Part shown: positions 1-64,000 of the stretch, piece by piece
Position numbering within the stretch: position 1 is the stretch's first letter
Layout: every line of letters starts with the position of its first letter
Assembly: GCA_964016885.1 (NCBI GenBank)
Contig: OZ024747.1
Location: 90,644,001-90,708,000, forward strand
Length of the DNA: 64,000 nt
DNA from: Eledone cirrhosa
Lineage: Eukaryota
Direction of reading: 5' to 3'
The notes under the pieces: generated by a model
What the model was told of the DNA's origin: nothing
Databases searched by the model: none
What the model saw: the letters and a program-made list of their open reading frames with translations, nothing else
Made by a program: the position numbers and the translations under genes

Positions 1-219
1 TAGCAATGAACTGAGTGTTACTAGGAGAGAGAGAGAGGGTGAGGGGTGAGGTGGGGGTAGGGTGGGGGTGGGACACCTCACCAGATTTTTCCACAAAGTA
101 ATTTGCTTTAATCAAAGTCATATAAATGTCAGTTAATTACAAGATACATTAGTAACATGCTATTTGTTTATTTTATTCGGCATGTTATCAGGGCAGATTT
201 ACAAACCACATTCATGAGT

Positions 220-222
<3 letters not shown>

Positions 223-254
<32 letters not shown>

Positions 255-583
255 TGGGCGGACACACGGACGCATAGACATACACGAGCAGACGCATGGA
301 CACATATACACATATGCGCGAACACACGGACACACACATACACACGCACACACACACACATGGGCAGACATACGGACACATACACACACATGAGAGGGCA
401 CATCGACACATACACATGGACCCATACATATACACACACACATACACATGGGCAGACACACGGACACATACACACATATGGGTGGACATACGGACACATA
501 CACGTATACACATGGGTGGACATATGGACACATACACATATACACACACATGGGCAGACACACAGACACTACATACATACACA
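223..583. repeat. CA-rich compound micro/minisatellite
   Basis: (CA)n interspersed with recurring ACATGGGCAGACAYACGGACAC motifs; source of the His/Thr and Cys/Val ORFs. Confidence 0.9.
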
Positions 584-707
584 GTCTAACACATGTAGAG
601 ACACGTGCACGTGCCATTATACACCCTCACAAAACATGCGACCAGGCAAAATGTACTTGTTTGACATTTCAGAAGGGTCAAGTAAGAATGATGCTTTCTA
701 GAGATGA

Positions 708-1665
708 TGTATACAGCATGGTATCATTGATTTAGTACTATTTCGTACTGATATCTCACTGGTATGTATTAGCATTGTATACAGCATGGTATCATTGATT
801 TAGTACTATTTCGTACTGATATCTCACTGGTATGTATTAGTAATTGTATACAGCACGGTATCATTGCTTTCAGTACTATTTTGTACTGATATCTCACTGG
901 TATGTATTAGTATTGTATAGAGCATGGTATCATAGCATTCAGTACTATTTTGTACTGATATCTCACTGGTATGTATTAGCATTGTATATAGCATGGTATC
1001 ATAGCATTCAGTACTATTTTGTACTGATATCTCACTGGTATGTATTAGTAATTGTATACAGCACGGTATCATTGCTTTCAGTACTATTTTGTACTGATAT
1101 CTCACTGGTATGTATTAGTATTGTATAGAGCATGGTATCATAGCATTCAGTACTATTTTGTACTGATATCTCACTGGTATGTATTAGCATTGTATATAGC
1201 ATGGTATCATAGCATTCAGTACTATTTTGTACTGATATCTCACTGGTATGTATTAGTAATTGTATACAGCACGGTATCATTGCTTTCAGTACTATTTTGT
1301 ACTGATATCTCACTGGTATGTATTAGTATTGTATAGAGCATGGTATCATAGCATTCAGTACTATTTTGTACTGATATCTCACTGGTATGTATTAGCATTG
1401 TATATAGCATGGTATCATAGCATTCAGTACTATTTTGTACTGATATCTCACTGGTATGTATTAGTATTGTATAGAGCATGGTATCATAGCATTCAGTACT
1501 ATTTTGTACTGATATCTCACTGGTATGTATTAGCATTGTATATAGCATGGTATCATAGCATTCAGTACTATTTTGTACTGATATCTCACTGGTATGTATT
1601 AGCATTGTATACAGCACGGTATCATTGCATTCAGTACTATTTTGTACTGATATCTCACTGGTATG
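708..1665. repeat. ~69-bp tandem repeat, ~14 copies, with 208-bp (70+69+69) higher-order period
   Basis: ATCTCACTGGTATG recurs at 753, 821, 891, 960, 1029...; ORFs at 824/1032/1240 repeat every 208 bp. Confidence 0.95.
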
Positions 1666-1737
1666 AATGTGTATTGAAAACCCTTGATGTATGCATCTAT
1701 ATGTATGTGTATGTATGCATTTGTGTGTCTGTGTGGT

Positions 1738-2043
1738 ATGTATGGTCCCGTAACTCCTGATGGAGCCGCAGTGGTGCCGTATTGATGTATAGTGTTTCTT
1801 GGGCATTTTTTTAAAGCCTGGCAGAGCCCATCCCTCTCCAGGCCTGAGTGCAGCAGATTTCTTCCAGAGAAAGATAGAAAGTGAGAGAGAGGGAATAAGA
1901 AAGAGATATAGGGGAAGAATCCACCCCAGTACTAGACTGGTACTTTTTTATCGACCTAGAAAGGATGAAAGGCGAAGTTGACCTCGGGGAGCAGAGAACC
2001 GGAACAAATACCATAAAGCGTTCTATCTGCCAATTCACCGCCT
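1738..2043 (-). mobile_element. tRNA-derived Meta-domain-like SINE, variant with long (CCATA)-ending tail
   Basis: GGATGAAAGGCGAAGTTGACCTCGG core and TGCCAATTCACCGCC head, plus tail shared with 7695-7968. Confidence 0.7.
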
Positions 2044-2052
2044 GTGTGGTAT

Positions 2053-2180
2053 GATGATCATCATTACCGTTTTACATCCATTCTTCCACACTAGCATGGG
2101 TTAGATGGGTTGTCCTGTTGTGGGCAATGCCACGTCAGGTGACCATGTCTTGCTCATACAGAACTGATTTGAGCAAGACT
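2053..2180 (-). mobile_element. RTE-tailed short retroelement 3' end
   Basis: (CAT)n followed by TTTTACATCCATTCTTCCACACTAGCATGGGTTAGA; same end at 12938, 39340, 46546 and 62885. Confidence 0.7.
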
Positions 2181-2940
2181 TACATATACTAACATCCATA
2201 CACACTAATTAACTCTTACCATTCTGTATGCTGGTTTGTTAATTCAAATGTGTAGAGTATCTTTATGAGTGGACAGATCATTGTGAAATTTTCTTGTATT
2301 AGAATAAAGACTGATATTTAATGTGATACAATGTTAGTGCTGTTTTGTATTTATCTAGAATGTCTTACTAATGTAGTTTCATGTGGTACAGGATGTTAAG
2401 TGTTGAAAAGATACATAATACCTAACCACTGAAAAAAAGATGAATATTTAATGTATAAAAGAGTTCTAAAGGTGGTTAAGTTATGTAAATTAGTTTATAG
2501 CAAGCAGAAACTCTTTTAAGATTACTAAACAGATGTTTCTCAGAAGAAAGTGTCTGAAAATTAATGTAACAACAAATTATTTATATAGATCTGATAATAA
2601 ATGAGAAACAGTGATATAATAAAAACATGTAATAATAAGTCTAAGACAGGTTGTAGGCTTATGTAAGTTTAGATGTCATGGCAAGTAGAAAAATGCAACG
2701 TTTTTCAACAAGGTCCTTTGATCAGTTCCTTCATACTCTATATTTACTATTATATTTTCACAGTAAAGGCTTTACCTCATATAATATCGAATCTATGAGA
2801 TTTTGATATTATTTAGTTTGAGAACAATACCTTAACATCAGTATGGACAGCTCATTAATCAAAACATTATGTTTAGATGGCAAATATAAACTGACCCCAC
2901 CCACCCATCTTATCTACTTTTTGGTCACATTTGCTCACAG

Positions 2941-3014
2941 TAGTCAGAGATGAGGAGAGCCGGCGGGACGGAGGCAGTGACAGTGGGAGTTTGGTTCTTT
3001 TGTGTTCAGACCTG
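2941..3014 (+). CDS. candidate small coding exon (VRDEESRRDGGSDSGSLVLLCSDL)
   Basis: GC-richer unique island, pyrimidine-rich acceptor TTTGCTCACAG, weak donor CTG|GTATAT; no family recognised. Confidence 0.2.
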
Positions 3015-3015
3015 G

Positions 3016-3047
<32 letters not shown>

Positions 3048-3155
3048 AAAGAGAACGAGTCTAATTTCCTTGGCTTATATTTGAGTATATATGGTATACA
3101 TCTGCCTGCTCATCAGAGGTATGGTTGAGATATCGGGTGGTAAGAAGCAAGGTCA

Positions 3156-3615
3156 TCATCGAATCGTTAGACAGCTAGCAAAAAAGCACATATACCAGCA
3201 AGTCTGTTGTTTAGTGGATAAACTGTAACAGAAGTAACAACATTCAACTATATCCACTATGGGCCCTATAAGTTTCTTATCTATAGGGTCCACATGTCTT
3301 TTTTCTCTCAGATTAAAATGTCTTAATAAGACTGCTCCATCACAGGATATATAGACAAGCCTCTCCTTAATCCACATATCAACCCATGTGTATGTTAAAG
3401 TTTCATATTTTCTCTTTATATTAGCAATTTTTGCAACAGATACTGCTAATAATGCATATTCTTACACAATTGACACAACTCTTTACTCTTCAGTTAACAT
3501 CCAAACAAAGGAATCATTTAATGGCTACCTAGACATCTACCTCACACTCGACATGCATGACATCCATGAATAGAAACATCCAAGATATCCATCAATGAGG
3601 ACACGACAATTCTAA
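3156..3615 (-). pseudogene. possible degenerate hAT transposase remnant
   Basis: Broken frames give VLIDG..LDVS and RLVYISCDGAV..KKLIGPIVDIVEC, resembling hAT DDE motifs (DGxTD; xxDGA...CxxH). Confidence 0.35.
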
Positions 3616-3814
3616 TTTCCTTTAGTAACAGCAAAAGCCAGTCAATACAGAAATAAAAAAAAGCCTCATAAACCTATATTTCCTTACCTATGATCAACAA
3701 CAATTGTAAACTTTAAAGCTCTTACGTGTGAGAACAAACAACCTATGATATTGTTGTTGGTATTGTTGAACCCAAGGTGAGTAGGCCTATGATCAAAAGC
3801 CTTCTCATTACCAG

Positions 3815-4030
3815 GGTAGGGGATTGGCAGTATCAGTAGAGCATTGGCAACATGCTTCATTGTATAGTTATGTCCCTTTTCCTTCTAAGTTCAAATTCCG
3901 CCGAGGTTAGCTTTGCCTTCCATCTTTATGGGGTCGATAAAATAAAGTACCAGTAATGCACTGAGGTCGATTTAATCAAACTTTCCCCTCACCCAAATTG
4001 TTGGCCTTGTGCCAAGATCAGAAACCATTA
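3815..4030 (+). mobile_element. tRNA-derived SINE, Meta-domain-like
   Basis: A box TGGCAGTATCAGTAG, B box AGTTCAAATTCC, core GCCTTCCATCTTTATGGGGTCGATAAAATAAAGTACCAG. Confidence 0.85.
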
Positions 4031-4329
4031 TGAACCTTCTTTCCTTTCTCTAGACAGCGTGATTTGAGAGAGATGCAGCTGATATTTCTAGCAAGTCAAG
4101 AAACTACATAGAGGCTTTGTTGTTGTCTTAATAACTTTCTATAGCCTTCTCACATATATAACATTGCAAATACTGCATTGTAAAGACTGGCTTTCTTCCT
4201 TATGGCCAGAAAATACTTAAACTTTAATCAGTTACTAAACCTCTTCAAAGCAAACATGTAACCCATCAATTTTAGAAATACTCGTTCCATATCTGAGGTG
4301 CTGCAGATTACCATCTAAATACTATCTCA

Positions 4330-4532
4330 TCTTCCTCCTCCTCACCACCACCACCACCACCTCCATCACTGCCACCCGCCGCCACCATCACTGCCACCAC
4401 CACCACCATCACTGCCACTGTCACCAACACCACCACCTCCATCACCACCATCACCATCTCCATCACTGCCACTGTCACCATCACCATCACCACCACCTCC
4501 ATCACTACCACTGTCACCAACACCAGCACCAA
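4330..4532. repeat. (CAC/CAT)n low-complexity tract
   Basis: direct reading. Confidence 0.9.
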
Positions 4533-5376
4533 ATAGGCCATCCTACTGATTGATAAAAGATTCCTTCATAATTACACCAAGTAAACTGCTCACCAGATCT
4601 GTCCAAACACACCAGATGCAGCATCTGTTCATTATGATCTCACAATAAAGGTAAGATGAATAAGCTGTTCATGTATTATTGGGTGGTTGTGAATAAAAGG
4701 TAAGATAACTGACAACGAATCAATAGATATTAAAACAAGTATGCAAACAAAAACTAGTGTAGCGGGGGTAACTTATCTCTCTCGCTCTCTGTCGCTTTCT
4801 CTCTCTCTCTATCTCTGTCGCGTTCTCTCTCTCTTGTAGATTATCTCCCTCTGTCTCTATCTCTGTCGCGTTCTCTCTCTCTTGTAGCTTATCTCTCTCT
4901 CTCTCTCTCGTGAAACTAATACCAAATGAGCAAACAAGTGCAATGGGTAAATAAGATAACTTTGAAGGCTATAAATAAATAATATAAGTTGCTTAAGGTA
5001 GAAAAATGTCAACTGAAACTCATCCTAGTTAAAGGGGATTCAGTAATTTGAACAATAGCAAAACTATAAAATGAATGAATGAATCAGCTTTGACAGAGTA
5101 AAATAACATTAAATGTTATATGAGCAGCAGTAGTGGAGGCAGCTGGAAGTAGGATGTGGATGGGAGGCTGCTGCAAAGTGTTTTGTTGATAAACAGATCA
5201 AGTCTTCTCTGTAATGTTTGGAGAGATTAATTGTGAGAAGAGGTGCATCCATAAAGAGATGACACCCCACAGCTGTCTGTGTTAATGGCAGTTAAATACC
5301 AGAGTAGCTGCAGCTAGAGACAGCAACATATGTGTATTTATTATATGTATAGTTAGTATTTATATTGTGAGAGGTA

Positions 5377-5710
5377 TCACCATCACCATCAACACCACCA
5401 CCATCAACACCACCACCATCACCACTATCAACACCACCATCAACACCACTACCAACATCACCACCATCACCACTACCAACATCACCACCAACACCACCAC
5501 CAACACCACCACTACCAACATCACCATCAACACCACCACCATCACCACTACCAACACCACCATCACCACTACCAACATCACCATCAACACCACCACCATC
5601 ACCACTACCAACACCACCATCACCACTACCAACATCACCATCAACACCACCACCATCACCACTACCAACACCACCATCAGCACCACTACCACCACCACCA
5701 TCACTATCAT
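5377..5710. repeat. (CAC/CAT/CAA)n tract with internal ~57-bp duplications
   Basis: direct reading; source of Thr/Val/Gly ORFs. Confidence 0.9.
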
Positions 5711-5770
5711 TTAACGTTTCTTTGATGATTATGATGATGAAGTGACGTCTTTCACAATATGAGTACACAT

Positions 5771-5815
<45 letters not shown>

Positions 5816-6317
5816 TATACACATACACACAGACAGATAAATACATATATTGTTGTCTATAACTGCCACTACCCTATGGATATATATTCAATTTTGTATC
5901 TTTTCATGTATGTATGTATGCATACATACATACATGCATACATACATATGCACGCATGCATACACACATACATACATGCATGCATGCACACATGTATGTA
6001 TGTCTAAAGAAGTTTGTCTCTACAAAAAAATAAATATATTCTAATAGACACTATGCTTGCTTGTGTGTGGATGTGTATGAGAGAGAATGTGTGTGTGTGT
6101 GTGAGAGCATGTGTATGAGTGAGAGAGAGGATGTATGTGTATGTGAGAGAGTGTGTGTGTGTGTGTATGTGAGGGAGAGAATGTGTGTGGTATATGTAAG
6201 AAAATAACAATGAGATCATATGTAACAAGACATAGCTGCCAGAGTGGAACGACATCATAATGACACGAGGGGAAGGGGCAACACCTAGTATCGATCCAAG
6301 CTGTAGTCTAGTGTTGA

Positions 6318-6490
6318 TAACCACCACAATCACCACCCTGACAAACACTACCAACACCACCACAATCACTACCATCAGCACCACCACCACCATCACAACC
6401 ACTACCAACACCACTGCAATCATCACCACCACCACCACCACAAACACCACCATCACCACAATCACCACCACCACCACCACCAACACAACA
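6318..6490. repeat. (CAC)n low-complexity tract
   Basis: direct reading. Confidence 0.9.
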
Positions 6491-7039
6491 TTAATAAGCT
6501 GGGGCCCATTATCCAAGACCTGAGAGTACATTAAATCCTCCTATCATAATTTAAGAAAGTTTGGTTAAGTAATGTTCCGAATATCAGCTTACCATTGAGA
6601 AGATTATTTGATAAAAGTCTTCCAATTTAAAAAAAAATTATTTTGAAAATTATTTGAAATATGCAAGCAATGTATTTCATTTGAAATATGGTAAAACGCA
6701 TGTCAACATGGAAAACGACATGATGATGATGATGATGATAAATATACGCATGCATGTAAAAAAAAAAAAAAGGACAGGAAAAGAAAATGTAAAAAAAGAG
6801 AAAGTATTTCTATTTCTATCAAATGTTATCTACGTACATATCTAGTATATAGAATTACAGACCCTGTTGTTTAATCAGTCATATCTGTATCACTAAGCTA
6901 TTTAAACACTCACACATTAGACCTAACAAAGGGAGACTCACAGTGGTCACTCGAGCTGCTAGAAATATGCAGCCAAATTCCCTCAATTCACACCTTAAAA
7001 TCTAAAAATAGATAGGATGGAATGTTTTGGGCCACAGGT

Positions 7040-7233
7040 TAATAATTGTTTCTACTTTTGGCACAAGGCCAGCAATTATCCCAGTGTATTACTGGTACTT
7101 TATTTTATCGAACCCATAAGGATGAAAGGCAAAGTTAACCTCGGCGGGATTTGAACTCAGAATGTAGAGGGCCATAACTCTATGGTGTAAAGCATGGTGT
7201 CTGATGCTCTACCGATGCTGTCAATTCACAGCC
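7040..7233 (-). mobile_element. tRNA-derived SINE, Meta-domain-like
   Basis: Reverse complement of the 17452-17642 type copy. Confidence 0.85.
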
Positions 7234-7362
7234 ACAGGTTTATAATGACAACAGAAACAAAGATGCTAGCTGCATACATAACATATGTGGTTTTATTAAT
7301 ATCTTACTAATAAAATACACTGCCTATGATTTTCAAATAACTTTCAAAATAATAAAAATTTT

Positions 7363-7612
7363 AGATCACAGCTTCGATATAATCAGTATGTGGTTAGAAT
7401 CTCCCCGGAAAGAATTGCTGGTCAGATTTTACAGGCGAAACCAACTTGCAGGAGACCCAGGGTTAGACCCTGAGCAAGATGGTTAGAGGACATCCATGAG
7501 CTTGGCGATTCAGCTGGATCGGTTGGAGACGGTTTCTTCTGACAGGACCCACTGGTAGGTGTGTTTGCAGACTCTGCTCCCCATGATCCTCCCAGAAGTA
7601 AGTGAAAGAAGA
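7363..7612 (+). mobile_element. RTE-clade LINE 3' fragment (family 2)
   Basis: Homologous to 19696-20005 and 57475-57765; encodes KPTCRRPRVRP-like C-terminal motif. Confidence 0.7.
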
Positions 7613-7694
7613 CAAAAAATTTTAAGGAATTCAATAAAATTTTTCCTACTAAACAAATATTTTGATACGCAGGTTCATAGTTAAAATTGGTATA

Positions 7695-7968
7695 GTATGG
7701 TATGGTCCTGTAACTCCTGATGGAGTCGTAGAGGTTCCGTAGTAGCATACTTGGGCATTTAAAACCTGGTGGAGTCCATCCCTCTCCAGGTGTGAGCACA
7801 GCAGATTTCTTCGAGAGAAGACGACTGGTAATTTTTCTTATCAACCTCGAAAGGATGAACAGCAAAGTTGATCTTGGTGGGATTTGAACTCAGAGAGAAG
7901 ATAGTCAGAATGAATACTGTAAAGCATTCTATCTACTGTTCTAAAATCTCTGCCAATTCACTGCCCTT
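7695..7968 (-). mobile_element. Meta-domain-like SINE with (CCATA)-ending tail
   Basis: Same head, core and tail as 1738-2043. Confidence 0.7.
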
Positions 7969-8374
7969 TTGTATTGTGGGGTGATTTCATACACTTTCGT
8001 ATCAAAAGGGTTAAGTACATGCTTTTAATAAATGACATGTAAAAAGCAGGTTATAATGAGTGTTGATAGCAGGGGACTTTGCATATTATTATAACATTTG
8101 AGATAAAAGATTAGCAAGTATAGATATTTTTGAGTAGCCAAATATGTTTTATATTTCTTCAGACTTTGGAACTTCATTGAGAATTGTTTAATCAGTGTAT
8201 TGTAGTGGTTAGTTGTGATTAGATATCAAGAACAGTGACTACAGCTAAACTAAACTTCATCTCCAAGACAAATCTGAACCCATTATATTTCATGAACTTC
8301 TGTCTAAGTTATTGATTAGGTCAAATCATTTTATTAGAACCTTCTATTCTTTTGTTATTGTTGATATGATAATA

Positions 8375-8630
8375 CTGGTGTTGATGACGATAGTGATGGT
8401 GGTGTTGGTGATGATGGTGGTGTTGGTGGTGTTGATGATGAGGGTGTTGCTATTGGTGATGGTGGTGGTGGTGTTGATGATGATGGTGGTGTTGGTGATG
8501 ATGGTGTTGGTGATGATGGTGGTGGTGTTGATGATGGTGGTGGTGTTGATGATGATGGTGGTGTTGATAATAGTGGTGGTGTTGGTGATAATGTTGATAA
8601 TAGTGGTAGTGTTGGTGATAATAGTGATAG

Positions 8631-8661
<31 letters not shown>

Positions 8662-8662
8662 A
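8375..8662. repeat. (GGT/GAT)n tract
   Basis: direct reading. Confidence 0.9.
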
Positions 8663-10216
8663 GCATTGTTCATGTTTTCCCAAGCCTTGTGTGATGTTTT
8701 CTAACATTATCACAGCAAACCATGAATCTAGCAGTCACTGTCTTCCTCTACAGGGGTATTTGACCGTCTAAGAACAGCTGCCACATCTCCCTTAAATTCT
8801 ACTCAACCTTCTTAAGAAAGAGAGGACACATTGAACCATGTAGTCCTTGATACATTTTATGTGAATGTTGATGGATGTAACCCCTCCAATCATAAGTCTT
8901 CTCAATCAGAGTTGACCAGGAGAGAAATCACAACCATCAATTGATATATTAGTTATGAAAAATCAATTTTTGGTTGAGATTTATTATTTTCTCATCATCA
9001 TTGTTTTCATGTCTGATTTTCATGCTAGCATGGTTTGGACGGGCTGTTACGTACTGTAGTCAGGTGACCATGTCTTGCTCACACATTACATATTTGGCAT
9101 GGTTTCTACAGTTGGATGCCCTTCCTAACATCAACTACCTTACAGAGTGTACTGAGTGTGTCTTTTCATGGTACCAGTGCTACCACTTAACAGAATGAAC
9201 TGGGTGCATTTTTCGTAGCACCATGATAAAAAGCACCCATCCCACCCTGTGAGATGATAGTGCTACAATCAAATATTCCCATGGCATGCTGTAAAGAGGG
9301 TGACATTAGGTAGGGAAGCCTGCTGGAGAAATGAAGCCCTGAACAATGGAATGTGTGAAGAAAATATAGTCTACTAAATGGTCTTAACCTCAGAACTTGA
9401 CAATCCAACCAACTAACCCATGCAAGCATGTAAAACCTATGTTAATGGTCCTAACCTCAGAACATGACAACCTGACCAACTAACCCATGCAACCATGTAA
9501 AACAATATGTTAAATGATGATGATCATGAGAATAATTTGCCAATATCAGAACCACACAGATTAAATTATATATGGCCTTCATTTCCTATGAATCTGATGA
9601 AATCATAATTTATATAGACAATAATTTGACTAGTTATTAGAAATACTTCTGATAACTGAGAACCTGAAAGGGTTACAACTACCAACTGACTTTAAAATTA
9701 CTCAGAAGTAAAAGAAAGAGTATGACAGAGAATAATGTTATACACTGAAAAATACAGTCGATATAAATATATGACATGTGTAACATGTGTAAAAGTGTAG
9801 GTGATTCTTTAAATCCGCCAAGTCTAAAATTGCCTGCAGCACCCAGTATGACATAAACAGGAAAATTACAAGAAAATATCACAGCAATACCCAGACATTC
9901 AAATGTACTTTGTGTCCTTTGCCTTTACTGTAAGTCATTAAGAACAAGATATAGAGACAAGTTTCAATTAATAGTAGTAGCAATAGTAATATCATTAGTA
10001 GTAGTAGTAACAGCAACACTAACAGCAGCCATTACTGGTGATGTAACCAACTGCTGATTAAGAATCTATAGACAATGGAACTGTCACTGAATGAATATCA
10101 CAATTGCATATTCAATAGAGTAAGCAAAAATATAATTGTCTCCTTTTCCTGATTAGACATTTCACAGAATCCATTTATTTCCATAGACATGTCTCTGAGT
10201 CGTGAAAATGCACGGT

Positions 10217-10890
10217 TTAACCCTTTCATTACTATATTTTCAATGAAAGACACTGCCTGTGTTTCAAGTAATTTTGAAAATAATGAAGAATTCGAAGGAA
10301 TTGACTGATATAATTTCCTCACTACTAAGTTAGTATTTGGAGCATAACTTAACCCTTAAGCATTGACATTATTCTATATTGGTGAATTGGCAGTATCGGT
10401 AGAGAGTCGAATGCTATGCTTTCTAGTATAGTTACATCCCTTTACAGTCTGAGTTCAAATCTCGTCGAGGTTAACTTTGCCTTTCATCTTTACGGGGTCG
10501 ATAAAATAAAGTACCAGTAATGTACTGGGTGATTGCTGGCCTTGTGCCAAAAGTAGATACAATTATTCTATATTTACTATTGTATTTTCACTGTAAAGCT
10601 TCACCTCACATAATTATCTCACATAATATTGAATATATGAGATTTTGATATTTATTTTGTGAACAATACCTTAACATCAGTATGAGCAGCCAGTTACAGA
10701 TGGTTCGAAAAGAAAGAGGCGAGAGAATTCTGGCTGGATATGGCCAGTTTAAATGCTAAAAAATTAAAGGTTCTTTCATTAAATTATGATATATGACAGC
10801 ATCTTTTTAGATAAATATAAGCACTTAAAAACAAACTATTTTGTATCAGAGAACCAGGGGGGTAATTTCAGGCAGTTTGGTTTTCTAAGC
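10217..10890 (+). mobile_element. nested stack: TTAA-MITE family A containing TTAA-MITE family B (10349-10767), which contains a SINE (10381-10561)
   Basis: TTAA-CCCTT termini; SINE flanked by 13-bp duplication ATTATTCTATATT (10368-10380 and 10562-10574). Confidence 0.75.
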
Positions 10891-11629
10891 AAGTGTGTTC
10901 ACACTAACATACCTTATTTGAGCTATTTAATGAGATTAGATTCTTATACAAAATGAATAATATTAATGGTGGAATTTATGTGAATATGAATTAAAACAAA
11001 TAAACTATACAAGCTGCTCAATTTAGGATTATTAATCACCAGGATTATAGAGGATTAAAAATTAAAATTAGTAGGAGGGATTTGATAAGTAAGAATTTCT
11101 TCATTTAAAGTAAAAGCAATGGCTATGATCTGTATTAAGTATTAAATTTCTTGTAGCAGATATTTGAGAAAACGAATTTAAATATAGTTGAAAAGAAGAT
11201 AGTCTAATACTAGGAATACACACAAGAATTCCACAAGAGACATAAATCGTAAGGAATTTAGGCACCCCACTGACTATTAAATACTCAAGGAATGTAAGTG
11301 ATAAATCAAAAAATAAAAATAAAAGCATTGACAGGGAATAAATATGATTGATGTTAAAATGTAAAATATTTGATAAAAAGAAACATTTCAAATTGTTTTC
11401 TAAGTTTATTGAATTATAAAGAATTTTAAATGAACTGATGGAAAGGTCAAACACAAAGAACATTTCTATGTGCAAGAGTCTTCAGTTTTTGTTCTGGTTC
11501 AAGATTTAGAACAATAACTGAGAAGTAGAATATGACAACCATATACCCCAAATGAAACTTTATGTCCAGAACTGAACTTCTATAAAGGTTAAGAAAAATA
11601 TTTAATGTATAAAACTGGTAAAAATACAA

Positions 11630-11670
<41 letters not shown>

Positions 11671-11784
11671 GTGTGTATATATATATTTATATATATATGT
11701 GTGTGTGTATATATTATATATATATATACAGATATATATGCATGAATTTAAGAAGATCCCACTTAAGGTTACTACAACTAATAA

Positions 11785-11997
11785 TAATGGTTTCTGACCT
11801 AGGCACAAGGCCAACAATTTTGGGGGAAGGGAAAGTTGAATAAATCGACCCCAGTACATTACTGGTGCTTTATTTTATAGACCTCGTAATGATGAAAGGC
11901 AAAGCTAACCTCAGTGGGTTTTGAACTCAGAACGTAAAGGGATGTAACTATGCTGTGAAGCATGGTGTCCGATGTTCTACCGACACTGCTAATCCTA
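11785..11997 (-). mobile_element. tRNA-derived SINE, Meta-domain-like
   Basis: Core, B box and A box on minus strand. Confidence 0.85.
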
Positions 11998-12151
11998 TAT
12001 GTCCCTTTATGGTGATTTCTTATGAATGAAACAGTCCTAGTCCTGTAGAATCTCATCTATATTAAAACTTTTATACTCTGCTATGTATTAAGTACCTTAA
12101 TTACTGTGGTTACCTCCGATTCAACCCGTAATAATGTACCTATATATATAT

Positions 12152-12330
12152 AGTGTAGGTGATACAGAACAAACACTATATTTTGTCATATCGCCAGCCT
12201 GAAGAGAAGATTGATAATGATGTCAAGTCCAGAGCTCCTATGGGTGACCCTGAGCCAATTTTCTGTGAAACACACGTAACAGGTTGATACACAATAAAAA
12301 TCTAATACATATGAACGAAACTTGCTCATT

Positions 12331-12338
<8 letters not shown>
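12152..12338 (+). mobile_element. TA-inserted PLE pLTR-like relic with degenerate hammerhead
   Basis: CTGAAGA (12199) ... GAAACACACGTA (12267); GAAGATTG/CAATTTTC stem; homologue at 42133-42287. Confidence 0.5.
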
Positions 12339-12376
<38 letters not shown>

Positions 12377-12937
12377 TAAATTCACACACACAGTTACTTC
12401 ATTTGCTAGAAAGTCATAAAATGAGTAAAATGAAGCTTTCAGAAGACTTATATCCTTTCACCTATGGCACCTTACAATTTATTCATTCAATATGCTGTTT
12501 CTGTTTTCTATTATAAAAAGAGTAAGCACAGAAACTTTAAATGAATCTGACTATAAATTTTCAAATCTATAACCACATTTCACTTCAAAATATTTTATTA
12601 AAACATAATTTATCAATACATTGAATATTTAACAAAAAAAAAAAAAGAAACATTAATGCTTATGAATCTACTTCTTTGTATGTATATATGAATACATATA
12701 TTACTACTACAGCTGTCACTTACACTCTTGATAATAGTTTTAAATGCCTGTAGCATCACAGACACTACCGTGATCTATCAACCATGACCCAGCTGAATAT
12801 CCAAGATGTAGCAGCTGGGGGTGAGTATTTCAGTACCAACCAAGGGATGAAAGGTAACACTGACATTGGCAGGATTTGAAATCAGAATGCATTCTATCCT
12901 ATTCAATGCCCTAATGCCAGCCAACTGATGCCCTATA

Positions 12938-13200
12938 TATCATCATCATCACCGTCCGTTCTTCCATGCTAGCATGGGTTAGACAGTTTGTCCTGCTGTG
13001 GGCAGTGTCCGGTCGGCTGACCTTGTCTTGCTCATACGGGAACTGATTCTCTCTTGATTTCTACAGCTGGATGCCCTTCCTAACACCAACCTCATTTACA
13101 GTGAGTGCTGGATGCCCTTTTCCCGTGGCGCCTACATGTCCACTTTACAGTGTGGGCCGGGTGCTTTTTTGCCATGGCACCTCCACGACCACTTTGCAGT
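12938..13200 (-). mobile_element. RTE-tailed short retroelement
   Basis: (CAT)n tail, CTACAGCTGGATGCCCTTCCTAAC motif and internal ~40-bp repeats. Confidence 0.75.
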
Positions 13201-13245
13201 GGGAGGGGGTGCGGGCATATTGTCTATATGCTTCAGCATAAAGAC

Positions 13246-13285
<40 letters not shown>

Positions 13286-13428
13286 AGTATTTCTGTAGAA
13301 AAGGTAAGGAAATAACTATTTCATCTGATGAACCAATTGGACATTGCTGTAAGGATCGTCTAGTTTCCTGAAACCTTTGGGAATGGAATAATTGTATTGC
13401 GTTGTTTATTATGTAATTATACACACAC

Positions 13429-13747
13429 ACCCTTTAAAGCAAGATTTTATAATCACAATTCGTCTTTTAAATACCAACTTAAAAGAACTAACACGACACT
13501 CTCAGAACTCATATGGTCCTTAAAAGACAAAAATATTAACTACAACATTTCTTGGAGGAAGGTTTGCAACGCCTCTCCTTACTGGAATTCTTCACTATCC
13601 AGAACATGTAATCTCTGCCTAGCCGAGAAATTTACCATTATCTCTAATTTTAATTTTATAATAAATAAGCGTACGGATTTATTTTCGCTCTGCTTGCATA
13701 AATCCCATAGAACTTTCCATAAAGTATACAGCTATCTTACTACCTAA
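13429..13747 (+). pseudogene. Penelope-like element GIY-YIG endonuclease C-terminal fragment
   Basis: FKARFYNHNSSF..TTLSELIWSLKD..ISW..ASPY..CNLCLAEK..INKRTDLFSLCLH matches the PLE endonuclease pattern FKxRxxxH..TxLS..W..CxLCLxEK..NKRxE..CxH. Confidence 0.85.
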
Positions 13748-14704
13748 TTAATTTAAAATCTTTTCTCAAACGCTTTTATATCCTTTACAAATATAGCCAT
13801 CTTTCTACCTTATTTCAGTATATTATATTATACAATTTACTCATTCTATGTCGTTAGCGGTCCCCTATTTTTCTTCTTTTTTATCCTTTTTTCTTTTTTA
13901 ATTTCTAATTTTTAATCTGTAACTTCTACTTCTCAATTACTTCTTAATTCATATTATAACTCACTATAGCATTTTCCTTATATTCTTGGCCATACACATT
14001 TTTATTTTTAATATATACTAATATTACCATTAGCAAATTTTGTAAACATATTTTTTTTGACGTTATATATTTTTTCTTCCTTAAATTTTCTTCTTTCCGT
14101 GCTCGTATTAAACCTATTATTTACTTTTTCCTATTACAATACATAGAAAAAAACTTGGACCCTAACTAATTCCTCTAAGTTCATAATTCAATTAACCTTT
14201 TCTTCATTCACCTTATCTCCTTAATATTTTTTTATTTTAATAATACATATTAATAAATTCCTTTTCGCACATATTATTAAACCCTTCAATATATAAACCT
14301 TAAATAAATACTATTCTTAATTCCTTTTTCTTTAATCATAAACATCACCATTCATAAACCTCATTAACTTTTAATTTCTAAATTTTTTAAAATTATGTAT
14401 TATCTTACGATTTTTTTAAATTTCTCTGTGTGAGACAGTGTTTCTCAGTATTAAAGGTTATCTCTCTCTCTTACTCATTTCTCCTCCTCTTTCATCCTTC
14501 CTTCTTATACCCCTCCTCCGTCATCCTTTCCTTATTATATATATATATATTTTTTTTTTATTATTATTTTCTTTCTTCCTCTTCCTTACCTTTTCCTTCC
14601 TTCTTTTTTTCCCCATCTCATATATCCCTCTTATTTTATTTTTCATATGTTGATTTAACACTTCACTGCTCGCAAGTGTTTTTAAGCTTCATATCATATC
14701 TCCC

Positions 14705-15568
14705 TATTTTATCTGATGAGAACGCAAATATCATCCCTGATTCCGTCAGGGAAATGGCCATGTTCGATATGCAGAAAAGGAACTGGCATAAATTCTATAA
14801 AATGCACACAATGCAGATCCTGGCTACACAAGAGATGTAGCGGGATAGCAGGCAAACTAACAGGTAGGGTGAAATATGTATGCAGTAGATGTACAGGGAA
14901 ATTAGACAGTAGAAGTCGCACTCATAGACACATTTTTCAAATGCAAAAGGGCGCTATAGAAGTGGTGGATAGCTTCCGGTACCTAGGAGATCAGATTAGC
15001 ATGGGAGGAGGGTGTTCCGAGGCCATAGTATCTAGAATAAGGACGGGTTGGAAGAAGTTTAGGGAGCTGCTTTCTCTGTTGACGAAGAAGGGTTTCTCCC
15101 TGCGTACGAAAGGCCGGTTGTATGATGCCTGTGTGAGGAGCGCGATGCTGCATGGTAGTGAGACATGGGCAGCAACTGCAGAGGATATGCGACGGCTGGA
15201 GAGAAATGAGGCAAGCATGCTCCATTGGATATGCAGTGTAAATGTGCGTGAATGACCCAGCATAAATGTGTTGAGAGAGAAACTGTGTCTGAGAGGGATA
15301 GAATGTAGTGTACGGGAGAGGAGACTGAGGTGGTATGGACATGTGATGTGCATGGAGGATGACCGATGGGTGAAGAAGTGCCAGGAATTGCCAGTTGAAG
15401 GAAGACGTGGTAGAGGTAGACCACGAAAAACATGGGCGGAGGTGGTGAGAACAGACCTCAGATCATTGAAGCTCACGGTGGAGATGACGAGGGACCGTGA
15501 CGAGTGGAGAGATGCTGTGCTGAATAAGACCCGTCCCACCCTTGCAAGCAGGGAAAGGCGGACGTAAA

Positions 15569-15606
<38 letters not shown>

Positions 15607-15636
15607 ATTTGTTTTTGAAATGCGCATAATAAAATA
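14705..15636 (+). ncRNA. type I hammerhead ribozyme split in loop II by RTE insertion
   Basis: TATTTTAT-CTGATGA-GAACGCAAATATCATC [RTE] GATGATATTTGTTTTT-GAAA-TGCGCA-TA-ATAAAATA; stem I 8 bp, stem II ~15 bp, palindromic stem III ATGCGCAT. Confidence 0.75.
14737..15606 (+). mobile_element. RTE-clade LINE, 5'-truncated (family 1), with (GAT)n tail
   Basis: EVVDSFRYLG, CVRSAMLHGSETW, RLRWYGHV, GRRGRGRPRKTW motifs; in-frame stop at 15255. Confidence 0.92.
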
Positions 15637-15742
15637 CATGGAACTCTTTTAACCATCTTTTGATCTTATATTATATATATCATCATCATCATCATCATCA
15701 CCGTTTTACGTCCGTTCTTCCACGCTAGCATGGGTTAGACGG

Positions 15743-15776
<34 letters not shown>

Positions 15777-16699
15777 TATACACACATATACATATATATA
15801 CATATACATACATATACATATCATCATCATCACCGTTTAACTGATCCCAGTAATTTACTGGTACTTTAGTTCATCGACCCAGGAACGATCTTCATCATAA
15901 ATATTAAAATCAGTTTTTTACATTGGTACAAGGTTACACAAGGTTACATAGCTATGGAAAGATGTAAGCAATTCAGTAGTTACCACCATTGTACCCCTCA
16001 TAGCTATTCTATCAATGTTCCTGAAAGAAAAATTCAAAGCCAGCAAGCTTTGAACAGAGAACACAGAGATATATATACTGTGTACTATAAAGGACCTACC
16101 TAACCTGACGCTCTACTGATTCTTAGCGTTGAACCTTTGTTACAGGCAAAATCTATACTACTAAATAAATATGAACACAGTATAACAAATTCACAAGTTA
16201 GTGAGACTGACACATATGAATAGTACAAAAAGATTTGGGGTAAGTTTTATCGAGATATTAACCTTTCAAAACTGTTATCTATTAGCATACACATTATATA
16301 TCATCATTTATATGTTGTTGTTTTTAAAACTTAAACAGGTAATATAGTAGTTAGGTTAGAGCTAGTAGAAGTTGGTCCTTTAATGATAATTATTGCACAT
16401 AGGTAAAACTAGCTAACACGCCTTTTTATTAATATAGAAATATTTAAGTACATGTATTGGTATTTAATCTTTGCTGCTATTTACTTATTTTATCAAAGCT
16501 CAGATTGCATATAATTACAAGCCCATCCCAGTACTTATTTTATTGATTACAAAAGGCTACTTATATATTTATTACAACATAATTGCAGCTAATCATTATG
16601 TTGACCCTGTCCACCCTGTCCACAAGATGAAAATATAGATCGATCCTGACAAAACTAGAACGTTAAACATTCAGTCTTTGATTAAGATACTGTCCAGTT

Positions 16700-16926
16700 T
16701 TAATCCTTTAGCATTTACATTGCTCTATATTTACTATTATATTTTCACAATAAAGGCTTTATCTCACATAAATCTTACATAATATTGAATCTATGAAATT
16801 TTGATATTATTTATTTTAAGAATAATACCGTAACATCAGTTTGAGTGGCTAGTTGCAGCCAGTTTGAACAGAAAGAGGTGAGAGAATTCTGGCCAGATAC
16901 AGCCAGTTTAAATGCTAAAAGGTTAA
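16700..16926 (+). mobile_element. piggyBac-type MITE family B (~220 bp)
   Basis: TTAA flanks, TIR CCTTTAGCATTTA/TAAATGCTAAAAGG. Confidence 0.8.
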
Positions 16927-17149
16927 ACATGTACTGGAATAATATTTTAGAATTTTCTTAGATTAATAAAGAAAATAAGTGAAAGACAATTTGACAGAAA
17001 CAAGAGATAAAGTGAGGATGAAGACATTATTTCCAGCAAAAATCAGTTACATGGCAATGAGGGAAAAACAATGTGACCTCTATTGATTGCATAATGTAAT
17101 ACAAAAAAACATATTCATTCTTATGAATTGTTGCACAATATACCAACAA

Positions 17150-17343
17150 TAATAATTGTTTCTACTTTTGGCACAAGGCCAGCCATTACCCCAGTGCATT
17201 ACTGGTACTTTATTTTATCGACCCCGTAAGGATGAAAGGCAAAGTCAACCTTGGCGGGATTTGAACTCAGATCGTAAAGGGACGTAACTAAGCTGGAAAG
17301 CATGGTGTCTGACACTCTACCGATACTGCCAATCCACTGCCCT
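17150..17343 (-). mobile_element. tRNA-derived SINE, Meta-domain-like
   Basis: Full copy; flanked by direct repeat around CCAACAATAATAAT. Confidence 0.9.
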
Positions 17344-17451
17344 TCCAACAATAATAATGTACCAACAATAATAATGAAATGTTATGGTATGTTTAAAAAA
17401 ATGTTCTAATTTAAATAAGCTTATATACTGCTCAAAACATTATATATATAC

Positions 17452-17642
17452 AGGGCGGTGGATTGGCAGTATCGGTAGAGGGTCGGACGCCATGCTTCCC
17501 AGCATAGTTACGTCCCTTTACGGACTGAGTTCAAATCCCGCCGAGGTTAACTTTGCCTTTCATCCTTACGGGGTCGATAAAATAAAGTACCAGTAATACA
17601 CTGGGATAATTTCTGGCCTTGCGCCAAAAGTAGAAACAATTA
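17452..17642 (+). mobile_element. tRNA-derived SINE, Meta-domain-like (young, full copy)
   Basis: A box TGGCAGTATCGGTAG, B box GAGTTCAAATCCC, core GCCTTTCATCCTTACGGGGTCGATAAAATAAAGTACCAG, AAT tail. Confidence 0.9.
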
Positions 17643-18030
17643 TATATATACAGAGAGAGAGAGAGAGAGAGAGAGAAGAGGAATAGATGTGAGTAAAGCA
17701 GAGTAACGACCCTTATCTGTAACTGTCCTGTTCAACGTGAAGCCACATTGGCAAGACATTCTTGAAAGGTATATGCACGCACACACACACATATATATAT
17801 ATATACACACACGCACATATATATACATAGACAACTAAGAAGGTGTAATATAAATCAAGGTGCAATCAATCACTCTTCTTAAATTGTAAAGTAGATAACT
17901 TGACATAATATTCAATTTAAGTATATTTCATGCGATCTAACAGAATTATGGTGTATTCCTTTTGATACAAAGATGCCTGGAATTTCTAGCTTTATGATAC
18001 AAAACTGTATACTTTGAATATAATTTTGTA

Positions 18031-18310
18031 CAGTGTAACCTCGATTCATGAACTTAATTCGTTCCTGAAGGTTGTTTGTCACCCAAAATGTTTGTAAGCC
18101 GAAACTATTTTCCCCATACAAAATGTTGAGAGAGAGAGACTGTGTGAAAGACAGGTAGATATCACTATAGTAACTAACTACACAGCAAGTAACACTTTTC
18201 TGCCGATATGCCAAGCTTGTTGCCAGCGTGTGTGTTTGTTACTTGAGACATGGTTCATAAACTGAGACGTTTTATGTTCAGAAAAATTGTTCATGACCGA
18301 GGTCTTACTA
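18031..18310. mobile_element. Tigger/pogo-like MITE
   Basis: TA|CAGTGTAACCTCGATTCATGAAC ... GTTCATGACCGAGGTCTTACTA|TA. Confidence 0.65.
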
Positions 18311-18389
18311 TATTTGCATAATTTTATGTAAAGAACTTTTGTAAAGTTATGGTAAAAATACAAGCTTAATAATGAGAGAATTAGTTATA

Positions 18390-18639
18390 CAGGGTGAGCA
18401 TAAAGTCTTTGAAACCTCAAAACACACTGAGCTTGTTGTTTCATAGATTCCATTTTGTTACTGAAAATTACAACTACTTCCTGTAGAAGAGAAAATGTAA
18501 AACATATTCAGAAAAACTTTAAACTTGAAATTTATAAATTAAAACAATGATAAGGTGGAAGATGGGCATTAAACGATGATGATGATGATATCCTAGATAT
18601 AGTATTTTATAATCAAGGAAAGCTTTTGTGCTCACCCTA
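18390..18639. mobile_element. Tc1/mariner MITE
   Basis: TA|CAGGGTGAGCATAAAG ... CTTTTGTGCTCACCCTA|TA. Confidence 0.7.
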
Positions 18640-19484
18640 TATTACGAAATCCCTCCAATTCTTATTGATTTTCAAAATTGTTTGAAAACCATTAACATTG
18701 TATTTCATGAGAAATATGTTAACAAAAGGTTTAATAGTTGTTTACAATTTTCAGCATAAACCCAGATTGAAAGAGAGCTTCAGAGGCAGTTGTAGTTTTA
18801 TCCACTGTAGAACTGTCTGTACCAAATCCCATTACTTTAGCTATTGAGATAATGGTAAGTAATTCTTTGTAAGAATTAAGATTATGAGCCAGCATATAGA
18901 CATTTAAGCCAGCATATGAGCCAGTATATAGACATTTAATTCACTTGGTTTCAACAAGTGAAGTCTGGTTACTTGTTCAAGAGTACCTATAGGTAAGTTT
19001 TATTTTCTTCTACTACTTTTGGAAGATTGAGCAATTACCTTCATTTGTAGCTCAGTTGAAGAGTTTAACTTCATGTCATCAAATTACTAGAGTTGAATCA
19101 GTGATATAATATCCACAAAGTCAGTAACAAGTTCATAGAAGAAAATGAAATAAAACTATTAAAACATACACTGGCTTCAGATCTTCAGTCATTATCTAAA
19201 TAGATTAAGTATTTTGATATAACAAACTTCGCTTCTCATAAAGATTACAATCATTAAAAGGAAAAAAAATTCCTCAGAGTTTAAGCAAGAATTTCATAGC
19301 ATTTTCAGTAGTGAAAGATAAAAGGGTAGAAACATTGGATAGAAAGATTTAAGAGAACGCATAGATGACTTTCATAAAATTTAAAAGGATGAAATATTTC
19401 AACTCGTGAACAAAACAGGATATATTTCTGTCTTAATGGGGTACAATAAAATTTGGACTGTTGCCTAATAGATTGTCCAATAAT

Positions 19485-20044
19485 TTAACCCTACTGAAAC
19501 TAAACTATATAAAACTTCCCCTGGTTCTAAGACACAATAATGTTTATATTTATCCCAAAACCTTTCATTATTTCTTTATGTAAGAACCTTTAAGTTTGTC
19601 TCCAAACTCCAGGTAAATAATTGAGAAAATAAATTGTATTAGTAATGTCCTCTATATTCTTGATCATGTTCAAAATTATTTTAAAATCATAGGCCTCTTC
19701 TTCATTCACTTATTCCTGAGAGGGTCATGGGTGGGGGCAGAGTCCTCAAACACTCCTTCCAGCAGGTCCTGTCAGAAGCAACCATCTCCAACTGATTCAG
19801 CTGAATCCCCAAGCGAAACCAGCCAAGCTCATGGATGTTATCCAACCATCTTGCTCGGGGTCTACCCCTGGGTCTCCTACCTGTTGGTTTCACCCATCAA
19901 ATCTGACCAGCAAATCTTTCCTGAGACATTCTAACCATATGCCCAAAGTATCGGAGCTGTGATCTCTCAATTCAGAGAAGTAGCGGCTCTACCTGGAGTC
20001 ATAGGCAATATCTTTTATTAGAAATATAGTAACAAAAGGGTTAA
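19485..20044 (-). mobile_element. TTAA-MITE family A interrupted by RTE family 2 3' fragment (19696-20005)
   Basis: TTAACCC ... GGGTTAA ends; inner ORF KPTGRRPRGRPRARWLDNI..ASDRTCW is an RTE C-terminus. Confidence 0.7.
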
Positions 20045-20553
20045 AATATTCAACATGATTATAGCCAAGATGGAGTAATCGTATCATTTCTTATAGTGTA
20101 ATAAATCAAGTACTGGAAATGTTCTAGGATAAATGTTCAAGTCTAGATTGTATAGGGACCAATGTTTAGCTTGTAAATTAAAAAACATATATGCTACACT
20201 AGAATGTTTCTCCTGCTGCAAACAGAATTAAATTGTCAGATCAGGTTTTGAAGAAATTAGGAGACAATAATTCCTATCATGACAAAAAGTTGAGTTTATG
20301 TTGAGGATTAGATGTTTGATGTAAAAAACCATGAAACTGATCAATAATAAAAAAAAAGTTAAGATAATAGATATTTTAGTGTTAGAATATAAGAAATTGA
20401 AACTATTAAAATCTAAGATATAAGAATGGAATGTAGCAAACAAGAAGTTAGAGAAGTTGTTAGTTAAAAGAGCTACAGTAAACTCAGCTGTAACAATGGA
20501 GATTATAAAAATATTAGTAATCATTAGTGTGTGTGTGTGTGTGTATATATATA

Positions 20554-21468
20554 TCTATATATATAAAACTGTGGTTGTCTGTCTGTCTATCGATTTTTGG
20601 CACACATCTCCTCTTAGAATCTCTCACGGAATTGCACCGAAATTGCTATACTTGTACATTGAGCCCTAGCGAAGACTTAAGAAAAAAAAAAATTTCAAAT
20701 TCACCCACCCTATGTGACGAAATCGAATATAATGTATCGATTTTTGAGCGTAAGTTATCAGTTATTTCCCTTTGTTCTGTTTACATTGAGCGTCTTACGT
20801 AAAAAATTACGCTGGCTTTAACAGTTGTCGAGCCAGCAAAATATTGACCTGCAAAATTCATCAGTTCGAACACTAAGCTTCCGTTTTGCTTCATTTCCAT
20901 TTAAAAGCATTTTAAAACAATATTTTTACTTGAAAACAAGTCTATTTAAAGACTACGTAAAACAAGCAAATATTTCGTCGTTAGGCGTGCAGACAGACAG
21001 TCGTGCAGAGAGGTGATATACGCGTGCAGACAGACAGTCGTGCAGAGAGGTGATATAGGCGTGCAGACAGACAGTCGTGCAGAGAGGTGATATAGGCGTG
21101 CAGACAGACAGTCGTGCAGAGAGACAGTCGTGCAGAGAGGTGATATAGGCGTGCAGACAGACATAACTGATAATTTGGTTACGCTAATGTTTTTCTCTGC
21201 GTTGCAGTGTTTACATTTTCGATCTTTGTTAATAAATAACCAGTGCAGTTTCTATCCCCAGCATCCTCTTTTGTTATAACATTCGGGTTATCGTTATGTT
21301 TTCTTAACTTCATAAGGCATATTGTTGGTTGAGGGAATATTAATCAAAAACACCACATGCAAGTCTGCACCGTAGACACTACAGTTTTTAAGCCAAAAAA
21401 GAAACTTAACATTGTAACTTTAACACAGCTACTGAGCGACCCCGAGCAACGCCGGGCTTTACTGCTAG
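20554..21468 (+). mobile_element. non-autonomous Helitron
   Basis: A|TCTATATATATAAAA start, GTCT microsatellite, 3' hairpin CCCGAGCAACGCCGGG then CTAG|T. Confidence 0.8.
20982..21163. repeat. 37-bp tandem repeat inside Helitron (~4.5 copies)
   Basis: GTGCAGACAGACAG at 20987, 21024, 21061, 21098. Confidence 0.9.
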
Positions 21469-21540
21469 TATATTATAAAAATAACCCAAAGAAGCCTTCA
21501 ATACATCAAAAGTCTTTATTAGCCAACAGTGTTTTCAATT

Positions 21541-21573
<33 letters not shown>

Positions 21574-21575
<2 letters not shown>

Positions 21576-22619
21576 TAAAGACATAGAATATTCGAAAATA
21601 TTCTGTATGTTTATAATAAACATTTTGAAGACCTAATCGCTATAGAATAGAATACGTCACGTATTACAATTAGATTCTCGATAAAAGCAAGGGAAGTAAT
21701 CTACGCGTTTCATTCTTGTTAGAATTCATCAGGACTACATATCCAGTGCTTTTATCGAGAATGACACAGTTAGAGACTTATAGAATACTTAGCTGTGTAC
21801 TGGAACTGGTTTGAAAGAGCGGTTGCCGGTCCGGCAGAAATTAGAAATTGGAATAAATGCTCTGAAATAGCGATATATATGTGAGTAAAGACATAGAATA
21901 TTCGAAAATATTCTGTATGTTTATAATAAACATTTTGAAGACCTAATCGCTATAGAATAGAATACGTCACGTATTACAATTAGATTCTCGATAAAAGCAA
22001 GGGAAGTAATCTACGCGTTTCATTCTTGTTAGAATTCATCAGGACTACATATCCAGTGCTTTTATCGAGAATGACACAGTTAGAGACTTATAGAATACTT
22101 AGCTGTGTACTGGAACTGGTTTGAAAGAGCGGTTGCCGGTCCGGCAGAAATTAGAAATTGGAATAAATGCTCTGAAATAGCGATATATATGTGAGTAAAG
22201 ACATAGAATATTCGAAAATATTCTGTATGTTTATAATAAACATTTTGAAGACCTAATCGCTATAGAATAGAATACGTCACGTATTACAATTAGATTCTCG
22301 ATAAAAGCAAGGGAAGTAATCTACGCGTTTCATTCTTGTTAGAATTCATCAGGACTACATATCCAGTGCTTTTATCGAGAATGACACAGTTAGAGACTTA
22401 TAGAATACTTAGCTGTGTACTGGAACTGGTTTGAAAGAGCGGTTGCCGGTCCGGCAGAAATTAGAAATTGGAATAAATGCTCTGAAATAGCGATATATAT
22501 GTGAGTAAAGACATAGAATATTCGAAAATATTCTGTATGTTTATAATAAACATTTTGAAGACCTAATCGCTATAGAATAGAATACGTCACGTATTACAAT
22601 TAGATTCTCGATAAAAGCA
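21574..22619 (-). repeat. 310-bp hammerhead-bearing tandem array, inverted left arm (~3.4 units)
   Basis: GTGAGTAAAG at 21881, 22191, 22501; reverse complement of the right arm. Confidence 0.97.
21696..21738 (-). ncRNA. minimal type I hammerhead ribozyme (also 22006-22048, 22316-22358)
   Basis: Reverse complement of the motif at 22749-22791. Confidence 0.9.
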
Positions 22620-25600
22620 TTTCAGAGCATTTATTCCAATTTCTAATTTCTGCCGGACCGGCAACCGCTCTTTCAAACCAGTTCCAGTACACAGCTAAGT
22701 ATTCTATAAGTCTCTAACTGTGTCATTCTCGATAAAAGCACTGGATATGTAGTCCTGATGAATTCTAACAAGAATGAAACGCGTAGATTACTTCCCTTGC
22801 TTTTATCGAGAATCTAATTGTAATACGTGACGTATTCTATTCTATAGCGATTAGGTCTTCAAAATGTTTATTATAAACATACAGAATATTTTCGAATATT
22901 CTATGTCTTTACTCACATATATATCGCTATTTCAGAGCATTTATTCCAATTTCTAATTTCTGCCGGACCGGCAACCGCTCTTTCAAACCAGTTCCAGTAC
23001 ACAGCTAAGTATTCTATAAGTCTCTAACTGTGTCATTCTCGATAAAAGCACTGGATATGTAGTCCTGATGAATTCTAACAAGAATGAAACGCGTAGATTA
23101 CTTCCCTTGCTTTTATCGAGAATCTAATTGTAATACGTGACGTATTCTATTCTATAGCGATTAGGTCTTCAAAATGTTTATTATAAACATACAGAATATT
23201 TTCGAATATTCTATGTCTTTACTCACATATATATCGCTATTTCAGAGCATTTATTCCAATTTCTAATTTCTGCCGGACCGGCAACCGCTCTTTCAAACCA
23301 GTTCCAGTACACAGCTAAGTATTCTATAAGTCTCTAACTGTGTCATTCTCGATAAAAGCACTGGATATGTAGTCCTGATGAATTCTAACAAGAATGAAAC
23401 GCGTAGATTACTTCCCTTGCTTTTATCGAGAATCTAATTGTAATACGTGACGTATTCTATTCTATAGCGATTAGGTCTTCAAAATGTTTATTATAAACAT
23501 ACAGAATATTTTCGAATATTCTATGTCTTTACTCACATATATATCGCTATTTCAGAGCATTTATTCCAATTTCTAATTTCTGCCGGACCGGCAACCGCTC
23601 TTTCAAACCAGTTCCAGTACACAGCTAAGTATTCTATAAGTCTCTAACTGTGTCATTCTCGATAAAAGCACTGGATATGTAGTCCTGATGAATTCTAACA
23701 AGAATGAAACGCGTAGATTACTTCCCTTGCTTTTATCGAGAATCTAATTGTAATACGTGACGTATTCTATTCTATAGCGATTAGGTCTTCAAAATGTTTA
23801 TTATAAACATACAGAATATTTTCGAATATTCTATGTCTTTACTCACATATATATCGCTATTTCAGAGCATTTATTCCAATTTCTAATTTCTGCCGGACCG
23901 GCAACCGCTCTTTCAAACCAGTTCCAGTACACAGCTAAGTATTCTATAAGTCTCTAACTGTGTCATTCTCGATAAAAGCACTGGATATGTAGTCCTGATG
24001 AATTCTAACAAGAATGAAACGCGTAGATTACTTCCCTTGCTTTTATCGAGAATCTAATTGTAATACGTGACGTATTCTATTCTATAGCGATTAGGTCTTC
24101 AAAATGTTTATTATAAACATACAGAATATTTTCGAATATTCTATGTCTTTACTCACATATATATCGCTATTTCAGAGCATTTATTCCAATTTCTAATTTC
24201 TGCCGGACCGGCAACCGCTCTTTCAAACCAGTTCCAGTACACAGCTAAGTATTCTATAAGTCTCTAACTGTGTCATTCTCGATAAAAGCACTGGATATGT
24301 AGTCCTGATGAATTCTAACAAGAATGAAACGCGTAGATTACTTCCCTTGCTTTTATCGAGAATCTAATTGTAATACGTGACGTATTCTATTCTATAGCGA
24401 TTAGGTCTTCAAAATGTTTATTATAAACATACAGAATATTTTCGAATATTCTATGTCTTTACTCACATATATATCGCTATTTCAGAGCATTTATTCCAAT
24501 TTCTAATTTCTGCCGGACCGGCAACCGCTCTTTCAAACCAGTTCCAGTACACAGCTAAGTATTCTATAAGTCTCTAACTGTGTCATTCTCGATAAAAGCA
24601 CTGGATATGTAGTCCTGATGAATTCTAACAAGAATGAAACGCGTAGATTACTTCCCTTGCTTTTATCGAGAATCTAATTGTAATACGTGACGTATTCTAT
24701 TCTATAGCGATTAGGTCTTCAAAATGTTTATTATAAACATACAGAATATTTTCGAATATTCTATGTCTTTACTCACATATATATCGCTATTTCAGAGCAT
24801 TTATTCCAATTTCTAATTTCTGCCGGACCGGCAACCGCTCTTTCAAACCAGTTCCAGTACACAGCTAAGTATTCTATAAGTCTCTAACTGTGTCATTCTC
24901 GATAAAAGCACTGGATATGTAGTCCTGATGAATTCTAACAAGAATGAAACGCGTAGATTACTTCCCTTGCTTTTATCGAGAATCTAATTGTAATACGTGA
25001 CGTATTCTATTCTATAGCGATTAGGTCTTCAAAATGTTTATTATAAACATACAGAATATTTTCGAATATTCTATGTCTTTACTCACATATATATCGCTAT
25101 TTCAGAGCATTTATTCCAATTTCTAATTTCTGCCGGACCGGCAACCGCTCTTTCAAACCAGTTCCAGTACACAGCTAAGTATTCTATAAGTCTCTAACTG
25201 TGTCATTCTCGATAAAAGCACTGGATATGTAGTCCTGATGAATTCTAACAAGAATGAAACGCGTAGATTACTTCCCTTGCTTTTATCGAGAATCTAATTG
25301 TAATACGTGACGTATTCTATTCTATAGCGATTAGGTCTTCAAAATGTTTATTATAAACATACAGAATATTTTCGAATATTCTATGTCTTTACTCACATAT
25401 ATATCGCTATTTCAGAGCATTTATTCCAATTTCTAATTTCTGCCGGACCGGCAACCGCTCTTTCAAACCAGTTCCAGTACACAGCTAAGTATTCTATAAG
25501 TCTCTAACTGTGTCATTCTCGATAAAAGCACTGGATATGTAGTCCTGATGAATTCTAACAAGAATGAAACGCGTAGATTACTTCCCTTGCTTTTATCGAG

Positions 25601-27598
25601 AATCTAATTGTAATACGTGACGTATTCTATTCTATAGCGATTAGGTCTTCAAAATGTTTATTATAAACATACAGAATATTTTCGAATATTCTATGTCTTT
25701 ACTCACATATATATCGCTATTTCAGAGCATTTATTCCAATTTCTAATTTCTGCCGGACCGGCAACCGCTCTTTCAAACCAGTTCCAGTACACAGCTAAGT
25801 ATTCTATAAGTCTCTAACTGTGTCATTCTCGATAAAAGCACTGGATATGTAGTCCTGATGAATTCTAACAAGAATGAAACGCGTAGATTACTTCCCTTGC
25901 TTTTATCGAGAATCTAATTGTAATACGTGACGTATTCTATTCTATAGCGATTAGGTCTTCAAAATGTTTATTATAAACATACAGAATATTTTCGAATATT
26001 CTATGTCTTTACTCACATATATATCGCTATTTCAGAGCATTTATTCCAATTTCTAATTTCTGCCGGACCGGCAACCGCTCTTTCAAACCAGTTCCAGTAC
26101 ACAGCTAAGTATTCTATAAGTCTCTAACTGTGTCATTCTCGATAAAAGCACTGGATATGTAGTCCTGATGAATTCTAACAAGAATGAAACGCGTAGATTA
26201 CTTCCCTTGCTTTTATCGAGAATCTAATTGTAATACGTGACGTATTCTATTCTATAGCGATTAGGTCTTCAAAATGTTTATTATAAACATACAGAATATT
26301 TTCGAATATTCTATGTCTTTACTCACATATATATCGCTATTTCAGAGCATTTATTCCAATTTCTAATTTCTGCCGGACCGGCAACCGCTCTTTCAAACCA
26401 GTTCCAGTACACAGCTAAGTATTCTATAAGTCTCTAACTGTGTCATTCTCGATAAAAGCACTGGATATGTAGTCCTGATGAATTCTAACAAGAATGAAAC
26501 GCGTAGATTACTTCCCTTGCTTTTATCGAGAATCTAATTGTAATACGTGACGTATTCTATTCTATAGCGATTAGGTCTTCAAAATGTTTATTATAAACAT
26601 ACAGAATATTTTCGAATATTCTATGTCTTTACTCACATATATATCGCTATTTCAGAGCATTTATTCCAATTTCTAATTTCTGCCGGACCGGCAACCGCTC
26701 TTTCAAACCAGTTCCAGTACACAGCTAAGTATTCTATAAGTCTCTAACTGTGTCATTCTCGATAAAAGCACTGGATATGTAGTCCTGATGAATTCTAACA
26801 AGAATGAAACGCGTAGATTACTTCCCTTGCTTTTATCGAGAATCTAATTGTAATACGTGACGTATTCTATTCTATAGCGATTAGGTCTTCAAAATGTTTA
26901 TTATAAACATACAGAATATTTTCGAATATTCTATGTCTTTACTCACATATATATCGCTATTTCAGAGCATTTATTCCAATTTCTAATTTCTGCCGGACCG
27001 GCAACCGCTCTTTCAAACCAGTTCCAGTACACAGCTAAGTATTCTATAAGTCTCTAACTGTGTCATTCTCGATAAAAGCACTGGATATGTAGTCCTGATG
27101 AATTCTAACAAGAATGAAACGCGTAGATTACTTCCCTTGCTTTTATCGAGAATCTAATTGTAATACGTGACGTATTCTATTCTATAGCGATTAGGTCTTC
27201 AAAATGTTTATTATAAACATACAGAATATTTTCGAATATTCTATGTCTTTACTCACATATATATCGCTATTTCAGAGCATTTATTCCAATTTCTAATTTC
27301 TGCCGGACCGGCAACCGCTCTTTCAAACCAGTTCCAGTACACAGCTAAGTATTCTATAAGTCTCTAACTGTTTCATTCTCGATAAAAGCACTGGATATGT
27401 AGTCCTGATGAATTCTAACAAGAATGAAACGCGTAGATTACTTCCCTTGCTTTTATCGAGAATCTAATTGTAATACGTGACGTATTCTATTCTATAGCGA
27501 TTAGGTCTTCAAAATGTTTATTATAAACATACAGAATATTTTCGAATATTCTATGTCTTTACTCACATATATATCGCTATTTCAGAGCATTTATTCCA

Positions 27599-27603
<5 letters not shown>
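22620..27603 (+). repeat. 310-bp hammerhead-bearing tandem array, right arm (16 units plus ~24 bp); retrozyme-like
   Basis: TTCAGAGCAT every 310 bp from 22621 to 27581; only one substitution noticed (G>T at 27372). Confidence 0.97.
22749..22791 (+). ncRNA. minimal type I hammerhead ribozyme (repeats every 310 bp to 27399-27441; 16 copies)
   Basis: GTAGTC-CTGATGA-ATTCT-AACA-AGAAT-GAAA-CGCG-TA-GATTAC: stem I GUAGUC/GAUUAC, stem II AUUCU/AGAAU, palindromic stem III ACGCGU, predicted cleavage after GUA (22785). Confidence 0.92.
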
Positions 27604-27684
<81 letters not shown>

Positions 27685-27705
27685 CATACATACACAAACA
27701 CACAT

Positions 27706-27753
<48 letters not shown>
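27604..27753. repeat. (TA)n/(CA)n microsatellite, target of the array
   Basis: TA tracts on both sides of the array (21544-21573 and from 27604). Confidence 0.95.
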
Positions 27754-27755
<2 letters not shown>

Positions 27756-28957
27756 ACACACACATTATATGAATTTCTACTCCAGAAATGTTTGCCTTAT
27801 CACAAGTGGCGTCTTTTCCATTTTTAACACGGCACATTTAATTTTTAAATGTTAAACAAAGGCTGAATGGGTCTGCAAATATGCAAATTTATATAAGTTC
27901 TTGGAGAACGTATGTGCTGCTAGATGTTTCAGCAAAGTAAAGATAGAAATTTGATTAACTTGAAGTACGTGTTAATGGAATCTCAAATAAATAAATGGCA
28001 ATGAAGGCTGAGGCTTCTCCATCTTCCTTATACATACACACACTTAAATTTGTAAATGTTACATTAGTGGAGGATACAATATAGTAAATGAAAGTACTGA
28101 TCAATTGATGGTAATGAGGTTTATCTCAGAATCTTCCTCATGTTTATGGCTTCGTCCTCCATTTACATTTTGATTAAGAACATTTTTGATAATTTTAAAT
28201 GTAACTAAAAGAAAAATAAAGAAAATTATATAAAAAAACCCAAAAAAACCAAAAGCGAAAGGGAAACAGTTTTGTTTGAAGTTTGAATGGTTCTTGAGCC
28301 AACTACTTCCAGAATATACTACAACGAGGACTTTTATGTATATTTTCTAAAACCAATAACAGTAATGTTTTCAATGTGATGTTGTCAGACAGTGTAAAAT
28401 AAAGCCTTATGCAAATAACAACTATTTAAATAACCCAACTGACGATAACTGTGCCATTTTACTACATGGAATCAAAGACAAATATTTCAAACTTCGCTAT
28501 AAATGAAAAAAAAAATAAAGATCAAAAACTTTAGAAAAAAAAAATCGACAATCAAGCCTATTTGAGAATAAGGAAGCTTTGATAGCAGCATTGGTTACAA
28601 CTGAGACGGAGAGAGTTAATTAGGTAATAGAGGTGGAAGTAGAGTATATGTAGTAGTGTGATGCAAAATAACTCTTGATTGAGTTGGCTTAATTAATGGA
28701 TAGTTAAATACTATTTTAAAAAGTTCAACATTGGCGACCGCAAGTCTAGCACTATCTAAATATAGATCTGCTAGCTGCTTTAGAGGTGTATGCACAGACT
28801 TTTGGTTACTTAGATTAAATTATTCTCTTCTTTGATATTTTTGCATTTAAATGACTAAGTAAAGCAAAATACTTCTCAAGTATTACATTATGACAAGCCG
28901 TAAGTGTGTGTACGTATATATACATAGTAAGTGTGTGTACGTATATATACATATATC

Positions 28958-29152
28958 ATAATAAATGTGAAGACTAAAATCCAAAGAGGGCTCGATAAGG
29001 ATTATATTTATAAACCCGTAGAGCAAATATTTATTATAGGAACAGATTAAAGTTTAAGCAAAAAAAAAAAAAAAATCGCTGCTTTCACTCAAGATCCCGT
29101 TATGGATAAAAGCAGCGATTCTTTGCTTAAACTTTAATCTGTTCTTATAATA
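28958..29152. repeat. TA-embedded relic with ~45-bp-arm hairpin (29032-29152)
   Basis: GAACAGATTAAAGTTTAAGCAAA..AATCGCTGCTTT / AAAGCAGCGATT..TTTGCTTAAACTTTAATCTGTTC; first ~45 bp recur at 45598-45643. Confidence 0.8.
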
Positions 29153-29575
29153 TATATATATATATATGTGTGTGTGTGCAACAAGTACAGTAAATCCGAA
29201 GAAAACTGGTGAGAGAGCCAAAGTCAGCAGAGTATATACAATATAAATAAAGTGGAAGTGTTACATAGGAGATTTATTGGTCAATCCTGGTTACAAATGT
29301 TTCTCAAGTAGCTGGCTCGTGATCACTGTTTTACATCTATTTTACATGCTTGCATGGGTAACTTACTTATATACATACATGCATACACACATGGATACAT
29401 ATATGGCTAGATACATACCAGCTCTTCTTTTAAACACATGTTGGAGACATGGCTACTTTCCGGTTACAATTTCTTTATTAGAATCTTCTAATATTTTTTA
29501 ATAAGCTCTTTACAGTTCATTTAAAACAACAAAACTGTGAGGTCCATAAATTTGTCAATGTTTCCATACGTACCC

Positions 29576-29645
<70 letters not shown>

Positions 29646-29750
29646 ATGTATATATATGTATATATATATATATGTATGTATATATATATCCTGGGTTCAG
29701 TTGGTGGGTAACCACAGTAAGTAAGGTACTTAATACATAGTAGAGTATAA

Positions 29751-29878
29751 ATATTTAATATAGAAATGGCTTCTACAGGACTAGATCTCTTTTATTCAAA
29801 GGAAATTTCCAAATTTCCTGATATTTCTTTCGATTGAAACAGTTCTAGTCCCGTAGAAGCCATTTCTATATTAAATAT
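29751..29878. repeat. 35-bp-arm inverted repeat
   Basis: ATATTTAATATAGAAATGGCTTCTACAGGACTAGA / TCTAGTCCCGTAGAAGCCATTTCTATATTAAATAT; partial homologue at ~12025-12065. Confidence 0.85.
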
Positions 29879-30084
29879 ATATATATATATATATATAAAA
29901 TTTTTTTTTTTTTGTCGTTTTGGAAGCAGATGGGTAAATCTCTGGGTAACAGAATCCGGTGGTGAAGAGAGAGATGTAAGAGGAAATGTAGAATGAGATG
30001 TATAGTGTGTAGAGGAACGTAGGAAAGAGCGTAAAAAATAAAAATAATACCACGAGATAGAGTTACCTTGGGAGAGATTTAATT

Positions 30085-30121
30085 GTCCCTATATTTCGGA
30101 TTCGCATCCATCAACTGGGGA
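30085..30121 (-). ncRNA. degenerate minimal hammerhead
   Basis: TCCC-CAGTTGA-T-GGAT-GCGA-ATCC-GAAATATA-GGGA; two core changes versus CTGATGA. Confidence 0.5.
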
Positions 30122-30457
30122 GTTTTCGGTGGGGGGGAGTATCTGTCGGAGAGGAACAGTATGTGGCCTCTGTTGTCCGTGGTTTGTGTGTAACTGAGAT
30201 ATTCTGTAGAGCGCATGTGCGCGCGGAATAGGTGCGGTCAAACAAAGGTCGAAGCAGCTCCTTTTTATTGTGGGAGTGGGATGGCGCTAGCTGTCAATCG
30301 ATTGTACTACCTATATGTACTAGTCTTTGGTACTAGCAGTGTAGTAGTCTGTCTGGTTGCTTGTTGGTCAGTGGATGGTGGGGGCGCTAAACACACAATA
30401 ACAATCGTTCGAATGCCACTGTGTGTGTGTGTGTGTGTGTGCTGTTGTCTCGTTTGT

Positions 30458-30657
30458 TTACACCAGCCACCTCGTCTCGCTTCTCTCGGATCGGTTATTT
30501 ATTTGTGGTCCTAGGCGTTTGATCCAAAGTGCTTCCTTGATTCGTAACATGCCGACGTTGCGTTCTGTTGCTAGCACTGTGACAATGGGACTTCCGTCTT
30601 GTTTCTGCATTTGGTTATGTGTTTCCGGAAAGATGAGTCCCTGGTGTTGATGTGCTC
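30458..30657 (-). pseudogene. PLE GIY-YIG C-terminal fragment (frameshifted)
   Basis: EHINTRDSSFRKHITKC / VTVLATERNVGMLRIKEALWIKRLGPQINNR matches EH..S..H..C..LxIKEALxI..PxIN of Penelope/Poseidon-type endonucleases. Confidence 0.75.
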
Positions 30658-31003
30658 CTATATATATATATATAAGTAAAAGAGTGTGTGTGTGTGTCTG
30701 TATTTAAATTTATAAATAGGACATTGTGCATTTTATAGATTTGACTGTAGGGCATGTTCTCATGGTTTCAATTATTCAACCTATAAAAGTTAGTTAACCA
30801 TTTTTAGTCTAATACTAAATCTATTAATAGTAGTTTTGTCCTAAATCAACTATGATTTAGTAAACCCAAAAGAAATTCCAGTCATGAGCAATATTTATTT
30901 TTTGTCATAGCATATATCCAGGACTACATCATAAAGAATATGGGGTGTGTGATCTGAGGGAGATTTAGCTACAAATTCTACCAAGTCAAGCAATTACATA
31001 GAC

Positions 31004-31296
31004 CAGTCATGGGCAACCTGTGGCCTGCAAAGCTTTCTGAATTGCTCGCTTAAGTCACCTAAGTGAAATCTTTCTGATTTTTTTACCCCAACTTTTCAGT
31101 CATAATTTATCTTTCTATCATTTTTACAATCGAGGAAAACAATGTGTACAAATTCTAAAGAAACAAATCAAAACAACCTGAGTTACCACCCTTTTTTGTT
31201 AATGCGGGACACGAATGTAAATTAACGCTTGCGGCCCACCTGATGATGAGTCATATCTCAGGCGGCCCGCTTCTCGAAAAAGGCTGCCCATGCCTG
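31004..31296. mobile_element. hAT (Charlie-like) MITE
   Basis: TIR CAGTCATGGGCAACC/GGCTGCCCATGCCTG, 8-bp TSD ACATAGAC/ACATAGAA. Confidence 0.8.
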
Positions 31297-31588
31297 ACAT
31301 AGAAGCTTATTCAATAGTTTCTGATTAGATCAAGTTTGGCACAATTTACATTTTGTTGATTATCCTCCTTAAAGATTCTTTCACCAGATTTATAATAGTG
31401 GATCATGTAAATCACAGATAGTGCAATGGTATATATACGATAGGTAATTTGAACCATAGGGTTATTTCATATTGTAAACATCAAATCAAAGTGGAGTTGC
31501 ATATTAGCATATAATATATAATTCATACGTAAGTTGTATAACCTATCTTGCTATGCTAAGAGATTAATTGAAGATTAAATCCTCACAC

Positions 31589-31817
31589 TTAACCCTTTAG
31601 TATTTAAATCGGCCATATCTGGCCAGGATTCTCTCACCTCTTTCGGTTCAAACTAGCCATAAACGGCTGCTCAAACTTATGTTAATGTATGGTTCTCAAA
31701 ATAAATAATTTTAAAATTGCGTTGATTCGATATTATGTGAGATAACTATGTAAGGTAAAGCCTTTACCATAAAAATACAATAGTAAATATTTAGTAATGT
31801 AAATGTTAAAGGGTTAA
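31589..31817 (-). mobile_element. piggyBac-type MITE family B
   Basis: TTAACCCTTTAG ... TAAAGGGTTAA; reverse of 16700-16926. Confidence 0.8.
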
Positions 31818-32815
31818 AGCTAGCAGAAACACAGATATAAGTACTTAATTTAAGAAGATGGAATATTAGGCACACTATAGGGTAATGAGTTATTTGGATA
31901 TCTGTCAAGCAACGGATATATAGTTCAATTCCTATCAGTGGGCCTTTTACTCTTTCCTATTTCAAACCAGTGCTTATATGAGTATTGCCTAATAGAATCT
32001 TGTCTTGAGACTTAACTAATTCGTACATAAACAAAAGATTCAATTCAGCAAATATATAAAAGTTATCTTACATATATATCTAAAGAGTTACGTATTCCTT
32101 TGTTGATTTATCTATCTACATAGGCTCATCATCATCATCATTATCATCATCAACAACAACACTATCATTACCAATCTACTATGTTGAACAAATAAATATG
32201 TTCATGCAAGCATTTGTCAGTAAGGTCAAGTACTGCAGTTGGTTATAATATTTACAGCAATCAAATCTACTGGCTTTAGTAGGAGGGGGATGTTTGTGAT
32301 ATCAACAGGACAGCGTTTGTAAGGAGGACAGATACATATTCACATATATATGTTTATAAATAAACTAAATGAATTGAGTATGCTCCAATGGATGTGTAAT
32401 GTTAATGTGCATGAGCAACATAGAATAACCAAACTGAGGGGAAAAACTTGGCATAAGAGGAATTAGATGTAGTGTGTAAGAGAGAAGACTGTGTTGATAT
32501 AGACATGTGATACATATGGAAGATAGCAGCTGCATAAAAAGATGAAGAAAAATCCCAGTAGTTAGGACCCGTGAAAGAGGAAGACCCAGGAAGATATGGA
32601 ATGAAGCTGACCTCGCCTTCCTTAATCCAGCAGAAGATCCATGATAACAGCTTGAAAGAGAGAGGGCAGTACCAGTACTGGCTTGGTATATTCTTTATCG
32701 ACCCCCAAAAGGATGAAAGGCAAAGTCAACCTTGGCCTCTCAGTATACTAAAACTAACTCTCTCCCCAAGCCCAACCTACTGCCTTAAGAAAAGACTCAC
32801 CTTCTCTTTCTCTAT

Positions 32816-32850
<35 letters not shown>

Positions 32851-32866
32851 AATATATATATATATA

Positions 32867-33003
32867 GCAGTGGTGGCCTAGTGGTAGGTATCAGGGATGG
32901 TGGAAATCCTAGTCTGGGGTTCAATCTCGACGAGGACCTTCACTAAATTTTTCGTCCAACCTATGCTAGCATTGAAAAGTGGACGTTAAACGGTGATGAT
33001 GAT
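32867..33003 (+). mobile_element. short tRNA-head/RTE-tail SINE
   Basis: TGGCCTAGTGG A box, GGTTCAATCTC B box, then CCTATGCTAGCATTGAAAAGTGGACGTTAAAC(GAT)n. Confidence 0.6.
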
Positions 33004-33135
33004 ATGCATATATATATGTGTGTGTGCGCATATATATATGCTAACGTGGAAGATGGATGTTAAATGATGATGGTGTATATATATATATATATACATATAT
33101 CATTTTCACATCCGCTTTGCCTGATAGCAAGGGTT

Positions 33136-33226
<91 letters not shown>

Positions 33227-34299
33227 AATGTATAATTGCTGCCACTCTCTAGACAAAATTCAACAAAAGCTTTTCTGATTTATTTTGTTATGTTTTGTTT
33301 CTCTGAACAAACCTTTGCAGGAGAATATGTTCCATGAAATTAATCACTCATAATTAACTCACAGAATGACATGTTGCAAAGTAGCCTTGAGTATCTCTGC
33401 ATGAGCAGACATAGTCTCATAGAGATAGACAAATGGAAACCTAGATGTACTATAGGTCAACTACACTTAATTATGCCATGTTTACAGGAGCTTGTCAATT
33501 TGAATGGATGTTTATCACTTGGTCGGTATTTTACACATAGATAACTCTTTATTGTAGGACATCCTGTCCTGAAATTCAAGACAAAATTTAAAACATGCTA
33601 GAAATTTGATAGGGGAGAAATATGGTAACAGGTCAAGCTATTTAATGGATGCTGATAAAAATAAACCTGGAGCTCTCCTTTTTTTTTTTTTTTTTTTGTT
33701 ATTACTTTACAGCATGCTGGTCCTATATTCCACTGACATATTTTTTACTTGTATTGGTTGGCATAGCAGATACAATAGGAGAAAACATATTTGTAAAGCA
33801 TGTGGAAAACAAAAAACAAAAATAAAACAAAAAAAAAAAGAAAGAAAACTGTAGAGAAATATTTTACTTTAACTCTATCACTTGTAAGAAACAAATGCTT
33901 GAACGAATTTCATAATAAGACAAAGCGAACTGTTGTGAAGACTTATATCATCTGCATCAGAGAGGAACCAAATACAGTTAGTGAATAAAAAGGTACTGTC
34001 ATAGGGACTACTCCACAGTTTAATGAGAACTTGATTTACCAACAACAGTTCACAGTTCCAGAGTATTACTTATTTTTAACTAGTATTAATGTTAATAGGT
34101 CAAGCCAGACTGACTACCAGTGAAAAGGAATGTGTGTCACCTGTCTATGCCAGAATAACTCAAGGCCATCTCAAAGCTTACATGTCAGTGAAAGAACCAA
34201 AAACGAACTATACTGTCTGATTACATGTGTGAAAATTAAAACAGGACAAACTATATAGTGTGGGAGAACTTGACACTGCTTACAGACAAATACACACAT

Positions 34300-34359
<60 letters not shown>

Positions 34360-34407
34360 TACCAGACAGTGTTTACAAGTATCATATACATGTATGCATA
34401 GAATTTG

Positions 34408-34676
34408 TGGAGGCACGTGGCCTAGTGGTAAGGGTGTTGAACTTACGATTGTAATATTGAGAGTTTGATTCTTGGGCTGGGTTGTGTGTTGTGTTCTTGA
34501 GCAAAACACTTCATTTCACATTGCTCCAGTATACTCAGCTGAAAATGAGTACAGCAATAACTGGGGGTTTAACCCTGTGATGGACTGGTGTCCTGTCCCA
34601 AGGGAAGAAGGGGGTGTCTTGTATTCTCAGTCACTTCACACCACATAACTAGGATAAGTACCGACCAGATGAGCTT
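34408..34676 (+). mobile_element. tRNA-derived CORE-type SINE
   Basis: GGCACGTGGCCTAGTGG head, GTGTTCTTGAGCAAAACACTT CORE-like block; relatives at 35590, 51048, 55380(-), 60000. Confidence 0.8.
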
Positions 34677-37621
34677 TAGAATATACAGAATTATGTATAT
34701 GGTTATTAATTAATTTACTGTAACAAGAGTAGATAATAAAAAGCTAGGAGTTAAATTACATTTTTTTTTTTACCTCTAAATGATTTCTAATGAAAAAATG
34801 TTACAGACATATTGATATATGCTTGCAACATCTGCAACAGAAACAGGTGTTTATTTTTGGATACAACCAACAAAACATTGCTAAAAATTTATAATCAAAT
34901 CTTCCTCTTTGTATTTACTATCATCTGTAGTAAAAACAATCCCCCATCTTCTGGCCAATAGACCAGCATCCTGTCCAGGAACAGATGTAATGTCTTATCT
35001 CCATACTAACAAACAAATTATAATCAAGTACCAAATTTATAAATTCTGAAAATCTGTGAAAGGATTTATTAATTAGTTAATATCACTTGTGGAGGGGTGG
35101 TGATTATGTGATATCAAAAGTTTTTAAAGATGCAAAGCTGCTGCGAGAGATTTTATCTCTTGGGATAGAAGTCTGCTCATTGAAGAAATTCTAATCAGTG
35201 CTGCAAGTTAATAATATACTTGTCAATTTCATTACATTTCCTGTTGTTTAAAGCAGAAAACTAACTCTACCTGACAATGGTGGCTCTTTACAGCCAGCTA
35301 GACTGACTGCATGAGCATGAATTAGATGTACTGGACACTGACACATCACAATACCAGAGACAGGATATGAATCGTTAATTTTGTGACTAGTAATCTGACA
35401 CTTTCTTAGCCAACTATAGCTAAACTTACTAAATATATTAGAAAAAGTTAAGTTTCTATGATATTTCTAAGAAAATGTTGGGTAGCAAGTAAGGCAAACT
35501 TACATTGATGTTTTCAATGAGCTCCATAACCATATCCTTTTCAGATCAAGATCAAGCCATATATATTCACCTATATTTGTCACTTAAGAGTGGCTGAGTG
35601 GTTAGAGAATTGGATTTGCAATCATGAGGTTGTGAATTCAATTCCTGGACTGGGCGATGCGTTATGTCCTTGAGCAAGACACTTTAGTTCACGTTGCTCC
35701 TTCTACCTGGAGTTGCGACCAATAGAGAGTATCAGCAATTGAAAAGACCAATGGAAACATTGTTTCCTTGGTTCGATTTGATGAAAGTTGATCGACTATC
35801 GATATATATATTAAAAAAACGCTCTGATCATGAATGACCACGGGATTTGCACGTAGAAAGAGCCCCTATAAAAGACAAAGACAACCTCTTGCGTGATATA
35901 GACCCATAGGAGGCCAGCTAAACCTATGCAGATATGAGCTGCTATGAAAGAGACTATTGAAAGCATTTATTCTTCCATTGATCATATTGGTAACAACAAT
36001 ATCTTGTTCATATCTCCAGAGTCACCATCAGCATCATTATCATCATTACGATAATTATTGTTATATTTAATGTCTGATATATAAATTAAGCTCATCTTTC
36101 TAGTCATAACTATACAACAGCAACTCTAGTGATGATGATAACATTGTTTATTAAATAGTAGCATTTTTATAGTCATATGTTATTTCATCAATACTACCTC
36201 CCTTAGCTAACAATATGGCCGCACAGTAAAATGATAGAGAGGCTTAACTGACATTGAAAATAGTAAACCAGATTCAACATATTGAGGGAAAACAAATAAT
36301 AGACTCTGCACCACAGATCTCAACCAGTGATATAATAAAAAAATATATTGTATTAATAAATGTTGTTCAAGTTATTATCTTCACTATGTATATGAAAGTG
36401 TGCCTAATAATAAAGAGAGGCTTAATAACTGAATATATGGTCAAAGATATGGACAGTAACTTATATAAGTTTCAAGAAGAAGTGAAAAAAACAAAAAACA
36501 AACAACAAAACCTTAACAACACTTATGAAAAAAATAGTATGATGAACAAGGCTTTGAAGTAACTTCAAATATTATTGAATAGTTGAATCCAGACTCGAAG
36601 CTTGTATGTACATGATCAGTCATGTTTATTGAATTTGTGTTTTGTTATTTATTTATTTATTTATTTATCATTGAGATGATATATCATGTTTTGAAACTAA
36701 AATATCTTTGTTGTGTTTCATATTCAAATAAACATTTTTGAACATTAATGGAACAAAGTAGAATAGACTGATAGGTTCTTAAGTAGAGACCAAATCACAA
36801 AATGCATAGATTGTTCAAGGTGATGTTGTTGACACTTCAGGGAAGGTTAATGTTTAATGGGCATTATTAACAACAACAAAAATGAAAATGAAAGGATCAG
36901 GTAAAATGTTACCATGGAAATCTAAGCATAGAGAAAGGCCTTGCAGCTATTCTGCAATGGAAAAATGATACATTGTATCAGGAAACTAACATAAAATGAA
37001 ACTGGCATCCTACAGCATGAAATACATGTTAAAGATAACTTCTCAATGAAGAATCCTTGAGTAGATTTCTGACATGAAATACTGGAATAAAAGAAATTTC
37101 TAAAAAGATGTTAAAAATATTTGCAGAATGGGACAATTGAAACAAACTAGACTTGTTATTTAAATTGTTGACTAACATGAATAAATAGATTTAGCTGTTG
37201 AAAAGGAAGCTATTTACGAAGATTCTCATTGGATAAAACAATGAAAAATATTAAAGATATGTGACCTCATTCTCTAAATATATAATAAAACGTTGCAGTT
37301 CTACATAATTTTCTTATTAATTCTCCAATTCTCTCCCCTTTTCACTATTTTACAAACATTTTTCAGTCACAGAAATATTTTACAAATTCCAAACAGTTGT
37401 AAACATTTATAAACTAACAGAAATGTACAACAATGAAAGTATATATAGATTTTTTTCATGGATTGAAATAATGAACAGGAAAATAAAAGGGAGAAAAATC
37501 AAAGAGGGAATAAGGAGAAATGAATGAGGGAGCTAACTCTAAACACTTGACTGTTGGCTGGGTGGTACATCTTATCTGCATCCCACAGAAAAGATGACAA
37601 ATGTACTGCCATGAAAATTAG

Positions 37622-37748
37622 CCAGTGACACTCACTGACTCAGCCATTCGACTTCATAGGGCTCCTTCTTCAGGGCGAAAGCGCACTCCTCCTGATATTG
37701 TGGAAGAAAATGTCAGTCCAGGGACAGAAAACACTGGTAATCTTAAAG
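37622..37748 (+). CDS. candidate coding exon (PVTLTDSAIRLHRAPSSGRKRTPPDIVEENVSPGTENTGNLK)
   Basis: Unique GC-richer island, open frame, donor AAG|GTAACC, weak acceptor; no family recognised. Confidence 0.25.
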
Positions 37749-37903
37749 GTAACCAACACAGAAAGGAAATGGTTAGTCAAATCTGGTCTGAGAATTGAAC
37801 TAACAACCTCAGGATTGTAAGCCTGACACTCTAACCCCCAAGCCATGCAAATTTACTGTGTGTATATATGTGTGTGTATATATGTGTATATATATATATA
37901 TAT

Positions 37904-38349
37904 ACTAGACCTGAAAAATGCGCAAGCTCAAAAGAGCCACAGAATGTTATAATAAACCTTCAAAAGTGTGGGACTAGAGTTGCTGCTAAAAAATATTGTA
38001 ATCATTATCTATCGTACACTCTGTGGCATCCATTTATAAAAAAGAGACTCATAACGAACTCAAGACGACACAATAATTATTTAAGCTAATGTTCAATATC
38101 TCATATTAGATGTTTAGTAATGATTAATACGAAATGCACTTAAACCGAATTCTATATTATAAATTCACTTAAATAATTATTGTGTCGTCTTGAGTTCGAT
38201 ATGAGTCTCTTTTTTATAAAAGGATGCCACAGAGTGTACGATAGATAATGATTACAATATTTTTGAGCAGCAACTCTAGTCCCACACTTTTGAAGGTTTA
38301 TTATAACATTCTGTGGCTCTTTTGAGCTTGCACATTTTTCAGGTCTAGT
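37904..38349. repeat. long inverted repeat, 182-bp arms with 82-bp spacer
   Basis: 37904-38085 is the reverse complement of 38168-38349 with few mismatches. Confidence 0.93.
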
Positions 38350-39339
38350 TTAATATTTTTTTAAGGCAACGCTTGTAATAACTCTAGTTAAACATATATA
38401 TTAATAATACATTATCGTTGCAATGTAATTCGATTATATAATTGTTATTTTATAAATGATCTTATAAATATTATTGTAAGATGTATAAAAATATTTTCAG
38501 ACTTTTAATAACTACAAAAAACAATCAATATTAAATAAATATATTTTACATAATAATTGTTATAGTTGAATTAATAAAAAAATTAAATATTACATACAAA
38601 TAGTCTAACATAATAATAAAAAAATAATCTAACATAAAACAAACAATAATATGGACAAATATACAATTAAATATGATACAACCAATATTATAAGCATGTT
38701 ATAACGAACTGAAAAAAAAATAGTTAATATAAATTTAAAAAATCATATATAAATTAACAATATAACTTACCAAAACGAGAAAAATATTTTGATGATAAAC
38801 GATGAAATACAGGAGGAAGATTCGAAAGCGAAACGATAAATAAACGTGCAAACAAAATAGCGGATGCTTTTGAGCAATAATTACTCTCGTTGGTTGATTA
38901 GCCAATAAGACGATACATTACAAAACATGTTTGGCAGCAATCACCACAGCCAGCAACACTCCTTGAATTGTTTTATTCAGAAGCTACGCATATATGTCAG
39001 ACACGCAAACTTAAAACATTCTGTTGTTAGTCACTGCGTGTCTAACAGCTATATATATCCTACCCCCCCCCCCCCCCCCCGTATGTCAGACTACACGCCT
39101 ACCCTCCCCAGCCTTCCAAACTCTGTTATTCAAATCCCTTTTCTCTCTCCTCTTTGAACTTTGTTATTTCCTGAACAAGGATTCTCCTATCTTCTTCTCT
39201 GGAAGAAATTGGCCATATCCAGAGCTGGAGACAGGATAAATTTTGCTAGGTTTAAACAAAATGCCCAAAGAAATGCCCTATGTCATTACAGTGCCTCTAT
39301 GGCGCCATCTCCACCAAGAGTTAACAGATCCATCCATAT

Positions 39340-39555
39340 ATATCATCATCATCATCGTTTAACGTCAACTTTCCATGCTAACATGTGTTAGACGGATTGT
39401 CCCATTTGAGGACAGGTGACTGTGTCTTGCTCATATAGAACTGTTTCTGGCTAGATTTTTACAGCTGGATGCCGTTCCTAACGCCAGCCACATTTAGAGT
39501 GTGTACTGGATAATTTTTGTCGTTACTCCCTACACGACCACTTTACAGTGTGGTC
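39340..39555 (-). mobile_element. RTE-tailed short retroelement
   Basis: (CAT)n tail and CAGCTGGATGCCGTTCCTAAC motif. Confidence 0.7.
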
Positions 39556-41533
39556 ATATATATATTTATTATCTAAGGGCCTGCTCTAATTGAGAGAGAC
39601 AGACTGAATGACTCCTGCATCATCACATATCTAACACACCAACAACCCAACAGTTGCTATTGCCCTATTAACTAATTCATCTTACTTGTGATTTTATATT
39701 ACAAAGTTTAAAACTAGAAAATATTTGAAAAGAAATCTGAGCAATTATATCTAAGCATGCTTGAGACTGAGAATATCTAATTCTTATTGGCTTTCATAGT
39801 CTATTAATCTCACCAGATTATCATTTGTAATGAATTATGACTGAATAAACATTTCAATATTACAATTATCATTGTTGTGATTATCATCATTATTATTACT
39901 ATTATTATTATTATTATTACAATAGTATTTCAGTTAAAATATCAATTAACCATCAAAAGTTACTCTTGATTAAATGCTTTCAAGTAGCAAATCTGAGTGT
40001 ACAAATGTTCAACAATTTTCGATAGAAATAAAAAATAAAAAAAAATAAATAAATAAATAAACATACGAAAGGTAGTTAACATTTGGTCTGTTTATGTCAT
40101 TGTTAATATATTATTTCAAAATTTACATCTTATCCGACTCTGACCCAAATATAACACTTGCAGTATAATTCATATTTGATATTCACGATCTACTTGAATA
40201 GAACTACTTCAATATAATCCGATATGAATATTTTCTCTCAAAAATGTCAAACTTAACAACTTACAACAGGGCAAAATAATAATTTAAAAAAAAAAAAATA
40301 ACAAAAACACATCTGTGGCATCTACGTTTAAGAATTCCATCACAGATCATAACATGAAATATTATTATTATTATTTCAGTTTCAATATGAATATCTAATA
40401 GAATAAAAAAAAGAAACCTTAATCTTAAATGATAATTAAATTGAATTTTCAGAAAACAGCTTTTCAATTTCATTAGAGACAGAAAAACTTCAGAATTTTA
40501 ATATCAAACCACAAAGGATTACTTCAGATTTCTTGCCAGAAAAATATGATGAAAGGGCAAAAGGACAAAGTAGATAGAATTACAACAGACGCAAAACCTA
40601 TTGTATGGAATTGGCAAATAAATCTTTTGCATATAATTATGGAAGATTAAACCCTGCATAAGCTAGGACCAGTATTTCACAGAGGATCAATATCTATCTT
40701 GGCAACAGCATGATTAGCACAAGGGTTCTAGAATTGGGTCAATCCATAACAGTAGTCTGCATATAAAGGTCAACAAGTGCAGTGATACTTCGTGGCAACT
40801 TTAATCTCTTATAAGCTATGCATTTAACAACCACTTTGCAAAGGAAATTTGAATTTCCTACAGAATAGACATTCAACTGAGACTAATAGGCACGTACAAA
40901 GTAAATTGTAAGTGTGAATATTAATCCTTCTCTATCTAAAAGTGATATACATTTTCAAGGAAGAGAAAACAGAGATGTGTGTGTGTGTGCATATATATAT
41001 ATGTGTGTGTGAGTATCTCTCTCAATATATATGTGTGTGTGTGTGCGTATTTTAACAGATAAAGTTTCTCAATTTCCTCATAGAAATTGACATAAAAGAT
41101 TTTCATCATAATGCTACGTAGGACTTCCAGATTTGTAAAACATGTTTGAAATGTGGGTTTGTGTTTCTTTTAAATCATATCTATGAATATATATATATAA
41201 TTAGACAAAATGCATCTAAAACAACAAAAGGTCATATGACTGCTTATTTAGACAAATACAGACTCCATCTTTTTGGACTAGATGAAGATAAATAGCAATT
41301 TTACTACCAACTGATCATGTCTCATTGCACATTTGGTGAGTGAGATGAAAGACTATTAAACCATCGTAGTAATCATGTTAGTGATCAAAGCTAAAGACTA
41401 TAGATTATAGTTTTCTTGATGCAATTTATACAAGAAAAACTAATTTACTGAATATTTTATTTAAATCATACAATTAATTATTACACTATTATGTGATAAG
41501 GAGAAAACATACTTGCATACACATATATATATA

Positions 41534-41620
41534 CACAGGGTGTGTCCCCCCCCCCCCAAATATATACACACTTCAACAGCATTCTTATCAAAGTGTGTAT
41601 ACGTTTTTGGGGACATCGTG
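41534..41620. mobile_element. short Tc1/mariner-like MITE
   Basis: TA-flanked CAGGGTG-type TIRs; related to 44419-44518. Confidence 0.6.
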
Positions 41621-41634
41621 TATGTATGTGTGTG

Positions 41635-41665
<31 letters not shown>

Positions 41666-41667
41666 AC

Positions 41668-41879
41668 ATGGTGAGTTGTGTAGACGATGTAGTTGCATGT
41701 AGTCCCAGGCAGTGTTATGTAAGTGAGGATTGAGACGTAGGCTAGATATTGAGTAAGTGAACTACAGGGAGCTGGAAGGACGCAGGATATCTCACTCCCC
41801 CCATATCTAGTCTACTCCTCAATCATCACATATAACACTACCAGAGACTATGCACAACTACATCTACACAACCCCCCAT
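41668..41879. mobile_element. foldback MITE (imperfect ~85-bp arms) in TA tract
   Basis: GTTGTGTAGA..GTAGTTG..GTGTTATGT..GCTAGATAT / ATATCTAGT..ATATAACAC..CAACTAC..TCTACACAAC. Confidence 0.7.
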
Positions 41880-41930
41880 ATCTATAAATATGTAGCCTGA
41901 GATACACCAATGCATTATATATATATATAT

Positions 41931-42120
41931 GCGGTGAATTGGCAGTATCGGTAGAGGGTCGGACACCATGCTTTGCAGCACAGTTACGTCCCTTTACGGA
42001 CTGAGTTCAAATCCCGCCGAGGTTAACTTTGCCTTTCATCCTTACGGGCTCGATAAAATAAAGTACCAGTAATACACTTCGATAATTGCTGGCCTTGTGC
42101 CAAAAGTAGAAACCATAATA
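41931..42120 (+). mobile_element. tRNA-derived SINE, Meta-domain-like
   Basis: Full copy. Confidence 0.9.
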
Positions 42121-43642
42121 TTTATATATATATAGTGTAGGTACCAAATCAAGCACTCTATGCACAAGTAGAGTGTACATAACTCCTATGGGCACATTGA
42201 GCCAATCCTCTGCGAAATGCACGTAACAGGTCGATATACAATAAATATTTTTCATATGTAAACAAAACTTCCTTGTTTTTTCTATTATATATATATATAT
42301 AGTAATATACGTCAAGACTCATCTTTTTCCATTTCTTAGAGAGTTCTAAATCCCAGTCTCAGGCTAAAATTTCTTTAGGCAAGAATTTTAGTTCAGAACA
42401 TAAAAGGGCATAACTACATACCACATTGCATTTTGTCTGTTCTACCGATGTTACTATCTACTGCCCTAACTGTTGCAAACATAATAACAACTGAAAAGCA
42501 GCAAGTTGCAGCAAAGATTTATCTGAAAGTTCCCTTTTATTGATATCTGCAATAGTGAAGTAGCGATCACTTCTATGTCTTATCAATTTTACCACTTAGC
42601 CTAGCATAAAACAATTATGTTATCAACTCAGGGAGTATAAAAGGTTAAATAAAGCTGACAGAACAGAGAACTTCAATATTTGATCACAAGGGCTTATACA
42701 TGGTATTACATCCACCATCATAATACTGTTTATTACATGAAGTTAAAGTAAAAAATACTTTTACAAGGTAATCTACAGCCATAACATCACAGAAAGAGTA
42801 TATTCTCGATCCCTGAATATAAAATCCATCATAAGTTTTCTATTAAAATTAATTCAGCATGATTTAAGCCAAAACTAATGAAACTAAGAAAGAAATGAAT
42901 AACAAAAGTCTTTTTGAAATTTTGAAAAGCAAGACAATTAGCAAATATGTAGAAGTATTGTATTTTATCAAAAACTAAAACAAATTAATTTCTTTATACT
43001 ATAAAGAGTTCATGAAATGATGAAACAAAGTGGGACTCAAAAGAACTGAGAATATAAAATACAATATATTATATTATGCTTAGAGTTTCAATTCAGAGCA
43101 AACTAAAAAAAAAAAAAAGTAAATAGTGTAAAACCTGTCTAATGACAATAAATAAACTCCAATAGAATGTTTTCAATTACAAGAGACAAAAGAGGATAAT
43201 TTGTTTGTTTGTGCTGAAAACAAAACAACTGACTAAATGCACAAAGGCAATTTGACAAGGAAACAAATTTCCAAAAGCCTCAATGGGAAATAGCAAAATG
43301 TTAAAACATTATTTTAAATTATTAGAAGACTACAAGAAAAGAGACTATGAAATAAAGAGCATTAGGATAAAAGATATTTGAAGTTTTTTGTCCTTGTCAC
43401 TATTAAAAATATCAAAGCACAATTTAGACTGTATGTAAAATCCTTGGATAAATAATTTTATCTAATAAATCTTTATTTGACATTTCTTAAATGTTTACTT
43501 TCTGAGCCAAAAGACAGTATAATAATTTAATTAATATTATAAGTCCATCTAATATTCAGTGACAATAATAAAAAAAAATATTTATTGTTATATATTACAT
43601 AAGGATTACTTTCAAAATTGGTTAGTAATGTATATATAAAAA

Positions 43643-43775
43643 ATAATTGTTTCTACTTTAGGCACAAGGCCAGCAATTACCCAGTGCATTACTGGTACTT
43701 TATTTTATCGACCCCGTAAGGATGAAAGGCAAAGTCAACCTCGACGGGATTTGAACTCAGATCGTAAAGGGACAT
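43643..43775 (-). mobile_element. Meta-domain-like SINE, 5'-truncated
   Basis: Tail, core and B box. Confidence 0.85.
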
Positions 43776-44082
43776 CATTGTTTTCTGACCACTTTTCAAG
43801 CTAGCCTGGGTTGAATTGGCCATCCCTGTCTGAGTTAGTTCTTATTCAGAGTTACTGCTCTTCTAGATAGATCAGAGGAATATGTTCCAAAGGTAGTCTT
43901 TGATATGTGACAGTAGTAGGTGCCAATACTTTCTATATAGATATTAATTTAAATATTTATCAGTTAATTAAATATAATTCTAATAAATATTTCTGTAGAA
44001 AACCACTTACAGTTTCAGGGTAATTTACAGATCTCTTTACTGTAAAAAAATGTTCAAAAAAGAAAAGCCTTTCTACTGGTAA

Positions 44083-44256
44083 GGGCGATGGATTGGCAGC
44101 ACCGGTAGAACATTGGACAACATGCCTTTTAAGTTCTGAATTCAAATCCTGCCGAGGTTAACTTTGCCTTTCATCTTTACAGGGTCAATAAAACAAAGTA
44201 CCAGTAATGCACTGGCGGTCATTTAATTGTTGACCTTGTGCCTAAATCAGGAACCA
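44083..44256 (+). mobile_element. Meta-domain-like SINE
   Basis: Head and core. Confidence 0.8.
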
Positions 44257-44418
44257 GTAAGAAGAGAACCTTTTCCTTTAATGAAGAAGAAGTCTCATTG
44301 CTAATCAAATCTGATCACATATTAACAGCGTTTATTTCAACAATGTTAGAACAAAGACATACTAACCCATATGTTGGAGTAGTTAGTACTAAAATAGTAA
44401 AGTATCAAACATTATATA

Positions 44419-44518
44419 CAGGGTGTCCCAAAACAATGTATACACACTTCATCAGCATTCTAATAAATATTGCCTGAACAGGTAATCAAAATATGTATAC
44501 ATTTTTTTGAACACCTTG
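44419..44518. mobile_element. Tc1/mariner MITE
   Basis: TA|CAGGGTGTCCCAAAA ... TTTTGAACACCTTG|TA. Confidence 0.7.
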
Positions 44519-45130
44519 TATATAGTTAAAGCCTCTGTTGCAGGCTCAACCAACATACTGCAATAAAAGATGTTGGCAAGAACTGGTAGTAAGTAGTTAA
44601 AGGAATAGAATAATAATAATGACTTAGAAGGATGGAGTTAAGTTTGATCTTAAAAGAGAAATGAAATGAAATGATATCTAGGATAACTAAAACATCCCAT
44701 TAAAGCCATGCCAGCATGAAAGAAATGGTCATTACAGAGATCTGGCTATGTTAATGAAGGAACATTTCATAGGCAAGTGTAGAACAACAAAAGATCAAAT
44801 GCTTTCAACAATATTTTCAACATGTCACAGAAATTCCATTTAACCCTTTCACCATTTTGCATGCTGTCACTGGCATATTATTTCTGTCACATGTAATTAC
44901 TTCCAGAAACAGATTCTAATCAAGTTATTTTGCGAGTGTTTTATCATATGTAACCGAATGTGCTTTTGGTTTGAATACTTTCATTATTCACACATATGCT
45001 ATGCTAAAATATTACAATGGTTTAATGTTTTCTCAAATATGAATAGATATATATTAGTCAATAATTTCCAACTTGTCAATCTAGCATCCAATTATTGTAT
45101 ATAAAATTGCAAATAACGATTATCCTTATT

Positions 45131-45147
45131 CATCATCACTGATGATG

Positions 45148-45209
<62 letters not shown>

Positions 45210-45592
45210 GTCTATATACATATATAAATAAATATATATGTATGTATATATGCATATACATACATACAAATAAATAAATAAATATATATACATTTATATA
45301 TGTATATATACACATATAAATAAATATATATACATATATATACCGTCCAAACCCATGCAAGCGTAGAATATGGACGTTAAACGATGATGATGATGATGAT
45401 ATGCATATACACACATAAATAAATAAATATATATACACACATATAAATATATATATATATATATATGTATGTATCATCATCATCATCAATTAACATCTAT
45501 CTTCCATGCTAATACATATAAACAAATAAATATATGTACACACACATATACATATATATACATATAAATAAATATATACATATATATATATA
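45131..45592. repeat. TA/CA microsatellite complex with RTE-tail scraps
   Basis: direct reading. Confidence 0.85.
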
Positions 45593-46084
45593 GTAATAAT
45601 AATAAATTTGAAGACTAAAATCCAAAGAGGGCTCGATAAGGATAATCTGTTATTTTAATAAATATATATATAATATATAATTAGTCAACAAGACAGAAAT
45701 AGATATCTAAAACCGAAGAATAAAATTTACTATGTTCTATTTAATTGTTATTTCAATCTTACAAGAAACACAACTATTACAATTTAATAACTTCAGTATC
45801 CTAAAAATACAGCAGCAAATGAGCAAAGTTGTTTGAATGCCAGATGGAATGATTTGTGGTATTTATTCTGGTTCCCTGTGCTTTTAGTTCAAATCCCATC
45901 CTTTCAAGGTTGATAAAAAAAAAAGTACCACTTGGTTCTTCTTCTTTATATTTTTCTCACTTCTCCCCTGGAAGAAATCAGATGCACTCAGACCTAGAGA
46001 TGGATGGGCTCTACCAGGTTTAAAATGCCCAAGAAATGGGCCTGTTCAATATAAATACTGAAACCACAAGTGTGTGTGTGTATG

Positions 46085-46280
46085 CTTTTTACGCACTGTA
46101 AAAATGGTTGGTGTTAGGAAGGCCATCCAGCTGTAAAATACTTGGCCAAATTTACAATCCTCGTCGGAGCAAGGTACGGCGTGGCCAACTCTGGCCAGAC
46201 TTGTCTCCTAACGTAGAAGACCCATGTAACTCATGCCAGCATGGAAAAATGGACACTAAACGATGATGATGATGATGATG
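46085..46280 (+). mobile_element. RTE-tailed short retroelement
   Basis: GTTAGGAAGGCCATCCAGCTGTA ... CATGCCAGCATGGAAAAATGGACACTAAAC(GAT)n. Confidence 0.7.
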
Positions 46281-46545
46281 TGTAACTGCAGCGTACATGT
46301 AGACCTGCTTGACATAAGAACAGAGCAACTACATAAATATATATCTATGTACATATGCATATATAATTCTTATTAAGAAACTGAATACAACCATGCATTA
46401 AAATCACTGTTTTTATGAACCATTTATCTATGCTGCAAGTCAAAACTCCTATAAAACTTTAAGAATATAATTCTTAATTGTGTTTAAAACAGAATTTTAT
46501 AGATAAAGATGAAGATGCAAGGATTTGATGGGTCTACAAATTCAA

Positions 46546-46843
46546 ATCATCATCATTTAACGTCCATTTTTTATGCTAGCAAGGTTAGGACGGGCTGTCC
46601 CTTTGTAAGAGATCAGGTCGGAGGACCGTGTTTCGCTCATACAGAACTGATTTTGGCTTGGTTTCTATGACTGGATACTCTTCCTGACCCCAACTAAATT
46701 TACAGTGTGTGCTGGGTGCTTTTTGTTGTGACTCCTACATGACCACTAGTGTGGAGTGGGCGTTTTTCTCATGATACCTACACGACCACTTTACAGTGTG
46801 GACTGACCGCTTTTATCGTGACACATACACATCCACTTTACTG
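46546..46843 (-). mobile_element. RTE-tailed short retroelement with internal ~40-bp repeats
   Basis: Homologous to 12938-13200 and 62545-62885. Confidence 0.7.
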
Positions 46844-47420
46844 CATATAACAATACACAGAGCAAGTCTTTTTGCTTTAAAAAATATTGAATTCTCCTCC
46901 CACAATCAATCCTTGAATTATGAAAGGAACATGATAATTAATTTCTAACACAGAATGCAAATAGCAGAAATACTGCATTCTGAGTTCAAGTCCTGCCAAC
47001 ACTGACTTTGCTTTTTATCCAACTGGGATGGGTAAAGCATGTGTCTAGATTGGTGAATTAATGGAGTCATTTGAGTATGGGATATGATGTCTTGTAGTAT
47101 TTGTTCTGGCTCTTTGCATTCTGTTCAAATCTTATGAAAACCCACATGAACAGTAAACTTAATCAATCACCCAGTTTCACACCACCAGGTCTCTTATTTC
47201 AGGTTACTTTCTTGTCTCCCTACCTCACCAGGCTTCAAGGCCCTTAAAAGGATCATGGGCACTGCTCTTATTCCTGTATAAGCAATAGAAACATGGTATA
47301 ATATTGTTGTTTATTTAAAGCCCAATGACAAGGTTAAACTTCATGACCTTTTCATCAGTAAATTACTTCCACTTCTCTAACACTAATATGGTTTAGTTAC
47401 TATAATTTTATTATCATCAA

Positions 47421-48755
47421 AGTACAACAGATGCCCTCGTCTTGGTGAGACAATTACAAAAGAGGTTCTTAGAGAAGAATAAGCCACTATACTTAGCCTT
47501 TGTTGACCTAGAGAAGGCCTTTGATAGGATACCCCGATGTGTCATCTGATGGTCCCTAAGGAAACTAGGTGTTGAGGAATGCCTTATGAGGACAGTGCAA
47601 ACTTTGTACAGAGGTGCTGTCAGTAAAGTCAGAGTAGGAATGGAGTTTAGTGAGGAATTCCAGATACAAGTAGGAGTACATCAAGGTTCGGTCCTCAGCC
47701 CGCTCTTGTTCATTATAGTCCTCCAAGCCATAACAGAGGAGTTTAAGACTGGCTGTGCATGGGAACTTCTCTATGCTGACGATCTGGTTCTTATAGCAGA
47801 ATCAGTAGAGGAGCTAGAGAATAAATTCTGGCTATGGAAACAGCAGTTGGAAGCAAGAGGACTGAGAGTGAACCTAGCTAAGACAAAAGTGTTGATTAGA
47901 AAAGAGGACAAAACTCTGATTCCATCAGGGAAATGGCCATGTTTGATATGCAGAAAAGGAACTGGCATAAATTCTATAAAATGCACACAATGCAGACCCT
48001 GGGTACACAAGAGATGTGGTGGGATAGCAGGCAAACTAACAGGTAGGGAGAAATACGTATGCAGTAGATGTACAGGGAAATTAGACAGTAGAAGTCGCAT
48101 TGATAGACACATTTTTCAAATGCAGGCGGGTGCTACAGAAGTGGTGGATAGCTTCCGGTAACTAGGAAATCAGATTAGCATGGGAGGAGGATGTTCCGAG
48201 GTCATAGTATCTAGAATAAAGATGGGTTGGAAGAAATTTAGGGAACTGCTTCCTCTGCTGACGAAGAAGGGTTTCTCCCGGTGTACAAAAGGCCGGTTAC
48301 ATGATGCCTGTGTGAGGAGCGCAATGCTGCATAGTAGTGAGACATGGGCAGCAACTGCAGAGACATGTGACGGCTGGAGAGAAATGAGGCAAGCATGCTC
48401 CGTTGGATGTGCAATGTCAATGTGTGTGAACGACCCAATATGGATGTGTTGAGAGAGAAACTGTGTCTGAGAGGGATAGAATGTAGTGTGCGAGAGAAGA
48501 GACTGCGGTGGATGGACATGTGATGCGCATGGAGGATGACCGATGGGTGAAGACGTGCCAGGAAATGCCAGTTGAAGGAAGACGTGGTAGAGGTAGACCA
48601 CAAAAAACATGGGCAGAGGTGGTGAGAACAGACCTCAGATCGCTGAAGCTCACGGTGGAGATGACGAAGGACCGTGACAAGTGGAGAGATGCTGTGCTTA
48701 ATAAGACCCATCACACCCTTGCAAGCAGGGAAAAGCGGACGTAAAATGATGATGA
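47421..48755 (+). mobile_element. RTE-clade LINE, 5'-truncated (family 1), RT domain pseudogene
   Basis: STTDA..AFVDLEKAFDRIP, GVHQGSVLSPLLF, LLYADDLVL, NLAKTKVL; stops and frameshifts; (GAT) tail. Confidence 0.95.
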
Positions 48756-48794
48756 ACAACAACAACACCAACACCAACACTACTACTATTATAA

Positions 48795-49223
48795 GGATGG
48801 TTGATTGTCCGAATCATTTGAGCATTGAACAAAAGGCTTTGCGGCATTTAGCTATGGCCCTTTGCATTTTGACTTCAAATCCCACCATCATCTTTGACTG
48901 GTACTTTATTTTATTGACCTTGGAAGGGTGAAAGGCAAAGCTAACCTCGGAGGAATTTGGACTCAGAATGTAAAGGGCAGTAACTCTATACTACGAAGCA
49001 CGGTGTCTGAATAAGCACTATTATTGTTGGGGGGAGGGGGGGATCGGAAGAGGGTTGGATGCCATGCTTTGCAGCATAGAGTTGTGAACTTTAACCTTTA
49101 CGGTTTGAGTTCAAATCCCACCGAGGTTAACTGTGCCTTTCATCCTTGCGGGGTCGATAAAATAAAGCACCAGTAATACACTTGGATAATTGCTGGCCTT
49201 GTGCCAAAAATAGAAACAATTAT
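48795..49223. mobile_element. cluster of three Meta-domain-like SINE pieces (+,-,+)
   Basis: Heads and cores at ~48795-48890(+), 48895-49010(-), 49040-49223(+). Confidence 0.75.
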
Positions 49224-49692
49224 TGTTGGGCATGATTTGGGGGGGGGGGGGGTATGATTAATTTGTTGCCGAGTATGCTACAAATATCCAAATATCCAAA
49301 TATCAGTTAAACACAGTTTTGAGGAAGCATCTGTATTTAATTTTTTCTATTACTTTTTAAAATTTATCTAAATATACTCAGATTCTACCAGAAAAAAAAT
49401 GTTGATAAAGATTAGTTGAATCAGTAATATATTTTTAGCTTGATAGAAATATTCTGTTTTTTTTTCTTTTAATATTTGAATCACGAGTTATATGAGTAAT
49501 TATATCATGTCTAAAAACTATTTCTTAAGAAGCCAGTAGAGAAATTGATATTTCATCCAAAACAAATCCCAAAGATATATTTAATAAAAACACAACTTCT
49601 ATTTTAAGGATTTTGTGTTAGAATAGCAGTAATAGTTATTAATGTGTAACGCTAGTTAGTTCTATTTAAGCAGACATATGGTATGAAGGTGA

Positions 49693-50119
49693 TTAATCCT
49701 TTTGATAACCAGCTCAGCTCAGTCTAAAACATGTCTGGTTCTAAAAAACAAAGCTACTCATTTTAACCCTTTCATGAATGTATTTCTAATGAAATACACT
49801 CTATTTCAATTAATTAATGAAGAATTACTTAAATTATTAATTATTTCATTACTAAGATAGTAATTTAATATAAGGTTCTTAGATAAAATTATACTGGAAG
49901 ATTTTAATTTAAATTGGTAACCTTTAAAATGGGTGGTTTTATTTCAGGTTGTTGACGAAACGGTTAAATTAAAACCTTCCAGTATAATTTGATTTAAGAA
50001 CCTTTTGTTAAAATTTTAGTAGTGAAATAATTGATACTTCCAGTAACTCACTCTTAATATTTCATGAATTAATTCAAATATAGCGTATTTCGTTAGAAAT
50101 ATGGTAATGGAAGGATTAA
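49693..50119. mobile_element. TTAA-MITE family A with an opposite-orientation relative nested at TTAA (49763-49967)
   Basis: Four TTAA boundaries; inner and outer segments are reverse-complement homologues. Confidence 0.6.
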
Positions 50120-50346
50120 TTGAACATGAAGGAGTAAAGCATAGGTCTAACAAATGGATATTCAAATGTGTCATCTGTACATTTCAGTGGTTTCTTTACA
50201 CTCCAACATTTATATTGTATTTAAAAACTTGTGCTCTCCATTTTACATATAAAAGGGAGTCATTTAATGGTGGTCTGGTAGCTCTACTGAGCTAGTCTAG
50301 TCATAGAAGAAGGTCCCTCATAGGCTCAAGTTATAAGTAGCTATTA

Positions 50347-50562
50347 TTGGATTGGCAGAATCGGTAGAGCAGTCGGATAACATGCTTAGTGACAAAGTTA
50401 CAGCCCTTTGCATTCTGAGTTCAAATCCCGATGAGGCTAGGTTAGCTTCACCTTTCAACCTAACGGGGTCGATATAATGAAGTACCAGCAATGCACTGGG
50501 ATAGATTTGATTGACTTTCTCTTACTCCAAAATCACTAGTTTGTGCCTAAATCATAAACCAT
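50347..50562 (+). mobile_element. Meta-domain-like SINE
   Basis: Head, B box, core and tail. Confidence 0.8.
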
Positions 50563-51047
50563 TATTTATAAATATATGAATTTAAGAAAAACAAATTCAA
50601 GCCCAATAAAAGAAAGGGTGAAAATAGTAAGAACAAGATCTATTTAAGGATTACTAATATTGCTACAGAAGGTTCTTGGAATAAGAAAGAATTATGAAAG
50701 TAATGAAATGAAGCAAGGCATCATTAGTTACAGTTAACAATACAACAGACCGAAAGAAACACTGCCAAACCAAACAATGATGATTTGGCTGACAACAACA
50801 TATATGAAACATTTAAGATTTTAAATGTTATAACCAAATGCCAATTTCATGTCATATACATTGATAAAATAAATTAAGATTACTACTACATAAACATTTT
50901 GTAACATGTTCAAGTTGGATTGAATATACAGTCTTGGCCTTTACATTTTCAGAGAGACTGTCTTTAAATTTGATTCATATAGATTCATGACTTTCAGAGT
51001 ATCAAAGATTGATGCAGCAATGGACAAGTTATTTAGGCATTATAATT

Positions 51048-51357
51048 AGGCACGTGGCTTTGTGGTTGAATTATTCAGCTCACAATCGTAAAGCCGTGAG
51101 TTTGATTCCCAGTGGTGCATTATGTCCTTGAGCAAGACACTTTATTTCATGTTGCTCCAGTCCACACAGCTGGCAAAAATGACTTGTACTTGTAATTCAA
51201 AGGTGTCACGTTTGGTGTCACGCTGAATCTCCCTGAGTACATTAAAGGTATGCATGTCTGTGGAATGCTCAGCCACTTGCACGTTAATTTCACGAGCAGG
51301 CTGTTCTGTTGATTGAATCAATTGGAACACTCATCGTCGTAACCGGCAGAATGCCAT
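51048..51357 (+). mobile_element. CORE-type SINE with a different 3' tail
   Basis: GGCACGTGGCTTTGTGG head, TGTCCTTGAGCAAGACACTT block. Confidence 0.75.
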
Positions 51358-52427
51358 CCATCCATAATGTACATTATGTTTACCAATCTCTATTCCATTC
51401 TTTCATCTTGAACCACAAAATTATATTTTGTTTTTAGTGAGTACAACATTTGAAACTTCCCTTCTTTGAATTTACTCATACATTCTCTAGCTATTGTTCT
51501 ACTTCATATTTAGTTTGAATATACTGAAAGAAAAGATTCCTTGATTATGCATTACATAATGTTATATATATAGGTTACATATAACAATTATATTTTTACA
51601 TCAGTTAACAAATGTTGTTAATCTGTGAAGCTTATAGTTGGAAAGACACTCCTGTTTCAACTGGAAATACATAAAATCTACTTCTCTTTTAAAGATGATC
51701 AGCAAGAAAACATGGGAGTTGGCCCAAATAGATAAACTATGTCAGCCTGAAGTAATGAAAAGCAATATGCTTGAATTTTCCATTCACTTTAATCGACTTT
51801 CAGTATTAACAGTCTCTTCAAATTAATATGATAAACTAGATTTATAATCAAAGTCAATAAAATTTCTGAAAAATAAATAACAACCACCGTGCTTTAAAAT
51901 AATAATAATAAAAATAAAAAGGGGTCAAGCATTAATGAAAAACAGTGATAGGCTGAAAAGGAAATGACAATGCACGTTTTATCAAGCCACCCCGGCTTAA
52001 ATGTTAAAACATTATCTTTATTTATAAGATAGGTAAATATAGGCTGGATATGTATAGCATTACATTAATGAGCATTAAACAATAGTACACACTTATATCA
52101 TTAAGGTGTGTATACAATCAATTAAAGTTCAGTCAACTATGAACTAGATTAGTAACCTTCGGGTACTTCTTAGTATGCAGATTATTGAACACACAGATAT
52201 TTATGCATATATGATTAAACTCAAATAGGATAAAGCAATCACCATCGTTTATCTATTCCCATCTCTCCTTCTCTCTCTTACACCTGCACGTAACTATTAA
52301 GTTCAACCTAGTGTCCAATATATAGAACAATGCTTCCAAGAGTTCTGCTAATTACCTAATAATCTGATTACAAATTATACGAAATATATTGACTACATTA
52401 CATGCAGTGGTCCATCTATTTATCTAT

Positions 52428-52554
52428 GAAAAATTTGGGACCCCAACGGCTGAGCTCCTGCCGTTTCAACAGCTAGATCCGAACTGAATCGCTAGTGTTC
52501 TGGATCTTGCTGTTGAAACGGCAGGAGTTCAGCTGTTGGGGTCCCGAATTTTTC
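52428..52554. repeat. GC-rich hairpin, ~55-bp arms, in (ATCT)n context
   Basis: GGGACCCCAACGGCTGAGCTCCTGCCGTTTCAACAGC / GCTGTTGAAACGGCAGGAGTTCAGCTGTTGGGGTCCC. Confidence 0.88.
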
Positions 52555-53711
52555 CTATTACCCATTCTACTACCCAAATATCGATTACCCTGGTGAGTAA
52601 TGGTCTAACTGCTTTTTACTGCATCCATTCTGATCTATCTATCTATCTATCATACATCTCACACTAAGTTTAGCAAGAAAGAAAGAATTTTTTTTAAAAC
52701 TAACAAAAAACAAAAAATTAATAAACAATGTGAAAGATATGCAAATATCTACTCCCAGCTAATGTTAAGGGGGGAGGGGGAAGAGACTGAAAGCTGATAA
52801 GGAAGAACCTTATAGGAAACTATCATATAGTCTCTTGAATTAACAGTTATCTGATAGTAAACAAAACAAGGTAAGAAGTCCCATGAACACACTGATAAGA
52901 AAATTAACAACGATCAAACTTACAACCTTGAATTTTTGCATGAAATATATAAATATAAAATTTCCTGGTATAATAAAACATTAGAAGCTTGTTTGTATAG
53001 TCATGGTGACCTTAAATTTTCTATGGTTTCAACATTTCGGTTTTTTGCACTGATTTCTACAGTTTGAAAACTTACAAGGGATTTCTGCTATATTTATCAT
53101 TATGAAGAACTATTGAAGTAAACTAAGACAGCTTTCTATATAAATTAAAGCAATTTTTAAACTGTATCACAAGTGATATTTTAGTTTAGCATGTCATTAG
53201 AAACTATATAAATATACTTAAGCTACATTAACTGTAATAATCAAAACATTCCATCATTTAATGGAATACAATTGGTAAACAGGATCGATGAAACATGTCA
53301 CATATACATCATCATCATCATCATCATCATTTTAGGTCAATTTTTTTCATGCCAGAATAGATTATAGATCAAGTTAATAGAAGACAGGTTGGGGGACTAT
53401 ACCTCACATTCCAGTTTTGGCATGGATTCTATGGTTGGATGCCCTTCCTAACACCAAGAACTTTACAGATTGCACTAGGTTAATTTTATGATGACTTTCA
53501 AATACTAAGCATCTTTCTCTGGCTCACTTTAAACTTCAAATGTTCAAATTCTGGATTAACAGACTTAATTTCAATCCTGAATTATCCAAAGTAATCTCCA
53601 CAAACTCAGAGTACTGTACTTCATTATAAAGACATAACGATTATTATTTAATGTGGATTAAGTTGGGTTTTTTTCTTCTATAAATTAGCAGAAACAATTC
53701 AATAGAGACAT

Positions 53712-54270
53712 AATAATGATTTCTGATTTTAGGCACAAGGCAAACAATTTGGGGAGAGAAGGTCAATCAAATCGAACCCAGTACATTACTGGTACTTTAC
53801 TTTATTGACCTTGTAAGGATGAAAGAAAAAGCTAACCTGAACATGATAATAGTAATAATAATAATTGTTTCTATTTTAGGCACAAGGCCAGCAATTACCC
53901 AGTGCATTACTGGTACTTTATTTTATCGACCCCATAAGGATGAAAGGCAAAGTTAACCTCGGCGGGATTTGAACTCAGATCATAAAGGGACGTAACTCTA
54001 TGCTTCAAAGCATGGTGTCCGACTCTCTACCGATTCTGCCAATAGTAATAATAATAATGGTTTCTTATATAGGCACAAGGCCAGCAATTTTGGGGGAGGG
54101 AAAGTCGATTAAATCGACCCCAGTGTGTGATTGGTACTCTATTTTATCGACCCTGTAAGGATGAAAGGCAAAGTTAACCTTGGCAGGATTTGAACTCAGA
54201 TCATAAAGGGCCGTAACTCTATGCTGCAAAGTATGGCATCTGACACTCTACCGACACTGCCAATCCACCA
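53712..54270 (-). mobile_element. three tandem Meta-domain-like SINEs
   Basis: Copies at ~53712-53840, 53862-54043, 54052-54270, separated by (AAT)n. Confidence 0.88.
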
Positions 54271-54864
54271 TAATAATAATCTTCATGATAATGATATATC
54301 AATTTCCAAGGACAAATTTCACATTATGCTTCCTTTTTATATCATACACTACAGGGAAAAAAAATTTTTTTGTGGGGTGGAATTTTAAACTATTTACTAA
54401 GTGGAAAAAATTGTGTACCATACTTGAGATAAAAACAAATATATAGACATTCATCATCATCATTTAATGCCCATCTTCCATGCTAGCATGGGTTAGATAT
54501 TGTCAAATAAATTCATAAGGCTTAATCAGGTTAATCAAAATTAACATTTCTTACCTATTTTTATAGCAGTTATAAAATCTAGTGGTATGGCAGAAGCAGT
54601 AGAGTGCTGAGGTAAACCACTTCACTTTTGTTAACTTCACATTCTGAGTTGAAATATTACCACAGTCAACATTATGTTTCACCCCTCCATGTTCAATAAA
54701 TTAGTTAAGTCAATAAAAATAATTAGCATTTACACCACTAGGGTGAATTCAAGTGGCTTATACACCTGCTATAAAAATGTAAGGCCTTGTGTCAAATTAA
54801 GCCCCACACACAGATACATTACACATGTGTGTAAGTGTAAATATATATATGTGTATAAATATAT

Positions 54865-55178
54865 ATCATCATCATGATCGTCGTTGTCACTGTTTAACAT
54901 CTATTTTGGATGTTTAAATTGGTTTTATAGGCTGTCACCTTACCTGACTAAGTAGGTCAGGTGACCATGTCTTTCTTTTACAATCCATTTTTGGTTTGGT
55001 TTTCTATGGCTGGATGCCCTTCCTAATGTCAACGACATTTCAGTATGTACTAGGAGATTTTTTTCATTGAACCAGCACCACTAATACCTTACAGGGTGAA
55101 CTGGGTGCCTTTTCATTGAGGCACCAGCACAATCACCTTACAGAGTGAATTGCGTGCTTTTTGTTGTAGCACCAGCAC
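54865..55178 (-). mobile_element. RTE-tailed short retroelement
   Basis: Same motifs as 12938-13200. Confidence 0.65.
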
Positions 55179-55364
55179 ATATATATGTGTGTAAGCATAT
55201 ATATATATATATATATACACACACATTCGGTATACAAGGATGCAAGCACTTGACGTTATATTACTTCTTTAAATATGCATAACGGCTCAATTAATAAAAG
55301 ACTAACATCTCCACCTTCGCATATATATATATATATATATATATAAAGGAACGATCGACTTTCC

Positions 55365-55519
55365 AATTGCTAATACTATCTATTGGTTGCAACTCCAGGT
55401 AGAAGGAACAACGTGAAATAAAGTGTCTTGTTCAAAGACATAATGCATCACCTGGTTCGGGAATCAAACTCGCAACCTCACGATTGCGAATCCAATTCTC
55501 TAACCACTCAGCCACACAC

Positions 55520-55520
<1 letters not shown>
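55365..55520 (-). mobile_element. CORE-type SINE
   Basis: Reverse homologue of 35590-35740. Confidence 0.7.
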
Positions 55521-55554
<34 letters not shown>

Positions 55555-56283
55555 ACAAAGTTATACTTAAAATAATTTTTATTCTCTATATATATATATA
55601 TTCTGTGTGTGTGTGTGAGCACACATACAAACAAAAATAAATGCAAATGTATATATGCACACATATATACATATATACAAATATGTTAATCCACAATCAA
55701 TGTTTCCAATCTTTCGCTGGGTGTGATGGGTAGAATAAGGATGGCCAATGTATACAGAATTACAGAAGAAAAATATATGCAAACATTTTCTGGAATTTAC
55801 TCAGAAAAAATACAGAAGATAATTGAATATGATGTTGGGCTTTGATTGGATACTGAAAGACAGTTATGTAAGTACATTGTGTATTCCTGGGTGAATATAC
55901 AAGGTAGAGGAGAGAGAAAGATTAAGGTGATGTGGATATATGGATTGTTCCTGCTTCACAAATTTTGACTCAGAATGCCAGATCCATGCCAAAATGATCT
56001 TTGAACAAAAAAATCCTGGGTTTAATATCTCCACAGAATAAAATAGGGAAGATTAAAAAAAGGAGATGAAGAAAGTCTGAAAGTTGTCATAAATTGAGAG
56101 TGGGAGAAAAAAGAAACACATGCAGTTGAGGAAGAAAGGTATAATAGTTTGATGTCATTTTGTGACATCAAACTGTGTTTTTCTTCCTACTTCAATCTGT
56201 TTCTCTTTTCATTCTCCTTATATCTTGCTCTATTTTACAGCCATTTCTGTATCTCACCAAGCCAGACACATACACAAGTCCCC

Positions 56284-56327
<44 letters not shown>

Positions 56328-56384
56328 GACACATATTTATATATATCATCATCATCATTGTATATGAGTGTGTGTGTACTTCAT

Positions 56385-56845
56385 CTTCACCAGGAAACAA
56401 GATAGACAAATGGTTGTAAATGCCAAATCCTTCCTTGATGAAGAATGTACATCCCAACACAGATTAGTTATCAGTGACCTTAAAGTAAAAGCTAGATGAA
56501 ATCAGAGACAAAAGTTGATCTGGAGAAGAAAGAGACAAGGAAACTGAAAGAATCGTCAACTGGGAATAAATTCAGAGAAGATATACTTGACTTCTGTAAC
56601 AAAAAAGAGGACATGAAGATCTATAATATAAAGGAAAATTGGAAATTTCTATGAGACAACCTGCTGAAGGCCACGGATCATGTTTGTAGCTGGAACAATG
56701 TCCTATCTATAAGAAAAGTGTCATTGTGGTAGAATGATAGGATACTAAGAACCTTAAAAGAGGTTGGCTTGAAAAGACTGGAATAAAAAGAAGTTGAGTA
56801 CAATGCCAAATAGCTAGAACAAAGGCTCAGTGCCAGGTACACTAT
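56385..56845 (+). pseudogene. degenerate RTE endonuclease/linker fragment
   Basis: NAKSFLDEECTSQHRLVISDL resembles the end of the RTE APE domain (KVxPGEECxxQHRL). Confidence 0.55.
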
Positions 56846-56993
56846 AGTATGATTTCTCTCAGGTGAATATCAGTAAAAGTGTTCAGTAGAATCCTTTGAC
56901 AGAAGGAAAAATAAAACGGAAGTAGATATTTGGTTTCATAGTCAGACATTCAAGAATCCATACATACACTATTCTCTGAAAATTCATAATAGT

Positions 56994-57209
56994 TTAACCT
57001 TTTAGCATTTACATTACTCTACATTTACTATTGTATTTTCATGGTAAAGGCTTTCTCTCACATAATATCAAATCTATGAGATTCTGATATTATTTACTTT
57101 GAAAACAATACTTTAACATCAGTACGAGTGGCCAGTTACGGCCAGTTTGAGGAGAAAGAGGTGAGAGAATCCTGGCCGGATACGGCCAGTTTGAATGTTA
57201 AAGGGTTAA
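56994..57209 (+). mobile_element. piggyBac-type MITE family B
   Basis: TTAA flanks and TIRs. Confidence 0.82.
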
Positions 57210-57474
57210 GTACATCATGTTCAAAACCATGTTAGACCTTATATACATCATAAAAGAAAAATATTTCACATTTTTCCAGTTCTTAATACATGAATACTAG
57301 CTTTTGAATGCTATGGATTTAGTTGCTAAAATTTTAGAACAATGAATGAATTACAAATACACATTTTTTTTAGTTTTTAAAGAGCATCAATTTAGATCAT
57401 GGGAAGAAATTTTGAGATGGTAGCTGACGTTTCAATTTTATATAATCCATCAATGAAATGCCTAGGTAGAACCA

Positions 57475-57765
57475 TTACTCCTCCAAATTGAGAGATCTCA
57501 GCTCCGATAGTATAAGTATATGGTTAGAATGTCTTAGGAAAGAATTGCTGGACAGATTTTATGAGCAAAATGAACCAGCAGGAGACCCAGAGCAAGATGG
57601 TTGGATAACATCCACGAGCTTGGTTAGTCGCGCTTGCGGATCCAGCCAGATCAGTTAGAGATGGTTGCTTCTGACCGAACCCACTGGAAGAAGTGTTTGA
57701 GGACTCTGTCCTCACAACCCTCTCAGGAATAAGTGGGTGAAGAAAAGGAAGAAGAGAAGAAGATC
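57475..57765 (+). mobile_element. RTE family 2 3' fragment with (GAA) tail
   Basis: Reverse homologue of 19696-20005. Confidence 0.7.
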
Positions 57766-58706
57766 AATGAAATTCAGAGTAGTTGCAAAGGAATCACAGA
57801 GTAAACATTATAGATTTGGGATCTCTAAACTCAATACTGGTAACAGGAATATTTAAGGAAAAACAAAATATCCCCATCTCAGTTTCAGAAGTTTTATCTG
57901 AGATAAGATAAAGAAGAATACATTGAAAATGAATCAAAAGTTTTGGCAAATGTAGTTATAAAGATTTTTCACTTAGATAAATCTTATCCAGATTTATATT
58001 ATGATAAATATCTGAACAGATGAAATTTTGGCATTTAGGCTCAGGAAGTTGATATCTAATCACAGATGCTGCACTTTATCTTTGAGCAAGATACTTAACT
58101 CTAGAGCTTGCTATCTAAATCTATGAAGCAGGAAATTGTGTGCAAAATAATCTGAAAATGGTTACATTCTGCCAATTTATAAACACCCAAGAGAAATTCT
58201 GTTCAAAACTTGAAATGATAAAGGAAAAAGAAATCAATTTATATACAAACACACAGATATAATATCATTGTATTGTGATGATAAGGTTGCTGTTCATGGG
58301 ATTTAAAAAGTAATACTACGTAGAGTTTGGCTTGAAGTAGATCCACACTGATCGTATGTGACTATGAGAGTTTGTGGCTATAACTAACAGTTAAGGGTTG
58401 AAGTGAAGAAGGTTCCTCACTTATTAATTCACTCATACATTTCAGTCAACACATTATGCTTGCTTTAAAGATTCTTCTTTAAATTCTAACATTTTATCAA
58501 TGAAAACACTTTCATAAGCTGACCCCTTTTTTATAATTAACTCATGACTCCTTCACCTTCATAACAGATGAAATGTACAATCTCTGTAGCTGTTACCTGT
58601 TTTTATTAATTTTGGTCCCAAAGAATGAAAAAGAAAACAAAGAAGAGGTCAGTGGCCCTGCTTCAGTGCAGACCTGTCCAACCCTTGCTAACAGGGGAAG
58701 TGGACA

Positions 58707-59429
58707 TTAAGCCTTCAGCATTTACATTACTCTATATTTACTATTGTATTTTCGCAGTAAACGCTTTATCTAAACTATAATAAAGGAAGGTCTGCGGGAC
58801 AGCGTACGTTTTTTTTTTTTTTATCCCGTTAGTAAAATAAGTTGGATTACTTTGAATAAATAATGAATGAATATTACATAATTTATCTACTAAATTTTGT
58901 AAACAAAAATAATTTTAAATTGACTTCTTTTCAAAGTTGCACTTCCGGTATATCGTTGCCACCACCACCACATCAACTACCATATATATAGAAAGAGAGA
59001 GTGTAAGATGTCAACACTTCCGGTGGCGATCACTTAAATAAACATACTAATTTTCTCCTAATGCAGTGTATATATAATATCGTCTTTTTTTAATGTATCA
59101 TGAATTACATTACTGATTACATAAGACAGTGTAACAATTTCTTCATTCAATTTCTGTTTATATTGTCAATTACGATTTTATTTGATGTATCATATCTACA
59201 TGTATATATACTTGCGTATAATATCAATATACACACTACACTTGCTAGCAGAAAACCACCCTTCGGGTGGTTTTTCTGCTAGTCTTACATAATATCGAAT
59301 CTATGAGATTTTGATATTATTTATTTTGAGAACAATATATTAACATCAGTATGAGTGGCCAGTTATGGCCAGTTTGAATAGAAAGAGAATTCTGACCGGG
59401 TACAGCTGGTTTGAATGCTAAAGGGTTAA
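58707..59429 (+). mobile_element. piggyBac-type MITE family B interrupted by a Helitron
   Basis: MITE halves join at CTTTA|TCTTACATAAT; TTAA flanks. Confidence 0.8.
58769..59282 (+). mobile_element. non-autonomous Helitron
   Basis: Inserted between A and T with no TSD; 5' TCTAAACTATAATAA; 3' hairpin ending CTAG. Confidence 0.85.
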
Positions 59430-59734
59430 TGATGAATGATGATGATAATGATGAATTAGAGAGAGAAACTGAATGTAAGTGCTAAATACCTCTGTCAATT
59501 GCCCCAGATATAATAGTTCAGTTTGATGTCTGCCAATACCATGAAGTTATCTGTCAGCTTGACCAGGTTAAATTGAGCATTTGTTTCATTGGTGACCTGC
59601 CTCTCAGCCAGCATAGTACATTAGCCAACGATATACACTTTTCACAATAGTTTTAGAACCTGCAAGAAAGATAAGTCATACAATTAATTACAAACGTTGA
59701 TGTGTGTATGTGTGGTTTTAGCATATATCAAACT

Positions 59735-59921
59735 AATTGTCTACATTTGGCACAAGGGCAGCAAATACCCAGTACATTACTGGTAATTTATTTTATCGAC
59801 CCCGTAAGGATGAAAAGCAAAGTTAACTTCGACGGGATTTGAACTCAGACCGTAAAGGGACGTAACTATGCTGGAAAGCATGGCATCTGACCCTCCACCA
59901 ATGCTGCCAATTCACTGCCCT
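59735..59921 (-). mobile_element. Meta-domain-like SINE
   Basis: Full copy. Confidence 0.88.
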
Positions 59922-59999
59922 TGTATTGTGGAGAATGTTGTACATCAAACTGATCTGCTTCTTTACTCTTATTTATTACCACCACTAAGTTGTTTAAGT

Positions 60000-60238
60000 G
60001 GAGGCACGTGACCTAGTGGTAAGGGTGTTAGACTTACAATTATAATGTCATGGGTTCAATTCCTGGGCTGGGTTGTGTGTTGTGTTCTTGAGGAAAACAG
60101 TTTCCCATTGCTTCAGTAAACTCAGCTGAAAATGAGCACCAGCAATAGCTGGGGGTTTCACCCTGTGATGGACTGGTGTCCTGTCCAAGGGTGAGTCCCT
60201 AAAGCGGGATAAGCACCAGCCTAACAAGCCTTCTGGCT
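60000..60238 (+). mobile_element. CORE-type SINE
   Basis: Homologous to 34408-34676; flanking repeat CACTAAGTTGTTT. Confidence 0.8.
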
Positions 60239-62153
60239 TAAAACACACTAAGTTGTTTGCATGTCCATATGACATTCTCATGTAGGAGTAAAGGGCAGAA
60301 TGCTGTTATTAACTCAACGTCCTGTACCACATTAAACTACATTTGCAAGGTATTCTTGAAAAGTACAACACACCGCTATATTCTATTTCTATTTTGTGTT
60401 CCAGCCAACAGGCTGAGGCCACACCGGAGCACTGCCATTATGATTGCATTGCTTTAAAAATTGAAGTATTTACTTCAGTTTACTGCAAATTTTCTGAACA
60501 ATCTGTTCAACAGTAAAGATACAATAAACGTTTGAATTAACAAAGCTGTTTTTAGATATTTTCTGCCATTTCTTTACAAGATGTTAGAATGGTACATTAC
60601 AAGATTTAAGGTAATTACTATATAAAAGTATAGACACTATGTCTAAGGATGAGGATAAGAACCTAAAAAAAAATGTAAGTTTTTTGGGGGAGAGAGAGAG
60701 AGAGAGAGAGATGGGATTAAAATCTGAATATATTAGCTAACACTATCCACTTCACTACAGAGAATTATTACTAACTATTTTCTGTTTCCATAAATTGAGA
60801 GAACAGATTGTGTCCCATTCTTTACTGAATGGATAGTACATTTAGTATCTGGCAGTGTTTGAACTCATGACTGTGTTTCATAACTTATCTACATACTGCA
60901 CACTTCTAATTGATGATTAAATATATATATACATATAAAAAGAAAAAAACATTGCAAATAATGCATACATATATAGAGAGACAGAGAATCAATTTTTAGA
61001 ATTACTAATACATTCCCTAGATAATGTAATATAGGTCGAGAGCAAGAGGAGTGAGTTATAGCAGGTTTCATTTCTAAGACAGCTAATCTGGTACAATATA
61101 CAGCAGTTGTGAAAGTAACTACTCAAACAAGTACAAATGAGCTGATTATGGTACTGTTCAAGCAGTGAGCAAGTAGGAAGCCAAGCAGAAGTTAAATTTG
61201 ACATGGAAATTGTAAAACTATAAAGTAATAAAGAAAAATATGCTATGAAAATGGAATAAAAATGAATCATTAATCGCTGCCGATTGAAATCAAAATCACT
61301 GATTATAATTTCAGTTGAAAGTTTTCCACTATTGGTCTTCCTTTGCAACACACATCTCTCAATCCATTCTCTCTGAAGAAGTTTTCTTTTATGTCTTTTC
61401 TACTAAGTTTCTTTTGATTGAATAAAAATTGTATCATAGCAGAATGAGAAGAAGAGAGGGAAACCAGTAATGATGGGCAGGGAGATAAATGGCAAAATGG
61501 CTGGCAGAAAAAGCTGGTTGTTCATAAGAATTGTTTGAGTGGTAATTAATCTTGGTATAGTTTGTGTATAGAACTAATACTATTGAACAAGATTGCATGT
61601 AACATTATTTTTAAAAAAAGAAAAAAAGTAGATTAAATTTTATTGGTGGAGAAATATTTTCTGAAAATGTCTTTAAATCATTAGCCTAAGAAAGAGGTAA
61701 AAAATGGTTGAAAAGAAAAAAATAATGTGCTTATGTTGTAGGGGGTGGAGGATCAAGATAAGAGAATATACTGTACTACATCTTGGAAGTGTCATAGTGA
61801 AAATCTAATTGTTTTCAGCAGCTAGGATATTAAGTTCATTTTGATTGCAAGAGAATTTACCACAGCTGACTGATATCAATGTCATTGAATGAACCTTAAA
61901 CCTAAGTGCAAATTAAGGAAACATTATTTGATCAATAAAAAAAGGGGGAAGCAAGTCATTTACATGCATTATTTTCTCTACCCTTGGAGTCAATTTATAA
62001 GTAATTTATCTCAGTTTATTTGGCAAATAGCTAAGTTAAATATGACCGAGAAAAAAAAAATATATATCATATTCAGTAAAACATTTAATAAAAAAACAGA
62101 TAATACGAATAGAAAAATATAGCAATTCCCAAATGGAACACTAGTATTAATGA

Positions 62154-62291
62154 TATATACATACATATATACACATACATACATACATACATACATATAT
62201 ACACATACATACATACATATATACACATACATACATACATATATACACATATATATATACACACACATACATATACAGAGAAAGAGAGAGA
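62154..62291. repeat. (TACA)n/(TA)n microsatellite
   Basis: direct reading. Confidence 0.9.
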
Positions 62292-62539
62292 GTCATAGTG
62301 AAAACAGATTATATGATAACACAAATAGAGATCTTGGTTACAGTGTTGCTTTAAGTAAAGTGAACCTACACTTATTTATTAGGTTAAGAAATTAAGGAAC
62401 TATTTCCAAACTGATGTATAAAAATTCAAGATTCCTTATTTTACAATACATGAAGTTTCACATGGAGTTTTGTTATAAACTCCAATGTTAAAAGAATGTT
62501 GTAGAAACATTCCTTTTGATGAGGGGTGGATATTGGAGA

Positions 62540-62885
62540 ATAAAGTGGTTGTGTAGGTGTTGGGACAAAAAGCACTCAGCACACACCGTAAGGTGGTTGT
62601 GTAGGTATCATGACAAAAAGCACTGTAAAGTGGTCGTGGAGGAGTCATGACAAAAAGCACCCAGCCCACACTGTAAGGTGGTCATGTAGGTGTCACAACA
62701 AAAAGCACCCACCATACACAATAAATGTGGTTGGCATTAGGAAGGGCATCCAGCCGTAAAAACCTAGCCAGAAACAGTTCTATTTGAGCAAGAAACGGTC
62801 ATCTGACCCAACCTACCTCTAATTGGACAACCTGTCTAACCCATGCTAGCATGGAAAATGGATGTTAAACGATGATGATAATGAA
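62540..62885 (+). mobile_element. RTE-tailed short retroelement with ~40-bp internal tandem repeats
   Basis: ACAAAAAGCAC repeated 4x, GGCATTAGGAAGGGCATCCAGC, CCCATGCTAGCATGGAAAATGGATGTTAAAC(GAT)n. Confidence 0.78.
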
Positions 62886-63414
62886 GATGTAAGTCAAGCA
62901 GATGGATAATTTCATATTTGTTCTTTCATCTACACAAGAGATAAACACCAGGAACTGAAGGCCTAACATCAGAATATGTAAGATATGACATTGGAATATG
63001 CAATATAACAAAATACCAGATTATATCATGAGATATGATGGTAGTTTGGAAGATATATAAGTCGAAGGTATCACATTTATTATCATCATCATTTTTACAT
63101 CAACTATTCAATGTTGACATTGGTAGGATGAGATATTTTGAGGCAATGTTTAAGAGTTTGATGTCCTTCCTCACACTAAATCCTTTTAGACACTTCTTCT
63201 GCCATGCAGGGATACAGTGTAGTTATTCTAAACTGTGTTGGATTTAGGACAAATGAGGCCCCTCACATGGGCCCTGAAGGAGGTAGGCCCAGAAGACCTA
63301 CACAGGCAGTCAGCAAGATGCCCCTCCTCCCTTGCCAACGGGATCCTGTGCTTAAGCACACCTAAACGCAATGGTAAATCAGGCACTGGATACATATTGT
63401 ATTATATAAAATAT

Positions 63415-63602
63415 GAAGGTGGTACCACAAGGTACAAGATTATAATATTTCAGAAAAGGAGGCACCATATTACAATATATAACATAATAAGGTACCACAT
63501 TGTAATATATAACATGATGATGGTACCATATTACAATATTTAACACATGAAGGTACCATATTACAATATATTAAAGATGAAATGCATCATATTGTAATAT
63601 AT
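63415..63602. repeat. degenerate ~30-bp minisatellite
   Basis: AGGTACCATATTACAATAT variants, ~5-6 copies. Confidence 0.75.
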
Positions 63603-64000
63603 TTTTTTAGTACAAAAACATGAAAATTGTACACCAAAGTTATCTCAATTTAAGAAATAAAGAAAATAATCTTTTTTTTTTTTTCTATAAAAATGAAATT
63701 GATGTAGATAATGTATTGGGCTATTAATACAAATAGCAAAAACCTAATTCAGAAAGGAGCAAAGATTAAGATAACATTCTGAAAAGATACAATGGTTTCA
63801 CTTTGATCATAAATAAATAAATAATCTCTTGAAAAGCTGTAGCATGTCTAAGTCTTTGTGTTGGAACAATGATGTTTAAAGTAACTATAACCAGCAACAA
63901 TATATTAGTATTCTGGCCTACATTTTGTCAGTTTTCAGAAGAAAGTTGCCAGAAAGATTTATAGAAAATAGTTATTGTATGGATACATTAACATTACAGC

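Follow-up and report, generated by a model that had tools for sequence, protein, structure and literature searches.

The animal non-LTR retrozymes described by Cervera and de la Pena in 2020 (PMC7229834; PMC7761336) are low-GC, non-coding repeats of 150-450 bp with one type I hammerhead ribozyme per unit, and they share their genomes with Penelope-like elements (PLEs); both features recur in the 310-bp repeat reported here. Circular RNA has been demonstrated for the metazoan retrozymes (PMC7229834; PMC7761336). A review describes the retrozyme repeats as showing no motif that would indicate the mobilizing element (PMC7761336), and both the enzyme that moves animal retrozymes and the use of circular RNA as a template are given as open questions in the texts concerned (PMC7229834; PMC7761336; bioRxiv 2026.07.22.740005). 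The signature of PLEs is an inverted, 5′-truncated copy plus a tail of 30-40 bp that one of the ends carries (PMC8557442; PMC3846280), and two internal reverse transcriptase (RT) start sites, with both target strands being cut and extended, have been reported for them (PMC11167929).

The locus lies in a stretch of 64,000 nucleotides of Eledone cirrhosa DNA (the window). It is reasonably likely to represent a single young insertion of a hammerhead repeat that encodes no protein, in other words a non-LTR retrozyme, made by a PLE enzyme that used one 310-nt RNA, probably a circle, as the template when priming from both strands of the target. A fuller, more tentative proposal, in which each array is the two-way copy of one circle and the PLE family F5 supplies the enzyme (see below), would, if true, settle how animal retrozymes move and make circular RNA a genuine retrotransposition intermediate, and it would provide a natural system that turns small RNA circles into long concatemers within TA tracts. 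The family is very young, numbers an estimated 1,500 insertions or more, and gives its two start sites to a few bases; the two arms share one haplotype in almost every case, and an intact candidate enzyme is present in the same genome. Because an in vitro PLE assay exists (PMC11167929), the question of the mobilizing enzyme is directly testable. Tandem-repeat pipelines would report every insertion as two separate arrays and lose the footprint.

Array layout and the hammerhead fold

The array is comprised of two head-to-head arms inside a (TA)n tract, with a left tract at 21544..21573 and a right (TA)n/(CA)n tract at 27604..27753 (neither assigned a strand). The left arm (21574..22619, minus strand) contains 3.4 units and three hammerheads, with predicted cuts after 22322, 22012, and 21702 in the minus reading, while the right arm (22619..27603, plus strand) contains 16.1 units and 16 hammerheads. 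They are joined 5′ to 5′ at 22619, where unit positions 13 and 144 meet with a 1-nt overlap. An earlier note on this DNA had described one tandem array of 19, which has to be revised to 3 minus-strand and 16 plus-strand cores; its 310-bp unit in about 19.5 near-identical copies, on the other hand, was recovered as 19.45 copies with a lone sporadic mismatch (27372, plus strand, unit position 247) within about 6,030 bases. As the arms lie on opposite strands, a transcript could carry at most 16 sense hammerheads. The unit has a GC content of about 34%, within the range of non-LTR retrozymes (non-coding tandem units of 150-450 bp, GC below 50%), and no ORF of 100 aa, hence no RT/GIY-YIG ORF as in an autonomous PLE, was found within the array.

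The reference unit, from cleavage site to cleavage site, is 22786..23095 (plus strand; unit position 1 = 22786) and corresponds to the predicted 310-nt monomer. The outer 3′ end of the left arm is at unit position 128 on the minus strand (site A, the tail-less end), and that of the right arm is at unit position 168 (site B, the tailed end). Family-wide, site A comprises unit positions 126-139 (22911..22924, plus strand) as the outer end of one arm and site B positions 163-172 (22948..22957, plus strand) as that of the other, with a tail of about 35 nt between them (22916..22950, plus strand). The inverted arms, the fixed outer ends about 35 nt apart, the (TA)n targets, and the genome-wide family had all gone unremarked in the earlier note.

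The first type I hammerhead on the plus strand extends over 22725..22813. It is composed of a distal helix (22725-22740/22798-22813), stem I (22749-22754/22786-22791), the core (22755-22761), stem II (22762-22775), and GAAA followed by the palindromic stem III (22776-22785), all on the plus strand. The 19 cores, the pairing of stems I and II, and the predicted cleavage position given earlier (after 22785) were all reproduced; in addition, stem I was found to extend via an internal loop into a 16-bp helix absent from the earlier note. With regard to stem III, the proposed palindrome is present, but the 6-bp ACGCGU helix does not exist in the monomer, where stem III is a single A-U pair beneath a palindromic CGCG loop, and arises only in the dimer. 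The lowest-energy fold predicted for the dimer is a double hammerhead, in agreement with the suggestion of a dimer-type ribozyme. A single-pair stem III under a palindromic tetraloop is also found in axolotl HHR_Amex1, and most haplotypes here share with axolotl HHR_Amex2 a U-U where stem II begins (PMC7229834; PMC7761336). The first stem II pair, usually G-C, is A-U in 6/20 haplotypes and unpaired in 14/20, which counts against the main reading.

A hammerhead descriptor matched the unit once, one of 20,000 dinucleotide shuffles, and nothing in the rest of the window. The Rfam scan that the earlier note had proposed gave no family at the gathering score for the window, the best match being HH9, which scored 23 bits where 52 are required (E 0.0019). 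The presence of a type I hammerhead in every unit, as in retrozymes, is supported by the 19 cores with stems I and II and by the descriptor, at an Rfam score below that threshold. All 25 stem I pairs are preserved across 20 haplotypes, and 6/6 one-sided changes retain pairing; two-sided changes in stem I were absent among these 20, and the shuffle control of this comparison was uninformative. Site A lies in a predicted four-way junction (22843..22929, plus strand), which shows compensatory changes and is conserved in an older sister family; the junction is a likely RT-recognition domain.

The insertion footprint across the genome

The genome-wide search for dispersed arrays called for by the earlier note returned 747 B ends and 904 A ends as pattern matches on the forward strand, with reversed-pattern controls giving 0. 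The number of insertions is estimated at 1,500-1,800. Like retrozymes, they are dispersed in multiple copies without LTRs, their flanks being (TA)n; together with the non-coding 310-bp units and a type I hammerhead in each, this bears out the retrozyme anatomy proposed earlier. On contig C1, the B end is accompanied by an inverted arm that ends at A in 56 of 60 consecutive sites (53 called by script and L089 and L126 by eye; the A end of L080 lies just beyond the fetched stretch). The remaining four are L125, a two-armed site whose far end lies out of range, L077, which is an assembly gap, L116, with at least 28 units and no strand switch in 9 kb, and the single-armed L097. The two-armed layout, namely the head-to-head, inverted, 5′-truncated arm of PLE-type insertions, therefore occurs at 57/60 sites, and a PLE body replacing further units was seen at none of the 60. 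In a second sample of 31 loci picked by similarity, 25 were assigned to the A/B class by script.

The A ends fall at unit position 130 in 42/85 arrays and at 139 in 22/85, with TA microhomology, and the B ends at 163-172, chiefly 165 (53/85; the loci from C1 in this sample had been chosen for their B ends). A tail of 30-40 nt at one end only, as expected from two RT start sites in PLE-type insertions, is the result. TA-rich sequence flanks 83/85 B ends and 78/85 A ends, in line with a microsatellite target, within which target-site duplications are unreadable. Taken together, the inverted arms, their constant outer ends some 35 nt from each other, the insertion into (TA)n, and the spread of the family through the genome point to PLE machinery, and a PLE-type insertion is held here with high confidence; the arrays display the inverted-arm-plus-tail structure of PLEs with unusual clarity.

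Inverted repeats are also a known type of long-read chimera. Fold-back chimeras from sequencing or assembly, or a DNA route in which extrachromosomal circles are amplified by rolling circle and integrated, could account for the near-perfect identity of the units. However, 84/91 loci have one unique junction each, mostly between unequal arms and at unrelated positions, and the outer ends, set in (TA)n, occupy two constant positions in the RNA sense, a pattern shared with the protein-coding PLEs of the genome. The older sister family has the same outer ends, and the conserved hammerhead is explained by neither process, so that such an origin appears extremely improbable.

LINE-1 5′ inversions arise by twin priming, in which two target-primed cDNAs are joined head to head via microhomology; only some insertions are inverted, and priming of the second cDNA takes place next to the stop of the first. 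Here, in contrast, inversion is the rule, both starts are fixed, and the inner ends look random. Only 3/168 inner ends lie within 3 nt of the cleavage site (3.8 expected; KS p 0.14 for uniform), and those of the B arm fall in unit positions 120-150 in 8/85 cases, without the clustering at site A that LINE-type priming predicts. Twin priming of this type on linear RNA was accordingly rejected as the rule. Among 64 insertion-free junctions, 53% have microhomology of at least 2 nt (18% by chance), and 20 other junctions hold inserted bases.

Part of the unit is also present in 20/24 listed sequencing runs of other organisms (16 studies), including many unit variants at a depth of 1e5-5e5 in run X1 and one 340-nt contig each in runs X2, X3, and X6 (depth 18-34), and two further runs of organism F contain next to none of its words. 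These occurrences may be due to contamination, diet, or horizontal transfer, which are indistinguishable here, and no transfer is claimed. None of the 24 listed runs is recorded as RNA, and they have no bearing either way on expression.

Haplotypes and the nature of the template

Both arms agree at 13 diagnostic sites in 57/59 arrays; in the C1 subset, they agree in 37/38, as against 0.20 expected for independent draws, an expectation that takes no account of subfamilies possibly active at different times. A single template molecule for both arms is very probable. There are 34 majority haplotypes among 85 arrays, and among arrays with at least four units, 55/65 are without a shared minor variant and 10/65 are mosaics. 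In the window, variant T124 (22909, plus strand) is present in all units of both arms and is combined with C127 only in this array: the 3.0 Gb assembly contains 19 exact T124+C127 matches, all inside it. Variant A242 (23027, plus strand) is likewise found in all units of both arms and otherwise only in scattered units on other haplotypes. The recent origin proposed earlier is supported.

T232C is array-wide in L120 only, and single-unit matches to T119G and T232C sit on other haplotypes. For the three rare haplotypes that were followed up (the window, L120, and L106/L259), no donor unit was found in the assembly; such absence is weak evidence, because it concerns a single assembly and segregating insertions. 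In view of these donor-less array-wide variants, circles may also mutate or replicate as RNA. Two other candidates were discarded. C210A is not private to one array, since it marks a subfamily of 325 units, and cleavage-to-cleavage monomers with the right variants are not supplied by the mosaic array at C1:217.8 Mb, whose 8/8 C210A units also have G14A, which is absent from L088 and L267.

The preprint bioRxiv 2026.07.22.740005 favors satellite-like expansion in place, by which short PLE-style insertions would later grow through unequal crossing-over or replication slippage. DNA-level amplification does take place, as is shown by two very long mosaic arrays with higher-order duplication of variants (C14:25.20-25.27 Mb and C1:217.795-217.810 Mb), and minor variants are repeated in L084 and L116. 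As a general account, however, it seems very unlikely: arms of as many as 16 units are found even in the youngest haplotype class, with its sporadic divergence of 2.4e-4 per base, expansion affects the two inverted arms alike and they have array-wide variants in common, junctions and both outer ends are intact, and the predicted mosaics are limited to the 10 arrays noted above.

A second account retains the PLE machinery and its start sites and takes as template uncut linear RNA, namely a long read-through transcript from an array already in the genome, making the hammerhead dispensable for insertion. It is in keeping with the main in vitro substrate of the anole PLE, which is uncut RNA (PMC11167929), as well as with the existence of donor-length arrays (L116, L262-L264) and with L096, whose arms differ at position 276 in a pattern that fits a linear mosaic template; an uncut multimer likewise predicts no stop at the cleavage site. 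Copying of a multimer, however, transmits mosaics and cannot make a one-unit change array-wide, yet 34 haplotypes and mostly homogeneous arrays were observed, no other T124+C127 unit occurs in the assembly, and stem I pairing is preserved in 20/20 haplotypes. The missing cluster of B-arm inner ends at site A also speaks against it, and this account is considered rather unlikely.

A monomer circle is the somewhat more probable template. The 34 haplotypes, the 55/65 arrays lacking a shared minor variant, the confinement of T124+C127 to the window, and that of array-wide T232C to L120 speak for a bottleneck at the level of the monomer. Homogeneous arrays, array-wide variants, and the lack of an inner-end excess at the cleavage site lend indirect support to the rolling-circle reverse transcription suggested earlier. 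Counting against it are the use of uncut RNA by the anole PLE, for which the hammerhead is dispensable in vitro (PMC11167929), and the report of 8/9 Xenopus retrozyme dimers without cleavage (bioRxiv 2026.07.22.740005).

Briefly, a multimeric transcript would fold as double hammerheads and excise monomers, as the predicted fold suggests; by analogy with described retrozymes, these would be ligated to circles, where a stem III of one pair would make cutting inefficient. A GIY-YIG/RT protein would then nick both (TA)n strands and start at B (~165) and A (~130), the ends being observed and the enzyme proposed on the basis of PMC11167929. Each RT would traverse many unit lengths, consistent with the observed lack of a favored stop at the cleavage site, and the two cDNA ends would be joined via the short microhomology seen at junctions.

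Candidate enzyme and relation to known elements

A candidate driver is F5, a Neptune-type PLE that is young and intact and whose 38-nt tail matches that of the unit. Its protein comprises an RT and, at its C terminus, a GIY-YIG domain with a CX4CXXC finger, the label following the domain order and zinc finger described in PMC8557442. The protein has about 1,024 aa, its ATG lying at C1:83812988. All 150 scored copies (150 of 10,597 GIY-YIG candidates were scored) have 91-100% amino-acid identity, and the top 30 have a median nucleotide identity of 99.1%. F5 ends in (TA)n at two sites 38 nt apart, and 4/5 head-to-head copies with both ends seen are A+B. Its tail aligns in register with that of the unit (p 0.001 against shuffles; a 50-nt resemblance), in a match that was first spotted by eye and in one of five families tested; F2 gave p 0.04, and the sister family did not match (p 0.39).

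In 50 GIY-YIG loci, no PLE end was matched by a covariance model built on the A/B domain, the unit when aligned locally with 54 regions downstream of GIY-YIG sequences yielded only inserted small elements, and pLTR homology to an autonomous PLE beyond the tail was absent from the GIY-YIG loci compared. Among 30 sister-family loci, 29 are without a PLE ORF within 1.5 kb and the other merely abuts one. F5 is a possible driver. The fuller proposal, in which each array would be the two-way rolling-circle product of one 310-nt circle, copied from two fixed starts on both target strands by a pair of PLE RTs with F5 supplying the enzyme, is similarly tentative.

Retrozymes and their link to PLEs have already been proposed, and the two-armed footprint was not found described for retrozymes: no account of two-armed or tailed retrozyme insertions was met in the literature searched, and the supplements of PMC7229834 could show such structures. 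In a trematode, minimal hammerheads were reported to occur in pairs, on opposite strands and at a spacing of 100-700 bp, in passages that carry no reading as a PLE footprint (PMC4209133). Metazoan retrozymes are drawn as plain tandem repeats (PMC7229834; PMC7761336), whereas the insertions here consist of two arms in inverted order, end at fixed positions, and lie in (TA)n.

In architecture, the arrays resemble endonuclease-positive PLEs (Neptune/Nematis type, Naiad, and anole Poseidon PAc), which share the head-to-head, inverted, 5′-truncated arm, the one-ended tail of 30-40 nt, two RT starts downstream of the hammerhead, and microsatellite or AT-rich targets (PMC8557442; PMC3846280; PMC11167929). 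Unlike them, the arrays have no ORF, their arms consist of many exact 310-nt copies with a canonical hammerhead core, whereas the autonomous PLE families of the genome have degenerate cores, and both ends here come with some TA microhomology at site A. The conclusion that PLEs mobilize retrozymes was also reached by Li, Clavereau, and Pollet in 2026 (bioRxiv 10.64898/2026.07.22.740005), in whose text the words "tail" and "orientation" are absent and "inverted" occurs once, in a reference; their evidence, as far as that text presents it, is co-occurrence and pLTR similarity, whereas here it is the insertion footprint.

Structure of the array and its hammerhead

The array at 21574-27603 is composed of 310-bp units with 19 hammerhead cores and near identity (1 mismatch in ~6,030 bases), as the earlier note had claimed. 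The single tandem array that it described is instead two arms on opposite strands, a minus-strand arm of 3.4 units (21574-22619) and a plus-strand arm of 16.1 units (22619-27603), which meet head to head through their 5′ ends and overlap by 1 nt at 22619. A (TA)n tract lies on either side of the whole insertion. With 22786, the first base after the predicted cut, taken as unit position 1, the outer ends fall at positions 128 and 168. Other features of the window include two minisatellites unrelated to the unit (708-1676, 69 bp, 14 copies; 20982-21163, 37 bp, ~4 copies), LINE-like fragments with RT and PHD finger domains at 47550-48158 (+) and 14686-15252 (+), and a broken GIY-YIG fragment at 30485-30675 (-) resembling that of the element at locus L168.

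The hammerhead has a canonical core. Its stem I is 6 bp long and runs on into a helix of 16 bp, and its stem II has 5 bp (z -5.7). Its descriptor was matched by 1 of 20,000 shuffles and nowhere in the rest of the window. The Rfam scan proposed earlier returned no family at gathering score in the window, the best being HH9 (23 bits vs. 52 for gathering). The palindrome ascribed to stem III is present, but in a single hammerhead it yields just one A-U pair beneath a palindromic loop, and the 6-bp helix forms only in the dimer fold. For a two-hammerhead transcript, the predicted fold of lowest energy is the double hammerhead, in which stem III has 6 bp; the circular monomer is predicted to retain stems I and II only. 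These modelled folds fit multimer cutting and a stable circle, in line with an earlier proposal for such motifs (PMC4209133). Across 20 haplotypes, 25/25 stem I pairs are retained, with six one-sided changes, all preserving pairing, and no two-sided change; the first pair of stem II is unpaired in 14.

Insertion footprint across the genome

Penelope-like element (PLE) insertions have been reported to include a 5′-truncated copy in inverted orientation and, at one end, a tail of 30-40 bp (PMC8557442; PMC3846280). In work with purified anole PLE protein, both strands of AT-rich DNA were cut and extended, and reverse transcription began at two internal RNA sites, the tail being the stretch between them (PMC11167929). 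In the present family, each outer end is a 3′ end in the sense direction, at one of two sites ~35 nt apart in the unit, A (~130) and B (~165), and thus each arm reads as target-primed cDNA.

The window lies on contig G000:C7 (window start 90,644,001) of a 3.0-Gb assembly holding at least 447 unit matches (40 scored of 125 candidates), and the minus-then-plus layout recurs in 16 of 18 other arrays. Exact end patterns on the forward strand gave 747 matches for site B, 904 for site A and 0 for controls; 1,500-1,800 insertions were estimated from these counts because reverse counts were inflated by multiple counting. Among the first 60 B-end sites on contig C1, picked irrespective of the other end, 56 have an inverted arm terminating at A (53 by script, L089 and L126 by eye, L080 via an A-end pattern search). 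The other four comprise a two-armed insertion whose far end lay out of range, a gap, a one-strand run of >9 kb and a single-armed insertion. B ends fall at 163-172. Most A ends are at 130 or at 139, a position where the TA run of the unit itself makes the call ambiguous.

Inner ends (168, from 84 single-switch loci of 91) look uniform (p 0.14), and 3 of them map ≤3 nt from the cleavage site vs. 3.8 expected. Microhomology of ≥2 nt occurs at 53% of 64 insert-free junctions vs. 18% by chance, and 20 junctions have inserted bases. We hold with high confidence that insertion was of the PLE type. The window array is genuine: a retrozyme insertion of very recent date whose PLE footprint is clear. 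In one array, 272 nt of unrelated sequence lies inside the head-to-head junction (L085:3833-4104).

Site A lies inside a predicted four-way junction that is retained, with two-sided changes at 6/24 pairs, in an older sister family (L129:2424-2871, L178-L207, L158:21-219, L176:8963-9128; 3,074 first-look candidates, 95-97% alike). This family, whose arms are short, shares ~75% with unit positions 59-165 and has both end sites, again in (TA)n; its palindromic stem III differs from that of the unit. A third family, small and hammerhead-like (L169:4700-4830, L166:7590-7690), forms fold-back insertions in (TA)n, and similar pieces occur in the window at 12010-12152 and 29581-29897. Its reverse strand is similar to unit 226-265, so the region of the 16-bp helix may derive from an inverted hammerhead copy that has since decayed. 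Sequencing runs of three differently labelled organisms (X2, X3, X6) each hold one 340-nt unit contig of nearly identical haplotype, which may reflect contamination or transfer.

Template of the two arms

T124 and A242 occur in all 17 full units of the window array, in both arms, and A124 and G242 in all 147 normal-length units of the 18 nearest arrays. Every one of the 19 exact T124+C127 matches genome-wide is in the window array, and the A242 seen elsewhere was confined to scattered units of other haplotypes. At 13 diagnostic sites the arms agree in 57/59 arrays; on C1 they agree in 37/38, vs. 0.20 expected had each arm been drawn independently from the present haplotype mix. There are 34 majority haplotypes among 85 arrays, some from a single unit, and 55/65 arrays of ≥4 units contain no minor variant shared among their units. 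For a change arising in one unit to reach every unit of both arms, a one-unit bottleneck is required, most simply a circle.

One template quite likely served both arms, and a monomer circle is moderately favoured as its form. Against a monomer, L096 is consistent with a mosaic linear template, two very long arrays are mosaics generated at the DNA level, the anole PLE protein favoured uncut RNA (PMC11167929), and 8/9 Xenopus retrozyme dimers showed no cleavage (bioRxiv 10.64898/2026.07.22.740005). Of three further rare variants tested, C210A marks a 325-unit subfamily, T119G two homogeneous arrays and T232C one; no donor unit for any of these was found in the assembly, which, being a single assembly, gives weak evidence. 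The whole model, PLE-inserted retrozyme arms copied from a single, probably circular RNA, is on balance probable.

An older haplotype fills at least 65 kb of one strand at G000:C14:25.20-25.27 Mb (L051-L057), arranged in higher-order blocks that TA tracts interrupt; this is a retrozyme turned satellite. The two-armed insertion at G000:C1:217.795-217.810 Mb (L262-L264) has an A arm of ~46 mosaic units with recurring variant blocks.

Candidate driver and relation to known systems

GIY-YIG elements are abundant in this genome (10,597 candidates, 150 scored), and none of those examined has broad homology to the unit. F5, a young Neptune-type PLE family (exemplar L160), has two end sites in (TA)n, 38 nt from each other, and 4/5 of its head-to-head copies with both ends visible are A+B. 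Its last 50 nt align in register with the unit's A-to-B stretch (score 38 vs. 17.3 ± 4.9, p 0.001), a match noticed by eye before testing and in one of five families tested; the sister family does not match the F5 tail. F5 is a tentative candidate driver only. PLE families that carry RT and C-terminal GIY-YIG and have ends at (TA)n number at least five (L158, L160, L161, L164, L177, L244), four with hammerhead-like motifs of degenerate core. The F5 open frame is exactly 796 aa in several copies vs. 1,096 (L160) and 1,289 (L244).

By anatomy the unit, known here from DNA sequence, is a non-LTR retrozyme (PMC7229834). The proposal that PLEs and retrozymes are linked dates from 2020, and in 2026 co-occurrence and pLTR similarity were put forward in its favour (bioRxiv 10.64898/2026.07.22.740005). 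A review describes retrozyme repeats as having no motif indicating their mobiliser (PMC7761336). The literature searches turned up no description of retrozyme insertions with two arms and a tail; subscription papers, supplements (PMC7229834 and the preprint), Repbase or Dfam could contain one. The footprint turns the stated open question of retrozyme mobilisation into defined experiments, with cleavage, expression and circles remaining predictions. The unit is not an autonomous PLE; it resembles non-autonomous PLEs in its insertion footprint.
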